A stretch of DNA of 64,000 bases. Origin: a virus. Taxonomy: Duplodnaviria > Caudoviricetes. The translations under genes and the position numbers were made by a program. The DNA lies in the IMG/VR virus record IMGVR_UViG_3300030099_003199, positions 1-64,000 of that record; one strand, written 5' to 3'. The notes under the pieces are model-generated. The model was not told the origin of the DNA, made no database searches, and worked only from the letters and a program-made list of their open reading frames with translations. Shown in pieces: positions 1-64,000 of the stretch. Within the stretch, counting starts at the first letter, position 1. Each line of letters starts with the position of its first letter.

Positions 1-1815
1 AACTAAATAAGGATCAGTTCTTAAATCATTAAAAGGATAATTAGGCATTAAACCAGTACCAGTTGCTTGTGAATTTGCATTAGTATTTCCTTGACCTGCA
101 TCAGTACCATCATTTTGAGTTCTTCTGAACCTAAACATATTTTTAATAATACCTTTAGCTAGAATAGATCTATTACCTGCTCTACTACCAACTAATATTT
201 CATAACCAATAATATTAGGTATTATATTACCATCATTATCTAAAGGTGCTGCAATATTATCAAATGCAACACCAATAACATTAATAGTTTCATCAACTGG
301 ATTTAATAATGATGTTCCTAAAAAACCAGTACTTTCGTCAGGTATCTTATGATGCCTAATAGGTAAACCACATAAGTTAGCCCATCTAACAGGATCAGTT
401 GGAGAATATACTTCTGTAGATTCCCAGTAACCCATTTGACCTCCATTTATAATTGTTCCACCATCATCTGTTGTTGTACCTAGTAATGGTGCAATAAAAG
501 GATCAGCGGGAGTTTGTGTAGCAGTATTACCTGCTCTCCATAATGGTGAGTTATCAAAATTATTACCTACTCCACCTACAGGAGCTTGGTCAGCAGCTGT
601 TGGAGCTCTACCAGGAATATGATATGATTTAGATTTTTCTCCTGTATTATATACAAATCTTATAAAGAAAGTATATTGCTCATCTCTAAGTAATGTAGGT
701 TTGTTACCTCCATTTCTGTAATATGCAGCAGGATATGCTGTTGCTGTCCAATATGTTTGAATATTATTAGCTAATGGTTGATAATTAAAATCAAACTGTT
801 CTGTTGGTTGTGATCTAATTAAATAATCATTAACAACAAACATCCCATCAGATTTTTCATATGTTGGAATTCTTCTTTGTAGATCACTAGATAATAGTTT
901 TGGTAATTCAGGATTTATATAATCAATATTTATTGATTTTGTTTCTGTACTATAAATACCTAATTTTGTATTAACAGCTTGACCTTTTATCCTAGATCTA
1001 ACTACAATACTAATTTGTTCAAATTCTGTATCTAAATTAGAAAGTTTTATTGTAAGTGATCCTTGTGTATCTTCTCTTGACCAAAGTGGTTGTATATTAG
1101 AAATACCTAAATAATTTGTAACAGCTCTATCATTTATACAATATGCTGCATATACTTGATAGCTACCATTTTCTAATAATCCTCCTTGATCTGCTTTTTC
1201 TAATTCAATACATGGTATATCAATTAATGGAGCTAATCTAATTCTTTCACAATCTAATTGTAATGGTTCAGCATTAACATAATTTATACATGTAGATCCA
1301 GCTGGTGTATTTGGATCAATTATTTGTACATATGGTATATTATCAATATTTAATGTTCTAGATGGATTTAAACCATCGTCCCAATATACTTGCCATGTGC
1401 AATCAAAATTTTCTTTAGCAGCACCTATAATTAAATTATCTTTATTAAAGTTAAGGCAAGGATCATTTACTAACATTGTATATTCACACTTGCTGTCATC
1501 AAATAAACCTATTTCACTTAATGTATCATTAGTAGAATATATTACCCACTGATCTCCATATAAATGAATACCTCCTATAACAGTATAAGGTATTTCTGCA
1601 CATCTTAAATTTGCTGGTTCATTACCAACAACACCTAGATCTCCATCAACAGAATTATTAATTAAATTACGGGCATGATACCAGCTTTGTTTATCAAAAT
1701 AACTTGAGTCAGTATCTTTATTCATACCTTTAACAAACACATTAGTGTTTATCATATCAGTCTTTTGAGCTGGCGTCTTTTTTCTGCCTGTATTTTTTTG
1801 CTGCTTCTTAGCCAT
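1..1815 (-). CDS. Tail stabilisation/muzzle-like protein (crAss-like); 5' part only, runs off the left edge
   Basis: Not in the ORF track. Translated by hand from ATG at 1815: MAKKQQKNTGRKKTPAQKTDMINTNVFVKGMNKDTDSSYFDKQSWYHARNLINNSVDGDLGVVGNEP. The 'F.KGMNKD...YHARN' start and later 'VYWDDGLNPSR' resemble crAss-like stabilisation proteins. It follows the ring-protein genes. Confidence 0.7.
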   Translation of the reverse strand, partial: MAKKQQKNTGRKKTPAQKTDMINTNVFVKGMNKDTDSSYFDKQSWYHARNLINNSVDGDLGVVGNEPANLRCAEIPYTVIGGIHLYGDQWVIYSTNDTLSEIGLFDDSKCEYTMLVNDPCLNFNKDNLIIGAAKENFDCTWQVYWDDGLNPSRTLNIDNIPYVQIIDPNTPAGSTCINYVNAEPLQLDCERIRLAPLIDIPCIELEKADQGGLLENGSYQVYAAYCINDRAVTNYLGISNIQPLWSREDTQGSLTIKLSNLDTEFEQISIVVRSRIKGQAVNTKLGIYSTETKSINIDYINPELPKLLSSDLQRRIPTYEKSDGMFVVNDYLIRSQPTEQFDFNYQPLANNIQTYWTATAYPAAYYRNGGNKPTLLRDEQYTFFIRFVYNTGEKSKSYHIPGRAPTAADQAPVGGVGNNFDNSPLWRAGNTATQTPADPFIAPLLGTTTDDGGTIINGGQMGYWESTEVYSPTDPVRWANLCGLPIRHHKIPDESTGFLGTSLLNPVDETINVIGVAFDNIAAPLDNDGNIIPNIIGYEILVGSRAGNRSILAKGIIKNMFRFRRTQNDGTDAGQGNTNANSQATGTGLMPNYPFNDLRTDPYLV

Positions 1816-1818
1816 TTT

Positions 1819-2721
1819 TTAACATCTTCTATTTGTAGCAAAACTTGAAAACATATCATAATACTTATTGTATTGTGCTTGTCTATTAACTTCCCATATT
1901 TTTCTATACTCTTCAAAGTTTGGAGTATTAACAAAACCTAAAGCATTGTTCCTAGCAGCACGTAACCTTTGTTCAATCAATTGAGATTGATTAACTACAT
2001 TTTCACCAGCAAATATCATATTTTCTAATATTCGTGATTTTAATGCATACTCATAATATTCATTACAATAAGGATGATCTAAAGTTAAAAGGTTACCACC
2101 TTCATCCTCTAATGTAGCTTGATAATTTAAAAATATTTTACCTGATTTAAAATTAGTTAAAATAAAACCATCTTTTAATTCAGCAAAATCTACAGCACTT
2201 ACACCAAGATTAGGACATTCTGTTGTACAATATGCACCAGAAGTATCAGCAATTCTTAAAGGTATAAATGTATTAAATTCTCTATATGTATTTTCTCCTA
2301 CTCTTTGTACAACAATATAATCTTTTGAACTGTCATCTTTACATGGTTTTACTACACAAACATCTTTACATGTTTGACCATCTTCACAAGGAGCTGTAAA
2401 ACCAGGCTCAGGAGTATAAGTAGTAGGATGTGTTTCTGTAGTAGTACCTGATGGAGTAGTTGTATTAATTCTATATTTACCACAAATAGCAGCAAAATTT
2501 AATGTTTGAAAATCTGATGGTAGTTGTCCTTTATTATTTTCTATATCTACTACAGCACTATTTGTTCTATTAATACGTAAGCCAAGATCATAGTTAACTC
2601 TAATAGCAACTTTAATTAATTGTTGAGGTTCTATCATTCCCTCTAAATTATATGTATTAAAGTCTACTTTAACTGATTCTAATAATTCATCAAAAGTTCT
2701 ATATTTATGTGATACACTCAT
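1819..2721 (-). CDS. Putative tail ring/connector protein
   Basis: 300-aa ORF between a ring-like gene and the stabilisation gene. Assignment is mostly by synteny. Confidence 0.45.
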   Translation of the reverse strand: MSVSHKYRTFDELLESVKVDFNTYNLEGMIEPQQLIKVAIRVNYDLGLRINRTNSAVVDIENNKGQLPSDFQTLNFAAICGKYRINTTTPSGTTTETHPTTYTPEPGFTAPCEDGQTCKDVCVVKPCKDDSSKDYIVVQRVGENTYREFNTFIPLRIADTSGAYCTTECPNLGVSAVDFAELKDGFILTNFKSGKIFLNYQATLEDEGGNLLTLDHPYCNEYYEYALKSRILENMIFAGENVVNQSQLIEQRLRAARNNALGFVNTPNFEEYRKIWEVNRQAQYNKYYDMFSSFATNRRC

Positions 2722-3392
2722 TACCTATTTATATTTTTATTATTATTACCATCTTCTGCTGGAACTTTCATAGTATTCATAGCAGTATTAAATATTTGAT
2801 TTTCTATTTCTGTAAATAAAAATTCAGGTATGTATAAGTTTTGTAAATATCTTGGTACACAGTCGTCATCTGTATCACATGTCCATTTTGCTATATCTTC
2901 TTCAAATACTCCTTCTAATTTTATTGCATCCCATGATACATTAGGTAAATATAAATACCCATCTAAAAACCAAAAGTATTTTGTTTTATTATATTTAAAT
3001 GTTTTTGTTTTAGACATTGAAGTGTATGTACCAGGTTGAGTTGGTTGTACTTCAACAGAACCATCTATTGAACTAACTGTTCTAATTAATGGTCCCCAAT
3101 ATCCTTGCATGAATGTAGGTAATTTTTTTTCTGTTCTTTTAATAGTACATCCACTGCTTAATCCTACACAATTTGCTTCTATTTTATCTACTTCAATTAA
3201 ACTAACATATTTAAGCTCTTGCCAAACACTATTAAACTTCATTAGTTTATTAGCATTATCTTGCCTACGCATAAACATCTGAGCATATTTTTTAATTAAG
3301 CTATAAATATATCTGTCTGTTGTAAAAGCATCTTGACTGCCAGCTTTTATTTGACCACGTATTCTAGATATTGCTTCACCTATTGTTGTCAT
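2721..3392 (-). CDS. Putative tail tubular/ring protein
   Basis: 223 aa, with a helical N-terminus (MTTIGEAISRIR...DRYIYSLI) and 'YFWFLDGYLYLPN', resembling crAss-like ring proteins. One-base overlap with the next gene. Confidence 0.55.
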   Translation of the reverse strand: MTTIGEAISRIRGQIKAGSQDAFTTDRYIYSLIKKYAQMFMRRQDNANKLMKFNSVWQELKYVSLIEVDKIEANCVGLSSGCTIKRTEKKLPTFMQGYWGPLIRTVSSIDGSVEVQPTQPGTYTSMSKTKTFKYNKTKYFWFLDGYLYLPNVSWDAIKLEGVFEEDIAKWTCDTDDDCVPRYLQNLYIPEFLFTEIENQIFNTAMNTMKVPAEDGNNNKNINR

Positions 3393-3394
3393 AA

Positions 3395-3916
3395 TTATTT
3401 ATCTTTTTTATACATATCAGCAACTCTAAACTTATTAGGAACAGAAATATACTTTTGCCACTGAGTAGGATATACTGATGCAACAGCTCTTTTAAACTGT
3501 CTTACAGCATTAAATTGCCATAACTCTCTAGTCTTAAATTTATACCTAGGAGAATAATTAGTGTAAAATATTTTTCCAATGTTTCCATTTGTTTCCCAAT
3601 TCTTGTTTTGTATTACTTTACCATATTGCTTTGATAATGCATAATCTATGTTAATTTTTTTTGTTGGAGGGCATGATCCTATAAAAAGGTATCCTAATGA
3701 TTCAGGAAGTTCTATACCATTTCTATTATTGATAACACCATTCCAAATTTTACCGTTAAATGATTTTATAACTTTATTTAATTTACTGTTATTAACAGAT
3801 GAATACATTGGATACTTTTCTTTAAATTTCTCAAATGTTTCACTATTTAATAAACTTAAAACCTTTTCTCTATATCTAGGTTTGTTTAAATCAGGATTTT
3901 TAAAGTTACTAATCAT
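3395..3916 (-). CDS. HU/IHF-like DNA-binding protein
   Basis: Basic 173-aa protein. 'VIKSFNGKIWNGVINNRNGIELPESLGYLFI' resembles the HU/IHF helix plus 'IEL.GFGTF' signature. IHF homologues are typical of crAss-like late regions. Confidence 0.55.
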   Translation of the reverse strand: MISNFKNPDLNKPRYREKVLSLLNSETFEKFKEKYPMYSSVNNSKLNKVIKSFNGKIWNGVINNRNGIELPESLGYLFIGSCPPTKKINIDYALSKQYGKVIQNKNWETNGNIGKIFYTNYSPRYKFKTRELWQFNAVRQFKRAVASVYPTQWQKYISVPNKFRVADMYKKDK

Positions 3917-3961
3917 ATCTCTTACGTATATAATTTACAAAAAAATGAGGATAAATAAAAG

Positions 3962-5143
3962 TTATTCAGGAGAATATGTTAATTCACATATTTCTCCTTT
4001 TGTTGGACTATGTATAGATAATACACCAGATCTCCTTGATCCAACAAATTTATTGTGATAATGATAATAATCTGTGCGTGATAAACTAGGTAATATTTTT
4101 AACATAAAACCTGTGTTTTCATGTGCAGTTATATATTCTATTTTTTTCTTATGATGATAATGTCCTGTATATAAAGTTCTAAATAATGTCTTACCCCATT
4201 CTCTTGGATATTCCATAGAATACAACATTAAAGAATTTTTAGTATTTACATCACCATGTTCAAATGCAAAAAAGTTATCTCCATATACAAAAACTTTTCT
4301 CTCAAGATAAACAACATCCCATTCAATATTTGGATCATCAAAACATTTAGATAGACCATGTGCTAAATGAAAAGAAGATAATCTATCATGATTACCTGGT
4401 ATATAAACTACTTGTAAAGTATCACAAAATTGTTTTATATAATTTATACTCCACTGTATAGCATCAAAAGCTTGTTTATAAGCTTCTGTAGCAGTCATAC
4501 AATTATCTAATGGTGTACCACTAGTAGTACTACCACTCCATGTATCCATGTTTATAAGATCTCCTCCTACTACATAATATATCTTTTCTAAATGATGAGA
4601 ACTTGTAGCTCTTTCAACTAAATCAATAATTGTTTCTTCAAAACATTGATCAATAGTTTCATTTCCTTCTTTACCAAAATGTATATCTTGTAATGATAAA
4701 ACTCCAGCTGTTTTTACTTTACCTGGAGTTTTAATTCTTTTTACGGATTTGAATTTTTTAGGCTTAAATCCTTTTAATAATTCTGCTACATTATCAATTT
4801 CATTATCTTTAATTTTAGTAACCATTGCAGATACACGCCAATGATCACCCATTTGTTTGTTCCAATAACTAGAAAGTTTCCATTGTGTAATATCAATGTT
4901 TAACATTTCAATTATTTCTTCAGGTGATTTTGGTTCAGAAGAACTTATTGTCTCCATTTTTGCTTCACCTTTTTCTAAATTATATTCATAAGATGAGTTG
5001 CTATTTTCTAATAACTCTGTAGATTTAACCCAAGATTTTAATAGTTCATAATCTTCAATAGTTACTCCTAGTTTATCAGCACAATACTCTGATGTCTTTT
5101 TCCATTTAAATGATCCTTTAATTTTGTCTATAAATGATTCCAT
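3962..5143 (-). CDS. Calcineurin-like metallophosphoesterase, possibly with an N-terminal HTH
   Basis: All five motifs are present: DIHFG, GGDLIN, GNHD, HGD, GHYHH. Confidence 0.85.
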   Translation of the reverse strand: MESFIDKIKGSFKWKKTSEYCADKLGVTIEDYELLKSWVKSTELLENSNSSYEYNLEKGEAKMETISSSEPKSPEEIIEMLNIDITQWKLSSYWNKQMGDHWRVSAMVTKIKDNEIDNVAELLKGFKPKKFKSVKRIKTPGKVKTAGVLSLQDIHFGKEGNETIDQCFEETIIDLVERATSSHHLEKIYYVVGGDLINMDTWSGSTTSGTPLDNCMTATEAYKQAFDAIQWSINYIKQFCDTLQVVYIPGNHDRLSSFHLAHGLSKCFDDPNIEWDVVYLERKVFVYGDNFFAFEHGDVNTKNSLMLYSMEYPREWGKTLFRTLYTGHYHHKKKIEYITAHENTGFMLKILPSLSRTDYYHYHNKFVGSRRSGVLSIHSPTKGEICELTYSPE

Positions 5144-5163
5144 AAATTATTAAGTTTTGTTTG

Positions 5164-5171
5164 CAAATATA
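5164..5171 (-). promoter_or_regulatory. Bacteroidota -7 promoter element TATATTTG
   Basis: Exact TAnnTTTG about 20 nt upstream of the phosphoesterase ATG, just downstream of a terminator. Confidence 0.55.
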
Positions 5172-5192
5172 TAAAAATTTTAGTACGTATAT

Positions 5193-5226
5193 AAAAAAAG
5201 AGACCCGGTGTTAACCCCAGGTCTCT
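5193..5226 (-). terminator. Rho-independent terminator
   Basis: AGAGACC...GGTCTCT inverted repeat followed by a T-tract on the minus strand. Confidence 0.7.
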
Positions 5227-5280
5227 GACAATTAAGTTTAGGAAAACCAATATAAAACCCTCACTTTCTTGTTTTTATTA

Positions 5281-5823
5281 TTATGCAGCTAATGTACTTC
5301 CAGTTAATATAACTGAAGAACATGATCCATTTACAACTCTAAATTGATATGCTGAATTAGCTGTTAAATTAGTTATTATGTGTGATGTTGTAGAACTTGT
5401 TAATCCAGATGCAGCAGTTGTCCATCCACCTGATGTTGGTATTTTATATTGTACATCAACAGTATCATTTGATGGAACACCTGACCATTCTACTTCAACA
5501 CTTGTTGTTGTTATATCTCCTAATGAAACTAATTGTGGAGCTGTAGAAACACATGCTGCATTTGTCATAAATAAAACTATTCTTTGTAAAATTCTATCTA
5601 ATCTTTCACCTTGTGCAATTTGTAATATTTCACCACCTAATGATGCTTCAAATGTTGCTGCACAATATGATATACATGCTGCACACATTACTTCATCACA
5701 AGATTCAGCACCATCTTTTCTACAATCAGTATATGTACATGGCATTGTTTGAGATGTATCAGCACATCCACATGCTAAGTGATTGCAGTCAGTTGAAGTA
5801 TTATTACAGTTATTACAAGCCAT
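5281..5823 (-). CDS. Cys-rich virion protein with a C-terminal fibronectin type III domain
   Basis: FN3 pattern: 'ITTTSVEVEWSG...VQYK...W...HIITNLTANSAYQFRV'. The N-terminus is Cys-rich. Confidence 0.7.
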   Translation of the reverse strand: MACNNCNNTSTDCNHLACGCADTSQTMPCTYTDCRKDGAESCDEVMCAACISYCAATFEASLGGEILQIAQGERLDRILQRIVLFMTNAACVSTAPQLVSLGDITTTSVEVEWSGVPSNDTVDVQYKIPTSGGWTTAASGLTSSTTSHIITNLTANSAYQFRVVNGSCSSVILTGSTLAA

Positions 5824-5837
5824 TTTTTTAATTTTTT

Positions 5838-6977
5838 TTATTCTTCACCACAAGTTGATTTTTGATCTCTCCAGTGAGGTGCTACAACATTATATTGTGC
5901 CATAGGTCCTCCTGCACATAACGCATACCATTGATTATTTACAAGCTCTGTTGCAGAACTAGGATTATAAGGACTAGTATATGCTTTACATGTAGTATCA
6001 AATTGTACACCTGATACATTCCAAATATCTAAACAATTACTTGCTGTACCAGCATTAGTTGCTGCAACTGAACATGATGATCCTGGTGCATAAAATGAAT
6101 TTATACCACCCATTCTAGTTATTTGTGTATTTGCACAACAGTTATCTTGAATATGTTTTACTGCTTTTCTTAAGTCATCAATAGCTAACCAAGTATTATA
6201 TGTTGAATCACCTAGTGTAGCCGGACTTGTTTTTAATGTCTTTCTATATCCTTCATTACTTACTGGTGTTGCTAAATCAGTAGGTTCTGTATTTACACCA
6301 GTTGACATATTAGAAGGAGTACCTGTTGTACCTCTTAAAGTTACAAATTGAGAATCTATAGCTTGCACAATTGTTTCTATTGGTAACAACTGACCTTTAG
6401 TTGCTGAACCACTAGAATACATTCTTGGATTAGCTTCACCTGTTGGTTGAGATTCTAGTGAAGCTACTCTTTGTGTTAGAGCTTGAGAATTATTATTAGT
6501 AGTAGTGTTTGTATTAGACTGGTCACATATAAATTGTGAAACTACATCTATCCAATCATCAAGATTACTCCCTTGTGTAAAACCTGTAGCTTCTCTAAAA
6601 CAAGAAGGTGTTGTAACAGCACATTTAAATACTTCACCACAATCTAATGCACTACTACCACCACCTGAAGAAGAACCACCACCACCTTGATTTAAAACAA
6701 TGTTGGTTATCATTAACTGAATAAGTTCTTCTAAATTAGTAGCAGGACCTCCAGATAATTGTGATTGATCAATATTTGCTATATTAAATGATGAACCACC
6801 TCCATTTTGTATTAATGTTTGAAGTAATTGAAGTTCAGTACATAATGCTGCAATTACAGTACTAATTGTATCTCCTGTACATATTTCTACACAAGGTAAA
6901 TCTGGTCCTTGCCAAATTACACAGTTAGATGATATAGGATCACAGTTAGTTAAATTATTTGAATTAGTTGGTATCAT
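5838..6977 (-). CDS. Cys-rich virion (fibre/hub-like) protein
   Basis: N-terminal 'CDPISSNCVIWQGPDLPCVEICTGD' motif, Gly/Ser linkers and short coiled coils, within the structural block. Confidence 0.5.
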   Translation of the reverse strand: MIPTNSNNLTNCDPISSNCVIWQGPDLPCVEICTGDTISTVIAALCTELQLLQTLIQNGGGSSFNIANIDQSQLSGGPATNLEELIQLMITNIVLNQGGGGSSSGGGSSALDCGEVFKCAVTTPSCFREATGFTQGSNLDDWIDVVSQFICDQSNTNTTTNNNSQALTQRVASLESQPTGEANPRMYSSGSATKGQLLPIETIVQAIDSQFVTLRGTTGTPSNMSTGVNTEPTDLATPVSNEGYRKTLKTSPATLGDSTYNTWLAIDDLRKAVKHIQDNCCANTQITRMGGINSFYAPGSSCSVAATNAGTASNCLDIWNVSGVQFDTTCKAYTSPYNPSSATELVNNQWYALCAGGPMAQYNVVAPHWRDQKSTCGEE

Positions 6978-6994
6978 ATCTTTATTCTACATTA

Positions 6995-7006
6995 ATAATA
7001 TACAAA
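6995..7006 (-). promoter_or_regulatory. Putative late promoter motif TTTGTATATTAT
   Basis: One of four identical intergenic copies upstream of minus-strand structural genes. Confidence 0.55.
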
Positions 7007-7020
7007 TTATTTTAATTTTA

Positions 7021-10000
7021 TCAAAATCCTGGTGGACTAAATGTATAAGGCATTCCTATTATTCCACATGCTTGTCCTTCTCTTATAATTTCAATATCAT
7101 AAGTTGTTCCTGGTACAGCATTTGTAACACCAAGTGCACTAACGCCAGATGCAGTTTGATGTAATGCTCCAGTACTGTTATTGTAAACATTAATTGTATA
7201 AGTTACTGCAGAATTTAAATTACTAATTAAAAACGTAGTTCCTTCTGCTCCTGTATTAGTAGCATTTATACCCCATTGAATTTGATGATTAGGATCGTAT
7301 GAATACAAATTAGTAATAGAATCTAAAATTGGATCACCACTTTGTATATAATTCAAAATTTGATTACCTGTTCCCCATGCAGTAGTAGGTAACCAATTTG
7401 AACCTGATGTACGACATGCTGCAGGTATTGTACCTATATTAACATTTCTTGTACAATGAGTACAATTATTAGTCATATCTGATACACAAACTTCATATCT
7501 ACCAGGAAATAAATTAAAAGGATTAGCTGGTTGATTTTGATTATAACCATCATAATATACTGCAACATCATAATTACCAGAACCATTTAAACCTGTCCAT
7601 AATGTTTGGTAACCTGAAATATTTAAATTTGATGCACTCCAATTACCACTATTTCCATTTGGTACTGAAGGAGAATTATTACTTAAATTGATTCCAGAAA
7701 AATCTGTACAAACAACACATGAATTTATATCAATTCCTGCACTAGGATTAATATTATCTGCACCAGACTCAGTACAACCTGTAGTACAACATCCAGAATT
7801 TACACATTCAGTAAAAGTACTAAATGTTCCTGCTGGATCTACTACACAACGACAGTCTGATTCACAACCAAGTGGAATAAAATCAGCTATTAATTCCCAA
7901 GTACCTTCAGCAGTTAGAGCGTCTTTTACAGTTGTATATTTTGCATTAACTAATTCTGGATTATTTAAAGTATTTGCTGCTGTTGTTGTTATATCAAACC
8001 ATGAAGCAGTAGTATCCATTTCAATAAGAACAGTATTAATATCTCTAACATTTCTAATTTTTACATTTGAAAGTCGTAATGCATAACTATTAACTTCACC
8101 TGGTACAGTACCAACATTATTTAAACAAGCATTTGTAGGTTCAGTACCATCAACAGCAAAGAAAGCCCAAGGTGTTGCAACATCTAATGTTGTAAATACA
8201 GTAGCATTAGAATTTACATATGGACTAAGGTCAAGATCTATAAATAATGTCCAATGGTCAAGCATTGAAAGTCTACCAGCAGATGTAGAATCATAATATC
8301 CAAAACTTGTATTACCAGCATTATATTGTGCAACATTATTTTTATAATATTGTGGTATTGTAGGATCATCTAAAACTATTTCAACATCATTTGCTGTACT
8401 TGTAAATGCATTATCTGTTACTGTTAATGTTCCTGATATACAGCTATAAGCTAAACCTCCACCTGGATTTCCTAAAGTTTCTTCTAAAGTAGGAGAACAA
8501 CAAATTATTTCTTGATTTGTTGAAGTATCATGTCTTAAACATGCAATTACATAATAATTATTAGCTCCTAAATTTGGAAATGTTGTAGCAAAACCTAATG
8601 CAGATATATCTTCTTGACCTAAAAATGAATTATCAGTTGCATCATAAAGTTTAACTTCCATTAGCATATTTGCTGGAACTGTAGAACTAAGTTGTACAAA
8701 TATAGTACCATCATTCATTCCAGATGTTGGGGCAGTATTTGCAGTTATTATATTATCAACTGGACTAGGATTTAAATCATTACAATATAAACATGATCCA
8801 TCATCTAAATTTGCTCCAGCACTATAATTAAATGCACTTGAATCAGTACAACCATATGTATTTAGTATAGTACAGCATGCGTCAATACAAGTTTGATAAT
8901 CGCTGTAAGTTCCTGATGGATCTTCTACACAATCACAATTACCATCTGTTGTACAATTACACATTTGCTCAAATGTTTCAACTGACCATTTGCCTGGTTC
9001 TGTAGTAGCTAATGTAGTTTTAACTGTCATATAATCTGCATTTGATAAATCAGGATAGTTAATACCATCATAAAAAGCACTAACTAATGCGGCTTGTACT
9101 ATTGCCCAAGAGTTTGGTACTGCTACATCTCCAACACTTACAAATGTACCATTATCAACATTTGTTATTCTTATTTCTCTAATAAACCATTCAGAATTAC
9201 CAGTTAATGCTTCACAATTTCCTCCTCCTTGATCTACATAAAATTTATAGTTTTGTACAGGAACAATTGGCCAATTAGCAACATCAGATGTCCATGCTTG
9301 AGCTAAATTATCTCCTAGATTTGTTGAAGTAGAAATAGGAGAACTAGTAGGTACAAGTTGTTTATTTGAACAACTATTAGTTATTCCACCAGGAACACAA
9401 ACAAAACTTGTACTAGGATTAACATTACAACAACTTCCTGGATCTTGTTGACAGTCTTGCAATGTAGGATAAGTTCCTGAACCATCTAGCATTTCTTGAC
9501 ATTCACAGCCTGCAGCAGAAGTTCCAGAACAAATACAAGGACCGCTACCAGCAACTCCACCAAAAGTTGCAGTAGGACATTCTGGTAATAATTCATTACC
9601 ATATACTCCAGGATTTGGTGTTCCTGTTCCTTGTGAATAATATAAAATAAGCTCTACTTGATTACGATTAAGACCATTAAATGTAGTTACAACAGTTCCT
9701 TGAGAATCATAATATATTTGACCTAATGCTATTGTATCATTAAATAACGTAAGTATATTATCCCAACTTACACCCGTAAAATGTACAGCATTATTATTTA
9801 GAGTATTAGGTAGCATTCCTACTGCTGTCCAAGTAGCAGGCCAAGTTTCACCATTACATGGAGTTCCATTATCTTGAAATTGGAACCCAATCATATTCAA
9901 TTGCATTATTTTATTACCATCTTGATCTAAACATTGAGATGCAACAGGAGCTCCTAAAGATGAAAAAGAAATTTGACCCAAAATTGCATTAGTAAGATTG

Positions 10001-12429
10001 TTTGCTGGATCAGTAACATGATTTACAGCAGTATTAGGATCAAATGTTGCTCCTATGTATGTATGATTTTCACAAGCATTAAATTGAGTACCAGTACCTC
10101 CTAATTGTACACATGAATAGTTATATGTACATGAACCATCATCACAAGTAGCAGCAGCATTATAATTATTTGCATTTGGATCCATACATCCATCTACACA
10201 TGCTGTACAACAACTATTCCAACCAACAGCATTTTGATACGCAGGATCTCCTTGTGGAGTACAATTACAATCTGCTGTAGCATTTGGATCATAGTTTGTT
10301 GCACCTGAATCTGTACATCCACTAAATAAACAAGAACCATCATCATCAGTTGCTGTAGCATCATAATTACATGCTGTAGGGTCTGTACAACCATAAATAA
10401 TTGAAGTTGGTTGATTTACATTAAATGAAGCAAATGCTTGACAAGGTTCAGGTGTTGATGAGTCAGTAACAGTAACTAAATAACTACCACCACATAATCC
10501 TGTTAATTCTGTTCCAGTATGAGGTCCACCAGGCCCAGACCAAGTTATTGTATAAGGAGGGACTCCTCCTGTTATATTAAGTTCAATTTCACCATCATTA
10601 TTACAAACTCCAGCTGTTTCAGTTGCATCTATTACATTACCATCAGCACTAAAGTTATCACAAAACTTACATGAACCATCATCAATTGTTGCTTCAGGAT
10701 CATAATTATCAGCACTTGGATCTGTACAACCTTCTTTATCATTACCTGAAGATTGTGTTTCTTCTGGTTCTTCACATGCAGTAAATGGTTTTACTGTATC
10801 ACAACTTGTAAAACAACTATCAGTAATTGTCATATTTATTTTTTGTGATCCACATCCTCCTGTAGTTGTAAGACATGTGCATAAATCTAATACATGTTGA
10901 GTATTTATTGATGCATCTCTTACACACCATCTTAATAAACCATTTTCATCAGTATATCCAATGATTTCTGAATTTATTTTAATAGGATGATCTTCAATAG
11001 GATTTCCATTTTGATCTTTTACAACAAATAGAAAACATTCTGAGTCATTACAACTTTGTATATCAACAAAAGCATTTAAATCTGTTTGAAATGTTGCAGC
11101 TGTAAATGGAACCATAGCAACATTTGTTCCCCATCCATGTTGATCTAATGCTCCATAACCTTGAGCAAAATATGGATTAGATGTTGTTATAGGAGTTAAA
11201 AGTTGAGGATTTGCAGCTAAACTGCTAGGTGCTACAGTTAATGTACCATCAGCTGGATTTTTATCTCCAGATGTTACAGCTCCTAAAGCATGTAATGGAA
11301 AAGGTCTATGACTTGTACCAGCACCACCTGAAGGCATTGATGGATATACAAAAAAGTTAGATTGTCTATTTGAATCAGCAGCCATCCATAAATTTCTTTG
11401 AGCTATAAATTCAGTATGATCTGCTTTCCAACATGGTGTCATATTTCCTGCGCCATCTGTTGCAGTATTCCAACTAGTATTATTTGATCTATCATGATAT
11501 GGTTGTTTATGATTTCTTGATGTTGATTCATCTATAAAACAAACAACTAATAGATTTTTATTTGTTGCAGCTGGTGCCTGACCTATTGTTGTAACACCAT
11601 TAAATACTCCTCCAGAAGTATCATTACCTAATGTAACTGTTGCAACAGTTCCTCCTGCAGGACCAAAAGAATGCATTTGTATACCATTATTTTGTGCCCA
11701 TTGTAATGAAGACCAAAATTTATTATCAGGTGCTACATCTTGTGGATATGTAGAATCTGCACCACTTCCACAATCTTGTAAACCAAAATTTCTTCCAGGT
11801 ATTGGATCTACATTAACAGGATTACCATTAACATTACTTCCTGTACCACATAAATCTCCATTGACATCTACTGTACCATTACCTCCACAACTTCCTGAAT
11901 TATTAAAATCACCTGTTACTGCTTGTGTACCCCAATCTAACCATCTTTCTCCAAAAGTAAGTGTATGATATGTTGTTATAGATTTTGCTGAATCACCACC
12001 TGTACAATTTTCTGTATCATTTGTAGGTTGTGCTTGACTTAATTGATCTACCCAATCTTTAGCTGCATAATATGCATCTTGTACTGCTTGAACACCTAAT
12101 GATGTTGTGTCATAATAAAAATAAATTTCAGCATCTCCTTGAGTTATTCCACATAGTTCATTTACCCATGGTGGTCTATTTTCATCTTGTTTAGCACCTG
12201 TAGGAGTTGGAGGTGTATATGATGTTTTTGTAATTTTTATTGACTCATAAGGAGTTACTTTAGCATCTTCAAAATCACAAAGATATTTATCTTTTATATA
12301 GGAAGGTAAATTAGAACCACAACAAGATCCTATACCATATCTTTCATGTCTATATTTTTTAAATATTTCATCCGCAAATCCACGTTCAGTTCTGATTTTT
12401 TGTATGATATAATCTTTTTTAGGTTCCAT
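7021..12429 (-). CDS. Large modular virion fibre/adhesin-like protein (vWA-like domain, Ig-like domain, SprB-type repeat, GCTD..A.NY...A..DDGSC repeats)
   Basis: 1802 aa. vWA-like strands 'IYFYYDTTS' and 'LLVVCFIDES'; Ig-like 'VVKDQNGNPI...TDENG'; SprB-like 'DGEIELNITGGVPPYTITWSG...GLCGGSYLVTVTDS'; six GCTD-type Cys repeats. Confidence 0.65.
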   Translation of the reverse strand: MEPKKDYIIQKIRTERGFADEIFKKYRHERYGIGSCCGSNLPSYIKDKYLCDFEDAKVTPYESIKITKTSYTPPTPTGAKQDENRPPWVNELCGITQGDAEIYFYYDTTSLGVQAVQDAYYAAKDWVDQLSQAQPTNDTENCTGGDSAKSITTYHTLTFGERWLDWGTQAVTGDFNNSGSCGGNGTVDVNGDLCGTGSNVNGNPVNVDPIPGRNFGLQDCGSGADSTYPQDVAPDNKFWSSLQWAQNNGIQMHSFGPAGGTVATVTLGNDTSGGVFNGVTTIGQAPAATNKNLLVVCFIDESTSRNHKQPYHDRSNNTSWNTATDGAGNMTPCWKADHTEFIAQRNLWMAADSNRQSNFFVYPSMPSGGAGTSHRPFPLHALGAVTSGDKNPADGTLTVAPSSLAANPQLLTPITTSNPYFAQGYGALDQHGWGTNVAMVPFTAATFQTDLNAFVDIQSCNDSECFLFVVKDQNGNPIEDHPIKINSEIIGYTDENGLLRWCVRDASINTQHVLDLCTCLTTTGGCGSQKINMTITDSCFTSCDTVKPFTACEEPEETQSSGNDKEGCTDPSADNYDPEATIDDGSCKFCDNFSADGNVIDATETAGVCNNDGEIELNITGGVPPYTITWSGPGGPHTGTELTGLCGGSYLVTVTDSSTPEPCQAFASFNVNQPTSIIYGCTDPTACNYDATATDDDGSCLFSGCTDSGATNYDPNATADCNCTPQGDPAYQNAVGWNSCCTACVDGCMDPNANNYNAAATCDDGSCTYNYSCVQLGGTGTQFNACENHTYIGATFDPNTAVNHVTDPANNLTNAILGQISFSSLGAPVASQCLDQDGNKIMQLNMIGFQFQDNGTPCNGETWPATWTAVGMLPNTLNNNAVHFTGVSWDNILTLFNDTIALGQIYYDSQGTVVTTFNGLNRNQVELILYYSQGTGTPNPGVYGNELLPECPTATFGGVAGSGPCICSGTSAAGCECQEMLDGSGTYPTLQDCQQDPGSCCNVNPSTSFVCVPGGITNSCSNKQLVPTSSPISTSTNLGDNLAQAWTSDVANWPIVPVQNYKFYVDQGGGNCEALTGNSEWFIREIRITNVDNGTFVSVGDVAVPNSWAIVQAALVSAFYDGINYPDLSNADYMTVKTTLATTEPGKWSVETFEQMCNCTTDGNCDCVEDPSGTYSDYQTCIDACCTILNTYGCTDSSAFNYSAGANLDDGSCLYCNDLNPSPVDNIITANTAPTSGMNDGTIFVQLSSTVPANMLMEVKLYDATDNSFLGQEDISALGFATTFPNLGANNYYVIACLRHDTSTNQEIICCSPTLEETLGNPGGGLAYSCISGTLTVTDNAFTSTANDVEIVLDDPTIPQYYKNNVAQYNAGNTSFGYYDSTSAGRLSMLDHWTLFIDLDLSPYVNSNATVFTTLDVATPWAFFAVDGTEPTNACLNNVGTVPGEVNSYALRLSNVKIRNVRDINTVLIEMDTTASWFDITTTAANTLNNPELVNAKYTTVKDALTAEGTWELIADFIPLGCESDCRCVVDPAGTFSTFTECVNSGCCTTGCTESGADNINPSAGIDINSCVVCTDFSGINLSNNSPSVPNGNSGNWSASNLNISGYQTLWTGLNGSGNYDVAVYYDGYNQNQPANPFNLFPGRYEVCVSDMTNNCTHCTRNVNIGTIPAACRTSGSNWLPTTAWGTGNQILNYIQSGDPILDSITNLYSYDPNHQIQWGINATNTGAEGTTFLISNLNSAVTYTINVYNNSTGALHQTASGVSALGVTNAVPGTTYDIEIIREGQACGIIGMPYTFSPPGF

Positions 12430-12430
12430 T

Positions 12431-12568
12431 CTACTTTGCTATTGCTACTTTTAATGATGATTCATATGCTGTTTTGCATGCTTTATGAACTGTTTTACCA
12501 TCTGATGTTGTTGTTTGTTGACATCCACATCCTATTGGTCTTTTACAATGTGCACAAGTTGCTGCCAT
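12431..12568 (-). CDS. 45-aa Cys/His-rich small protein (possible Zn-binding)
   Basis: Translated by hand: MAATCAHCKRPIGCGCQQTTTSDGKTVHKACKTAYESSLKVAIAK. It fills the gap between two genes. Confidence 0.6.
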   Translation of the reverse strand: MAATCAHCKRPIGCGCQQTTTSDGKTVHKACKTAYESSLKVAIAK

Positions 12569-12588
12569 ATTTTATTTAATTTATTGGT

Positions 12589-13134
12589 TTAACATGTTGG
12601 ACAAGTTATCTTGTCTAATTTTCTTTTAGCAAAATTGTATAATTCTAAGCCTGCTTGCGGACTTGCACAATATTCAACTTTTGCAACAGCAGCATCTATA
12701 TAAACTCTAATATCACTTAATTCATCTAAAAGTTTTTTTCTTTCAGATGTTGGAACACATGGAGTAATATCTAGTTCACATAATTTATCATAATATTGTT
12801 TCATTATATTAGTGATTCTTAAATGATTATACTCAACATAAGCTTTGTCATGAGGACTAACTTGATACCTTATAATATATAAACCATCTGGTACAATAGC
12901 TCTATTTGAATTACATCCTGTTGTTTGTACATTCAAAGCACATGCAGTAACAGTTAAATCAAAACCCCTACTTGCTTTTATAAGTGCAGGTTGATTAAAT
13001 CCAGGTACTGTTATTAATAACTCTGGACAATCTATTTTTAAATTTTTTGCATAAGTGCTTGTATCTTTAATACTGAAAACTTCAGGATTTGACGTATGAA
13101 GAACTTCTAAGCTTAAAATGTGTTTAGCTGCCAT
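12589..13134 (-). CDS. Hypothetical structural protein
   Basis: 181-aa ORF ('VPDGLYIIRYQV') downstream of a late-promoter motif. Confidence 0.45.
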   Translation of the reverse strand: MAAKHILSLEVLHTSNPEVFSIKDTSTYAKNLKIDCPELLITVPGFNQPALIKASRGFDLTVTACALNVQTTGCNSNRAIVPDGLYIIRYQVSPHDKAYVEYNHLRITNIMKQYYDKLCELDITPCVPTSERKKLLDELSDIRVYIDAAVAKVEYCASPQAGLELYNFAKRKLDKITCPTC

Positions 13135-13172
13135 AATATTATTTTAGTCTATGATACAAAGAGTATCTACTA

Positions 13173-13184
13173 ATAATATACAAA
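13173..13184 (-). promoter_or_regulatory. Putative late promoter motif TTTGTATATTAT
   Basis: Identical copy located between a terminator and the next ATG. Confidence 0.55.
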
Positions 13185-13200
13185 ATTAATTAATTAAAAG

Positions 13201-13237
13201 AAAAAAAAAGAGTGAGAATATTTCACTCACTCTTTTT
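13201..13237 (-). terminator. Rho-independent terminator
   Basis: AAAAAGAGTGAG-aatatttca-CTCACTCTTTTT perfect stem with A/T tails. Confidence 0.8.
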
Positions 13238-13261
13238 AATATTAATCTAATTAACTAACTA

Positions 13262-14440
13262 TTATAGATAATCAGTAACAGTTAAATCAGACTTATTAGC
13301 TAATGAATTCCATAAAAAGTCCATTTTTGCTAATTCTGCATTTGCTTTACCGTCACCACCTACACATGGAACATAGAATACATACATGTATTGATCATTA
13401 TCAAATACTCCAGTTGGATTGTTAAATCTTGGAACTGAATGTTGTAAGTAGTAAGCTGCATAAAATGCTGTTCTATCTACTGCACCAGTACCACAACCAA
13501 GTAATGCATCACCATGTTGAATATCTCTAAATCTAGCAGAATCTTTGTTACCTTGATTCCATCCACCATCTTGTCTGTATCTTCCTTCAAGAATAATTTC
13601 TTCAATTACTCTTTCTCCTGTAGTTTCAGATTTAGTTGTAACTGCAATTGCAGCATTTGTACCAAAATCTGTTACTGAACTACCACCAGCAGTAGCAGTC
13701 ATACATGTGTTAGTACAAGGATTACCGTCATCATCAACTGGAGATACAATAACTTTTAATGGAGCAATTCCAAAGTGATCTCTTGTATCATATGAACAGT
13801 TATCAAAAAATGTTGCAGTATAATCAACAGTTAATGTTAATGCACCAGCTCCAGAAGCAGCAGCACTTGATGCTGTAATAAATGGATTCAATAAAGGATC
13901 TTCATTAATTCTAGCTGCCCAAGCATCTGTAACAGTTTTACCAGCAACATTTGTTGCTTCACCTGTACAGCACTCTCTGTAATCTAAAACTGAATAAGTA
14001 AATCTGTTTAAGAAACGTAATACTTCATCTCCTTTAATATCAATTCTTAATTGATTTTGATCAGTAGTAGAACCATCACATTTTAAACATGTATCTGGAA
14101 CTGTAATTACAATTGTCTCAGATGTTCCAGTTACACAATCAGCTTTCCATAGACCTGTAACATAATTTGGTTTAATAATTTTTGTTTTAATTGATTCGGC
14201 ATAACCACCTCTTGTAGGGTTATTACCTAATGTATCAGTCTGATTATAGTTACCAAATACTAACATGTACTCAGCTGGTACAGCAGAATCATTTGCAGTA
14301 GGAAAATCTACTGTTTCATAATCTGTTGCATCAACTAGACCTAACTCTCCTTTTGCTAAAGCTGAAGTTTTTACGTCTTTGTTAGCTTCTGTAGTACTAA
14401 TAACGGCAGACTTTACATAAGCATGATTAAAATAAGCCAT
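13262..14440 (-). CDS. Putative auxiliary/minor capsid protein
   Basis: 392 aa, a few genes downstream of the MCP and ending at a strong terminator, the position of auxiliary capsid genes in crAss-like phages. Confidence 0.5.
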   Translation of the reverse strand: MAYFNHAYVKSAVISTTEANKDVKTSALAKGELGLVDATDYETVDFPTANDSAVPAEYMLVFGNYNQTDTLGNNPTRGGYAESIKTKIIKPNYVTGLWKADCVTGTSETIVITVPDTCLKCDGSTTDQNQLRIDIKGDEVLRFLNRFTYSVLDYRECCTGEATNVAGKTVTDAWAARINEDPLLNPFITASSAAASGAGALTLTVDYTATFFDNCSYDTRDHFGIAPLKVIVSPVDDDGNPCTNTCMTATAGGSSVTDFGTNAAIAVTTKSETTGERVIEEIILEGRYRQDGGWNQGNKDSARFRDIQHGDALLGCGTGAVDRTAFYAAYYLQHSVPRFNNPTGVFDNDQYMYVFYVPCVGGDGKANAELAKMDFLWNSLANKSDLTVTDYL

Positions 14441-14556
14441 TTTTATAATGCCCCTTTTCTATCAGAGGACTTTTTTTATTTACAAAAAGAATGGGTTTGT
14501 TAAATCCAAAGCAAAAGTACCCAAACCTAAACTTTTACTCCTTCTATATTAATATA

Positions 14557-14664
14557 CTACTTTTTTTTCTTTTTAGTAGTTTTTTTCTTAGAAGATTTTT
14601 TCATTGTTTTCTTCTTAGGAGGTCTTCCAACCTTTGAACCGTATGTACCTTTTCCGTATGGCAT
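14557..14664 (-). CDS. 35-aa highly basic peptide
   Basis: Translated by hand: MPYGKGTYGSKVGRPPKKKTMKKSSKKKTTKKKKK. Confidence 0.65.
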   Translation of the reverse strand: MPYGKGTYGSKVGRPPKKKTMKKSSKKKTTKKKKK

Positions 14665-14684
14665 AGTTTCTAATTTTTAAGTTA

Positions 14685-15389
14685 TTAATTATTTTTTTCT
14701 GCTGATTGTGCTCCTCTTATATAATTGTTTGCATCATTAATATCACCTGCAATTATTGTACAAGCTTCATCAATAATTAATTCAACTATATCATCTTTAA
14801 ATTCTGGTTCTACATCTGCTGCAGAAACAACATTTAAATATGGATCAGAACAACCTGCTATTTGAATATTTCTAGGTTTTCTATAAAATGTAATTCTAGG
14901 GTTAACAATATCAAACTCTCTTTTATATATTCTAATAGTATTATTAGCTAGAGTACAAAATGTTTCACCCCATTCAAAATCTGGTTTTTTTAAAGGATCT
15001 CTCATTATTACATCAACATTAGCTTCTTCAGCTAAATAAACTGTCATTGATCTAGGATCTTTTTTACAGCATTCTGTTGTTGCATCTGTGTCAACCCTTT
15101 TAAATTCTAAGTAATTATCTGGAAAACTAGTTCCTAAAAAATAATCTGTTTGAACAGAACCTAATATTGGTTGCGTAGTAAGAAGGATTTGAAGATCATC
15201 TATACGTCTTTTAGATGCTTCATCTCCTTCTCTATATGCATTTGTACCATGAAGTTGTTTTCTACACCACTCAATTTGTGCTTTATTAAAAGATTCAACA
15301 ATTTGCCAGCATTCTATGTTATCATAGTCATTACTAGCAAGCTTGTTAAGCCTTTGTCTAAATTTTATTTGTAGTGTAGTAATATTCAT
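14685..15389 (-). CDS. Head-tail ring/connector protein
   Basis: 234 aa with 'F..RLNKL.SN...FNKAQ' and 'FYRKP..I', resembling the crAss-like ring protein encoded after the MCP. Confidence 0.6.
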   Translation of the reverse strand: MNITTLQIKFRQRLNKLASNDYDNIECWQIVESFNKAQIEWCRKQLHGTNAYREGDEASKRRIDDLQILLTTQPILGSVQTDYFLGTSFPDNYLEFKRVDTDATTECCKKDPRSMTVYLAEEANVDVIMRDPLKKPDFEWGETFCTLANNTIRIYKREFDIVNPRITFYRKPRNIQIAGCSDPYLNVVSAADVEPEFKDDIVELIIDEACTIIAGDINDANNYIRGAQSAEKNN

Positions 15390-15390
15390 T

Positions 15391-16404
15391 TTACGTAGTT
15401 AATAAATTCTCAACATTTTGTTTTATGTCCATTAACATTTCATCATTAACAGGATTCTTTAAAAATTCAACAACTCCTTCTCTTGTTGTTTCAATTTTAG
15501 TTCCTGATTTCTTTTCATATATATAACCATCTGATTTAGTGGTTAATATATTAAATGCTAATGCATCTTTTACTATAGAATGCATCATCAATGTTTCAGT
15601 ATCCATTTTAGCAGCATCTACAAAGTTTTTTGATGCTTGATAAGTATTAGACTCTCTACCATTACCATTTATATATCCATCTGCATCTTCATACAATACA
15701 TCTAATGGTGTGCTAGGAGTATATTGAGCACTATTAAATGTTAATATTTTAACAACGTGCATTAGTCTAATTTTATCATCATCATATAAATTACTAAGAA
15801 TACCAAGAGCTTTATTTTTTAATTTAGTATCTTTAGTTCTTGTACTTGCTGTTTCAAGAACTTCATCTAAATAAAATTTATATTTTCCACTTTTTTTAGC
15901 AGCTTCTAAATTTGGAGCAATCATTGAAAATCCTCCAGCTTTAATTGCTAATAGTTTTATTCTATCATATGGATCAACTTTTGGATCAATAAATACAGGA
16001 TCATTTCCTGCTTTAATAGTAATTTTATTCCAAAAGTCACCATTATTTGGTTTGCAGACTTCTACCTTACTCCAAAATTCAGGATCATCTACATCTATAA
16101 CATTAGTTGCTAATTCTTTTTCTAATTCTGCAACATGTTTTCTGATTTCTTTTATTTTAGCTTTTTTCTCAGCTTCAGGTAATGTTTTTACTTCAGGAGC
16201 AAATTCATTTAAGCCTGTTATATATCTAACTATACCATTTCTTTCTAAAGCAGCAATGCTTTCACTATGAAAAGCACCTTCATGTAAAGTCATATTATAT
16301 TTTTCTAATCCCATATTATCTATATCAGGATTAAAATATGCACGGATAGCAATAGCACCATCCTTCACAGCATTTGTTTTTTCAAAAATAGTTACGTCAC
16401 TCAT
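15391..16404 (-). CDS. Conserved crAss-like capsid-module protein
   Basis: 337-aa helical protein directly downstream of the MCP. Assignment by synteny. Confidence 0.5.
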   Translation of the reverse strand: MSDVTIFEKTNAVKDGAIAIRAYFNPDIDNMGLEKYNMTLHEGAFHSESIAALERNGIVRYITGLNEFAPEVKTLPEAEKKAKIKEIRKHVAELEKELATNVIDVDDPEFWSKVEVCKPNNGDFWNKITIKAGNDPVFIDPKVDPYDRIKLLAIKAGGFSMIAPNLEAAKKSGKYKFYLDEVLETASTRTKDTKLKNKALGILSNLYDDDKIRLMHVVKILTFNSAQYTPSTPLDVLYEDADGYINGNGRESNTYQASKNFVDAAKMDTETLMMHSIVKDALAFNILTTKSDGYIYEKKSGTKIETTREGVVEFLKNPVNDEMLMDIKQNVENLLTT

Positions 16405-16439
16405 TTTTTTAATTTTTATTAGTTTTTAATTTTGGTTTA

Positions 16440-16472
16440 AAAGAAATAGGGAGGAGCACTTGGCTCCCCCTC
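16440..16472 (-). terminator. Terminator after the major capsid gene
   Basis: GGGAGGAGC-acttg-GCTCCCCC hairpin followed by a T-rich tract on the minus strand. Confidence 0.6.
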
Positions 16473-16491
16473 ATTTCATAATATATATAGA

Positions 16492-18111
16492 TTAGAATGA
16501 TCCTCCAGTTACTGGATTTCTCATAACAATCTTTAACACCTTAGTTGGGTCTTTTACCCATACAGAAGGCATGGTTTGTGTCATCATAACACGATAACCA
16601 TTGAAGTGTCCTGAAGAAGCAAATCCTTGAGTTCTTCCCATGTAGTCCATAGTACCATTTTGGTAGAACCACTTAAGTTGATTATCCCAAGAAAGTTTCA
16701 ATAAGAAGATGTTGTCATTTCCTTCATCAGTTACATCAAAGATGATGAAGCTGTAAGAAGATAATGGACGACCATCTACTAATGGATTTTCAATGTCATT
16801 AGTGTGTAAGTTGTCAAACGCAGGATTTAGTACAAACTTAACATTAGCTAAGAAAGGAATTACAAAGCTAGTGTAAGCAAATCCAAATCCTAAATCCATA
16901 CCAGAACCAGTAATTGCACCAATGTTATCAGCATTAGTAATCATACCGTTAGCACCATTAGCTTCTGCAGCAATTGCAGCATTAACTAATTGCATACCAC
17001 CAATACCAGTTTGTACAATTAATTGTCTCTTTGGATCTGGACCATCAAACTCAACTTTACCAGCATAGAAGTTGTAAAGTTCATTTTTGAACATATCTAA
17101 GCTAAATGCTGATTTGTTATATACACGTTTGAATGAGTTATCTAATTGTCTCCAAAGACCAACAGAAAGTCTGATGTCATCTGGACCGTCTTGTCTAACT
17201 CTACCACCATGACCCCACATTAAGTAACACTCAATGTCATTAGCAATTTTAGTAAGGTGTGCTGCTTCAAGAGACGTTAAGAACGTTCTAGAAAGAGAAC
17301 CATTATCAAATGCTTTCTTAATGTAGTCTTTACCCATTGCTCCAGCAATAGACTCAATAGAATCTAAAGAAGGATCTAGGTTCTTGTCAAAGTTTCTCCA
17401 AATTTCAGTTACAGGTACAGTACCATCAGCATTCATACCACCTTTGATCATAAGATCAGCACGTGATGAAACTGAATAGTGTACGTGTGCTTCAGCTCCT
17501 CCAACAAAGTTGTAGAATTCTCTAAATCCTGCTCCAGTTGAAATATCAGAGAATCTTTCTCCGTATTCACCTCTTGCAGAACCTTTTCTGAAGAACTTAG
17601 TTCCTGCAGCTAAATACTCAATAGGCATTCCTGCGCCTGTTGCGTTGTTTACAAGTGTTACAGTATAAACCCATCCATCACCTACAGGAACGATGTCATC
17701 TGCAGTAATGTATAGTTCAAGACCATTATACTTGTCATAAGTAATTATATCCCCATGACCAAACTCTCTTTTAGATAGTCTGATTTTGAAAGGAACTCCA
17801 TCTGCTCCATCATCATCTCTAAAAGATGCCAAAGGACCCATAGACATAGGTAATGATGAAGAAACAGGAGTTTGCCATTTGTACTCACCTCTAGCATTGT
17901 CCACCATAATTGTGTTCTTACCACCAAACGATGCCATTTGATACAAAGGCATTTCTACCTTTTGCGTCATAGCCCACAGTTCCACTGGACCCATGTCCAT
18001 TGGCTCTGCATCACCAAGCATTTGTGTTAAGTGATATGAATCAATATGAGAACTAGCCTGGTAAGACGTGTCTCTTAGAAAGAGACCATTGTTTAAAACC
18101 GGTGTTGCCAT
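16492..18111 (-). CDS. Major capsid protein (crAss-like)
   Basis: 539 aa in the gene order TerL-portal-scaffold-MCP. Codon usage is visibly richer in C-ending codons, and the gene is followed by a terminator. Confidence 0.85.
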   Translation of the reverse strand: MATPVLNNGLFLRDTSYQASSHIDSYHLTQMLGDAEPMDMGPVELWAMTQKVEMPLYQMASFGGKNTIMVDNARGEYKWQTPVSSSLPMSMGPLASFRDDDGADGVPFKIRLSKREFGHGDIITYDKYNGLELYITADDIVPVGDGWVYTVTLVNNATGAGMPIEYLAAGTKFFRKGSARGEYGERFSDISTGAGFREFYNFVGGAEAHVHYSVSSRADLMIKGGMNADGTVPVTEIWRNFDKNLDPSLDSIESIAGAMGKDYIKKAFDNGSLSRTFLTSLEAAHLTKIANDIECYLMWGHGGRVRQDGPDDIRLSVGLWRQLDNSFKRVYNKSAFSLDMFKNELYNFYAGKVEFDGPDPKRQLIVQTGIGGMQLVNAAIAAEANGANGMITNADNIGAITGSGMDLGFGFAYTSFVIPFLANVKFVLNPAFDNLHTNDIENPLVDGRPLSSYSFIIFDVTDEGNDNIFLLKLSWDNQLKWFYQNGTMDYMGRTQGFASSGHFNGYRVMMTQTMPSVWVKDPTKVLKIVMRNPVTGGSF

Positions 18112-18151
18112 TTTTTCACTTTTTTAAAATTAATAATTATTGTTGTTGTTG

Positions 18152-19468
18152 TTAAAATCTTTTAAATATATTTTGACTTCTAGGAAGTGTTCTCCTTGTT
18201 GTACTTGGTTTTTCATTTGATGTTACACCACCACTAGCTGCTTTTTTAGTTGACTGAGCAGTTTTTAATTTTCTAACTGTTTGCTCAACTGCTTTATTAG
18301 TTCCTTTAGACATAAGTTGATCTTTATATCCTTTTGGATCAGCTAAAAGCCATAGTGCTTCTGTAACCAAATTATAGTTTGGTTCAACAAATTGATACTT
18401 TTCTAGTAAGTGTCCTAATAAATTGGTTTGTGAGCCATTAATAGATGGATAAGCTGGATTAACTAATCCGTTATATAAAAGAGCTTGAGTCTTTTTATTA
18501 ACTTTCATATCACCTACTTTACCATCTTTAAGTGTATTATACACATTGGCCATATAATTTTCTGATGCTTTTTGCTGTTGAGCTTTTAATTGTTCTTGCT
18601 GTTGTAATTTTCTTGCAATAACTTGCTCTTGCATCTTATCTAATTTTGGTTTAAATTTAGATGCTTGTTTTTCAAGTTTACCTAAATCTTTCCAAATTTC
18701 AATTTCTTCTTGAATATCTTCTGCACTTCCATAACCTGTAGCAGTTAAATATTCTCTAACAATATGTGCTTGACCTTCTTCATTTTCTAATGTTAAATCA
18801 CGCACTTCTTCTGCTTGTGCTAATGCACCAAATAAACCTTTAAGATCTGTACCACCATCTGCTACATATTTTGCAGCAACTTGTAATTCTTGTGGTAAAC
18901 TATTAAAAAATTGTTTTGGTGTTTCTCTTCTAACTTTATTAGCTCTCTCATCCATATTAGCTTGGATAAGTTCTTTCCAGTCTTTTGCAGTATAATCTTC
19001 TAATTCTTTATCATCATCAAAAGGAATAATTTGCTCATCATCAATCATTTTCTTGAAGACATCAGCCATATTACTCATTCTTTTTCTACCTGATGCAGTT
19101 GATTTTTCATCTTCAGATTCAGCTAAATCTAAACCTTCATTTAAAATTTCATCAACCTCTTCTTTAGAAACAACTTCTTCTTTAGTTTTAGTTTCTTCTT
19201 TTTTAACCTCTGCTTCTTTAGCTTCTACTTCTGCTTTTTCTGTTTCTTTTGTTTCTTCTTTTGCCTCTTCTTTTACTTCTTTAACTGCAGTTTCAGCTTC
19301 TGGTTTATCTAAAAATGATAAATCTACTGTTTCTGCTTTTGAAAATACATTAGGTTTTTTTGTTTCTGGAGTAACAACAGAATCAGCACCTGGAGCACCG
19401 TTAAAGATTTCATCCAAGTTTACATCTACTTCTTGTACTGTTGTCGTTTGTTGCATTTTTTCTGACAT
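18152..19468 (-). CDS. Scaffold-like acidic protein
   Basis: 438 aa with an E/K-rich low-complexity N-terminus and coiled coils, between portal and MCP. Confidence 0.6.
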   Translation of the reverse strand: MSEKMQQTTTVQEVDVNLDEIFNGAPGADSVVTPETKKPNVFSKAETVDLSFLDKPEAETAVKEVKEEAKEETKETEKAEVEAKEAEVKKEETKTKEEVVSKEEVDEILNEGLDLAESEDEKSTASGRKRMSNMADVFKKMIDDEQIIPFDDDKELEDYTAKDWKELIQANMDERANKVRRETPKQFFNSLPQELQVAAKYVADGGTDLKGLFGALAQAEEVRDLTLENEEGQAHIVREYLTATGYGSAEDIQEEIEIWKDLGKLEKQASKFKPKLDKMQEQVIARKLQQQEQLKAQQQKASENYMANVYNTLKDGKVGDMKVNKKTQALLYNGLVNPAYPSINGSQTNLLGHLLEKYQFVEPNYNLVTEALWLLADPKGYKDQLMSKGTNKAVEQTVRKLKTAQSTKKAASGGVTSNEKPSTTRRTLPRSQNIFKRF

Positions 19469-19508
19469 AATTATATGGTTTTATTATTATTTACTGGTTA
19501 TTACATAT

Positions 19509-19520
19509 ATAATATACAAA
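19509..19520 (-). promoter_or_regulatory. Putative late promoter motif TTTGTATATTAT
   Basis: Identical copy upstream of the scaffold-MCP unit. Confidence 0.55.
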
Positions 19521-19589
19521 AGTTTTATACCATAAACCATTTAAATTTAAAAAAAAAGAAAGATTTTTTGTAGTATATAGCTAAGTATG

Positions 19590-22355
19590 TTATTTCTTTT
19601 TCTTTTTGTTAGATTCAGTAGTCTTTTCTACATCATATTTGTTTTTATTTTCTCTTGCAATCTCTAAATTTTTCTCAGCTATTTGTCTTTGTGTTGCAAG
19701 TTTTTCTCTTTCAATCTGTAATTTTGACTTATCAAAAGATGTTTTAGTATTTTGTTGTTCACGTTTAAAGTTCATTTGCTCTCTGTACTGATCTCTTTCA
19801 CGTATTTCTTTTAGTGCATCTTGATAATCACTTTGTTGATTTTGATTTATATCTTGCATAGCTCCATATCCTGCAGATCTAATTTCAGCAACAGTAATAT
19901 CTTTTTGAATCATCTTATCTAATTTTTGAGATTCAAATTGTCTTTGTGCTTCTGCTTCTTGAGCTGCAGCTTGCTGTTGTTGTTCAGCCATTTGCTGTTG
20001 TTGTTGCATTTGTTGCTGCTGCTGTTGTTGTTGTTTAACTTCAGCATCTTTAAGAACATCTGTAACTTCTGCTATGCTTGTAGCTTTAATAACATTACCT
20101 AGATCATATATAGATGCTCCAGTAGTATTATTAGTAAGAGCCATTTGTTTTAATTGATCTAGTATTTGTCTATGATTAGTTTTAGTAGTACAAAAAACAT
20201 TAAAATCTCTTAATAAGAGTTTTGTTCCATTAATTTGAAAATTAACTTTTTCTGCTTCAGAAGTAATATAACTTAATCTAACAGAAGGATTAGTACTATG
20301 ATAATATTGAGATAAATCTGTTCTCATTTGATGTACACGTGGCATTAGATGATCTGAATGTTGTGTAAAATACATTTCAGTTTGAGCATATGATTGATTC
20401 ATAGCTTGTGTTACACCTGTTGCTGTTTGTTGTGCTATTGCACCACCTAAACGTTGTGGATTAATACCAATAGATTCAAATGCTTGATTTTTAAAATGAT
20501 TTGCTAATTGAATTCTAGACATTAATCTATTTGTTTGTTCTAGATTTAATGTTTGATAATGATTAAAATTAGTAGCATTTTCTGTATTAGTAATAGAAGT
20601 ATCTAATGGCATCATACCAAAGTCTTTCATTGCTACATAAGCTTTTGCCAAATTATTTTTACCCCAGTCTTCACCCATAGAATGACGTGGTAATGCATTT
20701 TGATCAAACATAATAACAGTTCCTAATTCATCTACTAGAATGTCTGCTATTTGATTATTAACCATATTATATCCAATTTGATATGGTTTCATTAAATCTA
20801 CTAATGATGTTGATCTTGTATTTCTATCTGAAAATACTCTTCCTTCTACAGGTAACTTACATCCATATAGTGAATTATCACCTTTAAATTGATATTCTAT
20901 TCTTCCTGGCTTTTGTTTATTAATACCCAAATATATTGGAGATTCATCTGATGTATCATTTCTCCATGATGTAGGTCCATTAGGTCCTATTTTAATACCA
21001 CCCCATACTTCATTAATCCAAAAGTAATCTATGTGTTCTCCTTGAATTAAATTTTCTTTTGTTTTTTGTTTAAATAATTTAGTATTATATACAGGTTTAT
21101 CTGTTATCTTATATGTTTCATCAACTATTTCTTGCATTAAAGTACCATCTTCTGTAATTCTAGTTAAATGGCCAATTTTTCTTTGTGTTTTCCAATAACA
21201 TGTTGTAACACGCATCATATTATAATCACCCCATGTACTAATATCATCACCTTCTGATAGTATAGCTTGTACAATATCACCTCCATATTGACTAGCATTC
21301 ATGTCAGTATTACTAACTAATTTTCTATATGCTAAACCTGGTTTTTGTGTATTCCATTTATGAGATCTAGTAGGATCATAATAAGATCCATCATTTTGTA
21401 CACCATTATCTAAGTATATAGAATTTGCTGCAGGATAAATACGTTCTAATGATGTAAGTTGATCTTCAGTCATTAAATAACCATACATATCAATTACATC
21501 TGCAACACTCATCATATCACATTTACCAACAAAATTAGAATCAGATATATATCTTGAGTCAGGAGATTTTTGATAAAAAGTTAATGCAGGATTCCAAAGC
21601 TCAACTTCATAATCATCTTCCATCATGCGAAAATGCCAAAACTCTCTATCACAAATAAGCATATCTTTAAATGCTCTTTCTTCTAGTTCTTGCATTTTAA
21701 ATCTTTCTTCATCAACATTTAATTGATGATGAGCCCATTCTTCTACTAAGCTCCTATAATCTTTTGAAAAGAAATCTTGTATTTCAGGAAGTGTTTTTAA
21801 TTTTTCTGGTGCAATATTTTGTTGAAATTCTTCTGATTCAGGATTAGCACCTTGCTGAATCATTTTCATAATCATTTGATTTCTTGCATCTGACAATAAT
21901 GCTTCTTCAATTTGCAATCTTTTTTGCTCAAGCATTTCATTATAAGATGTATCATCAACAGCTCTAAATTGAACTTTAGAGTATCTTTTTGCAAATTCTC
22001 CAGTTAAAACATTAATTACATTTGGTATAATAGGATAAAATTTTAACTCTAAAGCTGTTTCATCTTCTTTAGTTAAAATATTAATAAGATCAGTATAGTC
22101 ATTGTCATCTTCTACAATATAATCTGTTTTATCAATAATACCTTTTGCTAATTTATAATTTTTTAAAATTCTTCTAGCATTATCTCTAAGGTAATCAAGA
22201 CCTCTTTTTTCAAGCCAATCTAAGTTCCAAGATGCCCACTTATCATCTTTATCTTTAGCTGGTAAAAACTGAAGTGGTTGTGTTAATGATGCAGATACAT
22301 GACGGCCGTCTGCTTTTGCACCATTTTTTAATTGCATTGCGCTTAATACTTTCAT
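19590..22355 (-). CDS. Portal protein
   Basis: 921 aa with 'YPIIPNVINVLTGE', 'SLVDLMKPYQIGYN' and a Gln-rich C-terminal coiled coil; adjacent to TerL. Confidence 0.85.
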   Translation of the reverse strand: MKVLSAMQLKNGAKADGRHVSASLTQPLQFLPAKDKDDKWASWNLDWLEKRGLDYLRDNARRILKNYKLAKGIIDKTDYIVEDDNDYTDLINILTKEDETALELKFYPIIPNVINVLTGEFAKRYSKVQFRAVDDTSYNEMLEQKRLQIEEALLSDARNQMIMKMIQQGANPESEEFQQNIAPEKLKTLPEIQDFFSKDYRSLVEEWAHHQLNVDEERFKMQELEERAFKDMLICDREFWHFRMMEDDYEVELWNPALTFYQKSPDSRYISDSNFVGKCDMMSVADVIDMYGYLMTEDQLTSLERIYPAANSIYLDNGVQNDGSYYDPTRSHKWNTQKPGLAYRKLVSNTDMNASQYGGDIVQAILSEGDDISTWGDYNMMRVTTCYWKTQRKIGHLTRITEDGTLMQEIVDETYKITDKPVYNTKLFKQKTKENLIQGEHIDYFWINEVWGGIKIGPNGPTSWRNDTSDESPIYLGINKQKPGRIEYQFKGDNSLYGCKLPVEGRVFSDRNTRSTSLVDLMKPYQIGYNMVNNQIADILVDELGTVIMFDQNALPRHSMGEDWGKNNLAKAYVAMKDFGMMPLDTSITNTENATNFNHYQTLNLEQTNRLMSRIQLANHFKNQAFESIGINPQRLGGAIAQQTATGVTQAMNQSYAQTEMYFTQHSDHLMPRVHQMRTDLSQYYHSTNPSVRLSYITSEAEKVNFQINGTKLLLRDFNVFCTTKTNHRQILDQLKQMALTNNTTGASIYDLGNVIKATSIAEVTDVLKDAEVKQQQQQQQQMQQQQQMAEQQQQAAAQEAEAQRQFESQKLDKMIQKDITVAEIRSAGYGAMQDINQNQQSDYQDALKEIRERDQYREQMNFKREQQNTKTSFDKSKLQIEREKLATQRQIAEKNLEIARENKNKYDVEKTTESNKKKKK

Positions 22356-22356
22356 T

Positions 22357-22473
22357 CTATTCTTGGTTATAAATTATTTCTTCCCCTTCTACATAATTAT
22401 CATAAACATATATATATTGAATATAATAAAATTCATTTTCACATGTAGCAGTTGTTACCCAATCATACATCAT
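22357..22473 (-). CDS. 38-aa Tyr/Glu-rich small protein between TerL and portal
   Basis: Translated by hand: MMYDWVTTATCENEFYYIQYIYVYDNYVEGEEIIYNQE. ATGA overlap with the TerL stop; ends 1 nt before the portal ATG. Confidence 0.45.
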   Translation of the reverse strand: MMYDWVTTATCENEFYYIQYIYVYDNYVEGEEIIYNQE

Positions 22474-24659
22474 TTAATATTTTTAAAAGGATTTCTTCTT
22501 TTTTTAACTATACTATTATTTTTTCTCCTTCCTAAATTACTAAAAGGTCTCATAGATAATTTATACAAATTTTGTGAATTATCCAAAGATTCTAGTGATT
22601 TATCTCTCTCTTTACGCTTTACATAGCCTCTATTTGCTTGTTGCATCTTAGCAAACGCAACTAATGCTGCAAATGATACTAATCTATCCACGTTTAAACC
22701 AGGATAATATTGTAACATTTCTGTAATAAGCATTTTATCAGGAATTCTTTCAACTCCATACTTTACACTTAGTACTTCTCCGTTATCATCTAACTCTTCA
22801 TCTATTGATTCTCTAATAAATTCAATAGCATAAGATATAAGATGACTTTTAAATAATGTACCTGTATTTTTCCAACCATATTCTTGAAATACATTACTAT
22901 TAGAACCAAGATCTTTTAAAAATACCATTTGTGATTTTGGCACTAAATATTTTTGTTTTCTTTTTGAAATCATATATTGAATAAATAATGATATATTGTT
23001 TTCTACAATAGTCCATGCATTATACCATTCAATAATTCTTTCTAATTGTTCATGTGTTTTACTTATATCATCATATCTACCACACCAAGTTGCAACTATT
23101 TTATCTCCTTCTATGAATGTTTCTAGTCCTTCTGGAGTTTCTTTTGTTACTTCTATAGGATTTTTATATACAATAATACTACATAAAGAATCTGATGTAG
23201 TTGTTTTACCTTCTGACACAGGGTCAATAGAAGCATAGTAAGTTCCAAATTCAGGATTTTTTATAGGTCTTTCCCATACAGTAAGTACACCACCTTTATC
23301 TTCTCTTTTTTTATTTACTGGAAATTCAGATATAGGAGTTCTATTTGATTTAATAGGTTTAATTCCTTTTTCATCTCTTTCTAATTCAATAAACTCATAT
23401 GAATATTTTTTATGTTCTATTCTTTGTAATTGTTTAGTAAGAAAACTTTGAGGAAATATAGATGCTTTTCTATATGCAAAAGCTTCTGCAATATTTCTAG
23501 GTTTTTGAGATATACGTAGTTGATATTGTTCTGGATCTAATTCATTTTTCCATTCTTGTCTTTCTATGTCTATAGCTTTTAATGACTCTTCTATAAGTGA
23601 GTTACCATAAGCATCTATATAAGGAGGCATAGACCATTGCTCAGGAATAAATAAACCAGCTATGCCAATTGTACCTTTATCATCTATTAAATCAGTTTTA
23701 ACACCTAAGATACCATTAGCTTCTGGTTGCATAATCATTTTTTTAAGTGGTTCACATTGATCTAAATCACCTACAGAACCAGCTGCTATAAATTGACCAG
23801 TAGTAATCATACCTGATGACATTGCAGGTCTTATATATTCATATGTCTGATCCATCTTAGGTGCAATACCAGCTTCTTCATGAAAGAAATAAGTACAAGG
23901 TCCACCTACACCTGTTGTTGCATTTTTTTCAAATGATGCACCTTGAATTTTAGATCTAAGACCTCTTTGAGTTTTTCTATTATTAACTCTTACTTCAATT
24001 TTTTGCTCCCACAAAAGAACTTTATCTGGATTGTTTGGTCTATACCATGCAGTATGTTGATTAAGAAATGTTGCATATTCATCTAAAAATTTCCAAGAAC
24101 CTTTATCATTAATATAATCTTTTAATGATGCACCTATCTTGCATATTGATCCTTCTTCAAACCAATATTGATTAACAATTTTTGCCATATGAAAATAAGA
24201 AGAAGCAATCTGACGTTTTTTAAGAATAGCTACATGCTTATAATTAATTTCAGCCATAATTTCATATAAGGCCATATGATATTGAGCATCTCTTACTTTA
24301 GCAAAACCATATTTTTTTTCTTCTTTATCAAAGATTGGTAAAAAATTTAACCACATATAGTAGTCACGTGTAATGTACCATGTATTATTTTTACCATGAT
24401 ATATAACACCTTTTCTACATTTATTTTTTTGATCATTCCAATATTCTACAAAATCTTTAGATCTAAATGGTTTATCACAATAAAAACCATTTTTATTAAA
24501 ATTAATTGCTTGCTCATTAAATAATAATGCAGTTTTATCAAAATTATATTTACCAGGTTCTTTAAAAATAGAATCAATAAAAGATCTAAAATCCTCTATT
24601 GATTCAAATTTAGTTTCTGACCATTTGCCATTTTTATATGTAGGTATTGTTTTATACAT
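22470..24659 (-). CDS. terL: Terminase large subunit
   Basis: Walker A-like 'LKKRQIASS', Walker B 'FFHEEAG', nuclease motifs 'ASIDP' and 'IVENN', and C-terminal 'NVDRL', as in crAss-type TerL. Confidence 0.9.
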   Translation of the reverse strand: MYKTIPTYKNGKWSETKFESIEDFRSFIDSIFKEPGKYNFDKTALLFNEQAINFNKNGFYCDKPFRSKDFVEYWNDQKNKCRKGVIYHGKNNTWYITRDYYMWLNFLPIFDKEEKKYGFAKVRDAQYHMALYEIMAEINYKHVAILKKRQIASSYFHMAKIVNQYWFEEGSICKIGASLKDYINDKGSWKFLDEYATFLNQHTAWYRPNNPDKVLLWEQKIEVRVNNRKTQRGLRSKIQGASFEKNATTGVGGPCTYFFHEEAGIAPKMDQTYEYIRPAMSSGMITTGQFIAAGSVGDLDQCEPLKKMIMQPEANGILGVKTDLIDDKGTIGIAGLFIPEQWSMPPYIDAYGNSLIEESLKAIDIERQEWKNELDPEQYQLRISQKPRNIAEAFAYRKASIFPQSFLTKQLQRIEHKKYSYEFIELERDEKGIKPIKSNRTPISEFPVNKKREDKGGVLTVWERPIKNPEFGTYYASIDPVSEGKTTTSDSLCSIIVYKNPIEVTKETPEGLETFIEGDKIVATWCGRYDDISKTHEQLERIIEWYNAWTIVENNISLFIQYMISKRKQKYLVPKSQMVFLKDLGSNSNVFQEYGWKNTGTLFKSHLISYAIEFIRESIDEELDDNGEVLSVKYGVERIPDKMLITEMLQYYPGLNVDRLVSFAALVAFAKMQQANRGYVKRKERDKSLESLDNSQNLYKLSMRPFSNLGRRKNNSIVKKRRNPFKNIK

Positions 24660-24927
24660 CTACAACTTTAGCAACTATATCTTCTTTACGGAATAATAAA
24701 TGTTCTGATCCTTCTGACTCAATAGACATAGGAGTACCAAATTCACTTATTCTAACATCATCTCCAGCTTTTATTTCTGTTACGTCTTCACCTACAGATA
24801 TTACTGTACCTGTCATAGGATCTTCTTGTACAGAATCTGGAATATAAATTCCTGTATTACCATAAGTTTCTTTTTTTTCATGAAGTTTAATTAGGACTTT
24901 ATTGCCTAATGGAATAATTTTTTGCAT
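24652..24927 (-). CDS. groES: Co-chaperonin GroES (Cpn10)
   Basis: 'IIPLGNKVLIK...TGIYIPDS...GTVISVG...IKAGDDV...EDIVAKV'. Confidence 0.92.
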   Translation of the reverse strand: MQKIIPLGNKVLIKLHEKKETYGNTGIYIPDSVQEDPMTGTVISVGEDVTEIKAGDDVRISEFGTPMSIESEGSEHLLFRKEDIVAKVVDV

Positions 24928-24947
24928 TTTTATAGTTTTTATAGTTA

Positions 24948-25466
24948 TTACATTTGATCATAAGCCAAACCTTGTCCACCACGTACTTGACTTTTTTGTT
25001 CATCTTTCATATCATTATATGCTCCTTTAAATGATTGTCTTATTTGTTCAAATTTAGCAGCAGTATTTACTAATGATGTTAAATTACCATCTCTACCATG
25101 CTCTATAGATGTGGTTTCCATATATCTTGCTAATCTATCTAACATAGACTTAATTCCTTTATATGCTCTATATGTAGGCGTTTGATATAAATCCTCACAA
25201 AATCTTATAGCATTTCTTATTGATTCATCTTCTGGTGATTCTTCAAGTTGTATTTCATCTATAATTATTTCTTCTTTTTCATGTTCAGGCATGTTAAAAA
25301 AAGGATTCATGTCAGGATCAGGACATGTCATATAAAAAATATATAAATAAACCTGCATGTGTGTATCAGGATATTTATCCATAATATTTTTTAAAGTTTT
25401 TAACGAATAACAATGTTCTGATGGTATTACTTTACCATTTTGTACATCAAATAATTTTGCTAGCAT
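24948..25466 (-). CDS. Putative terminase small subunit / conserved crAss-like protein
   Basis: 172-aa helical protein ending 'SQVRGG', just upstream of groES-terL. Confidence 0.4.
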   Translation of the reverse strand: MLAKLFDVQNGKVIPSEHCYSLKTLKNIMDKYPDTHMQVYLYIFYMTCPDPDMNPFFNMPEHEKEEIIIDEIQLEESPEDESIRNAIRFCEDLYQTPTYRAYKGIKSMLDRLARYMETTSIEHGRDGNLTSLVNTAAKFEQIRQSFKGAYNDMKDEQKSQVRGGQGLAYDQM

Positions 25467-26293
25467 AGTGGGTTATCTTTAATCCACATTATAAGACTTC
25501 TTACTTCATCTTTTAAATATGGTAAGTGATACATTTTAATTTCTTTAATAATAGGTTCTCCATTAGAATCATATTTATTTATTGGATAACCATATTCATC
25601 ATCTTTTTCTTTTTCAAAAGATACATGTTGTATTGTAAGTTTTCCTGCTTTAAGCTTTGGATTATGTTTAAGAATAATATACATATATAAACTTAACTGT
25701 ATATTATAATGATTTAAATTACAATCATCAAGATGAGATAAAGGTTTAAACATTTTAGATGATATACCTTCCCAGTTTATAAAACCTTTTTCTTTTATTT
25801 CTTTATTAGTTTTATAATCTGTAATGTTTACTTTTCCATTAACAACTTCTACTAAATCTGCTTGACCACAAATACATGCAGATTTTAAATAAGCAAAGTG
25901 TTCTGGATAAACACCAGGTTCTAATTTTTGATTAGGAGCTATTTTAACACCATTAGAATCAACTATTGGTTTTATGATAGGTATTTCTACACCTTCACGT
26001 TCTATTGTCTTAAAATCAAGCATATCAGATTCTCTTTGATTATGATACCAATTACCTAAATCTATAGCTCTTTCACTTTCTTTTTTCCAAATATTTATAA
26101 CTTCTTTAGGTTTAAGTCCATACCATTTTGAGCGTTTATTTTTACAAGATTTTTTTGCAACAGCTTCTTGATCAAATTTAGGTTTAAACTTAGCAATAAA
26201 AGAAGTTACGCTTGTCCAATTTATTTGATCTTTTTCTAAATTTTCATCTAAACTTTGATATATGTGTCCATCTTCTTTAAATACTACAGCCAT
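25460..26293 (-). CDS. PD-(D/E)XK exonuclease
   Basis: 'SVTSFI', 'LGNWYH', 'GQADLV...ITDYKTN', 'YNIQLSLY'. Confidence 0.85.
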   Translation of the reverse strand: MAVVFKEDGHIYQSLDENLEKDQINWTSVTSFIAKFKPKFDQEAVAKKSCKNKRSKWYGLKPKEVINIWKKESERAIDLGNWYHNQRESDMLDFKTIEREGVEIPIIKPIVDSNGVKIAPNQKLEPGVYPEHFAYLKSACICGQADLVEVVNGKVNITDYKTNKEIKEKGFINWEGISSKMFKPLSHLDDCNLNHYNIQLSLYMYIILKHNPKLKAGKLTIQHVSFEKEKDDEYGYPINKYDSNGEPIIKEIKMYHLPYLKDEVRSLIMWIKDNPLC

Positions 26294-26295
26294 GA

Positions 26296-26625
26296 TTATT
26301 TTAAATTTGGATTATTTTTATAGATTTCATTTAAATTATCTTCATCAACTTTTTCCATTACTTTATCCCATTTTTTTTGTGGACATGAGCTAGATAATGA
26401 TCTAGTTTTAAAAGCTAAACTACAACCACAGTCAGAACAACAAGGTTGAGTACCAGGAGCAGCACAGTTATTACCTTTTAAATCTAATGCAGAACATTCT
26501 TTGCAAATTGAATATCTATCTCCAGCAATAATTTCAACATATTCTTTTTTCCAAACATTATTTTTTATTCCTTCATAAACTTGATCTAAATGTTTTACTG
26601 CATTTAATAATTTACCTAGTTTCAT
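26296..26625 (-). CDS. Zn-finger protein
   Basis: 'R..ICKEC...CSDCGC...K......CPQKKW'. Confidence 0.7.
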   Translation of the reverse strand: MKLGKLLNAVKHLDQVYEGIKNNVWKKEYVEIIAGDRYSICKECSALDLKGNNCAAPGTQPCCSDCGCSLAFKTRSLSSSCPQKKWDKVMEKVDEDNLNEIYKNNPNLK

Positions 26626-26986
26626 TTTTCCAATTTTTTTTGTTATTTATTTCATTATTCATGCGTTCTAAAGCTTTTTCCATTTTAATAAGTTTTTCTT
26701 TTACTGGTAAATGCTTACCATAACCAGAATAAGTTGTTTTTTCCATATTACCAAGCATATCTTTATGTCTTTTTATGGATTTTTCAATTCTATTTTTTCT
26801 AATTATAAAAGTACCTAAATTTGGTAAAAGAATTCTTGTATTATCTAACTCTTCAAGATGCTTTCTTATTTCACCGTAAAAGAATCTTACAAACTCTTCT
26901 ACCAAATTTTGATGTACTTCACATTCAGTTGCTACTTCCTTATAAAATACTTTATAAGTTTTTGGTTTTATGTTATTCTTCAACAC
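26612..26986 (-). CDS. HU/IHF-like DNA-binding protein
   Basis: 'KEVATECEV...VEEFV...RILLPNLGTFIIR' matches the HU/IHF fold pattern. Confidence 0.65.
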   Translation of the reverse strand: MLKNNIKPKTYKVFYKEVATECEVHQNLVEEFVRFFYGEIRKHLEELDNTRILLPNLGTFIIRKNRIEKSIKRHKDMLGNMEKTTYSGYGKHLPVKEKLIKMEKALERMNNEINNKKNWKNETR

Positions 26987-27326
26987 TAAGAATTTTATAA
27001 TCTAATAAAATAGTACCGTCAACTTGCAATTGTATGTCATTTGATAAAAGAATTTTTTTATTATCTTTTTCAATTAAGCCTTTGTTTTTAGCTTTTTGAA
27101 TTGCATTTCTGCAAGATTGTGCGCTTTTAAATATTTGTTTTTCTGAAATAACTTTACAAAATTTGTTTAATTCTGTATTTTTTAATTTACCTAATTCAGC
27201 TAAACATTCTAAATCAGCTTTGCTAATTTGAATATTATTTAAAAAACAATAAGTAACTATTTGATATTTAATAATATCATCTCTAGATACTTTAATTCTT
27301 TTATCAACTTTTTTTACGACAGCCAT
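26973..27326 (-). CDS. Putative winged-HTH DNA-binding protein
   Basis: 'SAQSCRNAIQKAKNKGLIEK' recognition-helix and wing pattern. Confidence 0.5.
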   Translation of the reverse strand: MAVVKKVDKRIKVSRDDIIKYQIVTYCFLNNIQISKADLECLAELGKLKNTELNKFCKVISEKQIFKSAQSCRNAIQKAKNKGLIEKDNKKILLSNDIQLQVDGTILLDYKILSVEE

Positions 27327-27937
27327 GTTTTTACAATATCATTGCTGTTAAGTAGAGTATAAGTAAAACTGTTACTCCAAGTATCTCTTGCTTTTCTCAT
27401 GATTTTCATAAAAAATCTCCAATCATCATTATCAGCAATTACTTGGCAACCAGCTGACCACTTATCAATCTGTGTTGACTTTTTTCCAGCATATTTAGTA
27501 GCTCTATGAATATTTATACCAAATAAACCTGTATCTAAATTTTCTGTATTTAAATTATATATATCATCTCTATTATTATCTCTATATACAGTAACAGGTT
27601 TACATTGACCTAAAGCTTCATATCTACCTTGATGTTTTCTAATTTTATGAGATCCTCTATATTGTCCTTCTTTTAGTATTGCAGTACCTTTTGATTTAAC
27701 AATAGGGGCATCCATATAGTGTGATCCTGGATCAGTTGTGCAATCAAATTCATAATACTTCCATACTCCATCTTCTTTAAAAGATATAGTCATAGTATCA
27801 TCAAATCTATTTGTAACACGTCCTTCAGTTTCAGCATTTCTGATTCCTACAATATTTACATTGTAATCACCAGTATCAAACCATTTATAACCTTTTTTTT
27901 CTAAGGTTCTTTTTATTTGTTCTTGACTATACTTCAT
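27314..27937 (-). CDS. Putative cell-wall enzyme/endolysin with a YkuD (L,D-transpeptidase)-like catalytic motif
   Basis: 'GINIHRA....IDKWSAGCQV' fits H-x(n)-S-x-G-C. Also 'NIVGIR', 'TTDPG', 'YRDNNRD'. Confidence 0.6.
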   Translation of the reverse strand: MKYSQEQIKRTLEKKGYKWFDTGDYNVNIVGIRNAETEGRVTNRFDDTMTISFKEDGVWKYYEFDCTTDPGSHYMDAPIVKSKGTAILKEGQYRGSHKIRKHQGRYEALGQCKPVTVYRDNNRDDIYNLNTENLDTGLFGINIHRATKYAGKKSTQIDKWSAGCQVIADNDDWRFFMKIMRKARDTWSNSFTYTLLNSNDIVKTWLS

Positions 27938-28223
27938 CTGACACCTTTTTTAAAGTTCTTTTTACAGGTACTTCATCAGGTGTTTCATTAGATTCTTCAG
28001 TACCAGCTGACATTGCTTGTGCTAAAAACATTTGTGCTTGAACTCTTTCAGCTCTAGCTTTCTCTATGTCTCTTAGACACTCTTCATATTCTAGTTGTGC
28101 CTTTAAATGCACAATGTTTTCTTTGTAGAAGGTTGTTAACTCTTCTCTTTTTGCTGCCATTTCTTCTTCAGACAGTTCAATTTTTTCTTTTGCCATTTTT
28201 TTAGTTTTATGGTTAATATACAT
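27927..28223 (-). CDS. Hypothetical coiled-coil protein (start probably at the second Met)
   Basis: ORF preceded by TATATTTG at about 28226-28233. Confidence 0.5.
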   Translation of the reverse strand: MYINHKTKKMAKEKIELSEEEMAAKREELTTFYKENIVHLKAQLEYEECLRDIEKARAERVQAQMFLAQAMSAGTEESNETPDEVPVKRTLKKVSDEV

Positions 28224-28304
28224 TACAAATATACAAAAAAATAAACAATAAAGGTTTACTTTTTTAAAATACTTTAAAAATTAAATAATAAAAGTTTAGT
28301 TTTA

Positions 28305-28970
28305 CTAGTGATAACCGTTTAAAAGATCAAGTAGTTCTTCTATTGCATCATGTCTATGTGAATCTTCTAGTACAGTTTTATAAACATGCTTAGAATTTAC
28401 TAGTTTTGACATATCATGATATGCTGAATAGTTTTTATCTTTTAAATCTATTTGATATGAATCACCACAAAAGATCATTTTAGAGTCTTTACCTAATCTT
28501 CCAATAGCCATTGCTAATTGACTTCTGGTTAAATTTTGGAACTCATCTACTATTACAATAGAATTATCAAATGTACGGCCTCTAAAATGCGCTAGAGAGC
28601 ATAATTCTATGCTTTCATCTTTTTCCATTTTATCTAATAGCTGAGGTTTGTTATAAACTTTTCTCATATTAGATCTAATAGGTACTAGCCAAGGTTCCAT
28701 TTTTTCACGTTCAGAACCAGGAAGAAAACCATTATCTTCTGTTGATACAGTAGGTCTAGTGATTATAATTTTATTATACTGACGTTTAAAAAACTGATCT
28801 AAAGCTACCTGTACTGCTAAAAGTGTTTTACCACTACCAGCTCTTCCAACAATAAAGTTATAAGGTGTTTTTAAAATTTCAGTTTTAGCTTTTTTCTGTT
28901 CATTAGATAATGTTATTGAAAATCTAATAGCTCCTTTTGGTGGAGTCTTTGCTTTGTTTGCCGTGGGCAT
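28305..28970 (-). CDS. phoH: PhoH-family ATPase
   Basis: 'GRAGSGKT', 'ITRP', 'GFLPG', 'RGRTF', 'DEFQN', 'GDSYQID'. Confidence 0.95.
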   Translation of the reverse strand: MPTANKAKTPPKGAIRFSITLSNEQKKAKTEILKTPYNFIVGRAGSGKTLLAVQVALDQFFKRQYNKIIITRPTVSTEDNGFLPGSEREKMEPWLVPIRSNMRKVYNKPQLLDKMEKDESIELCSLAHFRGRTFDNSIVIVDEFQNLTRSQLAMAIGRLGKDSKMIFCGDSYQIDLKDKNYSAYHDMSKLVNSKHVYKTVLEDSHRHDAIEELLDLLNGYH

Positions 28971-28985
28971 ATTACAAAATTTATG

Positions 28986-29273
28986 TTACTTATTTGTATT
29001 AAACTTGTCTCTTAACTTAATACATTTTTCAAAATCATCTTTCTCTGCAAAATAATCCATTAAGTTTTGTATATCATCTTTAGTAGGGGCATCTGTAACA
29101 TCATGCATAAATATGAATGATTCAAGGTTTTTTGTATTAACAACATCTTCTAGTTTATTCCCTCCTATAAGAAGGTAATACGAATTAGTAAATGCATGAT
29201 GAATGAATTTTTCTTCATTTTTTAATTGTTCCATTTCTGTCATTTTGCTGTATTCATCGTAACTAAAGCTCAT
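28986..29273 (-). CDS. Small protein with a C-terminal UVR-like motif
   Basis: 'MDYFAEKDDFEKCIKLRD' resembles the UVR 'E.FE.AA.LRD' motif. Upstream TAACTTTG at 29294-29301. Confidence 0.5.
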   Translation of the reverse strand: MSFSYDEYSKMTEMEQLKNEEKFIHHAFTNSYYLLIGGNKLEDVVNTKNLESFIFMHDVTDAPTKDDIQNLMDYFAEKDDFEKCIKLRDKFNTNK

Positions 29274-29337
29274 ATTGTTAATTTTTTTAGTTGCAAAGTT
29301 ATAAAAGAAATTATCAAACTTGCAAGTGATTTATAAA

Positions 29338-32300
29338 TTATTTTAATTTTGGTACTAATGTTGCTCCTTGATTCAAATTTTGAAATATATTACCAAATCC
29401 AGATTGTGTAGGTATTGGTTGTCCTATTAAACTTTGTGTATTAGGAAATTTAATACGTAAAGGATTTAAAAGACTATAATTTGGTAATTGTTGAAAAGAT
29501 CCTGCAAAACTTTCATATTGTTGTGGACTAAGTGTAGGGTTTAAATTAGGATATTTAATTTTAAAAGCATCTAATGTTGATGGTGTAATATTTCTTTGTG
29601 GTAAAATACTTTTACTAAATTGACCTGGGTAAACTTTACCAAAATTTAATCCTCTATTTAATTTAATAAGTGATCCTGGTGTACCTATATTATATAAAGC
29701 TAAATTACCAAAATCACTTGCTGCATCTCTATATTCACCTTGTCCTATATTACTTATCATTGATGGTCCGTATTTTCCAGTACCATATGCTCCAAATCCA
29801 ACATTAACAGCATCACCAACTGTAAAAGCTCTTGCAGCATTTGGATTAAATATTCTTGGTGCATATTTTGCTAATGGTGTATTTAAGAAATTTAAAGCTT
29901 TTGGTAGTGCATAAGCACCTGTCATTACTCCAGCACCTAAAGCTAAATTTACAGGATTACTTGGACTAAAATTTATAAATTGCTCATTAACTTTACTAAA
30001 ATCATTAGTTCTTAGTGCTTCTTGATACATGGATTGTAAACCTGGAGATGCATTTACCATAAACATAAAGTTAGGAGGTATCATGTTTTTTTGCATTAAT
30101 TTAAACCTTTCCATTTTTAATCTAGCATCTTCTCTTTCTTTATCAGTTCTATTATCTTGACTAAGGAATGTTTGTCCAGGATATTCTACTCTTCCAGTTT
30201 CACAATTAAAATAATCTCCTTTTTCTTTTTTCATTTTAGCACACCAATTATCTATTACTTCTTGATGACGCTCAGGATTAGTTAATGAACTTACATATTT
30301 ATTATTTTCTTCATCATAAATTCTATCACCTAATATATCAGCAGTATTAGCATGCATTATGTGAGGAAGTCTTTCTTCATAGTCAGCAATCATTTGTTCA
30401 AATGCTGTAGGATTTGCATCTAAATATGCTCTATCTTGTGAACCTTCTGGAAATTGTTCATAAATAAATTTTTCTAAATCTCCTGGTTTTTGAAATAAAA
30501 TATCACTAGGATTTTTTATATATGATTCTATATTAGGACTGTATGTTGATTCTCCTGTTATAGGATCAACAGTTCTAACAAAACCTGTATTTTGTTTATC
30601 AGGATTATTATATATAACACTTAATCTATTTACTAAATCTTTTTGAAAATTAATCATTTTGTCACTAGGAATTTCTGTATAACTATAAGGGTTATATTGA
30701 TTTCCTTGCCATTCAAATTGTGGTTGACCTTGTTCATTAATCATTCTACCTAACATCTCTTGTGCTATAGGATCATTTGGATTATTTTGATATGTTTCAA
30801 AAATATCACGTGCTTGACCATAAGCATCACCAAAACTCATATCTCCAAACCCATATAAATCATTATAAAAGTTTGCCATATCTTTATTACCACCAGGTTT
30901 TAAAGCTTCTTGGTACCTTAAAAAGTTAAGCATCTTTGTATAATTATCTAAACCGCCATACTTTTCATAAGGATCATTTGTTGAACCTCCCTCATCATAA
31001 GTGGTTATGCCTTTATCTTTAAAGTATTGATCTTCCCAATCATAATTTTGTTTAAATAGATTTTCTATACTATTAGGTACAAAAGGACTATACCAACTGC
31101 TATATTTTTCATTCATTATAGCATCTCTTTCTTTTTGTATTCTTTCTTCTTCTTCTCTTTGTAATTTTAATTTAGTATTATCAATCCATGGTTGTAGATA
31201 TACATCTAAATATCTTTTATTTCTTCCTAATGGTGCTCCTTTTTTATTATCATTTCTAATATATTCTTCTAATGCTTTATCAAAATTATTTGTCATAATT
31301 GCATCAGCAAATTTTGGATATAAACTTAATCTACCAAGATTATAAGTAAAATCTGCAAGCATAAATTTAGTTCTATCAGGAAGATTATCATATGCAGTAT
31401 CTCCATAATTAGCATCAATATAAATTTTAGTTTTTCTTAATGCGTTATCTATATCTTCATCTTTCCATTTTTCTGCTTGTTCTAATCCTACACCGTCTTT
31501 ATAGTCATTATAAATATTAGGACCTTTTCTTCCAAAACCTATTGTTGCTTGATTTTCATAAGACCCATCTGCATTTTGATGATAATATGGATAAAACATA
31601 CCATTTTCATATATTTTGTAATATGTTTTACCATCAGGTTTTAATACTGCTGAATTTTTATTTTTTACATAATCCCAACTTGTTTCTTCTTGTTGTATAA
31701 ATGTTCTAAAATTATCATACTCATCATCAAATGATGGTACCTCATTACCATTTTGATATTGTTTAATGTCATATGTTTGACCACCAACTTTATATTTTAA
31801 AGGATCAGGATTATCATCTAACGCATAACCTTTTGTTTGACCCCCATAATTATAAACATCTTTACCTTTTATAGGTAACCTATAATCATCTGGTCCAGGT
31901 ACTTTAACTCTTACATAAGGAAGTCCTGATGGATCATTTACTATTTCATATGTAGCATTTGGGCCTAATACGTTTTTTATATCTTTTGCATGAACTTTTT
32001 CAGTATATTTATTTACAATAGCTTGATGCTCTTTTCTTAAATTTCCTCCAATAGAAGCAGCAGGATCATGTCCCTTTTCTTTTAAAAACTGAGTTCTCCA
32101 GTTATATGCTTCATCTACTAATGCTTTTCTATATGTTTGTTTATCTGGAAAACTAAGTTCACTATAAACGCCTTGTTCAAGATCTAATATTTCATAATTA
32201 TCAAAATTAGTACCATCAACATCATTTCCTATACTTATAATACCTTGTTGATATTGAGGTATATCTGTTTCTTTTATTAATTTATGTTTTCCATTTGCAC

Positions 32301-34278
32301 CTGCAATTATTTTATATCCACTAGGATATACTTTTTCTCCATTTGCATCAAAGTATGGAACTTCTCCATAATTAAGTTTAATTCCATAACCATCACCAAA
32401 ATCACGAACTGCTTCATTAGAATAAGCTTTATCTACTTGCTCTATAAATTCATTACCACTATGACCTGACCATCTATATTCATTAAATCCACTATTAGGT
32501 GTACCATATTCATCAGCTGTATAACCTTGTGTTTGTATTACTGTTTTAGGTAATGGTAAATAAATATATTCTTTACCTACTTTTTGTGCATAATCAACTA
32601 GTTCTCCTAATTGAACAGCAGTAGAATTACTAAATCTTTTTTTAAGTGCAGATTGAAATTCATCAGGATTATTTTGAAAATTATCATAAGCATTATTAAA
32701 TTCTAAAGCATCATTTTTACGAATATCATATATTATTTTTGCATCATCATAATTTTGTTGTGCATATGCATTTTTATGTTCAAGATATTTTTTAAATCCA
32801 GGACTTGCTAAAATTTCAGCTTTATCTTCAGCTGACAGATTATGTATACCGCCTTCATCATAGTTTCTTTTTAATAAATCACTATGTTTTTTATAATCAA
32901 ATTGATTCCAAAAATCATCTTGCGCCATAAAGCTTGTATAACGAACTCTATCTTTAGGATTTAAAAGATGAGATTGAGCACCATTATTTTGCCAATTTCT
33001 GTCATATGAACCACCTTTTGTTACTCCTGACTCAGCATCTACTTGATGATACATTTTATCAAATGATGGACTCCATTGTTCATTTCTACTACTAAGATAT
33101 TCTTGAATAGTTTGACCTTCATTCTTTTTTATATTATTTTGTAATCTACCATAATCATCTACAAGATATGCATATTGCGAAATCATTGTATTTACATCAT
33201 CAGTTGCCCAGTTATATGAATCATCAGCAAAACCAGATGTTTTTATAGCATCTAATCTTGTTTGTAAATCTGCTGTAGTTAAATTTTTAAATTTTTGTTG
33301 TTGATCAAGATGTGCTTGACTAAAATAAGTTTCTCTGTTAGGTACATTTGATGGCTCGTTTAGAAAAATTTGGTTATTTTCATATGTTTTTCTTGCATTT
33401 TTATTAAACTCTTGAGCTTGATCTGATTGACGTTCTAAAACTAAAATACCATCACTAAAACCACCATCTCTAGTGTCATCTAAAACTATTCTTTGATGAG
33501 CTACTGTAAATGGTTCATTATTTTTACCCATTATATTAATACCACCCGTTATTCCTAACGGATTATAATGTTTATTTCCTGCTACTTTATACGTATCTAA
33601 TAATGGCAAATAATTTTGCATATTTAAACTGCTATATCTTAAAGGATCAAAATATGAATTTAAAACAGTAGCTTGATCTGAGCTTAATGGGTTTATGTTA
33701 GTTTTACTTTTTTCAAATGGACTAAAATCACCTTGCCAATATGCTCTCCATTTAGTATTAGTTTTCATTGGTGAAGTACCTACAGATGTTCCAAACAATG
33801 GATTTACATTTAATAAAGTACCAACTTCATTATTAAAGTCAGTAAATGAAACTTTTTTCTGATCTCCTAAATTAAGATTATCAAATGCAGTTTTCATTAT
33901 ACTTCTATCATACAATTGGCCCGGATTTACTCCTTTTGTTTTATTTATAAATTGACCTAATTGCGATGTATTCATCATTCCGTCTTTGTTTACCAAAAAG
34001 TTCATGTCACCTTTTAGTATACTAGGAAGTTGATAAGGAGTAGTTGCAAAATCTGGAATTGGCTGTGTACTTTTAACATAATTCATCCAATCATCATAAT
34101 TACGATATGGAGATTTATAATTAGCATCATAAGGAAAACCTTTAACAGTCCTTACTCCTAATTTAAATGATGGATATACTGTAGGTGTAACAGGCTTAAA
34201 AAAATTAATAATAGGATTAATTGCTTTTTGTATGAGACTACCTGTACCTCCTTGCGCTTTTGGTAAATTTTTTGCCAT
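29338..34278 (-). CDS. Large virion cargo/ejection protein with an internal lysozyme-like domain
   Basis: 1646 aa. GH24-like segment 'YPYY...ATIGFG...LADFTYNLG.LSLYPKF..A....F..A..EY'; C-terminal Gly/Ala hydrophobic segments; repeated YxxGG linkers. Confidence 0.6.
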   Translation of the reverse strand: MAKNLPKAQGGTGSLIQKAINPIINFFKPVTPTVYPSFKLGVRTVKGFPYDANYKSPYRNYDDWMNYVKSTQPIPDFATTPYQLPSILKGDMNFLVNKDGMMNTSQLGQFINKTKGVNPGQLYDRSIMKTAFDNLNLGDQKKVSFTDFNNEVGTLLNVNPLFGTSVGTSPMKTNTKWRAYWQGDFSPFEKSKTNINPLSSDQATVLNSYFDPLRYSSLNMQNYLPLLDTYKVAGNKHYNPLGITGGINIMGKNNEPFTVAHQRIVLDDTRDGGFSDGILVLERQSDQAQEFNKNARKTYENNQIFLNEPSNVPNRETYFSQAHLDQQQKFKNLTTADLQTRLDAIKTSGFADDSYNWATDDVNTMISQYAYLVDDYGRLQNNIKKNEGQTIQEYLSSRNEQWSPSFDKMYHQVDAESGVTKGGSYDRNWQNNGAQSHLLNPKDRVRYTSFMAQDDFWNQFDYKKHSDLLKRNYDEGGIHNLSAEDKAEILASPGFKKYLEHKNAYAQQNYDDAKIIYDIRKNDALEFNNAYDNFQNNPDEFQSALKKRFSNSTAVQLGELVDYAQKVGKEYIYLPLPKTVIQTQGYTADEYGTPNSGFNEYRWSGHSGNEFIEQVDKAYSNEAVRDFGDGYGIKLNYGEVPYFDANGEKVYPSGYKIIAGANGKHKLIKETDIPQYQQGIISIGNDVDGTNFDNYEILDLEQGVYSELSFPDKQTYRKALVDEAYNWRTQFLKEKGHDPAASIGGNLRKEHQAIVNKYTEKVHAKDIKNVLGPNATYEIVNDPSGLPYVRVKVPGPDDYRLPIKGKDVYNYGGQTKGYALDDNPDPLKYKVGGQTYDIKQYQNGNEVPSFDDEYDNFRTFIQQEETSWDYVKNKNSAVLKPDGKTYYKIYENGMFYPYYHQNADGSYENQATIGFGRKGPNIYNDYKDGVGLEQAEKWKDEDIDNALRKTKIYIDANYGDTAYDNLPDRTKFMLADFTYNLGRLSLYPKFADAIMTNNFDKALEEYIRNDNKKGAPLGRNKRYLDVYLQPWIDNTKLKLQREEEERIQKERDAIMNEKYSSWYSPFVPNSIENLFKQNYDWEDQYFKDKGITTYDEGGSTNDPYEKYGGLDNYTKMLNFLRYQEALKPGGNKDMANFYNDLYGFGDMSFGDAYGQARDIFETYQNNPNDPIAQEMLGRMINEQGQPQFEWQGNQYNPYSYTEIPSDKMINFQKDLVNRLSVIYNNPDKQNTGFVRTVDPITGESTYSPNIESYIKNPSDILFQKPGDLEKFIYEQFPEGSQDRAYLDANPTAFEQMIADYEERLPHIMHANTADILGDRIYDEENNKYVSSLTNPERHQEVIDNWCAKMKKEKGDYFNCETGRVEYPGQTFLSQDNRTDKEREDARLKMERFKLMQKNMIPPNFMFMVNASPGLQSMYQEALRTNDFSKVNEQFINFSPSNPVNLALGAGVMTGAYALPKALNFLNTPLAKYAPRIFNPNAARAFTVGDAVNVGFGAYGTGKYGPSMISNIGQGEYRDAASDFGNLALYNIGTPGSLIKLNRGLNFGKVYPGQFSKSILPQRNITPSTLDAFKIKYPNLNPTLSPQQYESFAGSFQQLPNYSLLNPLRIKFPNTQSLIGQPIPTQSGFGNIFQNLNQGATLVPKLK

Positions 34279-34295
34279 AATAGATTTGCTATACT

Positions 34296-34307
34296 ATAAT
34301 ATACAAA
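34296..34307 (-). promoter_or_regulatory. Putative late promoter motif TTTGTATATTAT
   Basis: Identical copy about 18 nt upstream of the first minus-strand gene. Confidence 0.55.
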
Positions 34308-34493
34308 AATAAAAAAAATAATCCTAGTATCCCCCCTACACATTATGGCACATCCAGTGATTATAAAAGTTGTATGCATGGCATTTTAGTTGGGTCCTAC
34401 ACTGCGGCTCCCCTACTTTGTCCTGGACCAGTGTGTCCCCCCGGTCAAATCCAGGGATAATTAAATTTTTTATTAACTGTTAAAATTAAACAA

Positions 34494-34916
34494 ATGGCAG
34501 ATTCAAAAACCTACGTGGTTCAAAAGGAACTACACTTCAAATCAGTGGCTAAGTCAAAGAAAGCCGTAATCTTTTGTTCAAACCCAGTCAGCAAAGCAGA
34601 CGTGGACAGAGTTAGTAAACTCCGTGAAAACAGACTTAACGGCAAAACTAATACAGGTGACACAACTATGCAGTTTGGTAAACTCAAAGCCAGAGGCTTT
34701 AGTGCACTACCAAACTTTGGTGTTAACTACTTCGTTCCAATGGACGTGAGTAAACACAAAGCAAGTGACTTGCCTAAAGTTGGTGACACCTTTACACTAG
34801 ACGTGGTTGTTACTGAACAAGAGGATGGCACTGTGGTTAACGCACGTCCTGTTATTAACCGTAAGACAAAGTCTCCAGTTACTAACTGCTTCTGGGCTTC
34901 ACTTCCTAAAGCCTAA
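34494..34916 (+). CDS. Hypothetical early protein (first plus-strand gene)
   Basis: 140 aa with distinctly higher GC and its own terminator. Confidence 0.7.
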   Translation: MADSKTYVVQKELHFKSVAKSKKAVIFCSNPVSKADVDRVSKLRENRLNGKTNTGDTTMQFGKLKARGFSALPNFGVNYFVPMDVSKHKASDLPKVGDTFTLDVVVTEQEDGTVVNARPVINRKTKSPVTNCFWASLPKA

Positions 34917-34921
34917 CACCT

Positions 34922-34953
34922 AGGAGGATGACACGCAAGTGTCTCTTCCTTTT
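34922..34953 (+). terminator. Rho-independent terminator
   Basis: GGAGGA-T-GACAC-GCAA-GTGTC-TCTTCC hairpin with a GNRA loop, followed by a T-run. Confidence 0.8.
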
Positions 34954-35099
34954 AAATTAATCACTATCATGCATACTTACCTGTCATGTTTGTGCAATAT
35001 TGTTACGTTTGCAACAAAAAACACAAAAGTTTGACAAAAAAATGCATTGTGTGTGTAAAAAACTGTGTGAGACATCATATTTCCCATATTTCTCCACTT

Positions 35100-35450
35100 C
35101 TTACCACTTGACACTTACAGTGGTACATATTAATAACATAGCTATCATGAGAGTATATGTAGTGGTTAAGAACAGTAATCAGCTGCAGCGTCCACTTCTA
35201 TACTCTTATGTATGCTCTCTCTCTATAGGATGAGCATATATGTATCCGCAATATTAAAAATATAAGGCTAGTCACCTTTAGGCACGTGCAGTAGTGCTGC
35301 TTGTAACATTAACAACAGGATGAAGACCCTGACTGCATCTTAATGAGCTTGACTAGGCTCAGTATAATACACTATACAATTAGGATAAATTGACTTATGC
35401 AATAACAAAAACAGAAAGACAGTATACTAGTTACTCTGAGAGCTGTCAGT
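35100..35450 (+). ncRNA. Candidate structured non-coding RNA / regulatory region
   Basis: Several adjacent and nested inverted repeats in a region without a convincing ORF (see findings). The strand is assumed. Confidence 0.3.
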
Positions 35451-35516
35451 ATAGTGAGAAGGTGTATCTTCTCTCTATATAGAATAGTACTAGTAACCCA
35501 ACTTACACGCAAAAAA

Positions 35517-35927
35517 ATGGAAAAATACAGAGGAACATTAAAACACGTAGATCATCATGAGACACTAAATGTTATTGGTAAAGTAACAGAAGAAGGTGCA
35601 TATGAATTTACACATCCAGATAATACTATTAAGTTTGAAGACTTAACATGGGTAAAAGATTATATTCACGTAGGTCCAGACAATAAACTTGTAACTGCAA
35701 TGGTTAGATCATATGTATGTTTTGACAATGGCTTTCATGCATCTATTATTAATGGTACTAATGCATTTGCTGAACCAGGTCAATATGAATGTGCTGTTCT
35801 TAATAAAGATGGTGATATAGTAGATGATGAAGGAATATTGCATGAATGGACAGATCCATATTGTTACTTATCAGTTGAAGAACTAGAAAAGTTACTCGTA
35901 AAAATATCAAAACTTAAGAAGCAATGA
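35517..35927 (+). CDS. Hypothetical early protein
   Basis: Track ORF 35454..35927. The likely start is the ATG at 35517 after an A-tract (MEKYRG...). Confidence 0.65.
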   Translation: MEKYRGTLKHVDHHETLNVIGKVTEEGAYEFTHPDNTIKFEDLTWVKDYIHVGPDNKLVTAMVRSYVCFDNGFHASIINGTNAFAEPGQYECAVLNKDGDIVDDEGILHEWTDPYCYLSVEELEKLLVKISKLKKQ

Positions 35928-36037
35928 AAAAATTAATGTTTTTGGTTCACAAGTATCATAAGGCTGTGCTTTCATTTATAGTGGGAGCATACCTTATTGG
36001 TATTATTATCATAGTTATAATAGCAGTAATAAAATGA
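35924..36037 (+). CDS. 37-aa single-pass membrane peptide
   Basis: Translated by hand: MKKLMFLVHKYHKAVLSFIVGAYLIGIIIIVIIAVIK. ATGA overlap with the preceding gene. Confidence 0.5.
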   Translation: MKKLMFLVHKYHKAVLSFIVGAYLIGIIIIVIIAVIK

Positions 36038-36061
36038 AAAAGAAATTTAAAAAACAAAAAA

Positions 36062-36670
36062 ATGACAAGAAAATTAATAGAAACTATAAAGAATATACTG
36101 AAGGTAAAGTCAAGAAAAAATATAATAGATACAAAAATAGAAAGAGGAATAATGATGGATATGGAGAGACCGACTTCTTTGGTAGCTAAGAAATCATTAT
36201 TCAAAGGTAATGTAACTAATATACAGCATGACAATAATAAATTTTGGTGGTACAATCAGATGTATAGTACTTATGTTGGTCAGATATATGATATTAATAA
36301 AGGTATAACAAGTTTAGAGTTTAATCTTAACAACTATTTTAGTAGAAAATGGATTAGTAATTTGTTTAAAGATAATCATACAAATGCTGACACACTAGAA
36401 ATAGAAGGTATCTATAGTAGTTTTGGTAAATTAAGTATGAGATTAATGAGTTGGGGTGCTATTGATTACTACATTAAATGTCCTGATCGTAAAGGAATGA
36501 AATTCATAGATAACTATGATCAAATAAATATGATTAGAGATATGAAAGTAGAGCAAAAAGAAATAGTAAATAAAGTTAGAGATAACTTTGTAGTATTATT
36601 ACATATGGCAGAAAAAGATAGATTAGATAATCACTTAATAGTAAACTTAAAAAACAAAAGAATATGGTAG
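36062..36670 (+). CDS. Hypothetical protein
   Basis: 202-aa ORF in a tightly packed operon. Confidence 0.65.
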   Translation: MTRKLIETIKNILKVKSRKNIIDTKIERGIMMDMERPTSLVAKKSLFKGNVTNIQHDNNKFWWYNQMYSTYVGQIYDINKGITSLEFNLNNYFSRKWISNLFKDNHTNADTLEIEGIYSSFGKLSMRLMSWGAIDYYIKCPDRKGMKFIDNYDQINMIRDMKVEQKEIVNKVRDNFVVLLHMAEKDRLDNHLIVNLKNKRIW

Positions 36671-36990
36671 AAGATTTTCAATATATAAATGGGCCAGATG
36701 TGCCTGAAACAATAAAACCTATGACTGAATTACATGATAAGTTAGTTAAAGGTTACAATGAAGATAAAGAGTTACAAGTTCCTAGACTTATTAATTCAGT
36801 ACAAAAAAGAATACAAAGACAAATAGAAGCAATGGTAGAAGTAGAAGGACAACTTCAAGTATCTAACTCAAAGCTTGTTGGTTGTATTCAATTGTTAAAA
36901 GAGTTAGTCTTTGATAAGGATATACCTACAGCAACGCAAAATAAAATCATTGCAAGAGTAGATGATATTCATAAAACAGTTTTTGTATAA
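36664..36990 (+). CDS. Hypothetical coiled-coil protein
   Basis: 108-aa ORF overlapping its neighbours. Confidence 0.65.
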   Translation: MVEDFQYINGPDVPETIKPMTELHDKLVKGYNEDKELQVPRLINSVQKRIQRQIEAMVEVEGQLQVSNSKLVGCIQLLKELVFDKDIPTATQNKIIARVDDIHKTVFV

Positions 36991-37487
36991 TGGAATTAGA
37001 TAATAACTTATCAGCTAAATTGATAGCAGATAATGTATTAAATACAGAGTTACCTCAAGAAGTTAAAATGTTTCTGGCTAAGAGCATGCTTATTTGGGGT
37101 GACTCACATATTAATATGTTATTACACTATGCATTGCATAAACCTAGTGTACATATATTTAAAGAAGGTGAATATATCTTATATGAAATACATAAAGGGT
37201 ATAAACTAAAAGAATTAGGTGATCACGCTTCTCTTGTAGATAAAGGTTTAGTATATACTTATAATGGGAAGCCATTATATCTTGGCCAAGTTGAAGGCAG
37301 CGGATCATATGGAGATTTTAATCCGTATGCATGTGATTTTAGGATTAGATGTTATGGTATTAATGATGATTTGATGATAAAATCAACAGAAAATAACGTT
37401 AATATTATACATATGTATCCTGTTTCAATAATAAAATCAAGTAAATTAGTTAATACATTAGAGAATTTATATGATTTAAATTCCTAG
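36990..37487 (+). CDS. Hypothetical protein
   Basis: 165-aa ORF with a TAATG overlap. Confidence 0.65.
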   Translation: MELDNNLSAKLIADNVLNTELPQEVKMFLAKSMLIWGDSHINMLLHYALHKPSVHIFKEGEYILYEIHKGYKLKELGDHASLVDKGLVYTYNGKPLYLGQVEGSGSYGDFNPYACDFRIRCYGINDDLMIKSTENNVNIIHMYPVSIIKSSKLVNTLENLYDLNS

Positions 37488-37584
37488 ATAGCTATAATAC
37501 TACAATATATTTTAAAATTAGTGAGTCAAAGATAATAGTGTTTCACATACTATTGATATTTTTGTAAGTAAAAATATTAATAAG

Positions 37585-37842
37585 ATGTTATTACAACTAG
37601 CCAACGGACACACTATAGAAATATCAACAGAAGCATATCTTGATATGACTGATGAACAATTGAGGGACCTTGAATGTCTTAGTCCTTCACAATTAATGGA
37701 AATAAATAATCCTTTTTATAAACCATTCTCCAGTAAAACAACTAAAGAAGAACGTGTGGTAGAAGATCCACATGCATTATATAACGTTACTGATGAAGAA
37801 AAGTTAGAAGATTTTTATGACCATGAGAAAGAAGACATATAA
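37585..37842 (+). CDS. Small acidic hypothetical protein
   Basis: 85-aa ORF. Confidence 0.65.
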   Translation: MLLQLANGHTIEISTEAYLDMTDEQLRDLECLSPSQLMEINNPFYKPFSSKTTKEERVVEDPHALYNVTDEEKLEDFYDHEKEDI

Positions 37843-37873
37843 TTAATCTGAGTATTTAAATAAAATTAAACAA

Positions 37874-38533
37874 ATGAATTTTAAAAACCAATCAGTTGTG
37901 ATTGTCAAAGATGACATGAACAACGCAATCAGAGTGTCTAAAAATAACGCAGAATATGCTCACATTAGACTATCTCAAGAGAGAACAATGATCAACAGCA
38001 ACGGATGGTTGCAAACAAAACAAGTTACAGCACTTATACATGGTAAAACTGAAGAGTTAATTGCTTCAGGTATTAAAAAGTTTAAGAAGTTACCTGGTAA
38101 TATTGTTATTAAAGAGTCATTAACACCTTTTAATAAAAATAATCCTGATAGAGATTTAAAAATGGCAGGTAATACTGGTATAGTATGTTGTATAGATGGT
38201 CAACCAATCTATAGAACTACTAAGTATGATGCAACTGGTACACAAGAAGATGAACTAATTGCACATAATAACGGTGAGTCTATTCGTGAAGCTAATGCTG
38301 CAACAATGGAAGACTTAGCAGCTGCAAAAGTTTCTGACACAGAAGAATCAGAAGATCCTATTGATGAGAATCAAGTTAACTTAGAAGATGCTATTGCCGA
38401 GGCTGAAGCTGAAGCATTAGAAACTCCTGCTGATCCAGATGAAGATGAGCATGATGAGTTAACTGTTGAGGATACTGTTGAAGAAGAAGTTGAAGAAGAG
38501 GTTGAAGTAGAAGAAAATGTATTCACACTGTAA
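37874..38533 (+). CDS. Beta-rich protein with a long acidic tail (possible ssDNA-binding protein)
   Basis: Beta-strand-rich N-domain and a D/E tail ending 'NVFTL', followed by a terminator. Confidence 0.4.
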   Translation: MNFKNQSVVIVKDDMNNAIRVSKNNAEYAHIRLSQERTMINSNGWLQTKQVTALIHGKTEELIASGIKKFKKLPGNIVIKESLTPFNKNNPDRDLKMAGNTGIVCCIDGQPIYRTTKYDATGTQEDELIAHNNGESIREANAATMEDLAAAKVSDTEESEDPIDENQVNLEDAIAEAEAEALETPADPDEDEHDELTVEDTVEEEVEEEVEVEENVFTL

Positions 38534-38565
38534 GGAGTAGCAAACCTATAACATTGCTAATGATT

Positions 38566-38604
38566 GAGAGTAACTAGTTAATTCTAGTTGCTCTCTTTTA
38601 TTTT
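38566..38604 (+). terminator. Rho-independent terminator
   Basis: GAGAGTAACTAG-ttaatt-CTAGTTGCTCTC-TTTT. Confidence 0.8.
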
Positions 38605-38641
38605 ATATCTAGTAAAGTATTAATAAAAAATAATTAAACAA

Positions 38642-39136
38642 ATGCACATTAAAAAAGAACAGCTAGCAAAGCTAGCACAAACAAGATTTGAAAATAAGTT
38701 AAACTACCTAGGTATACTTAGTGAATATCAAACTATAACTAAAGATCTTACACAACAAATAGTATACAGCCAATTGTCACAAAGACAACACTTCCTTTTT
38801 AAAAGAGTGCTACACGGTCTCAATGTTTACACACAAGAAGAATTAGAAAAAATGCACTGGGATAAAAAGAGAAGAATCAAAAGAGTATGGAGACGTGCTC
38901 AATCTGTTATTAATACTTGGAAACAAGTTATATGTAACAAGCAAGCTAATGAAGTATTTAGATTATTTCATCATAGCCCGTTAGCTAAACACTTTATAAG
39001 TGAGGATGTCAATAATGTTGACCCACAATTTATAAATAAAATGACGCTAAAAGATTTAGACATAACCTATGAAGATTTAGTTATCAAGTTTATGTCTGAA
39101 GGTTTGCTACCTAAAAATTATTTATTAGCAAGGTAA
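38642..39136 (+). CDS. Hypothetical protein
   Basis: 164-aa basic ORF. Confidence 0.65.
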   Translation: MHIKKEQLAKLAQTRFENKLNYLGILSEYQTITKDLTQQIVYSQLSQRQHFLFKRVLHGLNVYTQEELEKMHWDKKRRIKRVWRRAQSVINTWKQVICNKQANEVFRLFHHSPLAKHFISEDVNNVDPQFINKMTLKDLDITYEDLVIKFMSEGLLPKNYLLAR

Positions 39137-39570
39137 TGCAGGCTAAAAAGAAACTGTGTGTAGGCTGTAAGTCTGAGCAGTACATCTGGAAGAATCAATC
39201 AGGTAACCGTTATTGTAAGTCATGTTGGCATAGAATAAAGGGTAAAGTAAACTCAATCAAACCTAAACCGGTGTTGAAAAAGAATACAAAACCAATAAAG
39301 AAAGTTTCTTCTAAGATGTCTGTTCAGCTTACTATCTACAACAAGTTAAGAAAAACATTCTTAGAGAAACATCCTCTCTGTCAAGCATCACTACCTGGTT
39401 GTAATTTACAATCAACTGATATACACCATATGAAAGGTCGTGGTAAATACTTAAATGATCCAACTACTTGGTTGTCAGTATGTAGAACATGTCATAATTG
39501 GATAGAAGAGAATCCTGTTGAGTCAGAGCAATTAGGATTTAGTAATAAAAAAGCAAAGTCAAATGAATAA
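39136..39570 (+). CDS. HNH endonuclease with an N-terminal Zn ribbon
   Basis: CxxC...CxxC, then 'CQ....C....DIHH.KGR......WLSVCRTCHNWI'. Confidence 0.8.
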   Translation: MQAKKKLCVGCKSEQYIWKNQSGNRYCKSCWHRIKGKVNSIKPKPVLKKNTKPIKKVSSKMSVQLTIYNKLRKTFLEKHPLCQASLPGCNLQSTDIHHMKGRGKYLNDPTTWLSVCRTCHNWIEENPVESEQLGFSNKKAKSNE

Positions 39571-39757
39571 AGTTATAGAGGTTTGTAAAAACCTGAAGCA
39601 TACAATAGACAGAATCAACGGTGTGCGTACAACAGGAGATAGTTCTTTACATAAGAATAATCCTTGGGAACCAACAAAGCCTAACAAATCAACGTTAGAG
39701 AAAAAGTTAGAATCAATAATGAAAAAAAATAATATCACATATGAGCAGCTTAAATAA
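39563..39757 (+). CDS. Hypothetical protein
   Basis: 64-aa ORF overlapping its neighbours. Confidence 0.55.
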   Translation: MNKVIEVCKNLKHTIDRINGVRTTGDSSLHKNNPWEPTKPNKSTLEKKLESIMKKNNITYEQLK

Positions 39758-39953
39758 TGAAATAGATAAAATATCAGAAGAAGTTATACTAAGTAAAAAG
39801 ATAACACATCAATTAACAAAACCCCATATGAGCTTAAAAGATCATAAACCTTTAGATGAATATGATACAGAAGAGATGTATACTTTATTACATAAGTTAA
39901 CCAAAACAGATTTAATAACTGTAGCTTTAAATTTTTGGAATGGGAAGAGATGA
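39741..39953 (+). CDS. Hypothetical protein
   Basis: 70-aa ORF overlapping its neighbours. Confidence 0.55.
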   Translation: MSSLNNEIDKISEEVILSKKITHQLTKPHMSLKDHKPLDEYDTEEMYTLLHKLTKTDLITVALNFWNGKR

Positions 39954-41043
39954 AGTACAATCTAAAGCATTAGATATTGTCAACCAACATCATAGGTGTG
40001 GCCTAGCTATATCTATGGGTGTTGGTAAGACACGTATAGCATTACAACATATGATGCAGAACTTTAATCAGTTCAGTAAGTTTCTTGTTGTTGCACCTAA
40101 AAAAACTATTATGAATGCATGGCGTGATGAGTGTGAAAAGATGAATGCTACACATTTATTAGATCATATTAAGTTTACAACATATTTATCATTACGGAAA
40201 CAAAATCCTAATGAGTATGATATAGTATACTTAGATGAATGTCATAGTCTCTTGTATAGTCATAAAGATTTTTTAGATAGATATTCTGGTAGAATACTTG
40301 GACTGACAGGTACACCACCAGTATATGGTGAGAAAGAATTATTAGTAAATGAATTCTGTCCTATAGTATATAACTTTAAAGTTGATGATGCTACTGATAA
40401 TAATATTCTTAATGATTATAGAATCATAGTACACATGTTACCTCTTAGTAATAGTAGAAATATACCTAAGAAAAAAAGAGATGGTGGCATGTGGTATACA
40501 TCAGAAGTTAAAGACTATGAGTATCATACAGGTAATGTTGATGATGCTCCAACTATGAGAGCTAAACAACTAGCATCTATTATGAGAATGAAAGCACTGC
40601 AAACTTATGTGTCTAAAGAAAAATATACTAAACAACTTATGAGTATCATAAAAGATAAATGTATTATTTTTGCAAATACACAGAAGCAAGCAGATAAAAT
40701 GTGTGATTACAGCTATCATTCAAAGAATAAAAATAGTGATAACAATTTAGAATTATTTAGTAATGGGACAATTGATAAGCTTTCTTGTGTTCTTCAGCTT
40801 AGTGAAGGGGTTTCTATTCCTGGTTTACGTAGTGGTATTATTATGCATGCATATGGTAACGAAAGGAAATCAGCACAAAGAATAGGTAGACTACTAAGAC
40901 TTAATCCTAATGAGACAGCAATGTGTCATATCTTATGTTATAAGAATACCATTGATGAACAGTGGGTTAAAAGAGCATTGACAGATTTTTCTGAAGATAA
41001 AATTAAATACTTTGAACCAACTAAACAACAACTAAATGGGTAG
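39940..41043 (+). CDS. Superfamily 2 helicase
   Basis: 'MGVGKT', 'DECH', 'GLTGT', 'SEGVSIP', 'QRIGRLLR'. Confidence 0.9.
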   Translation: MGRDEVQSKALDIVNQHHRCGLAISMGVGKTRIALQHMMQNFNQFSKFLVVAPKKTIMNAWRDECEKMNATHLLDHIKFTTYLSLRKQNPNEYDIVYLDECHSLLYSHKDFLDRYSGRILGLTGTPPVYGEKELLVNEFCPIVYNFKVDDATDNNILNDYRIIVHMLPLSNSRNIPKKKRDGGMWYTSEVKDYEYHTGNVDDAPTMRAKQLASIMRMKALQTYVSKEKYTKQLMSIIKDKCIIFANTQKQADKMCDYSYHSKNKNSDNNLELFSNGTIDKLSCVLQLSEGVSIPGLRSGIIMHAYGNERKSAQRIGRLLRLNPNETAMCHILCYKNTIDEQWVKRALTDFSEDKIKYFEPTKQQLNG

Positions 41044-41413
41044 AATGAAAGAAGTATTCATGCAAATGCGTGAAGAAAGATGGATGGGATGTGAAAAAGA
41101 ATATCTCAGACAATATGCTAACAAATTAAAAAAAAAAAATATGCCTAATTGGACAACATATATAGATGACCTAGAATTTGAGTGTGTATATGACCCAGGT
41201 GAAAAACAAACTTGGGATCATCCTGGCGCAAGCTTAACTGTAGAAATACAAAAAGTATGGGCTACACTTGAAGATAGAAATGGTAACCCTATTACAGTAA
41301 ATGTAAAGGATATATTAGATCAAGACATTGATTATGAATCAGCTTTAGAAATTATTCTAGAAGAAATAGAAAATGATGAACCTGATCCTGATAGATTTAG
41401 AGATGACTATTAA
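41036..41413 (+). CDS. Hypothetical protein (possibly two genes joined at an A-run)
   Basis: 125-aa ORF with an internal long A-tract immediately followed by ATG. Confidence 0.55.
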   Translation: MGRMKEVFMQMREERWMGCEKEYLRQYANKLKKKNMPNWTTYIDDLEFECVYDPGEKQTWDHPGASLTVEIQKVWATLEDRNGNPITVNVKDILDQDIDYESALEIILEEIENDEPDPDRFRDDY

Positions 41414-41474
41414 GATAATAATAAGTGATCCAGGTGATGAACAACCAGGAACACATATAATAATAAATACATGA
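41403..41474 (+). CDS. 23-aa micro-protein
   Basis: Translated by hand: MTIKIIISDPGDEQPGTHIIINT. Overlaps both neighbours (ATGA with the next gene). Confidence 0.4.
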   Translation: MTIKIIISDPGDEQPGTHIIINT

Positions 41475-41842
41475 AAGCATTATTTACAAGTATACTTATT
41501 AAAAAAGATGGTGAATGGAAACATCAATTATCTATTAAAGAAAAAGAATACAATGATATGCTAGCTGAATTACCTGATGGTTCTAAAGTTAGTTTGACTG
41601 TAGAAGTACAAAGTAAAGATGCAACATATGCACAGAAAAAAAGAATCCATGCCATGATTAGACAAATATCTAATGATACTGGCATGGACTTTGAACCTTT
41701 GAAAAATGAAGTTAAAGAAAGAGCTGGTCTCTGTATTGATGGTGAGTGTAAATCATTTGCTGATTGTGATACAGATGACTTGAATGCTGCTATACAAGCA
41801 TGCATATCAGTAGGAGATTTTGTAGGATCTAATGTACGTTAA
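41471..41842 (+). CDS. NinB-like recombination-associated protein
   Basis: 'ATYAQKKRIHAMIRQIS..TG.....LK...K' and 'KSFAD......AI' resemble the NinB/YbcN pattern. Confidence 0.5.
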   Translation: MKALFTSILIKKDGEWKHQLSIKEKEYNDMLAELPDGSKVSLTVEVQSKDATYAQKKRIHAMIRQISNDTGMDFEPLKNEVKERAGLCIDGECKSFADCDTDDLNAAIQACISVGDFVGSNVR

Positions 41843-42324
41843 TCCTTTTTCTTCTCCTTCTCTTCTTTTAATAATCTTTGTGACTCTTCATTAGCAACTT
41901 TAATTCTTAATGCAATTGCATCATCATCTAATGGTATAGCTGGATCAGCATTACCCATTAGTGCTTCAAGAAAATGTTTTCTATCATAGATTTTAGTTTT
42001 CTTTTGAAGGCCTGCTTGTGCATTGAATTCATTAGTGAGCATCATTAGTGTCCACACTGCTACATCTAAGTCAGTAACTTTTTCTTTATCAAAATCATCA
42101 CCTTTATAATCCATTTTAACATATTCCAAAGCTCTAGTTGCTTCATCTGGGTCAACACTATTAACAACATACTCTAATGTTTTTTGTATTGATCTACTGA
42201 ATGCACCTGAGATTCTTATATCTACAGTATCTTCATCAGGTACTGCAGCAAATGTATCATTAGGTAATTGTTCTGACAATTCAATCATTTCTTTGATTGC
42301 TTGTTTATCTATTTCTTCTGACAT
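41839..42324 (-). CDS. Hypothetical acidic protein; lone minus-strand gene in the replication block
   Basis: 161 aa with its own TATCTTTG promoter element at 42345-42352. Shares TTAA with the stop of the convergent gene. Confidence 0.7.
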   Translation of the reverse strand: MSEEIDKQAIKEMIELSEQLPNDTFAAVPDEDTVDIRISGAFSRSIQKTLEYVVNSVDPDEATRALEYVKMDYKGDDFDKEKVTDLDVAVWTLMMLTNEFNAQAGLQKKTKIYDRKHFLEALMGNADPAIPLDDDAIALRIKVANEESQRLLKEEKEKKKD

Positions 42325-42344
42325 AGTAATATTATTTTATGATA

Positions 42345-42405
42345 CAAAGATAGGAATAAAATTTAAATATATACAAGGTTAACACAGTTTAATTTTGTAT
42401 CTTTG
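42345..42405. promoter_or_regulatory. Divergent pair of Bacteroidota TATCTTTG -7 elements
   Basis: CAAAGATA at 42345-42352 (minus) and TATCTTTG at 42398-42405 (plus). Confidence 0.6.
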
Positions 42406-42423
42406 TTAACTAATAAATCAAGT

Positions 42424-42942
42424 ATGAAACCAAGTATTTTAACACCTGAAATGGCTCAGGATGTAAGCCAGTTTATTGAATCATTTGAAAGTAAACATAA
42501 GTATCCAATCAATGTAGAGATTGGTGGTATTCAAAGTTCAATTGCAGTAGCTGATAATCCTGAAAGATTAAATCAAACAGATATAGTTTCTCTTATAACA
42601 AATGCTATGCACTCGTTTGATGAAGACCTCAAGCAATATAAAAGTCTCCGTAATCTTAAGACAAGAAAAAGAGATGTGCTTATATGGGCACAACTATATT
42701 CTTATTTAGCATGGAGATATGGTTACAACAAAAGTTGTATTGCTAGATTTTTAAATAAAAATCACGCAACTATTATACACAGTATTAAAACTATAGAAAA
42801 CTATAAGTATACTAATGATGTAGAGTATGTTGCTATTTATGAACACTTAAAAAAATACATTCAAGAATATGTGGGAACTAATGCAGGAAATCCTGATAGA
42901 CAAACTTACTCCGAATCAGCTCTTGTTACTCTATGCAATTGA
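42424..42942 (+). CDS. DnaA C-terminal (domain IV) HTH-containing protein
   Basis: 'KTRKRDVLIWAQLYSYLA...IARFLNKNHATIIHSIKTIE' matches the DnaA_C 'R.R..AMYL...IG..F.RDHTTV.H' pattern. The start was moved from the track's TTG (42403, inside the promoter) to ATG 42424. Confidence 0.7.
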   Translation: MKPSILTPEMAQDVSQFIESFESKHKYPINVEIGGIQSSIAVADNPERLNQTDIVSLITNAMHSFDEDLKQYKSLRNLKTRKRDVLIWAQLYSYLAWRYGYNKSCIARFLNKNHATIIHSIKTIENYKYTNDVEYVAIYEHLKKYIQEYVGTNAGNPDRQTYSESALVTLCN

Positions 42943-43468
42943 TAACAGTACTAGTATTAGAACAATTAATCCTCATTTAGAAATAAAAGGATTGGTTGCT
43001 GAAAAGTATGTAGAGTATGAGCCCGGTAAGAATGTCAAAATAACTAATAAAGGTAGAGAGATAATAACTAAATACAATGCTTATTTTACTAAAGCTAAAA
43101 AGAAAACTAATATCCATTTAATGGGTAAAGAATATGTAGATAAAGTAGAAGAGTATAGAGAGTTGTTTCCTGCGGGTAAATTACCACATGGTAAGCCAGC
43201 CAGAGTTAATGTAAAGACATTAATAAATAATTTTAGATGGTTCTTTGAGAACTATAACTATACATGGGATGAAGTTATTGATGCAACTAAACGTTATGTA
43301 AATGAATATGCACAAAAAGATTATCTGTATATGCAGACTAGTCAATACTTTATATCCAAAGCTGATCAATCTAAAGTAAAGCAATCACAACTTGCTGACT
43401 ATTGTGATATGATTAGAGATGGAGTAGAAGAAGAAGATAATAATCATTTTAGTGAGAATGTTGTATGA
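42869..43468 (+). CDS. Putative replication initiator/helicase-loader-like protein
   Basis: N-terminal wHTH-like segment and C-terminal 'YRELFP...YM....YFI.K'; directly upstream of DnaB. Confidence 0.45.
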   Translation: MWELMQEILIDKLTPNQLLLLYAIDNSTSIRTINPHLEIKGLVAEKYVEYEPGKNVKITNKGREIITKYNAYFTKAKKKTNIHLMGKEYVDKVEEYRELFPAGKLPHGKPARVNVKTLINNFRWFFENYNYTWDEVIDATKRYVNEYAQKDYLYMQTSQYFISKADQSKVKQSQLADYCDMIRDGVEEEDNNHFSENVV

Positions 43469-44421
43469 GTAAACAAGCATGGAAAGGTCAACATAATGCG
43501 TTTCAAGAAGCGCTTAGATATATGCTTGATAGACAATCAGGCAAAGAGAAATCTATATATACACCATGGCCTAAGTTTAATGATGCTATAACAGATGGAT
43601 TAGAGTGGAATACTCTTACTGTTATTGGCGGTAGACCAGGGTCAGGTAAGACATTAATAAAGGATCAGATAATTAGAGAATCATTTGTCTTAAATCCTGA
43701 AGATGAATTTAGAGTATTAGAGTTTCAGTTTGAAATGGTAGGTAGAACCTCAGCAATAAGAGAATTTAGTTCCATTACTGGTAAGACATACAAAGAGTTA
43801 TGTAGTGCTGGATCAACGTTAAGTGCAGATGTATTTAATAAGTGTCATCTGTATGCAAAAGATAGAGTAAAGTTTCCTGTTGATATAATATCTACACCTA
43901 TGACTGTTAATCAAATGCGTGAGCAAGTTGATATGTATATGAATGAACATAAAGGTCAGAAGACTATTATAACATTGGATCATACTATACTAGTTAAGAG
44001 AGCACCTTATCAAAACAATAGATTAGATATGTTGTTTGAGTTGGGTGAATTCTTTACACAAGTTAAACGTGAGTATCCTTGTTTGTTTATAGCATTATCA
44101 CAACTAAATAGGAACATAGATAATCCAGATAGAGCTGTTGATGGTAAGTATGGTAACTATATTCTTGAGTCAGATATATTTGGTTCAGATGCAATGTTAC
44201 AACATGCTGATACGTTGATTGGTATCAACCGTCCTGCTAAACAAAAGATTAAATACTATGGACCTGATAGATATGTAATAGATGATGACAAGACTTTAGT
44301 ATTACATTTCCTTAAAGCAAGGAATGGTGATGCACGTATGTCATTCTTTAAAGCAGCCTTTGAGAGAATGGAAATACTTGAGATGAATACACCAGCTCAA
44401 GCTCCACGTAGACAAGTTTAA
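43465..44421 (+). CDS. dnaB: DnaB-like replicative helicase (C-terminal ATPase domain only)
   Basis: 'GGRPGSGKT', 'FQFEM', 'ITLDH', 'LSQLNR', 'KARNG'. Confidence 0.88.
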   Translation: MSKQAWKGQHNAFQEALRYMLDRQSGKEKSIYTPWPKFNDAITDGLEWNTLTVIGGRPGSGKTLIKDQIIRESFVLNPEDEFRVLEFQFEMVGRTSAIREFSSITGKTYKELCSAGSTLSADVFNKCHLYAKDRVKFPVDIISTPMTVNQMREQVDMYMNEHKGQKTIITLDHTILVKRAPYQNNRLDMLFELGEFFTQVKREYPCLFIALSQLNRNIDNPDRAVDGKYGNYILESDIFGSDAMLQHADTLIGINRPAKQKIKYYGPDRYVIDDDKTLVLHFLKARNGDARMSFFKAAFERMEILEMNTPAQAPRRQV

Positions 44422-44433
44422 TAAATAAATAAT

Positions 44434-44970
44434 ATGACACCAGCAGAAAGAAAGAAAAAAGTTAAGGAGTTGTTTAGTGAACATGAAGAGTATTTTACTT
44501 CTAATAACATTAAACATCCATTATACATTCCTAAGATGGCGTATAGACCACCTGGTAAGGATGAGAAACATATATCTTTTTTCCCAAGTGAATTACAAAA
44601 GGGAGAAGATATATACACAGAGTTTGTAAGTATTGAATATGATTCAGAAGATCCAAAGAGAACGTTATACTTTCTTAAGCATAACCCTCATTGGGCTGAA
44701 GAGTATGAGTTAGTTACATCAAAGTCAGGACATGAAAGACATATCATTCCTATTGGTGAACTAAAAGTAATCAATGATATAAACTCTAGAAACAATGCGC
44801 AGGTAGCTAGCCTTGCAGATGCAGTAACTAAGTTAACTACACAGGATATAAATATTGGTAATCCTGAGACAGAAAGAACTATGTTAGATGTAGCTAAAGG
44901 TATAGAGAAAGCGTTAATAGGTATTCAAAACCTATTGAAGAACATTAATAGAAATCAATTAAATCAATAA
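44434..44970 (+). CDS. Hypothetical protein
   Basis: 178-aa ORF in the replication operon. Confidence 0.65.
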   Translation: MTPAERKKKVKELFSEHEEYFTSNNIKHPLYIPKMAYRPPGKDEKHISFFPSELQKGEDIYTEFVSIEYDSEDPKRTLYFLKHNPHWAEEYELVTSKSGHERHIIPIGELKVINDINSRNNAQVASLADAVTKLTTQDINIGNPETERTMLDVAKGIEKALIGIQNLLKNINRNQLNQ

Positions 44971-44972
44971 GT

Positions 44973-45656
44973 ATGGCACAAAGCGTATTAATTATTGCTG
45001 ACTCAGGGTCAGGTAAATCAACAAGTATGAGGAATCTTCCTGCAAAGGAGACCTTTATAATTAACATTGCAAATAAACCTTTACCATTCAAAGGATGGAA
45101 AAAAGATTATACTAACATTAGTAAAGATAATCCTAAAGGTAATATGACTTCAGCTTCTTCAGCTGCTGGTATTATTAAAGCAATGAAACATGTTAATGAT
45201 AACATGCCACACATCAAGACACTAGTTGTAGATGACTGGCAGTATATGTCTAGCTTTGAATACTTTGATAGAGCTAATGAAAAAGGTTATGATAAGTTTA
45301 CTCAGATTGCGGCTAACTTGGCACAGGTTGCTAAGATGCCTAAAGATATGAGAGAAGACTTAACTATCTTTTTCTTAACTCATTCAGAAGATTCAACTGA
45401 TATTAATGGACATCGTAAAGTTAAAGCTAAAACAATTGGTAAAATGATTGATAATACTTTAACACTAGAAGGATTATTTTCTATAGTTTTGTTTGGTCAT
45501 GTAAAGAAAGATGAAGACGGACAATTACACTATGGATTTGATACTGTAAATAATGGGGAGAATACATGTAAGTCTCCAATGGGAATGTTTGATGATTCCT
45601 TTATAGATAATGATTTGCAATTAGTTAAAAACTGTATTGCAGAATATGAGAACTAG
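44973..45656 (+). CDS. AAA_24/Sak4-like ATPase
   Basis: 'ADSGSGKSTS', 'LVVDD', 'LTHSE', 'CKSPMGMF'. Confidence 0.8.
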   Translation: MAQSVLIIADSGSGKSTSMRNLPAKETFIINIANKPLPFKGWKKDYTNISKDNPKGNMTSASSAAGIIKAMKHVNDNMPHIKTLVVDDWQYMSSFEYFDRANEKGYDKFTQIAANLAQVAKMPKDMREDLTIFFLTHSEDSTDINGHRKVKAKTIGKMIDNTLTLEGLFSIVLFGHVKKDEDGQLHYGFDTVNNGENTCKSPMGMFDDSFIDNDLQLVKNCIAEYEN

Positions 45657-45683
45657 TATATTAATTAATTAAAAAAAGAAAAA

Positions 45684-46361
45684 ATGTTAAATACAAAAGA
45701 CATGCAAGTAGGAGCCGGTAAAGTTAGACCTTTGATTGGCCCAGGTAACAACGTAATAAAAATTAATTCTATAACGTTTGATCAAACACCATTTGATACT
45801 GATGCATATAATGTTATGTTACATGTAGAAACTAAACCAGTTGGTGGTGACTTTGAAGGATTCTTTAAAGATAAAGACAATGAATCTGCAGGTAGATATG
45901 AAGGACAAATTGGTAGAGTTAGAATGACACCGTATCCTTACAAGACTACAACTCTAGCAAGTGGTAGAGAGATTGATAGAGATCAAGAAGTTCTTAAGTC
46001 TATGATATTCTTAAGTGAAGTAATGAACAAAAGAGTTGAGTTAGATACTATTGAAGCTAATACTATTGAAGACTTTATATCTTCTGCTAGTAAGTTGCTA
46101 AGTGGTACATACTTTAATGTATGTTTGGGTTCACGTGAGTGGGAAAACAAAGAAGGATATATCAATAATGATTTGTATCTTCCTAAGTTATCTAAAGATG
46201 GTGTACCTGCTGAACAATTAGATAAAGAAAACTCAAGACTATTGTCTTTCAATGAGGGAACTCATGTTAGAAAAGTACAAAAGAAAGCTGAGTCAACTAC
46301 ATCTAGCGCAAGCTTTGAGCCTGCAATGAATGGTTCTGCAGGATCTGACTTTGATCTTTAA
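45684..46361 (+). CDS. Putative single-stranded DNA-binding protein
   Basis: Follows the Sak4-like ATPase. Beta-rich, with an acidic-hydrophobic C-terminus 'GSDFDL'. Confidence 0.5.
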   Translation: MLNTKDMQVGAGKVRPLIGPGNNVIKINSITFDQTPFDTDAYNVMLHVETKPVGGDFEGFFKDKDNESAGRYEGQIGRVRMTPYPYKTTTLASGREIDRDQEVLKSMIFLSEVMNKRVELDTIEANTIEDFISSASKLLSGTYFNVCLGSREWENKEGYINNDLYLPKLSKDGVPAEQLDKENSRLLSFNEGTHVRKVQKKAESTTSSASFEPAMNGSAGSDFDL

Positions 46362-46369
46362 TAAATAAT

Positions 46370-46470
46370 AAAAGTAGTGGGTGCTGAATGGTATAAAGGT
46401 TCCAGACGTGGTCATACCAGCTTAATTGGGGGGAAAACAGTTGCGTTGCCAATCCTCAGCCCCAACTTTT
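46370..46470 (+). ncRNA. Candidate three-way-junction structured RNA upstream of the primase gene
   Basis: GC-rich island with three helices (see findings). Confidence 0.35.
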
Positions 46471-46482
46471 AAATTTAATACT

Positions 46483-47457
46483 ATGTTTACTACAAAAGGA
46501 TTTGCAGATAATAAAAATGATGTAAATAGTGCATGGGTATTTGAATACTATCTTACTCTACCTGAAAGGCTAGCCGGTCAGGATTTAAAGATTAAGTCTG
46601 TGTTTAATCCTAATGAGCGTACTCCAAGTATGTGTATCTATTTATGTCCATATAAAAATGAATATAAGTTTAAAGATTTTTCTACAGGTAAACAGGGAAG
46701 TAAAGTTGATCTAGTACAAGAATTATTTGACCTGAATTATTCTAAGGCTTTGTTTAGAATAGTTGAAGACTATAATAAATGGGTAATGGATGGTGGTATA
46801 TTTGATTCTGAAGAGTTTGTACCTGCACCAAAATTTAAATTAGATGCAACTATAACAAGAGATTGGACTGATGAAGACGCTAAGTTTTGGTTACAGTTTA
46901 ATATAGGTAGTAGTATGTTATCTAAATATATGGTGTTACCTCTAGATTATTTTACTATGGTTAAAGATACAGGAGATAGTATTGAAAAAATTAAAATAAA
47001 ATCCTCTGGAATTTATGGATACTTTAATAAAGAAAGTAAATGTTATAAGATTTATCAGCCTCATAGTAAGAAGAACAAGTTTACTAAAGTGCATGAGCAT
47101 CTGCAGGGACTTGAGCAACTAACATATAAGAAGGATTATCTTATAATAACATCATCACTCAAAGATGGTATGTGTATTGATTCATTTGGTTTTAACTTAG
47201 AGTTTATTGCTCCTCATAGTGAGAACACAATAATCAAACCACATATAATACATAGTTTAAAACAGAAGTATAAAAAAGTATTATCTTTGTTTGATAATGA
47301 TGAAGCAGGTCACACTGCAATGGAGACATATAAAAATGTATATGATATAGATGGTGTATATATCAAATCTGAAAAAGATATATCAGACGCAGTAAAAAAA
47401 TATGGAGCTGATGCAGTCAAGCCTAAATTGTTTAACCTAATAAAATCAAGTATATGA
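46483..47457 (+). CDS. DNA primase (TOPRIM)
   Basis: N-terminal 'SVFNPNERTPSM..Y...FKDFSTG'; TOPRIM 'ITSSLKD', 'LFDNDEAG', 'KDISD'. The likely start is ATG 46483 rather than the track's TTG at 46426. Confidence 0.85.
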   Translation: MFTTKGFADNKNDVNSAWVFEYYLTLPERLAGQDLKIKSVFNPNERTPSMCIYLCPYKNEYKFKDFSTGKQGSKVDLVQELFDLNYSKALFRIVEDYNKWVMDGGIFDSEEFVPAPKFKLDATITRDWTDEDAKFWLQFNIGSSMLSKYMVLPLDYFTMVKDTGDSIEKIKIKSSGIYGYFNKESKCYKIYQPHSKKNKFTKVHEHLQGLEQLTYKKDYLIITSSLKDGMCIDSFGFNLEFIAPHSENTIIKPHIIHSLKQKYKKVLSLFDNDEAGHTAMETYKNVYDIDGVYIKSEKDISDAVKKYGADAVKPKLFNLIKSSI

Positions 47458-47852
47458 AATGGTGGGTAAAAGGTAATGTACCTAGTTCAAAGAATAGCCG
47501 TCAATGGACGGGTAAATATTTTGTAGTTAGTAAAACAGTTACTAAATATAGAAAAGCTACAAGAGCGGAGTATGAAAGAATGGCTCCTCAGTTTAAGTTT
47601 GAAGCAGCTAAGTATGAGTTACCACTCACTGTTACATTTACATTTGTAAGAGGAACTAAACACAAATTTGATTATATAAATCCATGTCAAACTGTACAAG
47701 ATGATATGGTAAAGTATGGATGGATTGAAGATGATAACTGTGAATTCATTATACCAATATTTGAACCTTATGAATATGATAAAGAATATCCAGGTGTCTG
47801 GATTGAAATTAAACCAGAATTAAATAAATTAAAAGATGAACGAGAAACCTAA
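47454..47852 (+). CDS. RusA-like Holliday junction resolvase
   Basis: 'GNVPSSKN', 'FDYIN...VQD.MV..GWIEDDN' fits the RusA D..N..K...D.L...DD pattern. Confidence 0.7.
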   Translation: MKWWVKGNVPSSKNSRQWTGKYFVVSKTVTKYRKATRAEYERMAPQFKFEAAKYELPLTVTFTFVRGTKHKFDYINPCQTVQDDMVKYGWIEDDNCEFIIPIFEPYEYDKEYPGVWIEIKPELNKLKDERET

Positions 47853-48159
47853 GTTAACATTACAGGTTTATGATAAGCTAATAGAAATGATGAGATCCTC
47901 CAACATGGAGGATTTTTTTATGGGGTTAGAAGTATACAAGAATCATAAAAGATCACAGTGGTCTGATATACTTATGTATAAATCTTTTGTTGGAAACAAA
48001 AGACATGAAGTAGAAAAAGAATTAAATATGAATGGACGTATCTTATGGCGTTATGATACTATGTCAATGGCCCAACTTAAAGAGAAACGTAAAAGATATT
48101 TAAAAGGAGATGAACAATTAATATTTGATAGATTATATGATGAATACAACAGCTATTAA
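47836..48159 (+). CDS. Small helical protein sharing a motif with two downstream genes
   Basis: 'LTLQVYDKLIEMMRSSNMEDFFMG' (see findings). Confidence 0.6.
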   Translation: MNEKPKLTLQVYDKLIEMMRSSNMEDFFMGLEVYKNHKRSQWSDILMYKSFVGNKRHEVEKELNMNGRILWRYDTMSMAQLKEKRKRYLKGDEQLIFDRLYDEYNSY

Positions 48160-49324
48160 CATACAGAAAGTAGTAGATAAAGTATCTAAAGCTTGTAAGA
48201 CTCTTATGTTTAAGGAACCATTTTATGGTCTCTTTCTTATAGGAATCAATAAAAAATATAGAGATGATCTGCCTACAGCAGGTGTAAGTAAGAACGGAAT
48301 GGGTGTGCAGCTAGCAATTAATCCTGCATTCTTTGATGGTCTTACTGAAAAACAACAAATGGGTTTGCTAAAACATGAGATATTACATGTAGGCTTTGGG
48401 CATTTACTTATAAGAGATAAGTATGATGATCAAAAACTATTTAATATAGCAGCTGATCTAGAAATTAATCAGTATATAGCAACTGATTGTTTACCTGAAG
48501 GTGGTTTAACATTGGATACATTTCCTGAGTTAAATCTTCCTATTAAAGCAGGAACTAAAGTATACTATGATTCACTTAAACAAGCTCAAGAAGATGGTAC
48601 ATGTCCAACACTAGACAATTTATTAAATCAAATGAATGGTGGTAGTCAGTATTGTCATGGTACTTGGGATGAGTTTGATGAGCTATCAGAAGCTGATAAG
48701 AAGCTAGTACAAAAACAAATTGAACATCAGTTAAAAGAAACTGCAGAATTAACAGAAAAAAGACAAGGTCATGTACCCGGTGAATTTGCAGAAATTATAA
48801 AAAGACTGAGAAAGATTGAACCACCTTCATTTAATTGGAAGGCATATCTAAGAAGGTTTGTTGGAAATTCTAGTATAGTATATACAAAGAAACTGAGACG
48901 TAAGTACAATAAAAGATACAGCGGTAACCCTGGTCTTAAGATTAAACACAAAAATCATATCTGTGTTGGTGTTGACACAAGCGGATCTGTATCTAATTCA
49001 GAACTAAAAGAGTTCATGAGTGAACTTACACATATGCACAAGACTGGTCATCAAATCACTGTAGTACAGTGTGATACACAGATCAATAGTGTAGAAGTAT
49101 TTAATCCTAAAAAAGATTGGGATATAAAAGGTAGAGGAGGTACAGACTTCCAACCTGTAATAGATCATTATAATGAAAAGGGTCATTATACAGCCCTTAT
49201 ATATTTAACAGATGGTGAAGCTTATACTCCAGATAACTGTCCAAAGAATACTCTTTGGGTACACAGTTCTCGTTGTAATATAAATCAAGAGTTACCAGGA
49301 CTTAAAATTCAAATTAATAAATAA
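48125..49324 (+). CDS. HExxH metallopeptidase-like plus vWA domain protein (DUF2201-type)
   Basis: 'LKHEILH', 'NIAADLEIN', MIDAS 'VDTSGS', 'GRGGTDF', 'YLTDG'. Confidence 0.88.
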   Translation: MIDYMMNTTAINIQKVVDKVSKACKTLMFKEPFYGLFLIGINKKYRDDLPTAGVSKNGMGVQLAINPAFFDGLTEKQQMGLLKHEILHVGFGHLLIRDKYDDQKLFNIAADLEINQYIATDCLPEGGLTLDTFPELNLPIKAGTKVYYDSLKQAQEDGTCPTLDNLLNQMNGGSQYCHGTWDEFDELSEADKKLVQKQIEHQLKETAELTEKRQGHVPGEFAEIIKRLRKIEPPSFNWKAYLRRFVGNSSIVYTKKLRRKYNKRYSGNPGLKIKHKNHICVGVDTSGSVSNSELKEFMSELTHMHKTGHQITVVQCDTQINSVEVFNPKKDWDIKGRGGTDFQPVIDHYNEKGHYTALIYLTDGEAYTPDNCPKNTLWVHSSRCNINQELPGLKIQINK

Positions 49325-49332
49325 TAAAGAAA

Positions 49333-50598
49333 ATGGCACAAGTAAATTTAAACATTGATGAGTTAAAGGATTTTGTTAATCACGTAGTTAACAACAATAG
49401 ATTCCTACAAAAACAAGGTAAGAAACCAGTAGCAATTGAAGTTGTTGGTGAGTCTGGTATTGGTAAAACTACATCTATTATGGACATGGCAAGAGACCAT
49501 GATCTAGATTTTGTTAAACTTAATCTTGCACAGATTGAGGAGTTGGGTGACCTTGTAGGTTTTCCAGTTAGACAATTTCAAATGTATAAAGAAAAGCAAG
49601 TACCTGTTAAAGGTGATGATGTAAACTATAGTAGAACAGGCGCTGCAGCTGATGATCTACTAAAGCTAGCAAACAAAACTACTACTAAGAAAGTTGGTCA
49701 GTGGGTTGATGAGTTAGCTGTAGCAGAATATCTTAAGAGTGGATGGAAGATGACAGGTCAAAACCGTATGTCATACTGTGCACCTGAGTGGATTGCAGGT
49801 AAAAAGAAAGGTGGTATCCTACTTCTTGATGACTGGAACCGTGCAGATGTAAGATTCATCCAAGCTGTTATGGAATTGGTGGACCGTCAGACATACATCT
49901 CATGGACACTACCAGAGGATTGGCATATTATATTGACTGCAAATCCTGATAACGGTGACTATATGGTTAACTCTGTTGACTCAGCACAGAAGACTCGTTA
50001 CATAACTGCAAACTTAAAGTTTGATGTAGATGTGTGGGCAAGATGGGCAGAAGCAGAAGGTATTGACTCAAGATGTATTAACTTTTTGTTGATGCATCCT
50101 GAACTTGTAACACAAGAAACTAATGCAAGATCTATCTCTACATTCTTCAATGCTATATCTAGCTTTGAAAAGTTTGATGAGAATCTACCACTAATCCAAA
50201 TGATTGGTGAAGGTAGTGTAGGTGAGGAGTTTGCATCTATGTTTACAATCTTTATTAATAACAAACTGGATAAGCTGGTAACTCCTAAAGACTTATTGAC
50301 TCATGACAATGAGCAATATATTTTAGGTGAGCTTGGATCATGTGTTGGTAAAGATGATTCATATCGTGCAGACATTGCATCTACACTTGCAACAAGACTT
50401 GGTAACTATGCTGTTGTATACTCTAAAGAGAATACAGTTAATCAAAAGATTACTGATAGGTTGCTAACACTATGTACTAAAGAGTATTTCTCTAATGATC
50501 TTAAGTATCTAATTGTTAGAACTATCTTTAATGGTAACAAGCAGAAGTTTAACAAGTTTATGATGAACCCTGAAATAATTAAAATGACATTAAAGTAA
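49333..50598 (+). CDS. MoxR/dynein-related AAA+ ATPase
   Basis: Walker A 'GESGIGKT', 'DLVGFP', Walker B 'LLLDDWNRA', sensor 'LTANP', 'DSAQKTR'. Confidence 0.88.
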   Translation: MAQVNLNIDELKDFVNHVVNNNRFLQKQGKKPVAIEVVGESGIGKTTSIMDMARDHDLDFVKLNLAQIEELGDLVGFPVRQFQMYKEKQVPVKGDDVNYSRTGAAADDLLKLANKTTTKKVGQWVDELAVAEYLKSGWKMTGQNRMSYCAPEWIAGKKKGGILLLDDWNRADVRFIQAVMELVDRQTYISWTLPEDWHIILTANPDNGDYMVNSVDSAQKTRYITANLKFDVDVWARWAEAEGIDSRCINFLLMHPELVTQETNARSISTFFNAISSFEKFDENLPLIQMIGEGSVGEEFASMFTIFINNKLDKLVTPKDLLTHDNEQYILGELGSCVGKDDSYRADIASTLATRLGNYAVVYSKENTVNQKITDRLLTLCTKEYFSNDLKYLIVRTIFNGNKQKFNKFMMNPEIIKMTLK

Positions 50599-51671
50599 TG
50601 GCAAAAATTCATGAAGATGTAAGATCCATGAGTAATATTGTTTCAAGTTTAGGTATTGCCTCTACAGACATCAATGGGATGATCTGTAGTGGTGATGCTC
50701 TAAACTATACAACAGTATTAGTTAGTGAAGATGAAACATCATATATAAAACATCAAGAAATATTAGAAGGAGATACTCAAACTCCCATTATAAATTATAA
50801 AAACAAAAAAGCTTTTATTATTCCTGGCTCAAGCATAACTGCTGATAAATTAAAAATGGAATTAAAAGAGCATGATATTAAAATTACTAATGATATAGAT
50901 CAAGCAGATGTATTTATTACTAATGTTATGTCAAGTCAAACAGTTGATGATCATAATATACCATTGCGTACTGTTATGTTTAATATTAATAATGGTTATT
51001 CTATAACTGAGTTTACACAAGGTAAAAGAAAATGTGACCTTATTAATAAATGGATGACTGATGAAAGCATAGAACATGTAATATGGGATAATAGACGTTC
51101 TGAAGCTTTGAGTACTTATCTTGGTAGTTGTGAGTATGATTCTCTTCCTTATGATACATATGTATATACAGGTATGGCTTTGAAAATTTTAGATCGTATT
51201 GTTAATGATGGTTGTGAAACTATTACTGGAGAAAGAGTTGTAGATGAATCTCCTAATCAACAAATACTAACTAAGAGTTTGCTTGATACATGTTTACAAA
51301 TGTATGATGCGGGTGGTGAAGATAGAGCAATGTTAGAAAAGATTTTGCCTACAATACGTACTGATGTTAATCATCATTTATTATGGAAACTACATGGTAG
51401 TATTCAAGAATATCATTTTAGTTCACGTAATAAAGATATAAAGTATTGGTTCAGTAAATCACAACATTCTTGGTATTCAAGAATGTCTGCTGAAGATTTT
51501 GTAAAACAACATGATGAAGACGGAACACTTACTTCTGAGGGTTTTAAATATATGGAGCCTTTGATAAGAAAAGGAATTGAAATTTATAACAGAGAGTTGT
51601 ATGTATTCACAGTAAGAATTAAACCAGAGTATGAAAAAAAATATTTAAAAAAATTATGTGTACACAGATGA
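50598..51671 (+). CDS. Hypothetical protein with a BRCT-like domain
   Basis: 'KKAFIIPGSSITADKLKMELKEHDIKITNDIDQADVFIT' has the BRCT beta1-alpha1-beta2-beta3 pattern. Confidence 0.5.
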   Translation: MAKIHEDVRSMSNIVSSLGIASTDINGMICSGDALNYTTVLVSEDETSYIKHQEILEGDTQTPIINYKNKKAFIIPGSSITADKLKMELKEHDIKITNDIDQADVFITNVMSSQTVDDHNIPLRTVMFNINNGYSITEFTQGKRKCDLINKWMTDESIEHVIWDNRRSEALSTYLGSCEYDSLPYDTYVYTGMALKILDRIVNDGCETITGERVVDESPNQQILTKSLLDTCLQMYDAGGEDRAMLEKILPTIRTDVNHHLLWKLHGSIQEYHFSSRNKDIKYWFSKSQHSWYSRMSAEDFVKQHDEDGTLTSEGFKYMEPLIRKGIEIYNRELYVFTVRIKPEYEKKYLKKLCVHR

Positions 51672-52864
51672 AACTAATTAAAATACATAGATTACGATTT
51701 GATATTGATGATCATAATACTAAAATTAAAAAAGGTCAAGTCTCTTTAGACTGTGATAATGACCATGCATTTGATATGCCAAATGTAAGTAGATATAATG
51801 ATGATCTAAAAAAGGCTATACAAAAAGCATTAGGACCTAATGAAGTTAAATCATTAAATAATATACGTACATTATATAGGTATCCTAATCTTAGTTTATC
51901 TAGAGATAAGGTTGCTTTTTATTGTCAAAATAATGATTTAAAAGTAATTAGAAATAAAGATGCTGCTGATATAAGAGTTATATCTGAAAAAGGTATAGAA
52001 AAACTAATGGAATATCATTGGTCAAAGAAGTTAGTAACTCCATCTAAACTTATTAAAATAATTGAAAATCATACTGCTGCCTTTGAAACAAAAGCAGATC
52101 AATTACATTGTATAAGTATAATTAAAGATATAGATGAAGATGAAATGATAGACATAGATTCTATAACTCGTAGATTTTATCATGCAGATAGTTGGGAACA
52201 TACTATTTCTCCAATGTTAGATGATATTAAAAAATCTAACACTAAAAGCATTAACTGGTTAGTTCTAGCTAAAAACTTGGAAATGTTTAATGAGTTTATA
52301 AATCCTACATTCAAATGGATCTTAGATGAAAATTGTAATAAGCTTATGTCTGCTGATTCAGTAGCATTAGATGATAAAAGTTTTATACAAATCAAAGATA
52401 TGTTGAAAGGAGGGACGCCAGATGATAGAGCTGTTGCAATGAACCTTATGTGTAATTGTGATATAGAGACTTCTAAAACTTATTTGGCTATGTTGTTCTT
52501 TCATTTTGGTGATTCTATGAAAGGAACCAAACCTTGGAACACAGTTGGATTTAAAGCATTAAGAAAAGGTTTTCAAAAGTATTATGACAACACTTCATAC
52601 AGTTATCAGCATTCATCAAGATATGAAAAACTAATTGGTATGTTGATTGAAGATAATGCATTAACTGTACCAGCAATGGAACATGTGTTAGATTTATTAT
52701 TTGAAGATGTTGTTAAGAAAGCAACAGGTCTTAATACTTCAAAAGCATTTAAGTTAGAAAGAAGTTCAATATCATTAACACCGGATTTTAGAGCTAAAGT
52801 TAAAGAGAAATCTTTATCTACAGTAATAAAAGAAGATCCAACAGTAAATGATTTACCATTTTAA
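51656..52864 (+). CDS. Hypothetical protein with a BRCT-like domain (paralogue of the preceding gene)
   Basis: 'LYRYPNLSLSRDKVAFYCQNNDLKVIRNKDAADIRVIS'. The C-terminus is 'DLPF'. Confidence 0.5.
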   Translation: MCTQMKLIKIHRLRFDIDDHNTKIKKGQVSLDCDNDHAFDMPNVSRYNDDLKKAIQKALGPNEVKSLNNIRTLYRYPNLSLSRDKVAFYCQNNDLKVIRNKDAADIRVISEKGIEKLMEYHWSKKLVTPSKLIKIIENHTAAFETKADQLHCISIIKDIDEDEMIDIDSITRRFYHADSWEHTISPMLDDIKKSNTKSINWLVLAKNLEMFNEFINPTFKWILDENCNKLMSADSVALDDKSFIQIKDMLKGGTPDDRAVAMNLMCNCDIETSKTYLAMLFFHFGDSMKGTKPWNTVGFKALRKGFQKYYDNTSYSYQHSSRYEKLIGMLIEDNALTVPAMEHVLDLLFEDVVKKATGLNTSKAFKLERSSISLTPDFRAKVKEKSLSTVIKEDPTVNDLPF

Positions 52865-52866
52865 TT

Positions 52867-53853
52867 ATGACAGATAAAGAACAGATATTTAAAGACAAAT
52901 ATGATAGAGGAGAATTTAAGTTTTCATATTCAAGTATGAATAGACTTAGGTTCTCCCCTAAGCTTTTCTACAAGGATTATATCCTTAAAGATAGAGAGCC
53001 TAGATTAGATAAGCATCTAATAGAAGGTAGACTACTACATCTATTATTATTGCAACCTGATAACTTCCAATCAGAGTTTGCATTGCTACCCGGTAAGATA
53101 CCATCAGAAGCTGTACGTAGAGTTCTTAATGAAGTTAAAGGAGTTGCTGTAGGAGATTTAGAGGATTTAGGTCCTGAGATTATAACTGCATTGCAACACC
53201 AAAACTTATATCAATCTATCAAAGATGACTCAAAAAGATTAGCAAAAATACTCACGGATGACAACAAAGAGTACTTTAAATTTTTGCTTGTATCAGAAGG
53301 CAAAGACATCATTGATCAAGATATGTATGATAAAACATTAGAGCGTGTAGAGATTGTCAAGTCAAATAAAGATATAATGGATTTACTTGATCCAGTTATA
53401 ACAGACTTTGAGTTAGATGAAACTGAAACGTTTGCAGAATCATATCTAGAATGTGATTTAAGAGATCTTAAGTTTGGTCTTAAGGGTTATGTAGACAAGT
53501 ACATAATAGACCATAAGAAAAGGTCAATCACTATCATTGACATCAAGACGTCAGGCAAGTCTATTGTCAATTTTGTAGACACTGTAGATTATTACAATTA
53601 TTGGATGCAAGCTGCCATTTATACTATGTTAATATTAAAAAATGTTCCAGATGGCATACAAGGTTATAAAATAAACTTTAACTTTATAGTAGTAGATACG
53701 TATAATCAAGTCTATAACTTTGAGGTAAGTGAAGTCACAATGCAAACATGGGCTGAACAACTTATGCTTGTATTAAAGGCCTGTAAATACCACTTAGAAG
53801 AAATGAACTTTGATTTACCGTATGAGTTTATTAATAACAAAGTAGTATTATGA
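52867..53853 (+). CDS. PD-(D/E)XK exonuclease (RecE/DUF3799-like)
   Basis: 'FSYSSM', 'EGRLLH', 'KGYVDKYII......IIDIKT', 'YWMQAAIY'. Confidence 0.85.
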   Translation: MTDKEQIFKDKYDRGEFKFSYSSMNRLRFSPKLFYKDYILKDREPRLDKHLIEGRLLHLLLLQPDNFQSEFALLPGKIPSEAVRRVLNEVKGVAVGDLEDLGPEIITALQHQNLYQSIKDDSKRLAKILTDDNKEYFKFLLVSEGKDIIDQDMYDKTLERVEIVKSNKDIMDLLDPVITDFELDETETFAESYLECDLRDLKFGLKGYVDKYIIDHKKRSITIIDIKTSGKSIVNFVDTVDYYNYWMQAAIYTMLILKNVPDGIQGYKINFNFIVVDTYNQVYNFEVSEVTMQTWAEQLMLVLKACKYHLEEMNFDLPYEFINNKVVL

Positions 53854-54443
53854 TGTACACAAAATACTTTCAAAAAAGCAAGATCTTCCTCTATCCTTTA
53901 TTAAACATAAGGAGAGGGGTTGATTTTGTTCCTGTAGAAACATTTTTAACCTGGGAAGAAAACTATAAAGTTAAAGATAAAAAATTCATGTGTTTGTATG
54001 AGCAAGAAGAAACAGATGAATGGAAAACTTTTGAAGCCAAATATTTATTATCAAATATATTCTTTTATGATTATATATTATTAGATAAAGATGTACACTT
54101 ATATATCTATGATTTTAGTGATCTAGGTGCAGATTATACTAAAGTAGCACGTGGTAAATATTCTGAAATATCAGAAAGAAATAAAGAAATTATTATGAAC
54201 TTCTTTGGAGAAAAAGGCGCTATAGCACAATATGTAGAAGAATTTTTGTATCCAGAATATTATCATCAGCAATATGCAGATGAATTAGATGTTAACGTTG
54301 ACTCATTACAATCTGTATATGAACTATGTGATAAACCTGATATGGAAAAAGAAAATTTGATATTTAAAAAACCTGACGTAAAAGCTATATTTAAGAAAAA
54401 GTTTTTATCTTTGTATTCTAATTCAAAATATATTTTAACATGA
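53850..54443 (+). CDS. Conserved hypothetical protein
   Basis: 197 aa with 'FLYPLL' and 'GKYSEIS'; follows the exonuclease. Confidence 0.65.
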   Translation: MMYTKYFQKSKIFLYPLLNIRRGVDFVPVETFLTWEENYKVKDKKFMCLYEQEETDEWKTFEAKYLLSNIFFYDYILLDKDVHLYIYDFSDLGADYTKVARGKYSEISERNKEIIMNFFGEKGAIAQYVEEFLYPEYYHQQYADELDVNVDSLQSVYELCDKPDMEKENLIFKKPDVKAIFKKKFLSLYSNSKYILT

Positions 54444-54892
54444 GTAAAGAAAACAAAAAACCAATGTATGGACAAAACATGTTGATTACAACATCAAACT
54501 GGGGCCCATACAAAACATTTAAATTAATGCCTATCACAGAGGATTGTCCTTATGTGGAGATCATATTTGACCCAAGTAGTAAAATACTTGCTGTTATTTC
54601 TAAAATTAATAAGAGTTCATATCATTTTGTACCAAAGATTGATGACAACGGAGATGAGGTAAAACTTAAAGTTGGCAAAAGACCTAATGGTAAAGATATT
54701 AAAGAACAAAGAGTAATGATGCAAACTCATGCTGAGTATTATATTGTTGATGATCAAGAAATCAAAGATTTTGTTAATCAGTTTGCAGTTAATGCTGACT
54801 CATATGACTATACTAGTATTATTGATAATGATGTTGAGCAAATGAAAAGAGCTTTATCTTCTGACAAAGCTACTAATCTAAACCTTGTTTAG
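54440..54892 (+). CDS. Hypothetical protein
   Basis: 150 aa, preceded by TATCTTTG (54406-54413) and followed by a terminator. Confidence 0.7.
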   Translation: MSKENKKPMYGQNMLITTSNWGPYKTFKLMPITEDCPYVEIIFDPSSKILAVISKINKSSYHFVPKIDDNGDEVKLKVGKRPNGKDIKEQRVMMQTHAEYYIVDDQEIKDFVNQFAVNADSYDYTSIIDNDVEQMKRALSSDKATNLNLV

Positions 54893-54918
54893 AGTTTTCT
54901 TTATTAACCAATCCATAG

Positions 54919-54942
54919 AAAGGGACTTCGGTCCCTTTTTTT
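54919..54942 (+). terminator. Rho-independent terminator with a UUCG tetraloop
   Basis: AGGGAC-TTCG-GTCCCT-TTTTTT. Confidence 0.9.
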
Positions 54943-54959
54943 GGCCTTAAATTATAATT

Positions 54960-55160
54960 ATGACAGCACTTATAGTAATAGCAACACTTTATTGCCTTTT
55001 TAGACTTTGTAAACTAGCCCTAAGTCAAGGTAGACAAATAGAAAATCAAAAAAATCTTATAGAAAATATGACTAAATGGGAGGAAAAATATAAAGCAAAA
55101 AATGATTTTGATGCTGATATGGATGCACAAGATTCTAAATGGGGTAAACATAAAATATGA
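54960..55160 (+). CDS. Small membrane-anchored protein
   Basis: 66 aa with a hydrophobic N-terminus and an ATGA overlap with polB. Confidence 0.55.
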   Translation: MTALIVIATLYCLFRLCKLALSQGRQIENQKNLIENMTKWEEKYKAKNDFDADMDAQDSKWGKHKI

Positions 55161-57154
55161 AGAGTCATTGGATAATGGATTATGAAACACTGAGTAATTT
55201 CTTTTGTGGTGTATTTAAACATTACAAAAAAGAAGAGTACAAGGTATTTGTAATACATTCTAAAAGAGATGACAGAAAAGCATTTATAGAATTTCTTGAA
55301 CAAAACAAAAAAAATAGAGAATATCATATATCATTTAATGGTTTAGGATTTGATGCGCAAATAACACATTGGTTTCTTGATAAGAAACAAGCAGTGTTAA
55401 ATGCAGATATAGAAGACTTAGTTCGTCACATCTATGATGAAGCACAAGCAACAATCCAAAGATCTAATAATAAAGAATTCTCTAAGTATCCAGAATGGAA
55501 AATGACTATTCCTCAAATAGATGTATACAAGCTAAATCACTGGGATAATATGGCCAAGCGGTCTAGTCTTAAGTGGATTGAATATACTATGGATTGGAAT
55601 AACATTCTTGATATGCCTATTGATCATGAGTCAGAAATAACAACTGATGAAGAAATTGATATGGTTATTGATTATTGTATTAATGATGTTAATGCAACTC
55701 AAGAGATCTATAATAGATCTAAAGAGCTTATAGGATTAAGAATAAACTTATCTAAAGAATATAACATTAACTTATTTAATGCATCAGAACCTAGAATATC
55801 TAAGGAGCTGTTTGCATTCTATTTAAGTAAAGAGTTAGATATTCCTAAGTATGAGTTAAAAAAGATGAGAACATTTAGGCGTGTAATAAAACTAGAAGAT
55901 ATTATACTGCCTTATGTAACATTTAAGACACCAGAGTTTCAATTGCTTCTTGATAGATTTAAAACTGTAGAATTAAATCCTCTTAATATAAAAGGGGCCT
56001 TTAAGTATAGTGTTAAATACAAAGGAGTTAAAACAGATTTTGGTTTAGGTGGTGTCCACGGTGCAAATAAACCGGGAATATATGAGCCTAAAAATGGTGA
56101 GATTATTATGTCTTCAGATGTTACATCTTTCTATCCTAATCTAGCAATTAAAAATAGCTGGTCTCCAGCACATTTACCAAAGTCACAGTTTTGTGAACTA
56201 TATGAATGGTTTTTTACAGAAAGAAAAAAGATTCCTAAGAGCAACCCTATGAACTATGTATATAAAATTATACTTAATAGTACATATGGTCTTTCTAATG
56301 ATAAAAATTCTTTCTTGTATGATCCGGAGTTTACAATGCGTATTACAATCAATGGTCAACTTACTTTGATGATGCTCTATGAAATGATTATGGAAGCAAT
56401 ACCAGAAGCACGTGCAATCATGCAAAATACTGACGGTATTGAAACTATTATTCCTGAGTCAGCAAAGGAAGAGTATTTTAAAGTATGTGAACAATGGGAA
56501 AAGTTAACGCAACTTAATTTAGAACATGATGAATATCAAAGACTTATATTTGGAGATGTTAATAATTATATTGGTATTTTTAAATTTGTTGAGACAGACT
56601 TATCTACATGGAGAACAATAAAGCAAAAAAATCCACACTATTTATTTAAAGTAGAAAAAGATAAATTTTATTATGCTCCTGTTAAATGTAAAGGTAGATT
56701 TGAATTTACGGATCTAGCATTACATAAAAACAAATCTAAACTAGTTATTCCTAAAGGTATCTATGAGTACTTTGTAAATAATAAACTGCCTGAAGATTAT
56801 CTTAAGGAAAATACTAATATACTAGACTATTGTATAGGTAGTAAAACTAATAGTGGTTGGCAAGTCAAAGCTGAATATGTAGAAAATGGTATTGCAAAAT
56901 CTGATGATCAACAAAAAATTAACAGATATTATGTAAGCAATAGCGGATCTAAGCTTGTTAAAGTTAACAAGAATGATGGGCGTGTTATACAGTTAGAAGC
57001 GGGACCTTGGATGACAACTATGTTTAATAAAATGATATTATCTCAAAAGTTTGCAGACTATGATATTAACTATAAATATTATCAGCAAGCTATTGAAAAA
57101 GAAGTCAATAATATTTTAGGTTTTACTAGCAATCAATTGAATTTATTTGATTAA
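55157..57154 (+). CDS. polB: Family B DNA polymerase
   Basis: Exo I 'DYE', Exo II 'FNGLGFD', Exo III 'YCINDV'; polymerase motifs 'DVTSFYP', 'KIILNSTYG', 'NTDG'. Confidence 0.93.
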   Translation: MKSHWIMDYETLSNFFCGVFKHYKKEEYKVFVIHSKRDDRKAFIEFLEQNKKNREYHISFNGLGFDAQITHWFLDKKQAVLNADIEDLVRHIYDEAQATIQRSNNKEFSKYPEWKMTIPQIDVYKLNHWDNMAKRSSLKWIEYTMDWNNILDMPIDHESEITTDEEIDMVIDYCINDVNATQEIYNRSKELIGLRINLSKEYNINLFNASEPRISKELFAFYLSKELDIPKYELKKMRTFRRVIKLEDIILPYVTFKTPEFQLLLDRFKTVELNPLNIKGAFKYSVKYKGVKTDFGLGGVHGANKPGIYEPKNGEIIMSSDVTSFYPNLAIKNSWSPAHLPKSQFCELYEWFFTERKKIPKSNPMNYVYKIILNSTYGLSNDKNSFLYDPEFTMRITINGQLTLMMLYEMIMEAIPEARAIMQNTDGIETIIPESAKEEYFKVCEQWEKLTQLNLEHDEYQRLIFGDVNNYIGIFKFVETDLSTWRTIKQKNPHYLFKVEKDKFYYAPVKCKGRFEFTDLALHKNKSKLVIPKGIYEYFVNNKLPEDYLKENTNILDYCIGSKTNSGWQVKAEYVENGIAKSDDQQKINRYYVSNSGSKLVKVNKNDGRVIQLEAGPWMTTMFNKMILSQKFADYDINYKYYQQAIEKEVNNILGFTSNQLNLFD

Positions 57155-57156
57155 AT

Positions 57157-58068
57157 TTGACAATTATGGGACACAAAAAAGCGGTTACAACAACCAAAAT
57201 TTATTTAGAAAATGCACCCTTACCATCACATGGTAAGACGTATACAGTGGTATCACATAAAGAAGTGATGGATCACACACAAAAACTATTAAAAGTTAAT
57301 GGTTTTAAAATTAATAATCAATTATTTAAAGCAAGTATGAATGCTAGAGTGGCTCAAGGGATATACAATATCTCTGGAGTTAACTCTGTATCAGACAATG
57401 AAATTAGCATGATGTTTGCTTGGACAAACTCATATGATAAAAGTACAAGATTTCAATGTGGAGTTGGGGCTTATGTAATGGTATGTAATAATGGAATGAT
57501 CCATGGTGATATGGCCAACTATGGTCGTAAACATACAGGAACTGCTAATGCAGACATTGCAGTATCAATTGCACAACAAATAAGTGTAGCTTCACAAAAT
57601 TTCAATCAACTTGTTCAAGATAAAAATGATATGAAAACGGTAAACTTATCTAATAAAAAACAAGCTGAATTCTTGGGTAGATTATTTGTTGAAGAAAAAC
57701 TTCTTGACTCACAACAAATGACATGTGTAAAAAATGAAATGGAAAAAGCATCATACAATTATGGAGTAAATTCTGATTGTGCTTGGTCATTTTATAATCA
57801 TGTTACACATGCATTAAAATTAACACATCCAAGAAACTGGATGAAGAATCAAGCTAAGTTTCATGAGTTTATGACAGCTGAGTGTTTAAGTAATACTAAA
57901 AATAATACTAAAGACACTTACACTAATTCTGAAGATGATATTCAAATGCCTGAAGAACATTTAATAGAACTACCTGATGGTAGAATTATTGATGAGTTAG
58001 ATGCTGCAAGACCAGAAAATCATGATACTGAGGATTATGATTCTTCAAATAATGTATTTACTTTATGA
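57157..58068 (+). CDS. DUF932-like protein
   Basis: 'TYTVVSH', 'NSYDKS', 'VCNNGMI', 'RKHTG', 'WSFYNHVTHALK'. The acidic tail ends 'NVFTL'. Confidence 0.7.
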   Translation: MTIMGHKKAVTTTKIYLENAPLPSHGKTYTVVSHKEVMDHTQKLLKVNGFKINNQLFKASMNARVAQGIYNISGVNSVSDNEISMMFAWTNSYDKSTRFQCGVGAYVMVCNNGMIHGDMANYGRKHTGTANADIAVSIAQQISVASQNFNQLVQDKNDMKTVNLSNKKQAEFLGRLFVEEKLLDSQQMTCVKNEMEKASYNYGVNSDCAWSFYNHVTHALKLTHPRNWMKNQAKFHEFMTAECLSNTKNNTKDTYTNSEDDIQMPEEHLIELPDGRIIDELDAARPENHDTEDYDSSNNVFTL

Positions 58069-58475
58069 GCAAACACAGTAAATACTATTGGGATACTGAG
58101 AGAAATAAACCTTTTGGGGAAATAACTCTCAGTTGTCCTCCTGGTTTAGAATTTAATACACCATATACATTAGAAGAAATAAAAGAAGCTATGAGCAATA
58201 AACCATCTAGAAAAGACTATCCTGTATATACAGGAGTTCTTAAATATTTTCCTGATGCTCTTATGGAGTTATCAAGAGTTTCCTTACAAGGTAATATACA
58301 ACATCATCCAGATAAACCTTTACATTGGGATAAAGATAAAAGTAAAGATCATTTAGATGCTCTTACTAGACATCTTATTGATGCAGATAAAACAGATGAT
58401 GATGGTATATTACATTTAGCTAAAGTTGCTTGGAGAGCACTTGCAGCTTTACAAACTAAATTAGAAAATCAATAG
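58065..58475 (+). CDS. dATP/dGTP diphosphohydrolase-domain protein (DUF5664-like)
   Basis: 'ALMELSRVSLQG..QH....HW......HLDALTRHL.....DDDGILHLAKVAWRALA'. Confidence 0.75.
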   Translation: MSKHSKYYWDTERNKPFGEITLSCPPGLEFNTPYTLEEIKEAMSNKPSRKDYPVYTGVLKYFPDALMELSRVSLQGNIQHHPDKPLHWDKDKSKDHLDALTRHLIDADKTDDDGILHLAKVAWRALAALQTKLENQ

Positions 58476-58641
58476 GAGAAGTGTTTATATGACCGGGATG
58501 TCTTCCGGTCTGAAGATAAGATGTCAATTTAATAATTGATCTAATAGGATCTTCTCCGGGAGTTTTTACTTGAAATAGTATTTTAATCCTTTCATTTCCT
58601 TCAATCTTACTCAAGACTGACTAATGGAAAGACATTGTGTT

Positions 58642-58715
58642 ACACCCATAGCTCAACTGGATAGAGCAACAGCCTTCTAAGCTGTAGGTTGAAGGTTCAA
58701 ATCCTTCTGGGTGTA
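58642..58715 (+). tRNA. tRNA-Arg (anticodon TCT); CCA not encoded
   Basis: Acceptor ACACCCA/TGGGTGT; D-arm GCTC-AACTGGATA-GAGC; anticodon arm ACAGC-CTTCTAA-GCTGT; T-arm GAAGG-TTCAAAT-CCTTC. Confidence 0.93.
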
Positions 58716-58737
58716 CTATTAATCAAAACTATTAATT

Positions 58738-58830
58738 ATGGATTTATTTTGGGCTATTATGATTTACTTTGCTGGTTTAGCCACCGGTGCCTATGCAGTT
58801 ACACAATTTGATGAAAAACTCAAAAAGTAG
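58738..58830 (+). CDS. 30-aa single-TM peptide
   Basis: Translated by hand: MDLFWAIMIYFAGLATGAYAVTQFDEKLKK. Confidence 0.5.
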   Translation: MDLFWAIMIYFAGLATGAYAVTQFDEKLKK

Positions 58831-58906
58831 TTATATAGGAGCATTTATAGGGTTTTGTGGTCTTTTGATCACAACCCTTTTACTTATTATACATAAATAT
58901 ATATAA
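58811..58906 (+). CDS. 31-aa single-TM peptide
   Basis: Translated by hand: MKNSKSSYIGAFIGFCGLLITTLLLIIHKYI. Confidence 0.45.
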   Translation: MKNSKSSYIGAFIGFCGLLITTLLLIIHKYI

Positions 58907-58976
58907 TTGAGCACCTTTGGTTTTGCCATATTAGTTGCTGTATATTGGATTATCTTTATAAAATTTAAAAAAAATA

Positions 58977-59186
58977 ATGAGATATAAAGGATACATATTA
59001 CAAGAAAAGATGTCTAAGACAAAAGTACCAATGCGTGTATTTAGAAAAAAGCTCTTAGAAGGTTATAAAGAAATAGATTTACCTTTTGATAAAGAGATTA
59101 TTACTAATGAGAGAACGGGAATACCGTTTTTAAAAACAAAAAAAAATGATAATGGAAATGAATTTGTATTCTGTTACTGGGAATAA
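58977..59186 (+). CDS. Hypothetical protein
   Basis: 69-aa ORF. Confidence 0.55.
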   Translation: MRYKGYILQEKMSKTKVPMRVFRKKLLEGYKEIDLPFDKEIITNERTGIPFLKTKKNDNGNEFVFCYWE

Positions 59187-59198
59187 CATTATAGTTAT

Positions 59199-60035
59199 AT
59201 GGCCATAAAGCGTCAAGTAACAAAAACATTAGTAACAAAAACAAATAATAACAGTAGTGATTGCATAGCTCCTAATATAATCTATGGATGTATGGGGGGT
59301 TGTGTAAACACTTACTGTTATATGTCTAGATTTAACGGACGTAGAGTATTTGTTAATACTAATGTTAATGACATATTTAATTCTGTTCTTGCTTGGGAGG
59401 CGGGCTATACTAAAGTCCCTAACCAGCAAGATCCAGTATATACAATGGTAGACATTGCATGCAACTCAGATTTAGTTCTGATGCAAAAGCATATGCCTGA
59501 ACCATTACATGATTACCTTAAACGCTTTGATGATCATCCACAACTTAATAGTACTATGGCTACTAAGTATCCGGGTCTTCTTAAACTTGACGTTAATCAT
59601 TTTAATAAACCACCTAGAGTAAGAGTAAGTCTTATGCCTCAAGCTTATTCAGATGTATTAGAACCTAAGATGCAAAAAATTGAATCTAGAATACAAGATA
59701 TTAATAGACTTAAGGATTTAGGATGGGAAGTACATTTAAATTTTTCTCCACTTATATTTATGCCAGGCTGGTCTAAACATTATGATAAGTTATTTAAACG
59801 TGTTAAAGAAGTAGCAGGTGAAAATAAATGTGAAGTTATTGCATTGACCAATCATGTTAATCAAATGATTAAAGCTAGTGATGAGGCTCGTGAGATTATG
59901 AAATATTCTGATGAAGTTAAAAATGGATCAGGAGTGATGCGCTATCCAATAGCAAAGAAGCATAAACTTTTAGAAATGTTTAAACAAATCTATGCAAACT
60001 ATTTTGACATAGGAACAATAAGATACATATTCTGA
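59199..60035 (+). CDS. Spore photoproduct lyase-family radical SAM protein
   Basis: 'GCMGGCVNTYCY' cluster motif; 'DIACNSD' (like the SplB Cys141 region ASCTSD); 'ATKY', 'RVRVSL', 'HLNFSPLI', 'MRYP'. Confidence 0.8.
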   Translation: MAIKRQVTKTLVTKTNNNSSDCIAPNIIYGCMGGCVNTYCYMSRFNGRRVFVNTNVNDIFNSVLAWEAGYTKVPNQQDPVYTMVDIACNSDLVLMQKHMPEPLHDYLKRFDDHPQLNSTMATKYPGLLKLDVNHFNKPPRVRVSLMPQAYSDVLEPKMQKIESRIQDINRLKDLGWEVHLNFSPLIFMPGWSKHYDKLFKRVKEVAGENKCEVIALTNHVNQMIKASDEAREIMKYSDEVKNGSGVMRYPIAKKHKLLEMFKQIYANYFDIGTIRYIF

Positions 60036-60232
60036 TGTATAAAGAAGATATTAAATTACTTATTAAAAAAGGGTATTGGGTAAGTTGTTATCCTGTCAAA
60101 AAAAAATGGGAGATGGTAATATATGAACGCAAGTCAGCCGGATGGGTAAAAAGAAAAAGAAAACTATTTACCTACCCGGCTGCTGCATATAATTGGGCAA
60201 TCAATTACTTAGAACCTTTAGTAGATCCTTAA
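60035..60232 (+). CDS. Hypothetical protein
   Basis: 65-aa ORF with a TGATG overlap; last plus-strand gene. Confidence 0.55.
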   Translation: MYKEDIKLLIKKGYWVSCYPVKKKWEMVIYERKSAGWVKRKRKLFTYPAAAYNWAINYLEPLVDP

Positions 60233-60648
60233 GCTGATTTAGTCCAGAATGCGTACTCCATAACTGCAGTAGTAGCAGAACCTTTAAATTGCATATGAGC
60301 TGCAGCTTCAAGAGGAATCATTGCAAATTCACCTTTAGCTAATTTAGCTAGAGGAGATTGTGTTACTGTAGCTGAAGAACCTTCTCCACTACATGTAGCA
60401 GTTGCTACAACTTGTGCATGTACTGTTTCGGTTCCAGAAGATGTATTCATGATATATAAATATGTATCATTAGTATTTTTAGTACCATTTAAATCATCTA
60501 AAGTTGTTGCAAATGATGTTGTTAATGCTGTTGTACCAACTTGAACAGCTGGACTTGTTACATTTAAAACTTTTTCTTTAATAATGTTTAAAACGTCACT
60601 GGTTGTACCAGTGCCCGTTAGTGTTAATCTACTTGTAATTGTTGCCAT
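60229..60648 (-). CDS. Putative small virion (decoration-type) protein
   Basis: 139-aa Thr/Ala-rich beta protein ('YLYIMN', 'LAKGEFAMIPL'). Confidence 0.5.
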   Translation of the reverse strand: MATITSRLTLTGTGTTSDVLNIIKEKVLNVTSPAVQVGTTALTTSFATTLDDLNGTKNTNDTYLYIMNTSSGTETVHAQVVATATCSGEGSSATVTQSPLAKLAKGEFAMIPLEAAAHMQFKGSATTAVMEYAFWTKSA

Positions 60649-60668
60649 TTTATTTTATTTTTAAATTG

Positions 60669-60941
60669 TTACCTTTTTTTCCTTGTTTTAGGATAGTTTC
60701 TTTTACTACCTTTTACTCTGCTCTTTTCTTTTTTACCTCGGTTTTTAGAAGCTGACATTGCTACAGTCTTCTTAGACCTTGGTCCATTTGGATGATGAAG
60801 ATCTTTTCCATCACCTTTACGTACTTTACCTACTTTAAGTCCTTCTCTACGTGCTTTATTTCTAGCCGCTCTATCTTTTTTAGATTTAGTAGAAGACTGA
60901 AACTTCTTATATTCTTTTTTATAGTTTCTTTTAGCAGGCAT
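60669..60941 (-). CDS. Basic protein with a degenerate HNH-like motif
   Basis: 'RNYKKEY...RAARNKARR...GDGKDLHH......SASKNR'. Confidence 0.6.
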   Translation of the reverse strand: MPAKRNYKKEYKKFQSSTKSKKDRAARNKARREGLKVGKVRKGDGKDLHHPNGPRSKKTVAMSASKNRGKKEKSRVKGSKRNYPKTRKKR

Positions 60942-60957
60942 AATATATTATAATATA

Positions 60958-61119
60958 CTAAAATTCAAGCTCAAATCCTAGATTAAAAATCATAAACCTA
61001 AGTCTAGCTGCATTTATTGTAAGTTCTAATGCAGTAAAAGTTCCAATTCTAATCTCTACTTTATAAATCTCACTTTTATTATTAGATTTATAACTATTTA
61101 TCCAATTTATTTTTTTCAT
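60958..61119 (-). CDS. 53-aa hypothetical protein
   Basis: Translated by hand: MKKINWINSYKSNNKSEIYKVEIRIGTFTALELTINAARLRFMIFNLGFELEF. It fills the gap exactly. Confidence 0.55.
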   Translation of the reverse strand: MKKINWINSYKSNNKSEIYKVEIRIGTFTALELTINAARLRFMIFNLGFELEF

Positions 61120-61120
61120 T

Positions 61121-61492
61121 CTATTTTCTTTTTCCTCCGTGGTATGCTACTGCATGACCTTCAGAGATTAATAAATCATTTACACAGATCATGGTGAGTT
61201 TATCAGATCCATCTACTCTATCAATTGATAGTTTACCTAGACATCTTCCAAACTTACCTACACCTTGTGAATCTAAAAGTATTTTATCACATCCTTCTAA
61301 TAGAGTTTTAAGTCTATCCTTAGCTGCAAGACCTTTTTTCTTTTCTTCAAGGTCTCTTGTTCTTGACTCAGGAGTATTAATACCAGCAAGTCTTATACGT
61401 TTTTTAACTTTTACACTAAAACCTAAATCAATATAAGCATCAATAGTATCTCCATCAATAACTCTAATTAAGTCAATCTGATAAGAATACAT
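61121..61492 (-). CDS. Staphylococcal nuclease (thermonuclease)-like protein
   Basis: 'RVIDGDTI', 'RIRLAGINTPE', 'GKFGRCLG', 'VNDLLISEGHA'. Confidence 0.9.
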   Translation of the reverse strand: MYSYQIDLIRVIDGDTIDAYIDLGFSVKVKKRIRLAGINTPESRTRDLEEKKKGLAAKDRLKTLLEGCDKILLDSQGVGKFGRCLGKLSIDRVDGSDKLTMICVNDLLISEGHAVAYHGGKRK

Positions 61493-61497
61493 TTTTA

Positions 61498-61566
61498 TTA
61501 GCTGTTGTGAGAACCATCACAGTTCCCATTTTCATCTTTTGTTTTACCACATACACATTGTGCCAT
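61498..61566 (-). CDS. 22-aa CDGSH-type iron-sulfur micro-protein
   Basis: Translated by hand: MAQCVCGKTKDENGNCDGSHNS. TAATG coupling to the holin stop. Confidence 0.6.
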   Translation of the reverse strand: MAQCVCGKTKDENGNCDGSHNS

Positions 61567-61958
61567 TATTTCTTTGTTTTTTCTAATGATCGTCCACCAA
61601 AATAGGCACCAATCACAGTGATTAATACTAATTGTAATAGATCAGTCCATTTAGCTTCAACAACAAAGTTAATAACACCTGCATCAATAAATATTAATAG
61701 CACTGTGCTTACAACCAAGAATGCTAAAGTTAATGGTCTAATATTTTTAGATAGCCATGAGTCAGACTTCATATCTGCTTGCCATCTGGAAGTTATTTCT
61801 TTTTCCATTTGGACCTCATAAGTAGCTACAAGTTCTTTCATTTTTTGTTTAGCAGCTAGCTTTTCTTCATCTGAAGTGTGTAGTCCATCAATGACACCAC
61901 CAACACTTTCAACAAGATCTTTAGCTCCTCCACTAAATATAGTTCCTAGTATGCTCAT
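61566..61958 (-). CDS. Holin (3TM/GTA-type)
   Basis: 'SDEEKL', 'RWQADMKSDSWLSKNIRPL', two TM helices, 'AYFGGRSLEK'. Start taken at MSILG (61958). Confidence 0.75.
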   Translation of the reverse strand: MSILGTIFSGGAKDLVESVGGVIDGLHTSDEEKLAAKQKMKELVATYEVQMEKEITSRWQADMKSDSWLSKNIRPLTLAFLVVSTVLLIFIDAGVINFVVEAKWTDLLQLVLITVIGAYFGGRSLEKTKK

Positions 61959-61959
61959 C

Positions 61960-62136
61960 TTATCTTTCTCCACCACATCCGCAGCCTTTTGATGTTTTTC
62001 TTGGCTTTGGTGCTCTAGTTGTTAATTTAGTCAATAAACTTCTTTGACCTCCATTTTTACCTACAGGTAATGCTTTGTTAGATTTACTATAACTACCACC
62101 ACTCCCGTATGTTTTCATTTTATATGTTCCTGGCAT
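61960..62136 (-). CDS. 58-aa basic Gly-rich peptide
   Basis: Translated by hand: MPGTYKMKTYGSGGSYSKSNKALPVGKNGGQRSLLTKLTTRAPKPRKTSKGCGCGGER. Confidence 0.55.
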   Translation of the reverse strand: MPGTYKMKTYGSGGSYSKSNKALPVGKNGGQRSLLTKLTTRAPKPRKTSKGCGCGGER

Positions 62137-62140
62137 AATA

Positions 62141-62233
62141 TTATTTTTTTAAGCAGCAGTCTGGTCCACACCAGCCTAAGCATACTTTATTAAACGTTAT
62201 CTTACATAATAAAATACAAATAAATTTCTTCAT
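62141..62233 (-). CDS. 30-aa six-cysteine peptide
   Basis: Translated by hand: MKKFICILLCKITFNKVCLGWCGPDCCLKK. It sits 4 nt from both neighbours. Confidence 0.5.
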   Translation of the reverse strand: MKKFICILLCKITFNKVCLGWCGPDCCLKK

Positions 62234-62237
62234 AACC

Positions 62238-62471
62238 TTAAGATTTTTTAATTTTTTCAAATGCACTAATACCAAAACACCCTAATGTTACCATAACAAA
62301 GGAGTTATATATAGTGTCGTTAATTTCTAATTCTCCTCCTCCTACGTATCCCATATACATAACTGCAGTACCTAAATCTATAATAGCAAACAGTACCATA
62401 ACAGCAAAAGATATAAATCCAACTACATTTTTTTCATTTATATCATTTTTATCTTTAAACAATTTCCACAT
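62238..62471 (-). CDS. Two-TM membrane protein (holin/antiholin-like)
   Basis: From MWKLFKDKNDINEK: two hydrophobic helices and 'GCFGISAFEK'. The track ORF 62238..62537 has an implausible upstream extension. Confidence 0.55.
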   Translation of the reverse strand: MWKLFKDKNDINEKNVVGFISFAVMVLFAIIDLGTAVMYMGYVGGGELEINDTIYNSFVMVTLGCFGISAFEKIKKS

Positions 62472-62473
62472 AA

Positions 62474-62908
62474 TTATCTTCTTTGTATTACATCTAAATA
62501 TCCATCTTCTTTTTCTCCAGTAACTGTATCTATCCATACAGCAACTATAGGTTCATTAGTGGGATCTCCACATTCAAATGTCATATAATCCATATAAACA
62601 TCCTTTAAAGAAAGCGTTGCACCTAAAGGAATCTCTGTATTATATTGTAACATCAATGCTATATCAGGAGGATTTAATTCAGTTGTTAAAACTCCTCCAG
62701 AAAAAGATGCTCTATTAAATACAGCTACATGTATAGTACAAGGGCCTGCTCCTATGTTTGTAAATGTTACTTCTTTAAATTTAGCAGTGTCAGCATTATT
62801 AGGAGACACAGGAGTAACTGATGAGCCACATTTATCAATGGCTGTCCATTCACGAACTTTTAATACTCTTGTTCCTAATGCATGTACGGGATTTACTGTT
62901 ACTGCCAT
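62474..62908 (-). CDS. Putative virion beta-sandwich protein
   Basis: 144 aa with 'TFTN' and 'EIPLGATLSL'. Confidence 0.45.
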   Translation of the reverse strand: MAVTVNPVHALGTRVLKVREWTAIDKCGSSVTPVSPNNADTAKFKEVTFTNIGAGPCTIHVAVFNRASFSGGVLTTELNPPDIALMLQYNTEIPLGATLSLKDVYMDYMTFECGDPTNEPIVAVWIDTVTGEKEDGYLDVIQRR

Positions 62909-62920
62909 AATTTATTATTT

Positions 62921-63601
62921 TTATGTTGTTGTTGCTGCAAAATCACTACTCATGTCCATGATCTTATATGTAATCCTAAAATAATAATCATCGTCTGGAG
63001 TTTGATTATAAGTTACTAATTGACCATATGTATTTGCATTTTGAGGTCTAAGTAATAATGGAACATTAGGATATGCTCTTGTTTGAGTTACTGGGGCATC
63101 TCTTACTATAATAGTATCAACTGCAGTACTTGTATTAAATACATTATTAATTGTATGATTTAACATTTTCTTTTGAAGAGTTCCATAAGTGTTCCATTCA
63201 AAATTTGCTTGTGAAGAAGGAGTTTTAATTGCAAGTAATAAATTACCACCCCAACCTCTAACTTGACCTCCACTCATTGGTGACCAAGTTCCTCTATCAA
63301 TAAATACTTCAAGCTCTCTTACTACAATAACTTTATTAGCTCCAGGTGCAGGAATTAAAGTAATAAAAGTAGCTTCTGCAGTTGTCATAGCTTTAGCTTG
63401 AGCTCCTGTTACTTTTTTTACAATAACTTTTGAATCTTGAATTAATGTTCCATCTTCAGAAAAACCAGCTGTTGTTCTAGTAGAAGTAGTATTTGGAAAA
63501 CTTGCAGCATTTTTTAGAGTTAACTTTAAATCTTTTTCTGCAAAAATAGTATTTCTAAAACGGGCAATTATATCTACAATATGTTCACCTATCCAGTTCA
63601 T
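62921..63601 (-). CDS. Putative virion structural protein
   Basis: 226 aa with 'TLIPAPGANKVIVV'; beta-rich. Confidence 0.45.
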   Translation of the reverse strand: MNWIGEHIVDIIARFRNTIFAEKDLKLTLKNAASFPNTTSTRTTAGFSEDGTLIQDSKVIVKKVTGAQAKAMTTAEATFITLIPAPGANKVIVVRELEVFIDRGTWSPMSGGQVRGWGGNLLLAIKTPSSQANFEWNTYGTLQKKMLNHTINNVFNTSTAVDTIIVRDAPVTQTRAYPNVPLLLRPQNANTYGQLVTYNQTPDDDYYFRITYKIMDMSSDFAATTT

Positions 63602-63783
63602 TTCTTTTTACGTTTTTTAGCAATTTTCTTAAGTGTTTTAGCAAATCTGCATCTATAACCAGCCTTTTTGCTAGGCGGGTTCTTACAGTATTGTGCTATA
63701 GTCATACCTTTACGCTTAGCAGCAGCAGTTAGTGAGCCAGGCTTTTTTATAGCTTTTTTTATGTCTAATCTTTTCTTTGCCAT
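63598..63783 (-). CDS. Small highly basic protein
   Basis: 'MAKKRLDIKKAIKKPGSLTAAAKRKG...RFAKTLKK'. TAATG coupling to the upstream gene. Confidence 0.6.
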   Translation of the reverse strand: MAKKRLDIKKAIKKPGSLTAAAKRKGMTIAQYCKNPPSKKAGYRCRFAKTLKKIAKKRKKK

Positions 63784-64000
63784 TAGCACTTCCAGCGTCT
63801 TCTTGCTTTACAAATTCTTTTATCTGGAGTTTTACTACAGTTAACGTTATGCATTCTCATCTGACCAGCTGATCTAGCGCAGTATGATTTTTTACGTTTA
63901 CCTCCTCCAGGTTGTGGAGCTTTAAGTTTAGAGCCAGTTTTTCTATTAATCATTCTACGGCCCTTAGCAGTAAGGCCACCTTTTTTACTCTTACAACCAT
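63783..64000 (-). CDS. Basic DUF6321-like phage protein (3' part; starts beyond the right edge)
   Basis: Translated by hand: ...KSKKGGLTAKGRRMINRKTGSKLKAPQPGGGKRKKSYCARSAGQ...ARRRWKC. Confidence 0.6.
   Translation of the reverse strand, partial: GCKSKKGGLTAKGRRMINRKTGSKLKAPQPGGGKRKKSYCARSAGQMRMHNVNCSKTPDKRICKARRRWKC

Follow-up and report, generated by a model that had tools for sequence, protein, structure and literature searches.

The motif of the CISD proteins is given, in the accessible parts of two papers on CDGSH evolution, as 17 residues of the form Phi-C-X-C-X-X-(S/T)-X-X-X-P-Phi-C-D-G-(S/T/A)-H (PMC3174974, PMC5859297). In the accessible part of Lin et al. 2011 (PMC3174974), a beta-sandwich, made of an N-strand and a P-motif with a lid proline, is described as required for an integral CISD structure. 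Here we describe a viral gene whose product is close to the loop and nothing more. It lies in the window, i.e. the 64,000 nucleotides analysed, which are the first part of an IMG/VR record of 114,846 b, and by ORF and translation check it encodes 22 residues, MAQCVCGKTKDENGNCDGSHNS.

The ligands C4, C6, C16 and H20 form a complete, ordered C-x-C ... C-x3-H set, with three residues ahead of the first Cys and two after the His. Compared with the CISD motif the loop has 18 residues instead of 17: Thr9 and Cys16 are separated by six residues and not by the canonical five (x6 and x5 below), the proline is missing, and the hydrophobic residues have given way to Q ahead of the first Cys and to G-N ahead of the third. 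The preliminary description of this DNA had named four ligands, one extra loop residue, no proline and nothing else, and this is what the 22 residues hold. There is no N-strand, P-motif or beta-sandwich, and a hydrophobicity scan gave neither a TM-like segment nor a signal peptide in the mini-protein.

Single-motif CISDs (types 3 and 4 in the accessible part of Lin et al. 2011; PDB 3TBM) share with the window peptide the ligand order and the residues C-x-C-G-x-[ST]-x-N...C-D-G-S-H. They own the N-strand, P-motif and beta-sandwich, whereas the window peptide is the loop alone, one residue longer. The NEET proteins (mitoNEET/CISD1, CISD2, At-NEET) have the CDGSH signature and the 3Cys-1His order in common with it; they are, however, membrane-anchored dimers with a beta-cap, elements that the window peptide does not have, and the matches of the family profile to CISD2 and At-NEET cover the CDGSH end of the motif only (E 0.5-1.1). 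Two-motif CISDs (type 6, PDB 3TBN, and the MiNT/CISD3 class) include natural proteins that carry a window-like x6 loop beside the canonical one, but they keep fold elements between the motifs, elements missing from the window peptide as well as from the tandem bare forms described below. Proteins of acI Actinobacteria (49 aa) and Opitutales (63 aa) have the same x6 core and belong to the same family as the window peptide. They are 'hypothetical' at NCBI, and none is phage-borne or holin-linked; JGI/IMG names 49-aa and 63-aa cellular members 'CDGSH-type Zn-finger protein', so the longer members are already tied to CDGSH by automatic annotation.

On the side of gene arrangement, the described counterparts are the antiholins, small regulators of holin timing such as lambda S107, T4 RI and P1 LydB. 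Like them, the mini-ORF is short and closely tied to the gene of a holin, and the coupling recurs across diverged phages. The mini-protein differs from the antiholins in having no TM or signal-anchor segment and no sequence kinship to them, and most close relatives of the holin are without the mini-ORF. Further, it does not stem from an alternative start inside the holin gene but from an ORF of its own, which opens with a separate ATG in another frame.

The features of the region are collected in Table 1. The ATG of the mini-ORF (61566-61564) shares one base with the TAA of the holin (61568-61566), giving TAATG, and 5 nt (61497-61493) separate the TAA of the mini-ORF (61500-61498) from the ATG of the nuclease at 61492; both junctions had been noted in the preliminary description, and both are as it gave them. 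A -1 frameshift joining the holin to the motif was considered and rejected: no stop interrupts the -1 frame in the 25 codons upstream, yet the A-run near the end of the holin gene holds no in-frame slippery heptamer, and family members usually own an ATG beside varied upstream genes. RNA-library contigs (four runs) cover only 61818-62300 in this region, a span that does not include the mini-ORF.

Table 1. Features of the window referred to in the text, with positions in the window.
Feature	Position	Strand	Evidence
Motif-only CDGSH-like mini-protein gene, 22 aa	61498..61566 (incl. stop)	-	ORF, overlaps, family
Motif core CVCGKTKDENGNCDGSH, 3 Cys + 1 His, six-residue loop from Thr to third Cys	61507..61557	-	
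Holin, phrog_3427 type, 136 aa	61566..61976 (listed start GTG 61976)	-	phrog_3427 E 5.4e-32
SNase-type endonuclease, 123 aa	61121..61492	-	PF00565 E 8.8e-9; phrog_452 E 3.3e-34
Basic, Gly-rich ORF, 58 aa, ends CGCGGER	61960..62136	-	No Pfam or PHROG family
Second Cys-rich mini-ORF, 30 aa, MKKFICILLCKITFNKVCLGWCGPDCCLKK	62141..62233	-	Conserved in relatives; no PHROG
Small membrane protein, 99 aa, one strong hydrophobic stretch	62238..62537	-	Heads the gene string
SPL-like radical SAM gene	59199..60035	+	PF20903 E 4.2e-18
Probable endolysin	27314..27937	-	phrog_33083 'endolysin' E 1e-16; 34 kb from holin

A degenerate DNA pattern of the motif matches once in the window, against 0.00 matches expected from 100 shuffles. 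When the whole record was searched in six frames with the Pfam model zf-CDGSH, the mini-ORF was the single match (13.6 bits, E 0.012), aligned to model positions 23-48. This score is below the gathering cut-off of 29.5 bits, and hmmscan of the mini-protein against Pfam gave nothing at E<=1. Other x6 members score 10-17 bits against the same model, while a bare canonical x5 motif (L409) scores exactly 29.5.

To follow the motif outside this virus, the pattern C-x-C-G-x-T-x6-C-D-x-[ST]-H was scanned in IMG/VR, where matches on at least 120 contigs are listed. The motif is present at protein level in at least 120 viral loci, all 120 of those listed being confirmed (120/120), and in at least 101 cellular loci from Flavobacteriia, Paenibacillus, acI Actinobacteria and Opitutales. 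Among the viral matches listed, 86 of 120 lie in ORFs of 60 aa or less, and the matches listed contain 65 distinct peptides no longer than 45 aa. As in the window, the listed mini-ORFs are tightly packed: their starts overlap the upstream gene (-4, -11, -1) and their stops fall 2-5 nt before the next one.

Positions that the pattern left free are conserved as well. The glycine of xGxC is found in 105 of the 109 distinct DNA cores listed, with all four Gly codons in use; counted per instance among the matches listed, it is present in 116/120 viral and 104/111 cellular cases. The glycine of CDG is kept in 96/109 of the distinct DNA cores listed. The window peptide agrees with every invariant column of the family alignment A1 (C4, C6, G7, T9, G14, C16, D17 and H20), and the core of the family is C-x-C-G-x-T-x-[ND]-x-x-G-x-C-D-G-[ST]-H. 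Loci anchored on the holin or the nuclease, for which the motif was not used in the search, hold five peptide variants in the same slot. Synonymous and non-synonymous codon differences between these variants are equal in number, and C, C, G, T, G, C, D, S and H are kept throughout.

This conservation bears on the simplest alternative, that the mini-ORF has no function of its own and is either a chance ORF or a spacer that hands ribosomes on from the holin gene to that of the nuclease. The TAATG overlap and the 5-nt gap would suit such a spacer, and among the best 80 holin loci the mini-ORF follows the holin directly in 3 and is absent there in 77. Against it, the same core is found beside quite different genes in the viral and cellular loci, invariant residues show synonymous codon turnover, and 365 clusters (50% identity) are found at E<=0.001 among 1.84 billion representatives, with zero chance matches expected in the window. 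On conservation this alternative is close to refuted, and we give it hardly any credence. The mini-ORF is instead confirmed, as far as sequence can do so, as a real, selected gene. The preliminary description had let its reading depend on conservation of the ORF, and the ORF is conserved at the viral and cellular loci counted above.

The short members are poorly represented in databases. Six of ten forms of 22-30 aa that were looked up, that of the window included, are absent from a collection of 15 billion proteins, and a protein homology search with a 43-aa member returned 5 close relatives only. The preliminary description had suggested a tBLASTn or profile search for short CDGSH ORFs in phages. 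IMG/VR yielded such ORFs, as given above; in tblastn against 50,697 GenBank phage records the window peptide has no match at E<=10 and a 29-aa member has one chance-level match (E 5), while blastn of the region against these records recovers only a piece of the nuclease. No Pfam, NCBIfam or PHROG model was found that captures the mini-proteins. Judged from these searches, the family is a large, mostly uncalled set of 21-45-aa proteins of marine and freshwater phages and bacteria. Gene callers miss most members and the three collections have no model for it, so that current annotation does not reveal how widely it occurs in phages of the ocean and in abundant bacteria of aquatic habitats (Flavobacteriia, acI Actinobacteria).

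In the literature we found no description of a motif-only family, although the 'orphan group' of Lin et al. 2011 (Files S1-S6) may list such proteins. No account of phage CDGSH genes was found in search listings and the opening lines of abstracts, and the accessible parts of the two CDGSH evolution papers (PMC5859297, PMC3174974) do not contain the words 'phage' or 'virus'. Searches for CDGSH together with YceI or with small proteins gave nothing relevant.

How the x6 loop relates to the canonical loop can be read from proteins that carry either form. WYL_2 fusions with x6 (L164) and x5 (L407) are 52% identical (E 1e-41), and orthologous fusions with x6 (L177) and x5 (L436) are 47% identical (E 5e-18). 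Further, two-motif proteins that score above the Pfam cut-off (45-87 bits) combine one x6 and one x5 loop (P0135, P0163, P0125, P0047). When the family profile is compared with the PDB, six of the seven matches at E<=10 are CDGSH proteins (3TBM, 3TBN, CISD2 three times and At-NEET). The best is 3TBM (E 0.049), and the 3TBM and 3TBN alignments have a one-residue gap in the loop. In these comparisons the x6 loop is shown to be a homologous, one-residue-longer variant of the CDGSH cluster-binding loop. The kinship to the 3Cys-1His loop of CDGSH proteins, claimed in the preliminary description, is borne out by orthologous fusions that swap x6 and x5 and by Pfam-passing CISDs that mix both. Within the family, Y, F or L often precedes the third Cys, the proline is shifted or absent, and a glycine is invariant. 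A close relative (L003/L084) has CDKSH for CDGSH, so the signature glycine is not obligatory.

Most likely, the three cysteines and the histidine of the mini-protein hold one putative metal centre. We favour a [2Fe-2S] cluster for this centre, at about even chances. As the mini-protein lacks the beta-sandwich that full CISDs have, two peptides might pair around the cluster, or a partner protein might help to stabilise it. The AlphaFold2 models are of moderate to poor confidence, with a pLDDT of 73 for a 56-aa fusion, mostly one helix, and of 58.9 for a tandem form. A complex of two peptides (alignment A1) with two 2Fe-2S clusters scored 0.12 against a mark of 0.42, with a chain shorter than those of the calibration set, a score that counts neither for nor against binding.

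The same four ligands could also bind Zn(II), in which case the mini-protein would be a zinc knuckle, a structural or protein-binding adaptor on membrane or virion proteins. The absence of the beta-sandwich that completes the Fe-S site of CISDs agrees with this, and so do the names given to the Pfam model (a zinc finger) and, in IMG, to the cellular relatives. Close variants (L003, L026, L086, L220, L272) have a fifth Cys 3-4 residues past the His, the slot after the holin is taken in L040 and L044 by different Cys-rich mini-peptides (MCNCKECNCGTSCECTCCNC) resembling generic metal binders, Zn-dependent M15 endolysins adjoin mini loci in 6 cases, and the module is attached to a range of proteins, a habit common among zinc knuckles.

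Classical zinc knuckles and ribbons consist of paired C-x2-C (or C-P-x-C-G) knuckles. The mini-protein has C-x-C and C-x3-H only and no C-x2-C pair, which is still compatible with zinc binding. What speaks against zinc is that the conserved non-ligand residues (G after CxC, S/T, N/D, and D-G-S before the His) are those of the Fe-S loop, that x6 is interchangeable with the canonical loop in orthologues and in Pfam-passing CISDs, and that the partners lean towards iron and redox chemistry (RicT, 2OG-Fe(II) oxygenases, nitroreductase, FMN reductase). In addition, the CDGSH domain itself was annotated as a zinc finger at first and later shown to be 2Fe-2S, according to the accessible part of one paper on its evolution (PMC5859297). 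Zinc is a possibility that deserves weight, though we consider it unlikely.

If a cluster is bound, the window peptide and the hundreds of peptides related to it would set a new lower limit to what a natural CDGSH Fe-S site requires, contrary to the view, in the accessible part of PMC3174974, that the loop needs a beta-sandwich, and the window peptide would offer a natural scaffold of 22 residues for Fe-S chemistry. Should the mini-protein be a zinc knuckle or a passive passenger, it would still stand for a family of small proteins with clear limits, and would be a clear example of a micro-gene passing from host to phage.

Fusion partners and neighbours share a theme of iron or redox chemistry. 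In bacteria the neighbours include FMN reductase, nitroreductase, a DCC1-like thiol-disulfide oxidoreductase, MarR and HxlR, and a YceI gene is immediately upstream in 40 of the 81 mini loci among the cellular matches listed. In four Flavobacteriia loci (L304, L335, L361, L398) the motif is joined to YceI via a TM segment, and in Opitutales bare x6 motifs occur in tandem in proteins of 54-63 aa. The motif is also fused to RicT/YaaT, 'regulatory iron-sulfur-containing complex subunit' (NF041131, E 1.8e-76), to 2OG-Fe(II) oxygenases, to an XkdF-type protease-domain protein with DUF3721, to WYL_2 and to ribosomal protein S16. The last three are unrelated proteins, and fusion to them suggests a generic module that is not specific to lysis. 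Phages probably took the gene from hosts such as Flavobacteriia, where near-identical peptides appear to sit behind YceI genes, among redox-stress genes. The preliminary description had missed this breadth: the family is also common in bacterial chromosomes, beside YceI and redox genes and not beside lysis genes.

In phages the mini-ORFs lie inside a holin module and, by gene arrangement, are translationally coupled to genes of small membrane proteins. The window holin has one TM-like hydrophobic stretch, tblastn matches to genes of Vibrio and Nonlabens phages that carry a holin annotation, and 21.7 bits to Pfam GTA_holin_3TM (PF11351), below the cut-off of 24.8. Its relatives mostly align from residue 7 (matches start at 7-9), so ATG 61958 is a likelier start than the listed one.

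A homologue of this holin is present in 48 of the 120 motif loci listed, on the same strand in all 48, within 1 kb of the motif in 43 of these and within 100 nt in 9, with holin identities of 31-100% across the motif loci listed. As a control, the same holin is found in 0/120 of the listed loci with the canonical-spacing motif; it is also found in 11 of 80 nuclease-anchored loci. The coupling to the holin proposed in the preliminary description therefore recurs in diverged phages. Further, TM-like segments are found in 71 of 149 neighbours of mini-ORFs versus 165 of 939 other ORFs in the same loci, a figure that is inflated by relatedness.

By gene content, the mini-protein family is associated with one holin family in phages, though not universally, and the holin itself does not need the mini-protein. 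Part of the association may be shared ancestry of one marine phage lineage, and the position behind the holin could simply be one where small accessory genes are tolerated. In relatives L004-L006 a homologue of the probable endolysin directly follows the holin, the L004 gene being 60% identical. The probable endolysin of the window also matches phrog_3000, of unknown function (E 8e-34), and has no Pfam family.

What the peptide would do in this module is more speculative. It may stay in the cytoplasm as an accessory that responds to redox state or iron and modulates its membrane partners, for instance in when the holin is triggered, a role that we rate as doubtful. A bolder version would make the loop-only peptides of 21-30 residues the smallest gene-encoded Fe-S proteins in nature, with a labile [2Fe-2S] cluster bound outside the CISD fold. 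Marine phages would have captured them from Flavobacteriia-like hosts and coupled them translationally into holin modules, where they would sense redox state or iron in the cytoplasm, so that lysis is tied to the iron or oxidative state of the host; taken together this is improbable. The reading as a whole, a real motif-only CDGSH mini-protein that likely carries a metal centre, derives from hosts and serves as an accessory of the holin module, is one that we hold, on the sequence comparisons, to be somewhat better than an even bet. The pairing of a holin family with a mini-protein of metal or redox type points to an undescribed input into lysis control.

Two further roles would make use of the radical SAM gene in the region. 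According to the preliminary description, the peptide might supply the nearby radical SAM enzyme; as an Fe-S donor or electron relay for the SPL-like protein it would be 1.5 kb from its client. Bare CDGSH repeats do stand N-terminal in one protein (P0147) with a weak, sub-threshold match to a B12-binding domain. The two genes are, however, on opposite strands here, SPL homologues are present in 8 of the 120 motif loci listed and missing from 112/120 within the fetched flanks of limited length, and cellular members have other neighbours. This role is very unlikely, and the preliminary proposal is not supported.

The mini-protein could also mature, by modification or export, into a Cys-rich peptide of RiPP or bacteriocin kind that is released at lysis. 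It is small, Cys-rich and placed beside membrane proteins, with a radical SAM gene in the region, but it has no leader/core architecture, signal peptide or TM-like segment, and no conserved modifying enzyme or transporter lies alongside. Moreover, its invariant residues are a known metal-ligand set and the motif occurs as an internal or terminal domain in cytoplasmic RicT and ribosomal S16, and we regard a RiPP-like precursor as extremely improbable.

Among the other neighbours, the nuclease was considered as a conserved partner of the mini-protein and rejected, with homologues in 4/120 of the motif loci listed. The 58-aa ORF, flanked by the 30-aa Cys ORF and the holin within a tightly packed gene string, has homologues in 3/120 of these loci. 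The 99-aa membrane protein accompanies the Cys-rich modules: homologues of it are found in 9/120 of the motif loci listed, including all four loci with the fusion described next. The 30-aa Cys ORF, which the preliminary description had missed, is kept in L002, L003, L008, L026, L073, L088, L090 and others, and a homologue of it follows the CDGSH-like motif within fusion proteins of 56 aa in other phages (L166, L169, L193, L229), with 52% identity between the window ORF and L193 (alignment A5).

The virus record (114,846 b, G+C 30.5%) is rated 100% complete, and the window, its first 64 kb, contains terminase, portal, major head and DNA polymerase genes of phage type. The mini-ORF lies in a minus-strand string of small genes separated by gaps of -1 to 20 nt. 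Its ATG and the TAA of the upstream 136-aa ORF have one base in common, read TAATG, and its own TAA is followed after 5 nt by the ATG of the 123-aa ORF. The read-out of ORFs and overlaps agrees in every detail with the position, peptide and overlaps of the preliminary description.

Minus-strand string around the mini-ORF, in gene order, and a distant probable endolysin
Order	Feature	Position	Strand	Remark
1	99-aa membrane protein		-	
2	30-aa Cys-rich ORF	62141-62233	-	peptide MKKFICILLCKITFNKVCLGWCGPDCCLKK
3	58-aa basic Gly-rich ORF	61960-62136	-	C-terminal end KGCGCGGER
4	holin, 136-aa ORF		-	phrog_3427
5	22-aa mini-ORF	61498-61566	-	encodes MAQCVCGKTKDENGNCDGSHNS
6	nuclease, 123-aa ORF		-	SNase-type endonuclease
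7	ORFs of 53, 90 and 139 aa		-	
	probable endolysin	27314-27937	-	phrog_33083, E 1e-16

PHROGs identifies the upstream ORF as a holin (E 5.4e-32), and its match to Pfam GTA_holin_3TM is only sub-threshold; Vibrio, Nonlabens and other phages have relatives of this ORF that carry holin annotation, often adjoining endolysins. ATG 61958 is a likelier holin start than the listed GTG 61976 (61956-61976, minus strand) because it lies one base past the TAA of the 58-aa ORF; most relatives also align from residue 7-9. The 58-aa ORF, between the 30-aa ORF and the holin, has no family match. The probable endolysin of the window is located inside the structural region, 34 kb from the holin, and is 60% identical to the gene directly after the holin in three viral loci (L004-L006).

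Chance is a poor explanation of the peptide. A degenerate DNA pattern for C-x-C-G-x-T-x6-C-D-x-[ST]-H, with six residues between Thr and the third Cys (x6), has one match in the window, with 0.00 expected. When Pfam zf-CDGSH is run against six frames of the whole genome, the mini-ORF is the sole match (13.6 bits, E 0.012, model positions 23-48 of 48). Among loci fetched by their neighbours without using the motif (80 by holin, 80 by nuclease), five peptide variants occupy the slot: MAQCVCGKTKDENGNCDGSHNS, M(M)GQCVCGKTKDENGNCDGSHNS, MKKCACGKTKDKDGNCDGSHAKSCKK, MAKKCTCGKTSSQDGSCDGSHKEVCSK and MSKCTCGLTKAEDGSCDKSHESCKE. Synonymous and non-synonymous codon differences between them are equal in number, and ligands, Gly, Thr and Asp are fixed; one variant has CDKSH in place of CDGSH, showing that loss of the signature Gly is possible. 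Among the matches listed, with 109 distinct DNA cores, the Gly two residues before the third Cys, left free by the pattern, is present in 105 and uses all four Gly codons, the Gly of CDG in 96, and N or D two residues past Thr in 92. Such conservation at pattern-free positions reflects selection on the protein.

All collection scans are samples of unknown order, and their counts are lower bounds. The pattern scan of IMG/VR gave at least 120 loci, and the protein-level motif is present in all 120 listed. A scan of one genome per prokaryotic species gave it in 101 of 120 listed loci (at least 101); the other 19 are DNA-only pattern matches, with Streptomyces in 8 of 10 titled records. The possibility that the ORF is not conserved, which would have spoken against the preliminary description, is thus contradicted in viruses and cells alike: the mini-ORF is a conserved, coupled micro-gene.

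The search for short CDGSH-like ORFs in phages, suggested earlier as a check, found many. At least 86 viral ORFs have 60 aa or fewer (86 of the 120 listed loci), typically 21-30 aa. Alignment of 65 distinct viral peptides of at most 45 aa gives the consensus xxxxxKCxCGxTxNPxGxCDGSHLxx. Family starts overlap the upstream gene by -4, -11 and -1, and 2-5 nt separate the stops from the gene that follows. A scan of IMG/VR for the canonical CDGSH spacing of five residues (x5; at least 120 loci, L403-L522) also gives many bare mini-ORFs, so motif-only CDGSH proteins are a general phenomenon, with the window peptide in their x6 branch. Of the 121 x5 instances listed, 37 have at most 45 aa (down to 24 aa) and 120 contain Pro; the bare x5 motif of L409 scores exactly the Pfam cut-off, 29.5 bits. 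Viral examples are L413:293-364, L405:1869-1964 and L409:5136-5975, and in viral contigs x5 is also an N-terminal tag on 2OG-Fe(II) oxygenases of about 280 aa.

Run against 1.84 billion cluster representatives, a family profile built from 70 members matched 365 proteins with E<=0.001, 20 of them with E<=1e-10. The best 150 of the 365 (median length 54 aa) contain x6 only in 133 cases, x5 only in 6, both in 5 and neither in 6. The family is largely missed by annotation: PHROGs and NCBIfam have no family match for the mini-proteins, and Pfam gives nothing or 10-17 bits. Exact look-up of 10 family sequences among 15 billion proteins left 6 absent, the window peptide among them. Longer members are hypothetical at NCBI, and the 49-aa and 63-aa forms are named 'CDGSH-type Zn-finger protein' at JGI/IMG.

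In the accessible text of PMC5859297 and PMC3174974 the motif is C-X-C-X2-(S/T)-X3-P-X-C-D-G-(S/A/T)-H, 17 residues with hydrophobic flanks, and the shortest CISD mentioned has 53 residues. According to Lin et al. (PMC3174974), the module that binds Fe-S depends on a dimerisation module, a beta-sandwich with N-strand and lid-proline motif. The window peptide has all four ligands (3Cys-1His), but fails on spacing, Pro, flanking hydrophobic residues, beta-sandwich and Pfam cut-off. Since all defining features except the ligands fail, it should not be filed as a CISD domain.

The x6 loop is nonetheless homologous to the CDGSH loop, as shown by the profile matches in PDB, x5/x6 orthologues, mixed two-motif proteins and the bare x5 mini-ORFs. 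Six of seven PDB matches of the family profile are CDGSH proteins, aligned with one gap (CqCGnTqnpdGyCDGSH versus CRCGHSLNKP-FCDGSH). Two phage WYL_2-domain proteins are 52% identical (E 1e-41), one ending in an x6 loop and the other in a Pro-containing x5 loop; a second x6/x5 protein pair is 47% identical (E 5e-18). Two-motif proteins above the Pfam cut-off (45-87 bits) have one loop of each kind.

The coupling to the holin gene recurs beyond the window. Homologues of the window holin (31-100% identical) are found in 48 of the 120 listed x6 loci, always on the same strand as the mini-ORF. The two genes are no more than 1 kb apart in 43 of these loci and no more than 100 nt apart in 9; 16 loci have the holin upstream of the mini-ORF and 32 have it downstream. 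A phrog_3427-type holin is found in none of the 120 listed x5 loci, which have a similar total length, and window-holin homologues occur in 11 of the 80 nuclease-anchored loci and 1 of the 120 listed cellular loci. The x6 branch tracks, and is syntenic with, one holin family in phages. The holin does not depend on the mini-ORF, as only 3 of its 80 closest relatives are directly followed by one; different Cys-rich mini-ORFs fill the slot in 3 further loci.

TM-like stretches occur in 71 of 149 immediate neighbours versus 165 of 939 other ORFs, and 49 of 82 non-redundant mini-ORFs are flanked by such a neighbour on one side or both; these counts are phylogenetically non-independent. An M15 endolysin is a neighbour in 6 listed loci. 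Nuclease homologues are present in 4 of the 120 listed motif loci and SPL-like radical SAM homologues in 8, a co-occurrence that does not support the earlier proposal that the peptide supplies the radical SAM enzyme.

Cellular members are 25-30-aa ORFs in Flavobacteriia (Polaribacter, Cryomorphaceae, others), 25-26 aa in Paenibacillus and Brevibacillus, 49 aa in acI Actinobacteria, and tandem pairs of 54-63 aa in Opitutales. Among the matches listed, a YceI gene precedes the mini-ORF in 40 of 81 Flavobacteriia loci (for example the YceI gene at L349:7110-7718; cellular loci are L283-L402), and genes for MarR, HxlR and FMN reductase often adjoin it. Further neighbours are a nitroreductase in Paenibacillus, and a DCC1-like thiol-disulfide oxidoreductase and a photolyase-related protein in acI. 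In four loci (L304, L335, L361, L398) the motif is fused to YceI through a hydrophobic segment, as the cytoplasmic N-terminus of a TM-anchored protein. In bacteria the family is thus syntenic with YceI and redox genes.

Other fusions place x6 as the C-terminal tail of RicT/YaaT, a 'regulatory iron-sulfur-containing complex subunit' (NF041131, E 1.8e-76; L320:2554-3732, one Flavobacteriales genome), and, in two Opitutales-type genomes (L357:957-1511, L399:7221-7820), as that of ribosomal protein S16. The motif is also fused to 2OG-Fe(II) oxygenases and WYL_2, and forms the C-terminus (…MSKTQCRKNGGCACGRTENPNGLCDGSHLK) of 440-590-aa phage proteins that combine an XkdF-type protease domain with a DUF3721 Cys/His element (L187:1914-3677, L203, L266, L271).

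The 3Cys-1His set would be expected to bind a metal. We give [2Fe-2S] about an even chance; Zn, on the same ligands, is rather unlikely. Fe-S is favoured for three reasons: the conserved residues other than the ligands match those of the Fe-S loop, x6 and canonical loops can replace each other inside true CISDs, and the partners lean to iron and redox chemistry. The bare loop would hold an Fe-S cluster weakly, since the shielding fold is missing, and pairing or a partner might be needed; such behaviour would fit a sensor or donor more readily than an electron carrier that has to be stable. Modulation of the holin module (lysis timing), also proposed earlier, is plausible from the synteny and from the membrane-proximal theme common with the YceI fusions, yet we consider it improbable. 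Possibly the mini-ORF is a passive accessory gene from Flavobacteriia-like hosts.

The CDGSH motif and its chemistry are known, and IMG automatic names link some longer members to CDGSH. A search of article texts on CDGSH proteins found no description of the motif-only family and no account of the x6 branch, the phage abundance or the holin linkage; 'phage' and 'virus' do not occur in the accessible text of the evolution papers PMC5859297 and PMC3174974.

The 30-aa Cys-rich ORF of the string has no Pfam or PHROG family and is conserved in L002, L003, L008, L026, L073, L088, L090, L184, L195, L272 and L280. In four phage contigs (L166, L169, L193, L229) 56-aa proteins consist of an x6 motif and then a module homologous to this ORF (52% identity in L193), a Rosetta-stone case for the two small genes. 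In the AF2 model of the fusion (pLDDT 73) residues 19-42 form a helix, and both Cys-rich ends are loops. A relative of the 30-aa ORF directly follows the holin in L025.

A 20-21-aa ORF of MCNCKECNCGTSCECTCCNC type, or M(K)CNCKECNCGTSCECTCCNC, has 9-10 Cys and looks metallothionein-like. It is at the exact post-holin slot in L040:3402-3464 and L044:2547-2612, and also occurs in L029, L050, L067 and L161. Among the cluster representatives, P0043 (94 aa), P0047, P0080 and P0088 look eukaryotic: one has a transit-peptide-like N-terminus and then three bare x6 motifs, and the others are multi-repeat proteins in which x5 and longer loops alternate.
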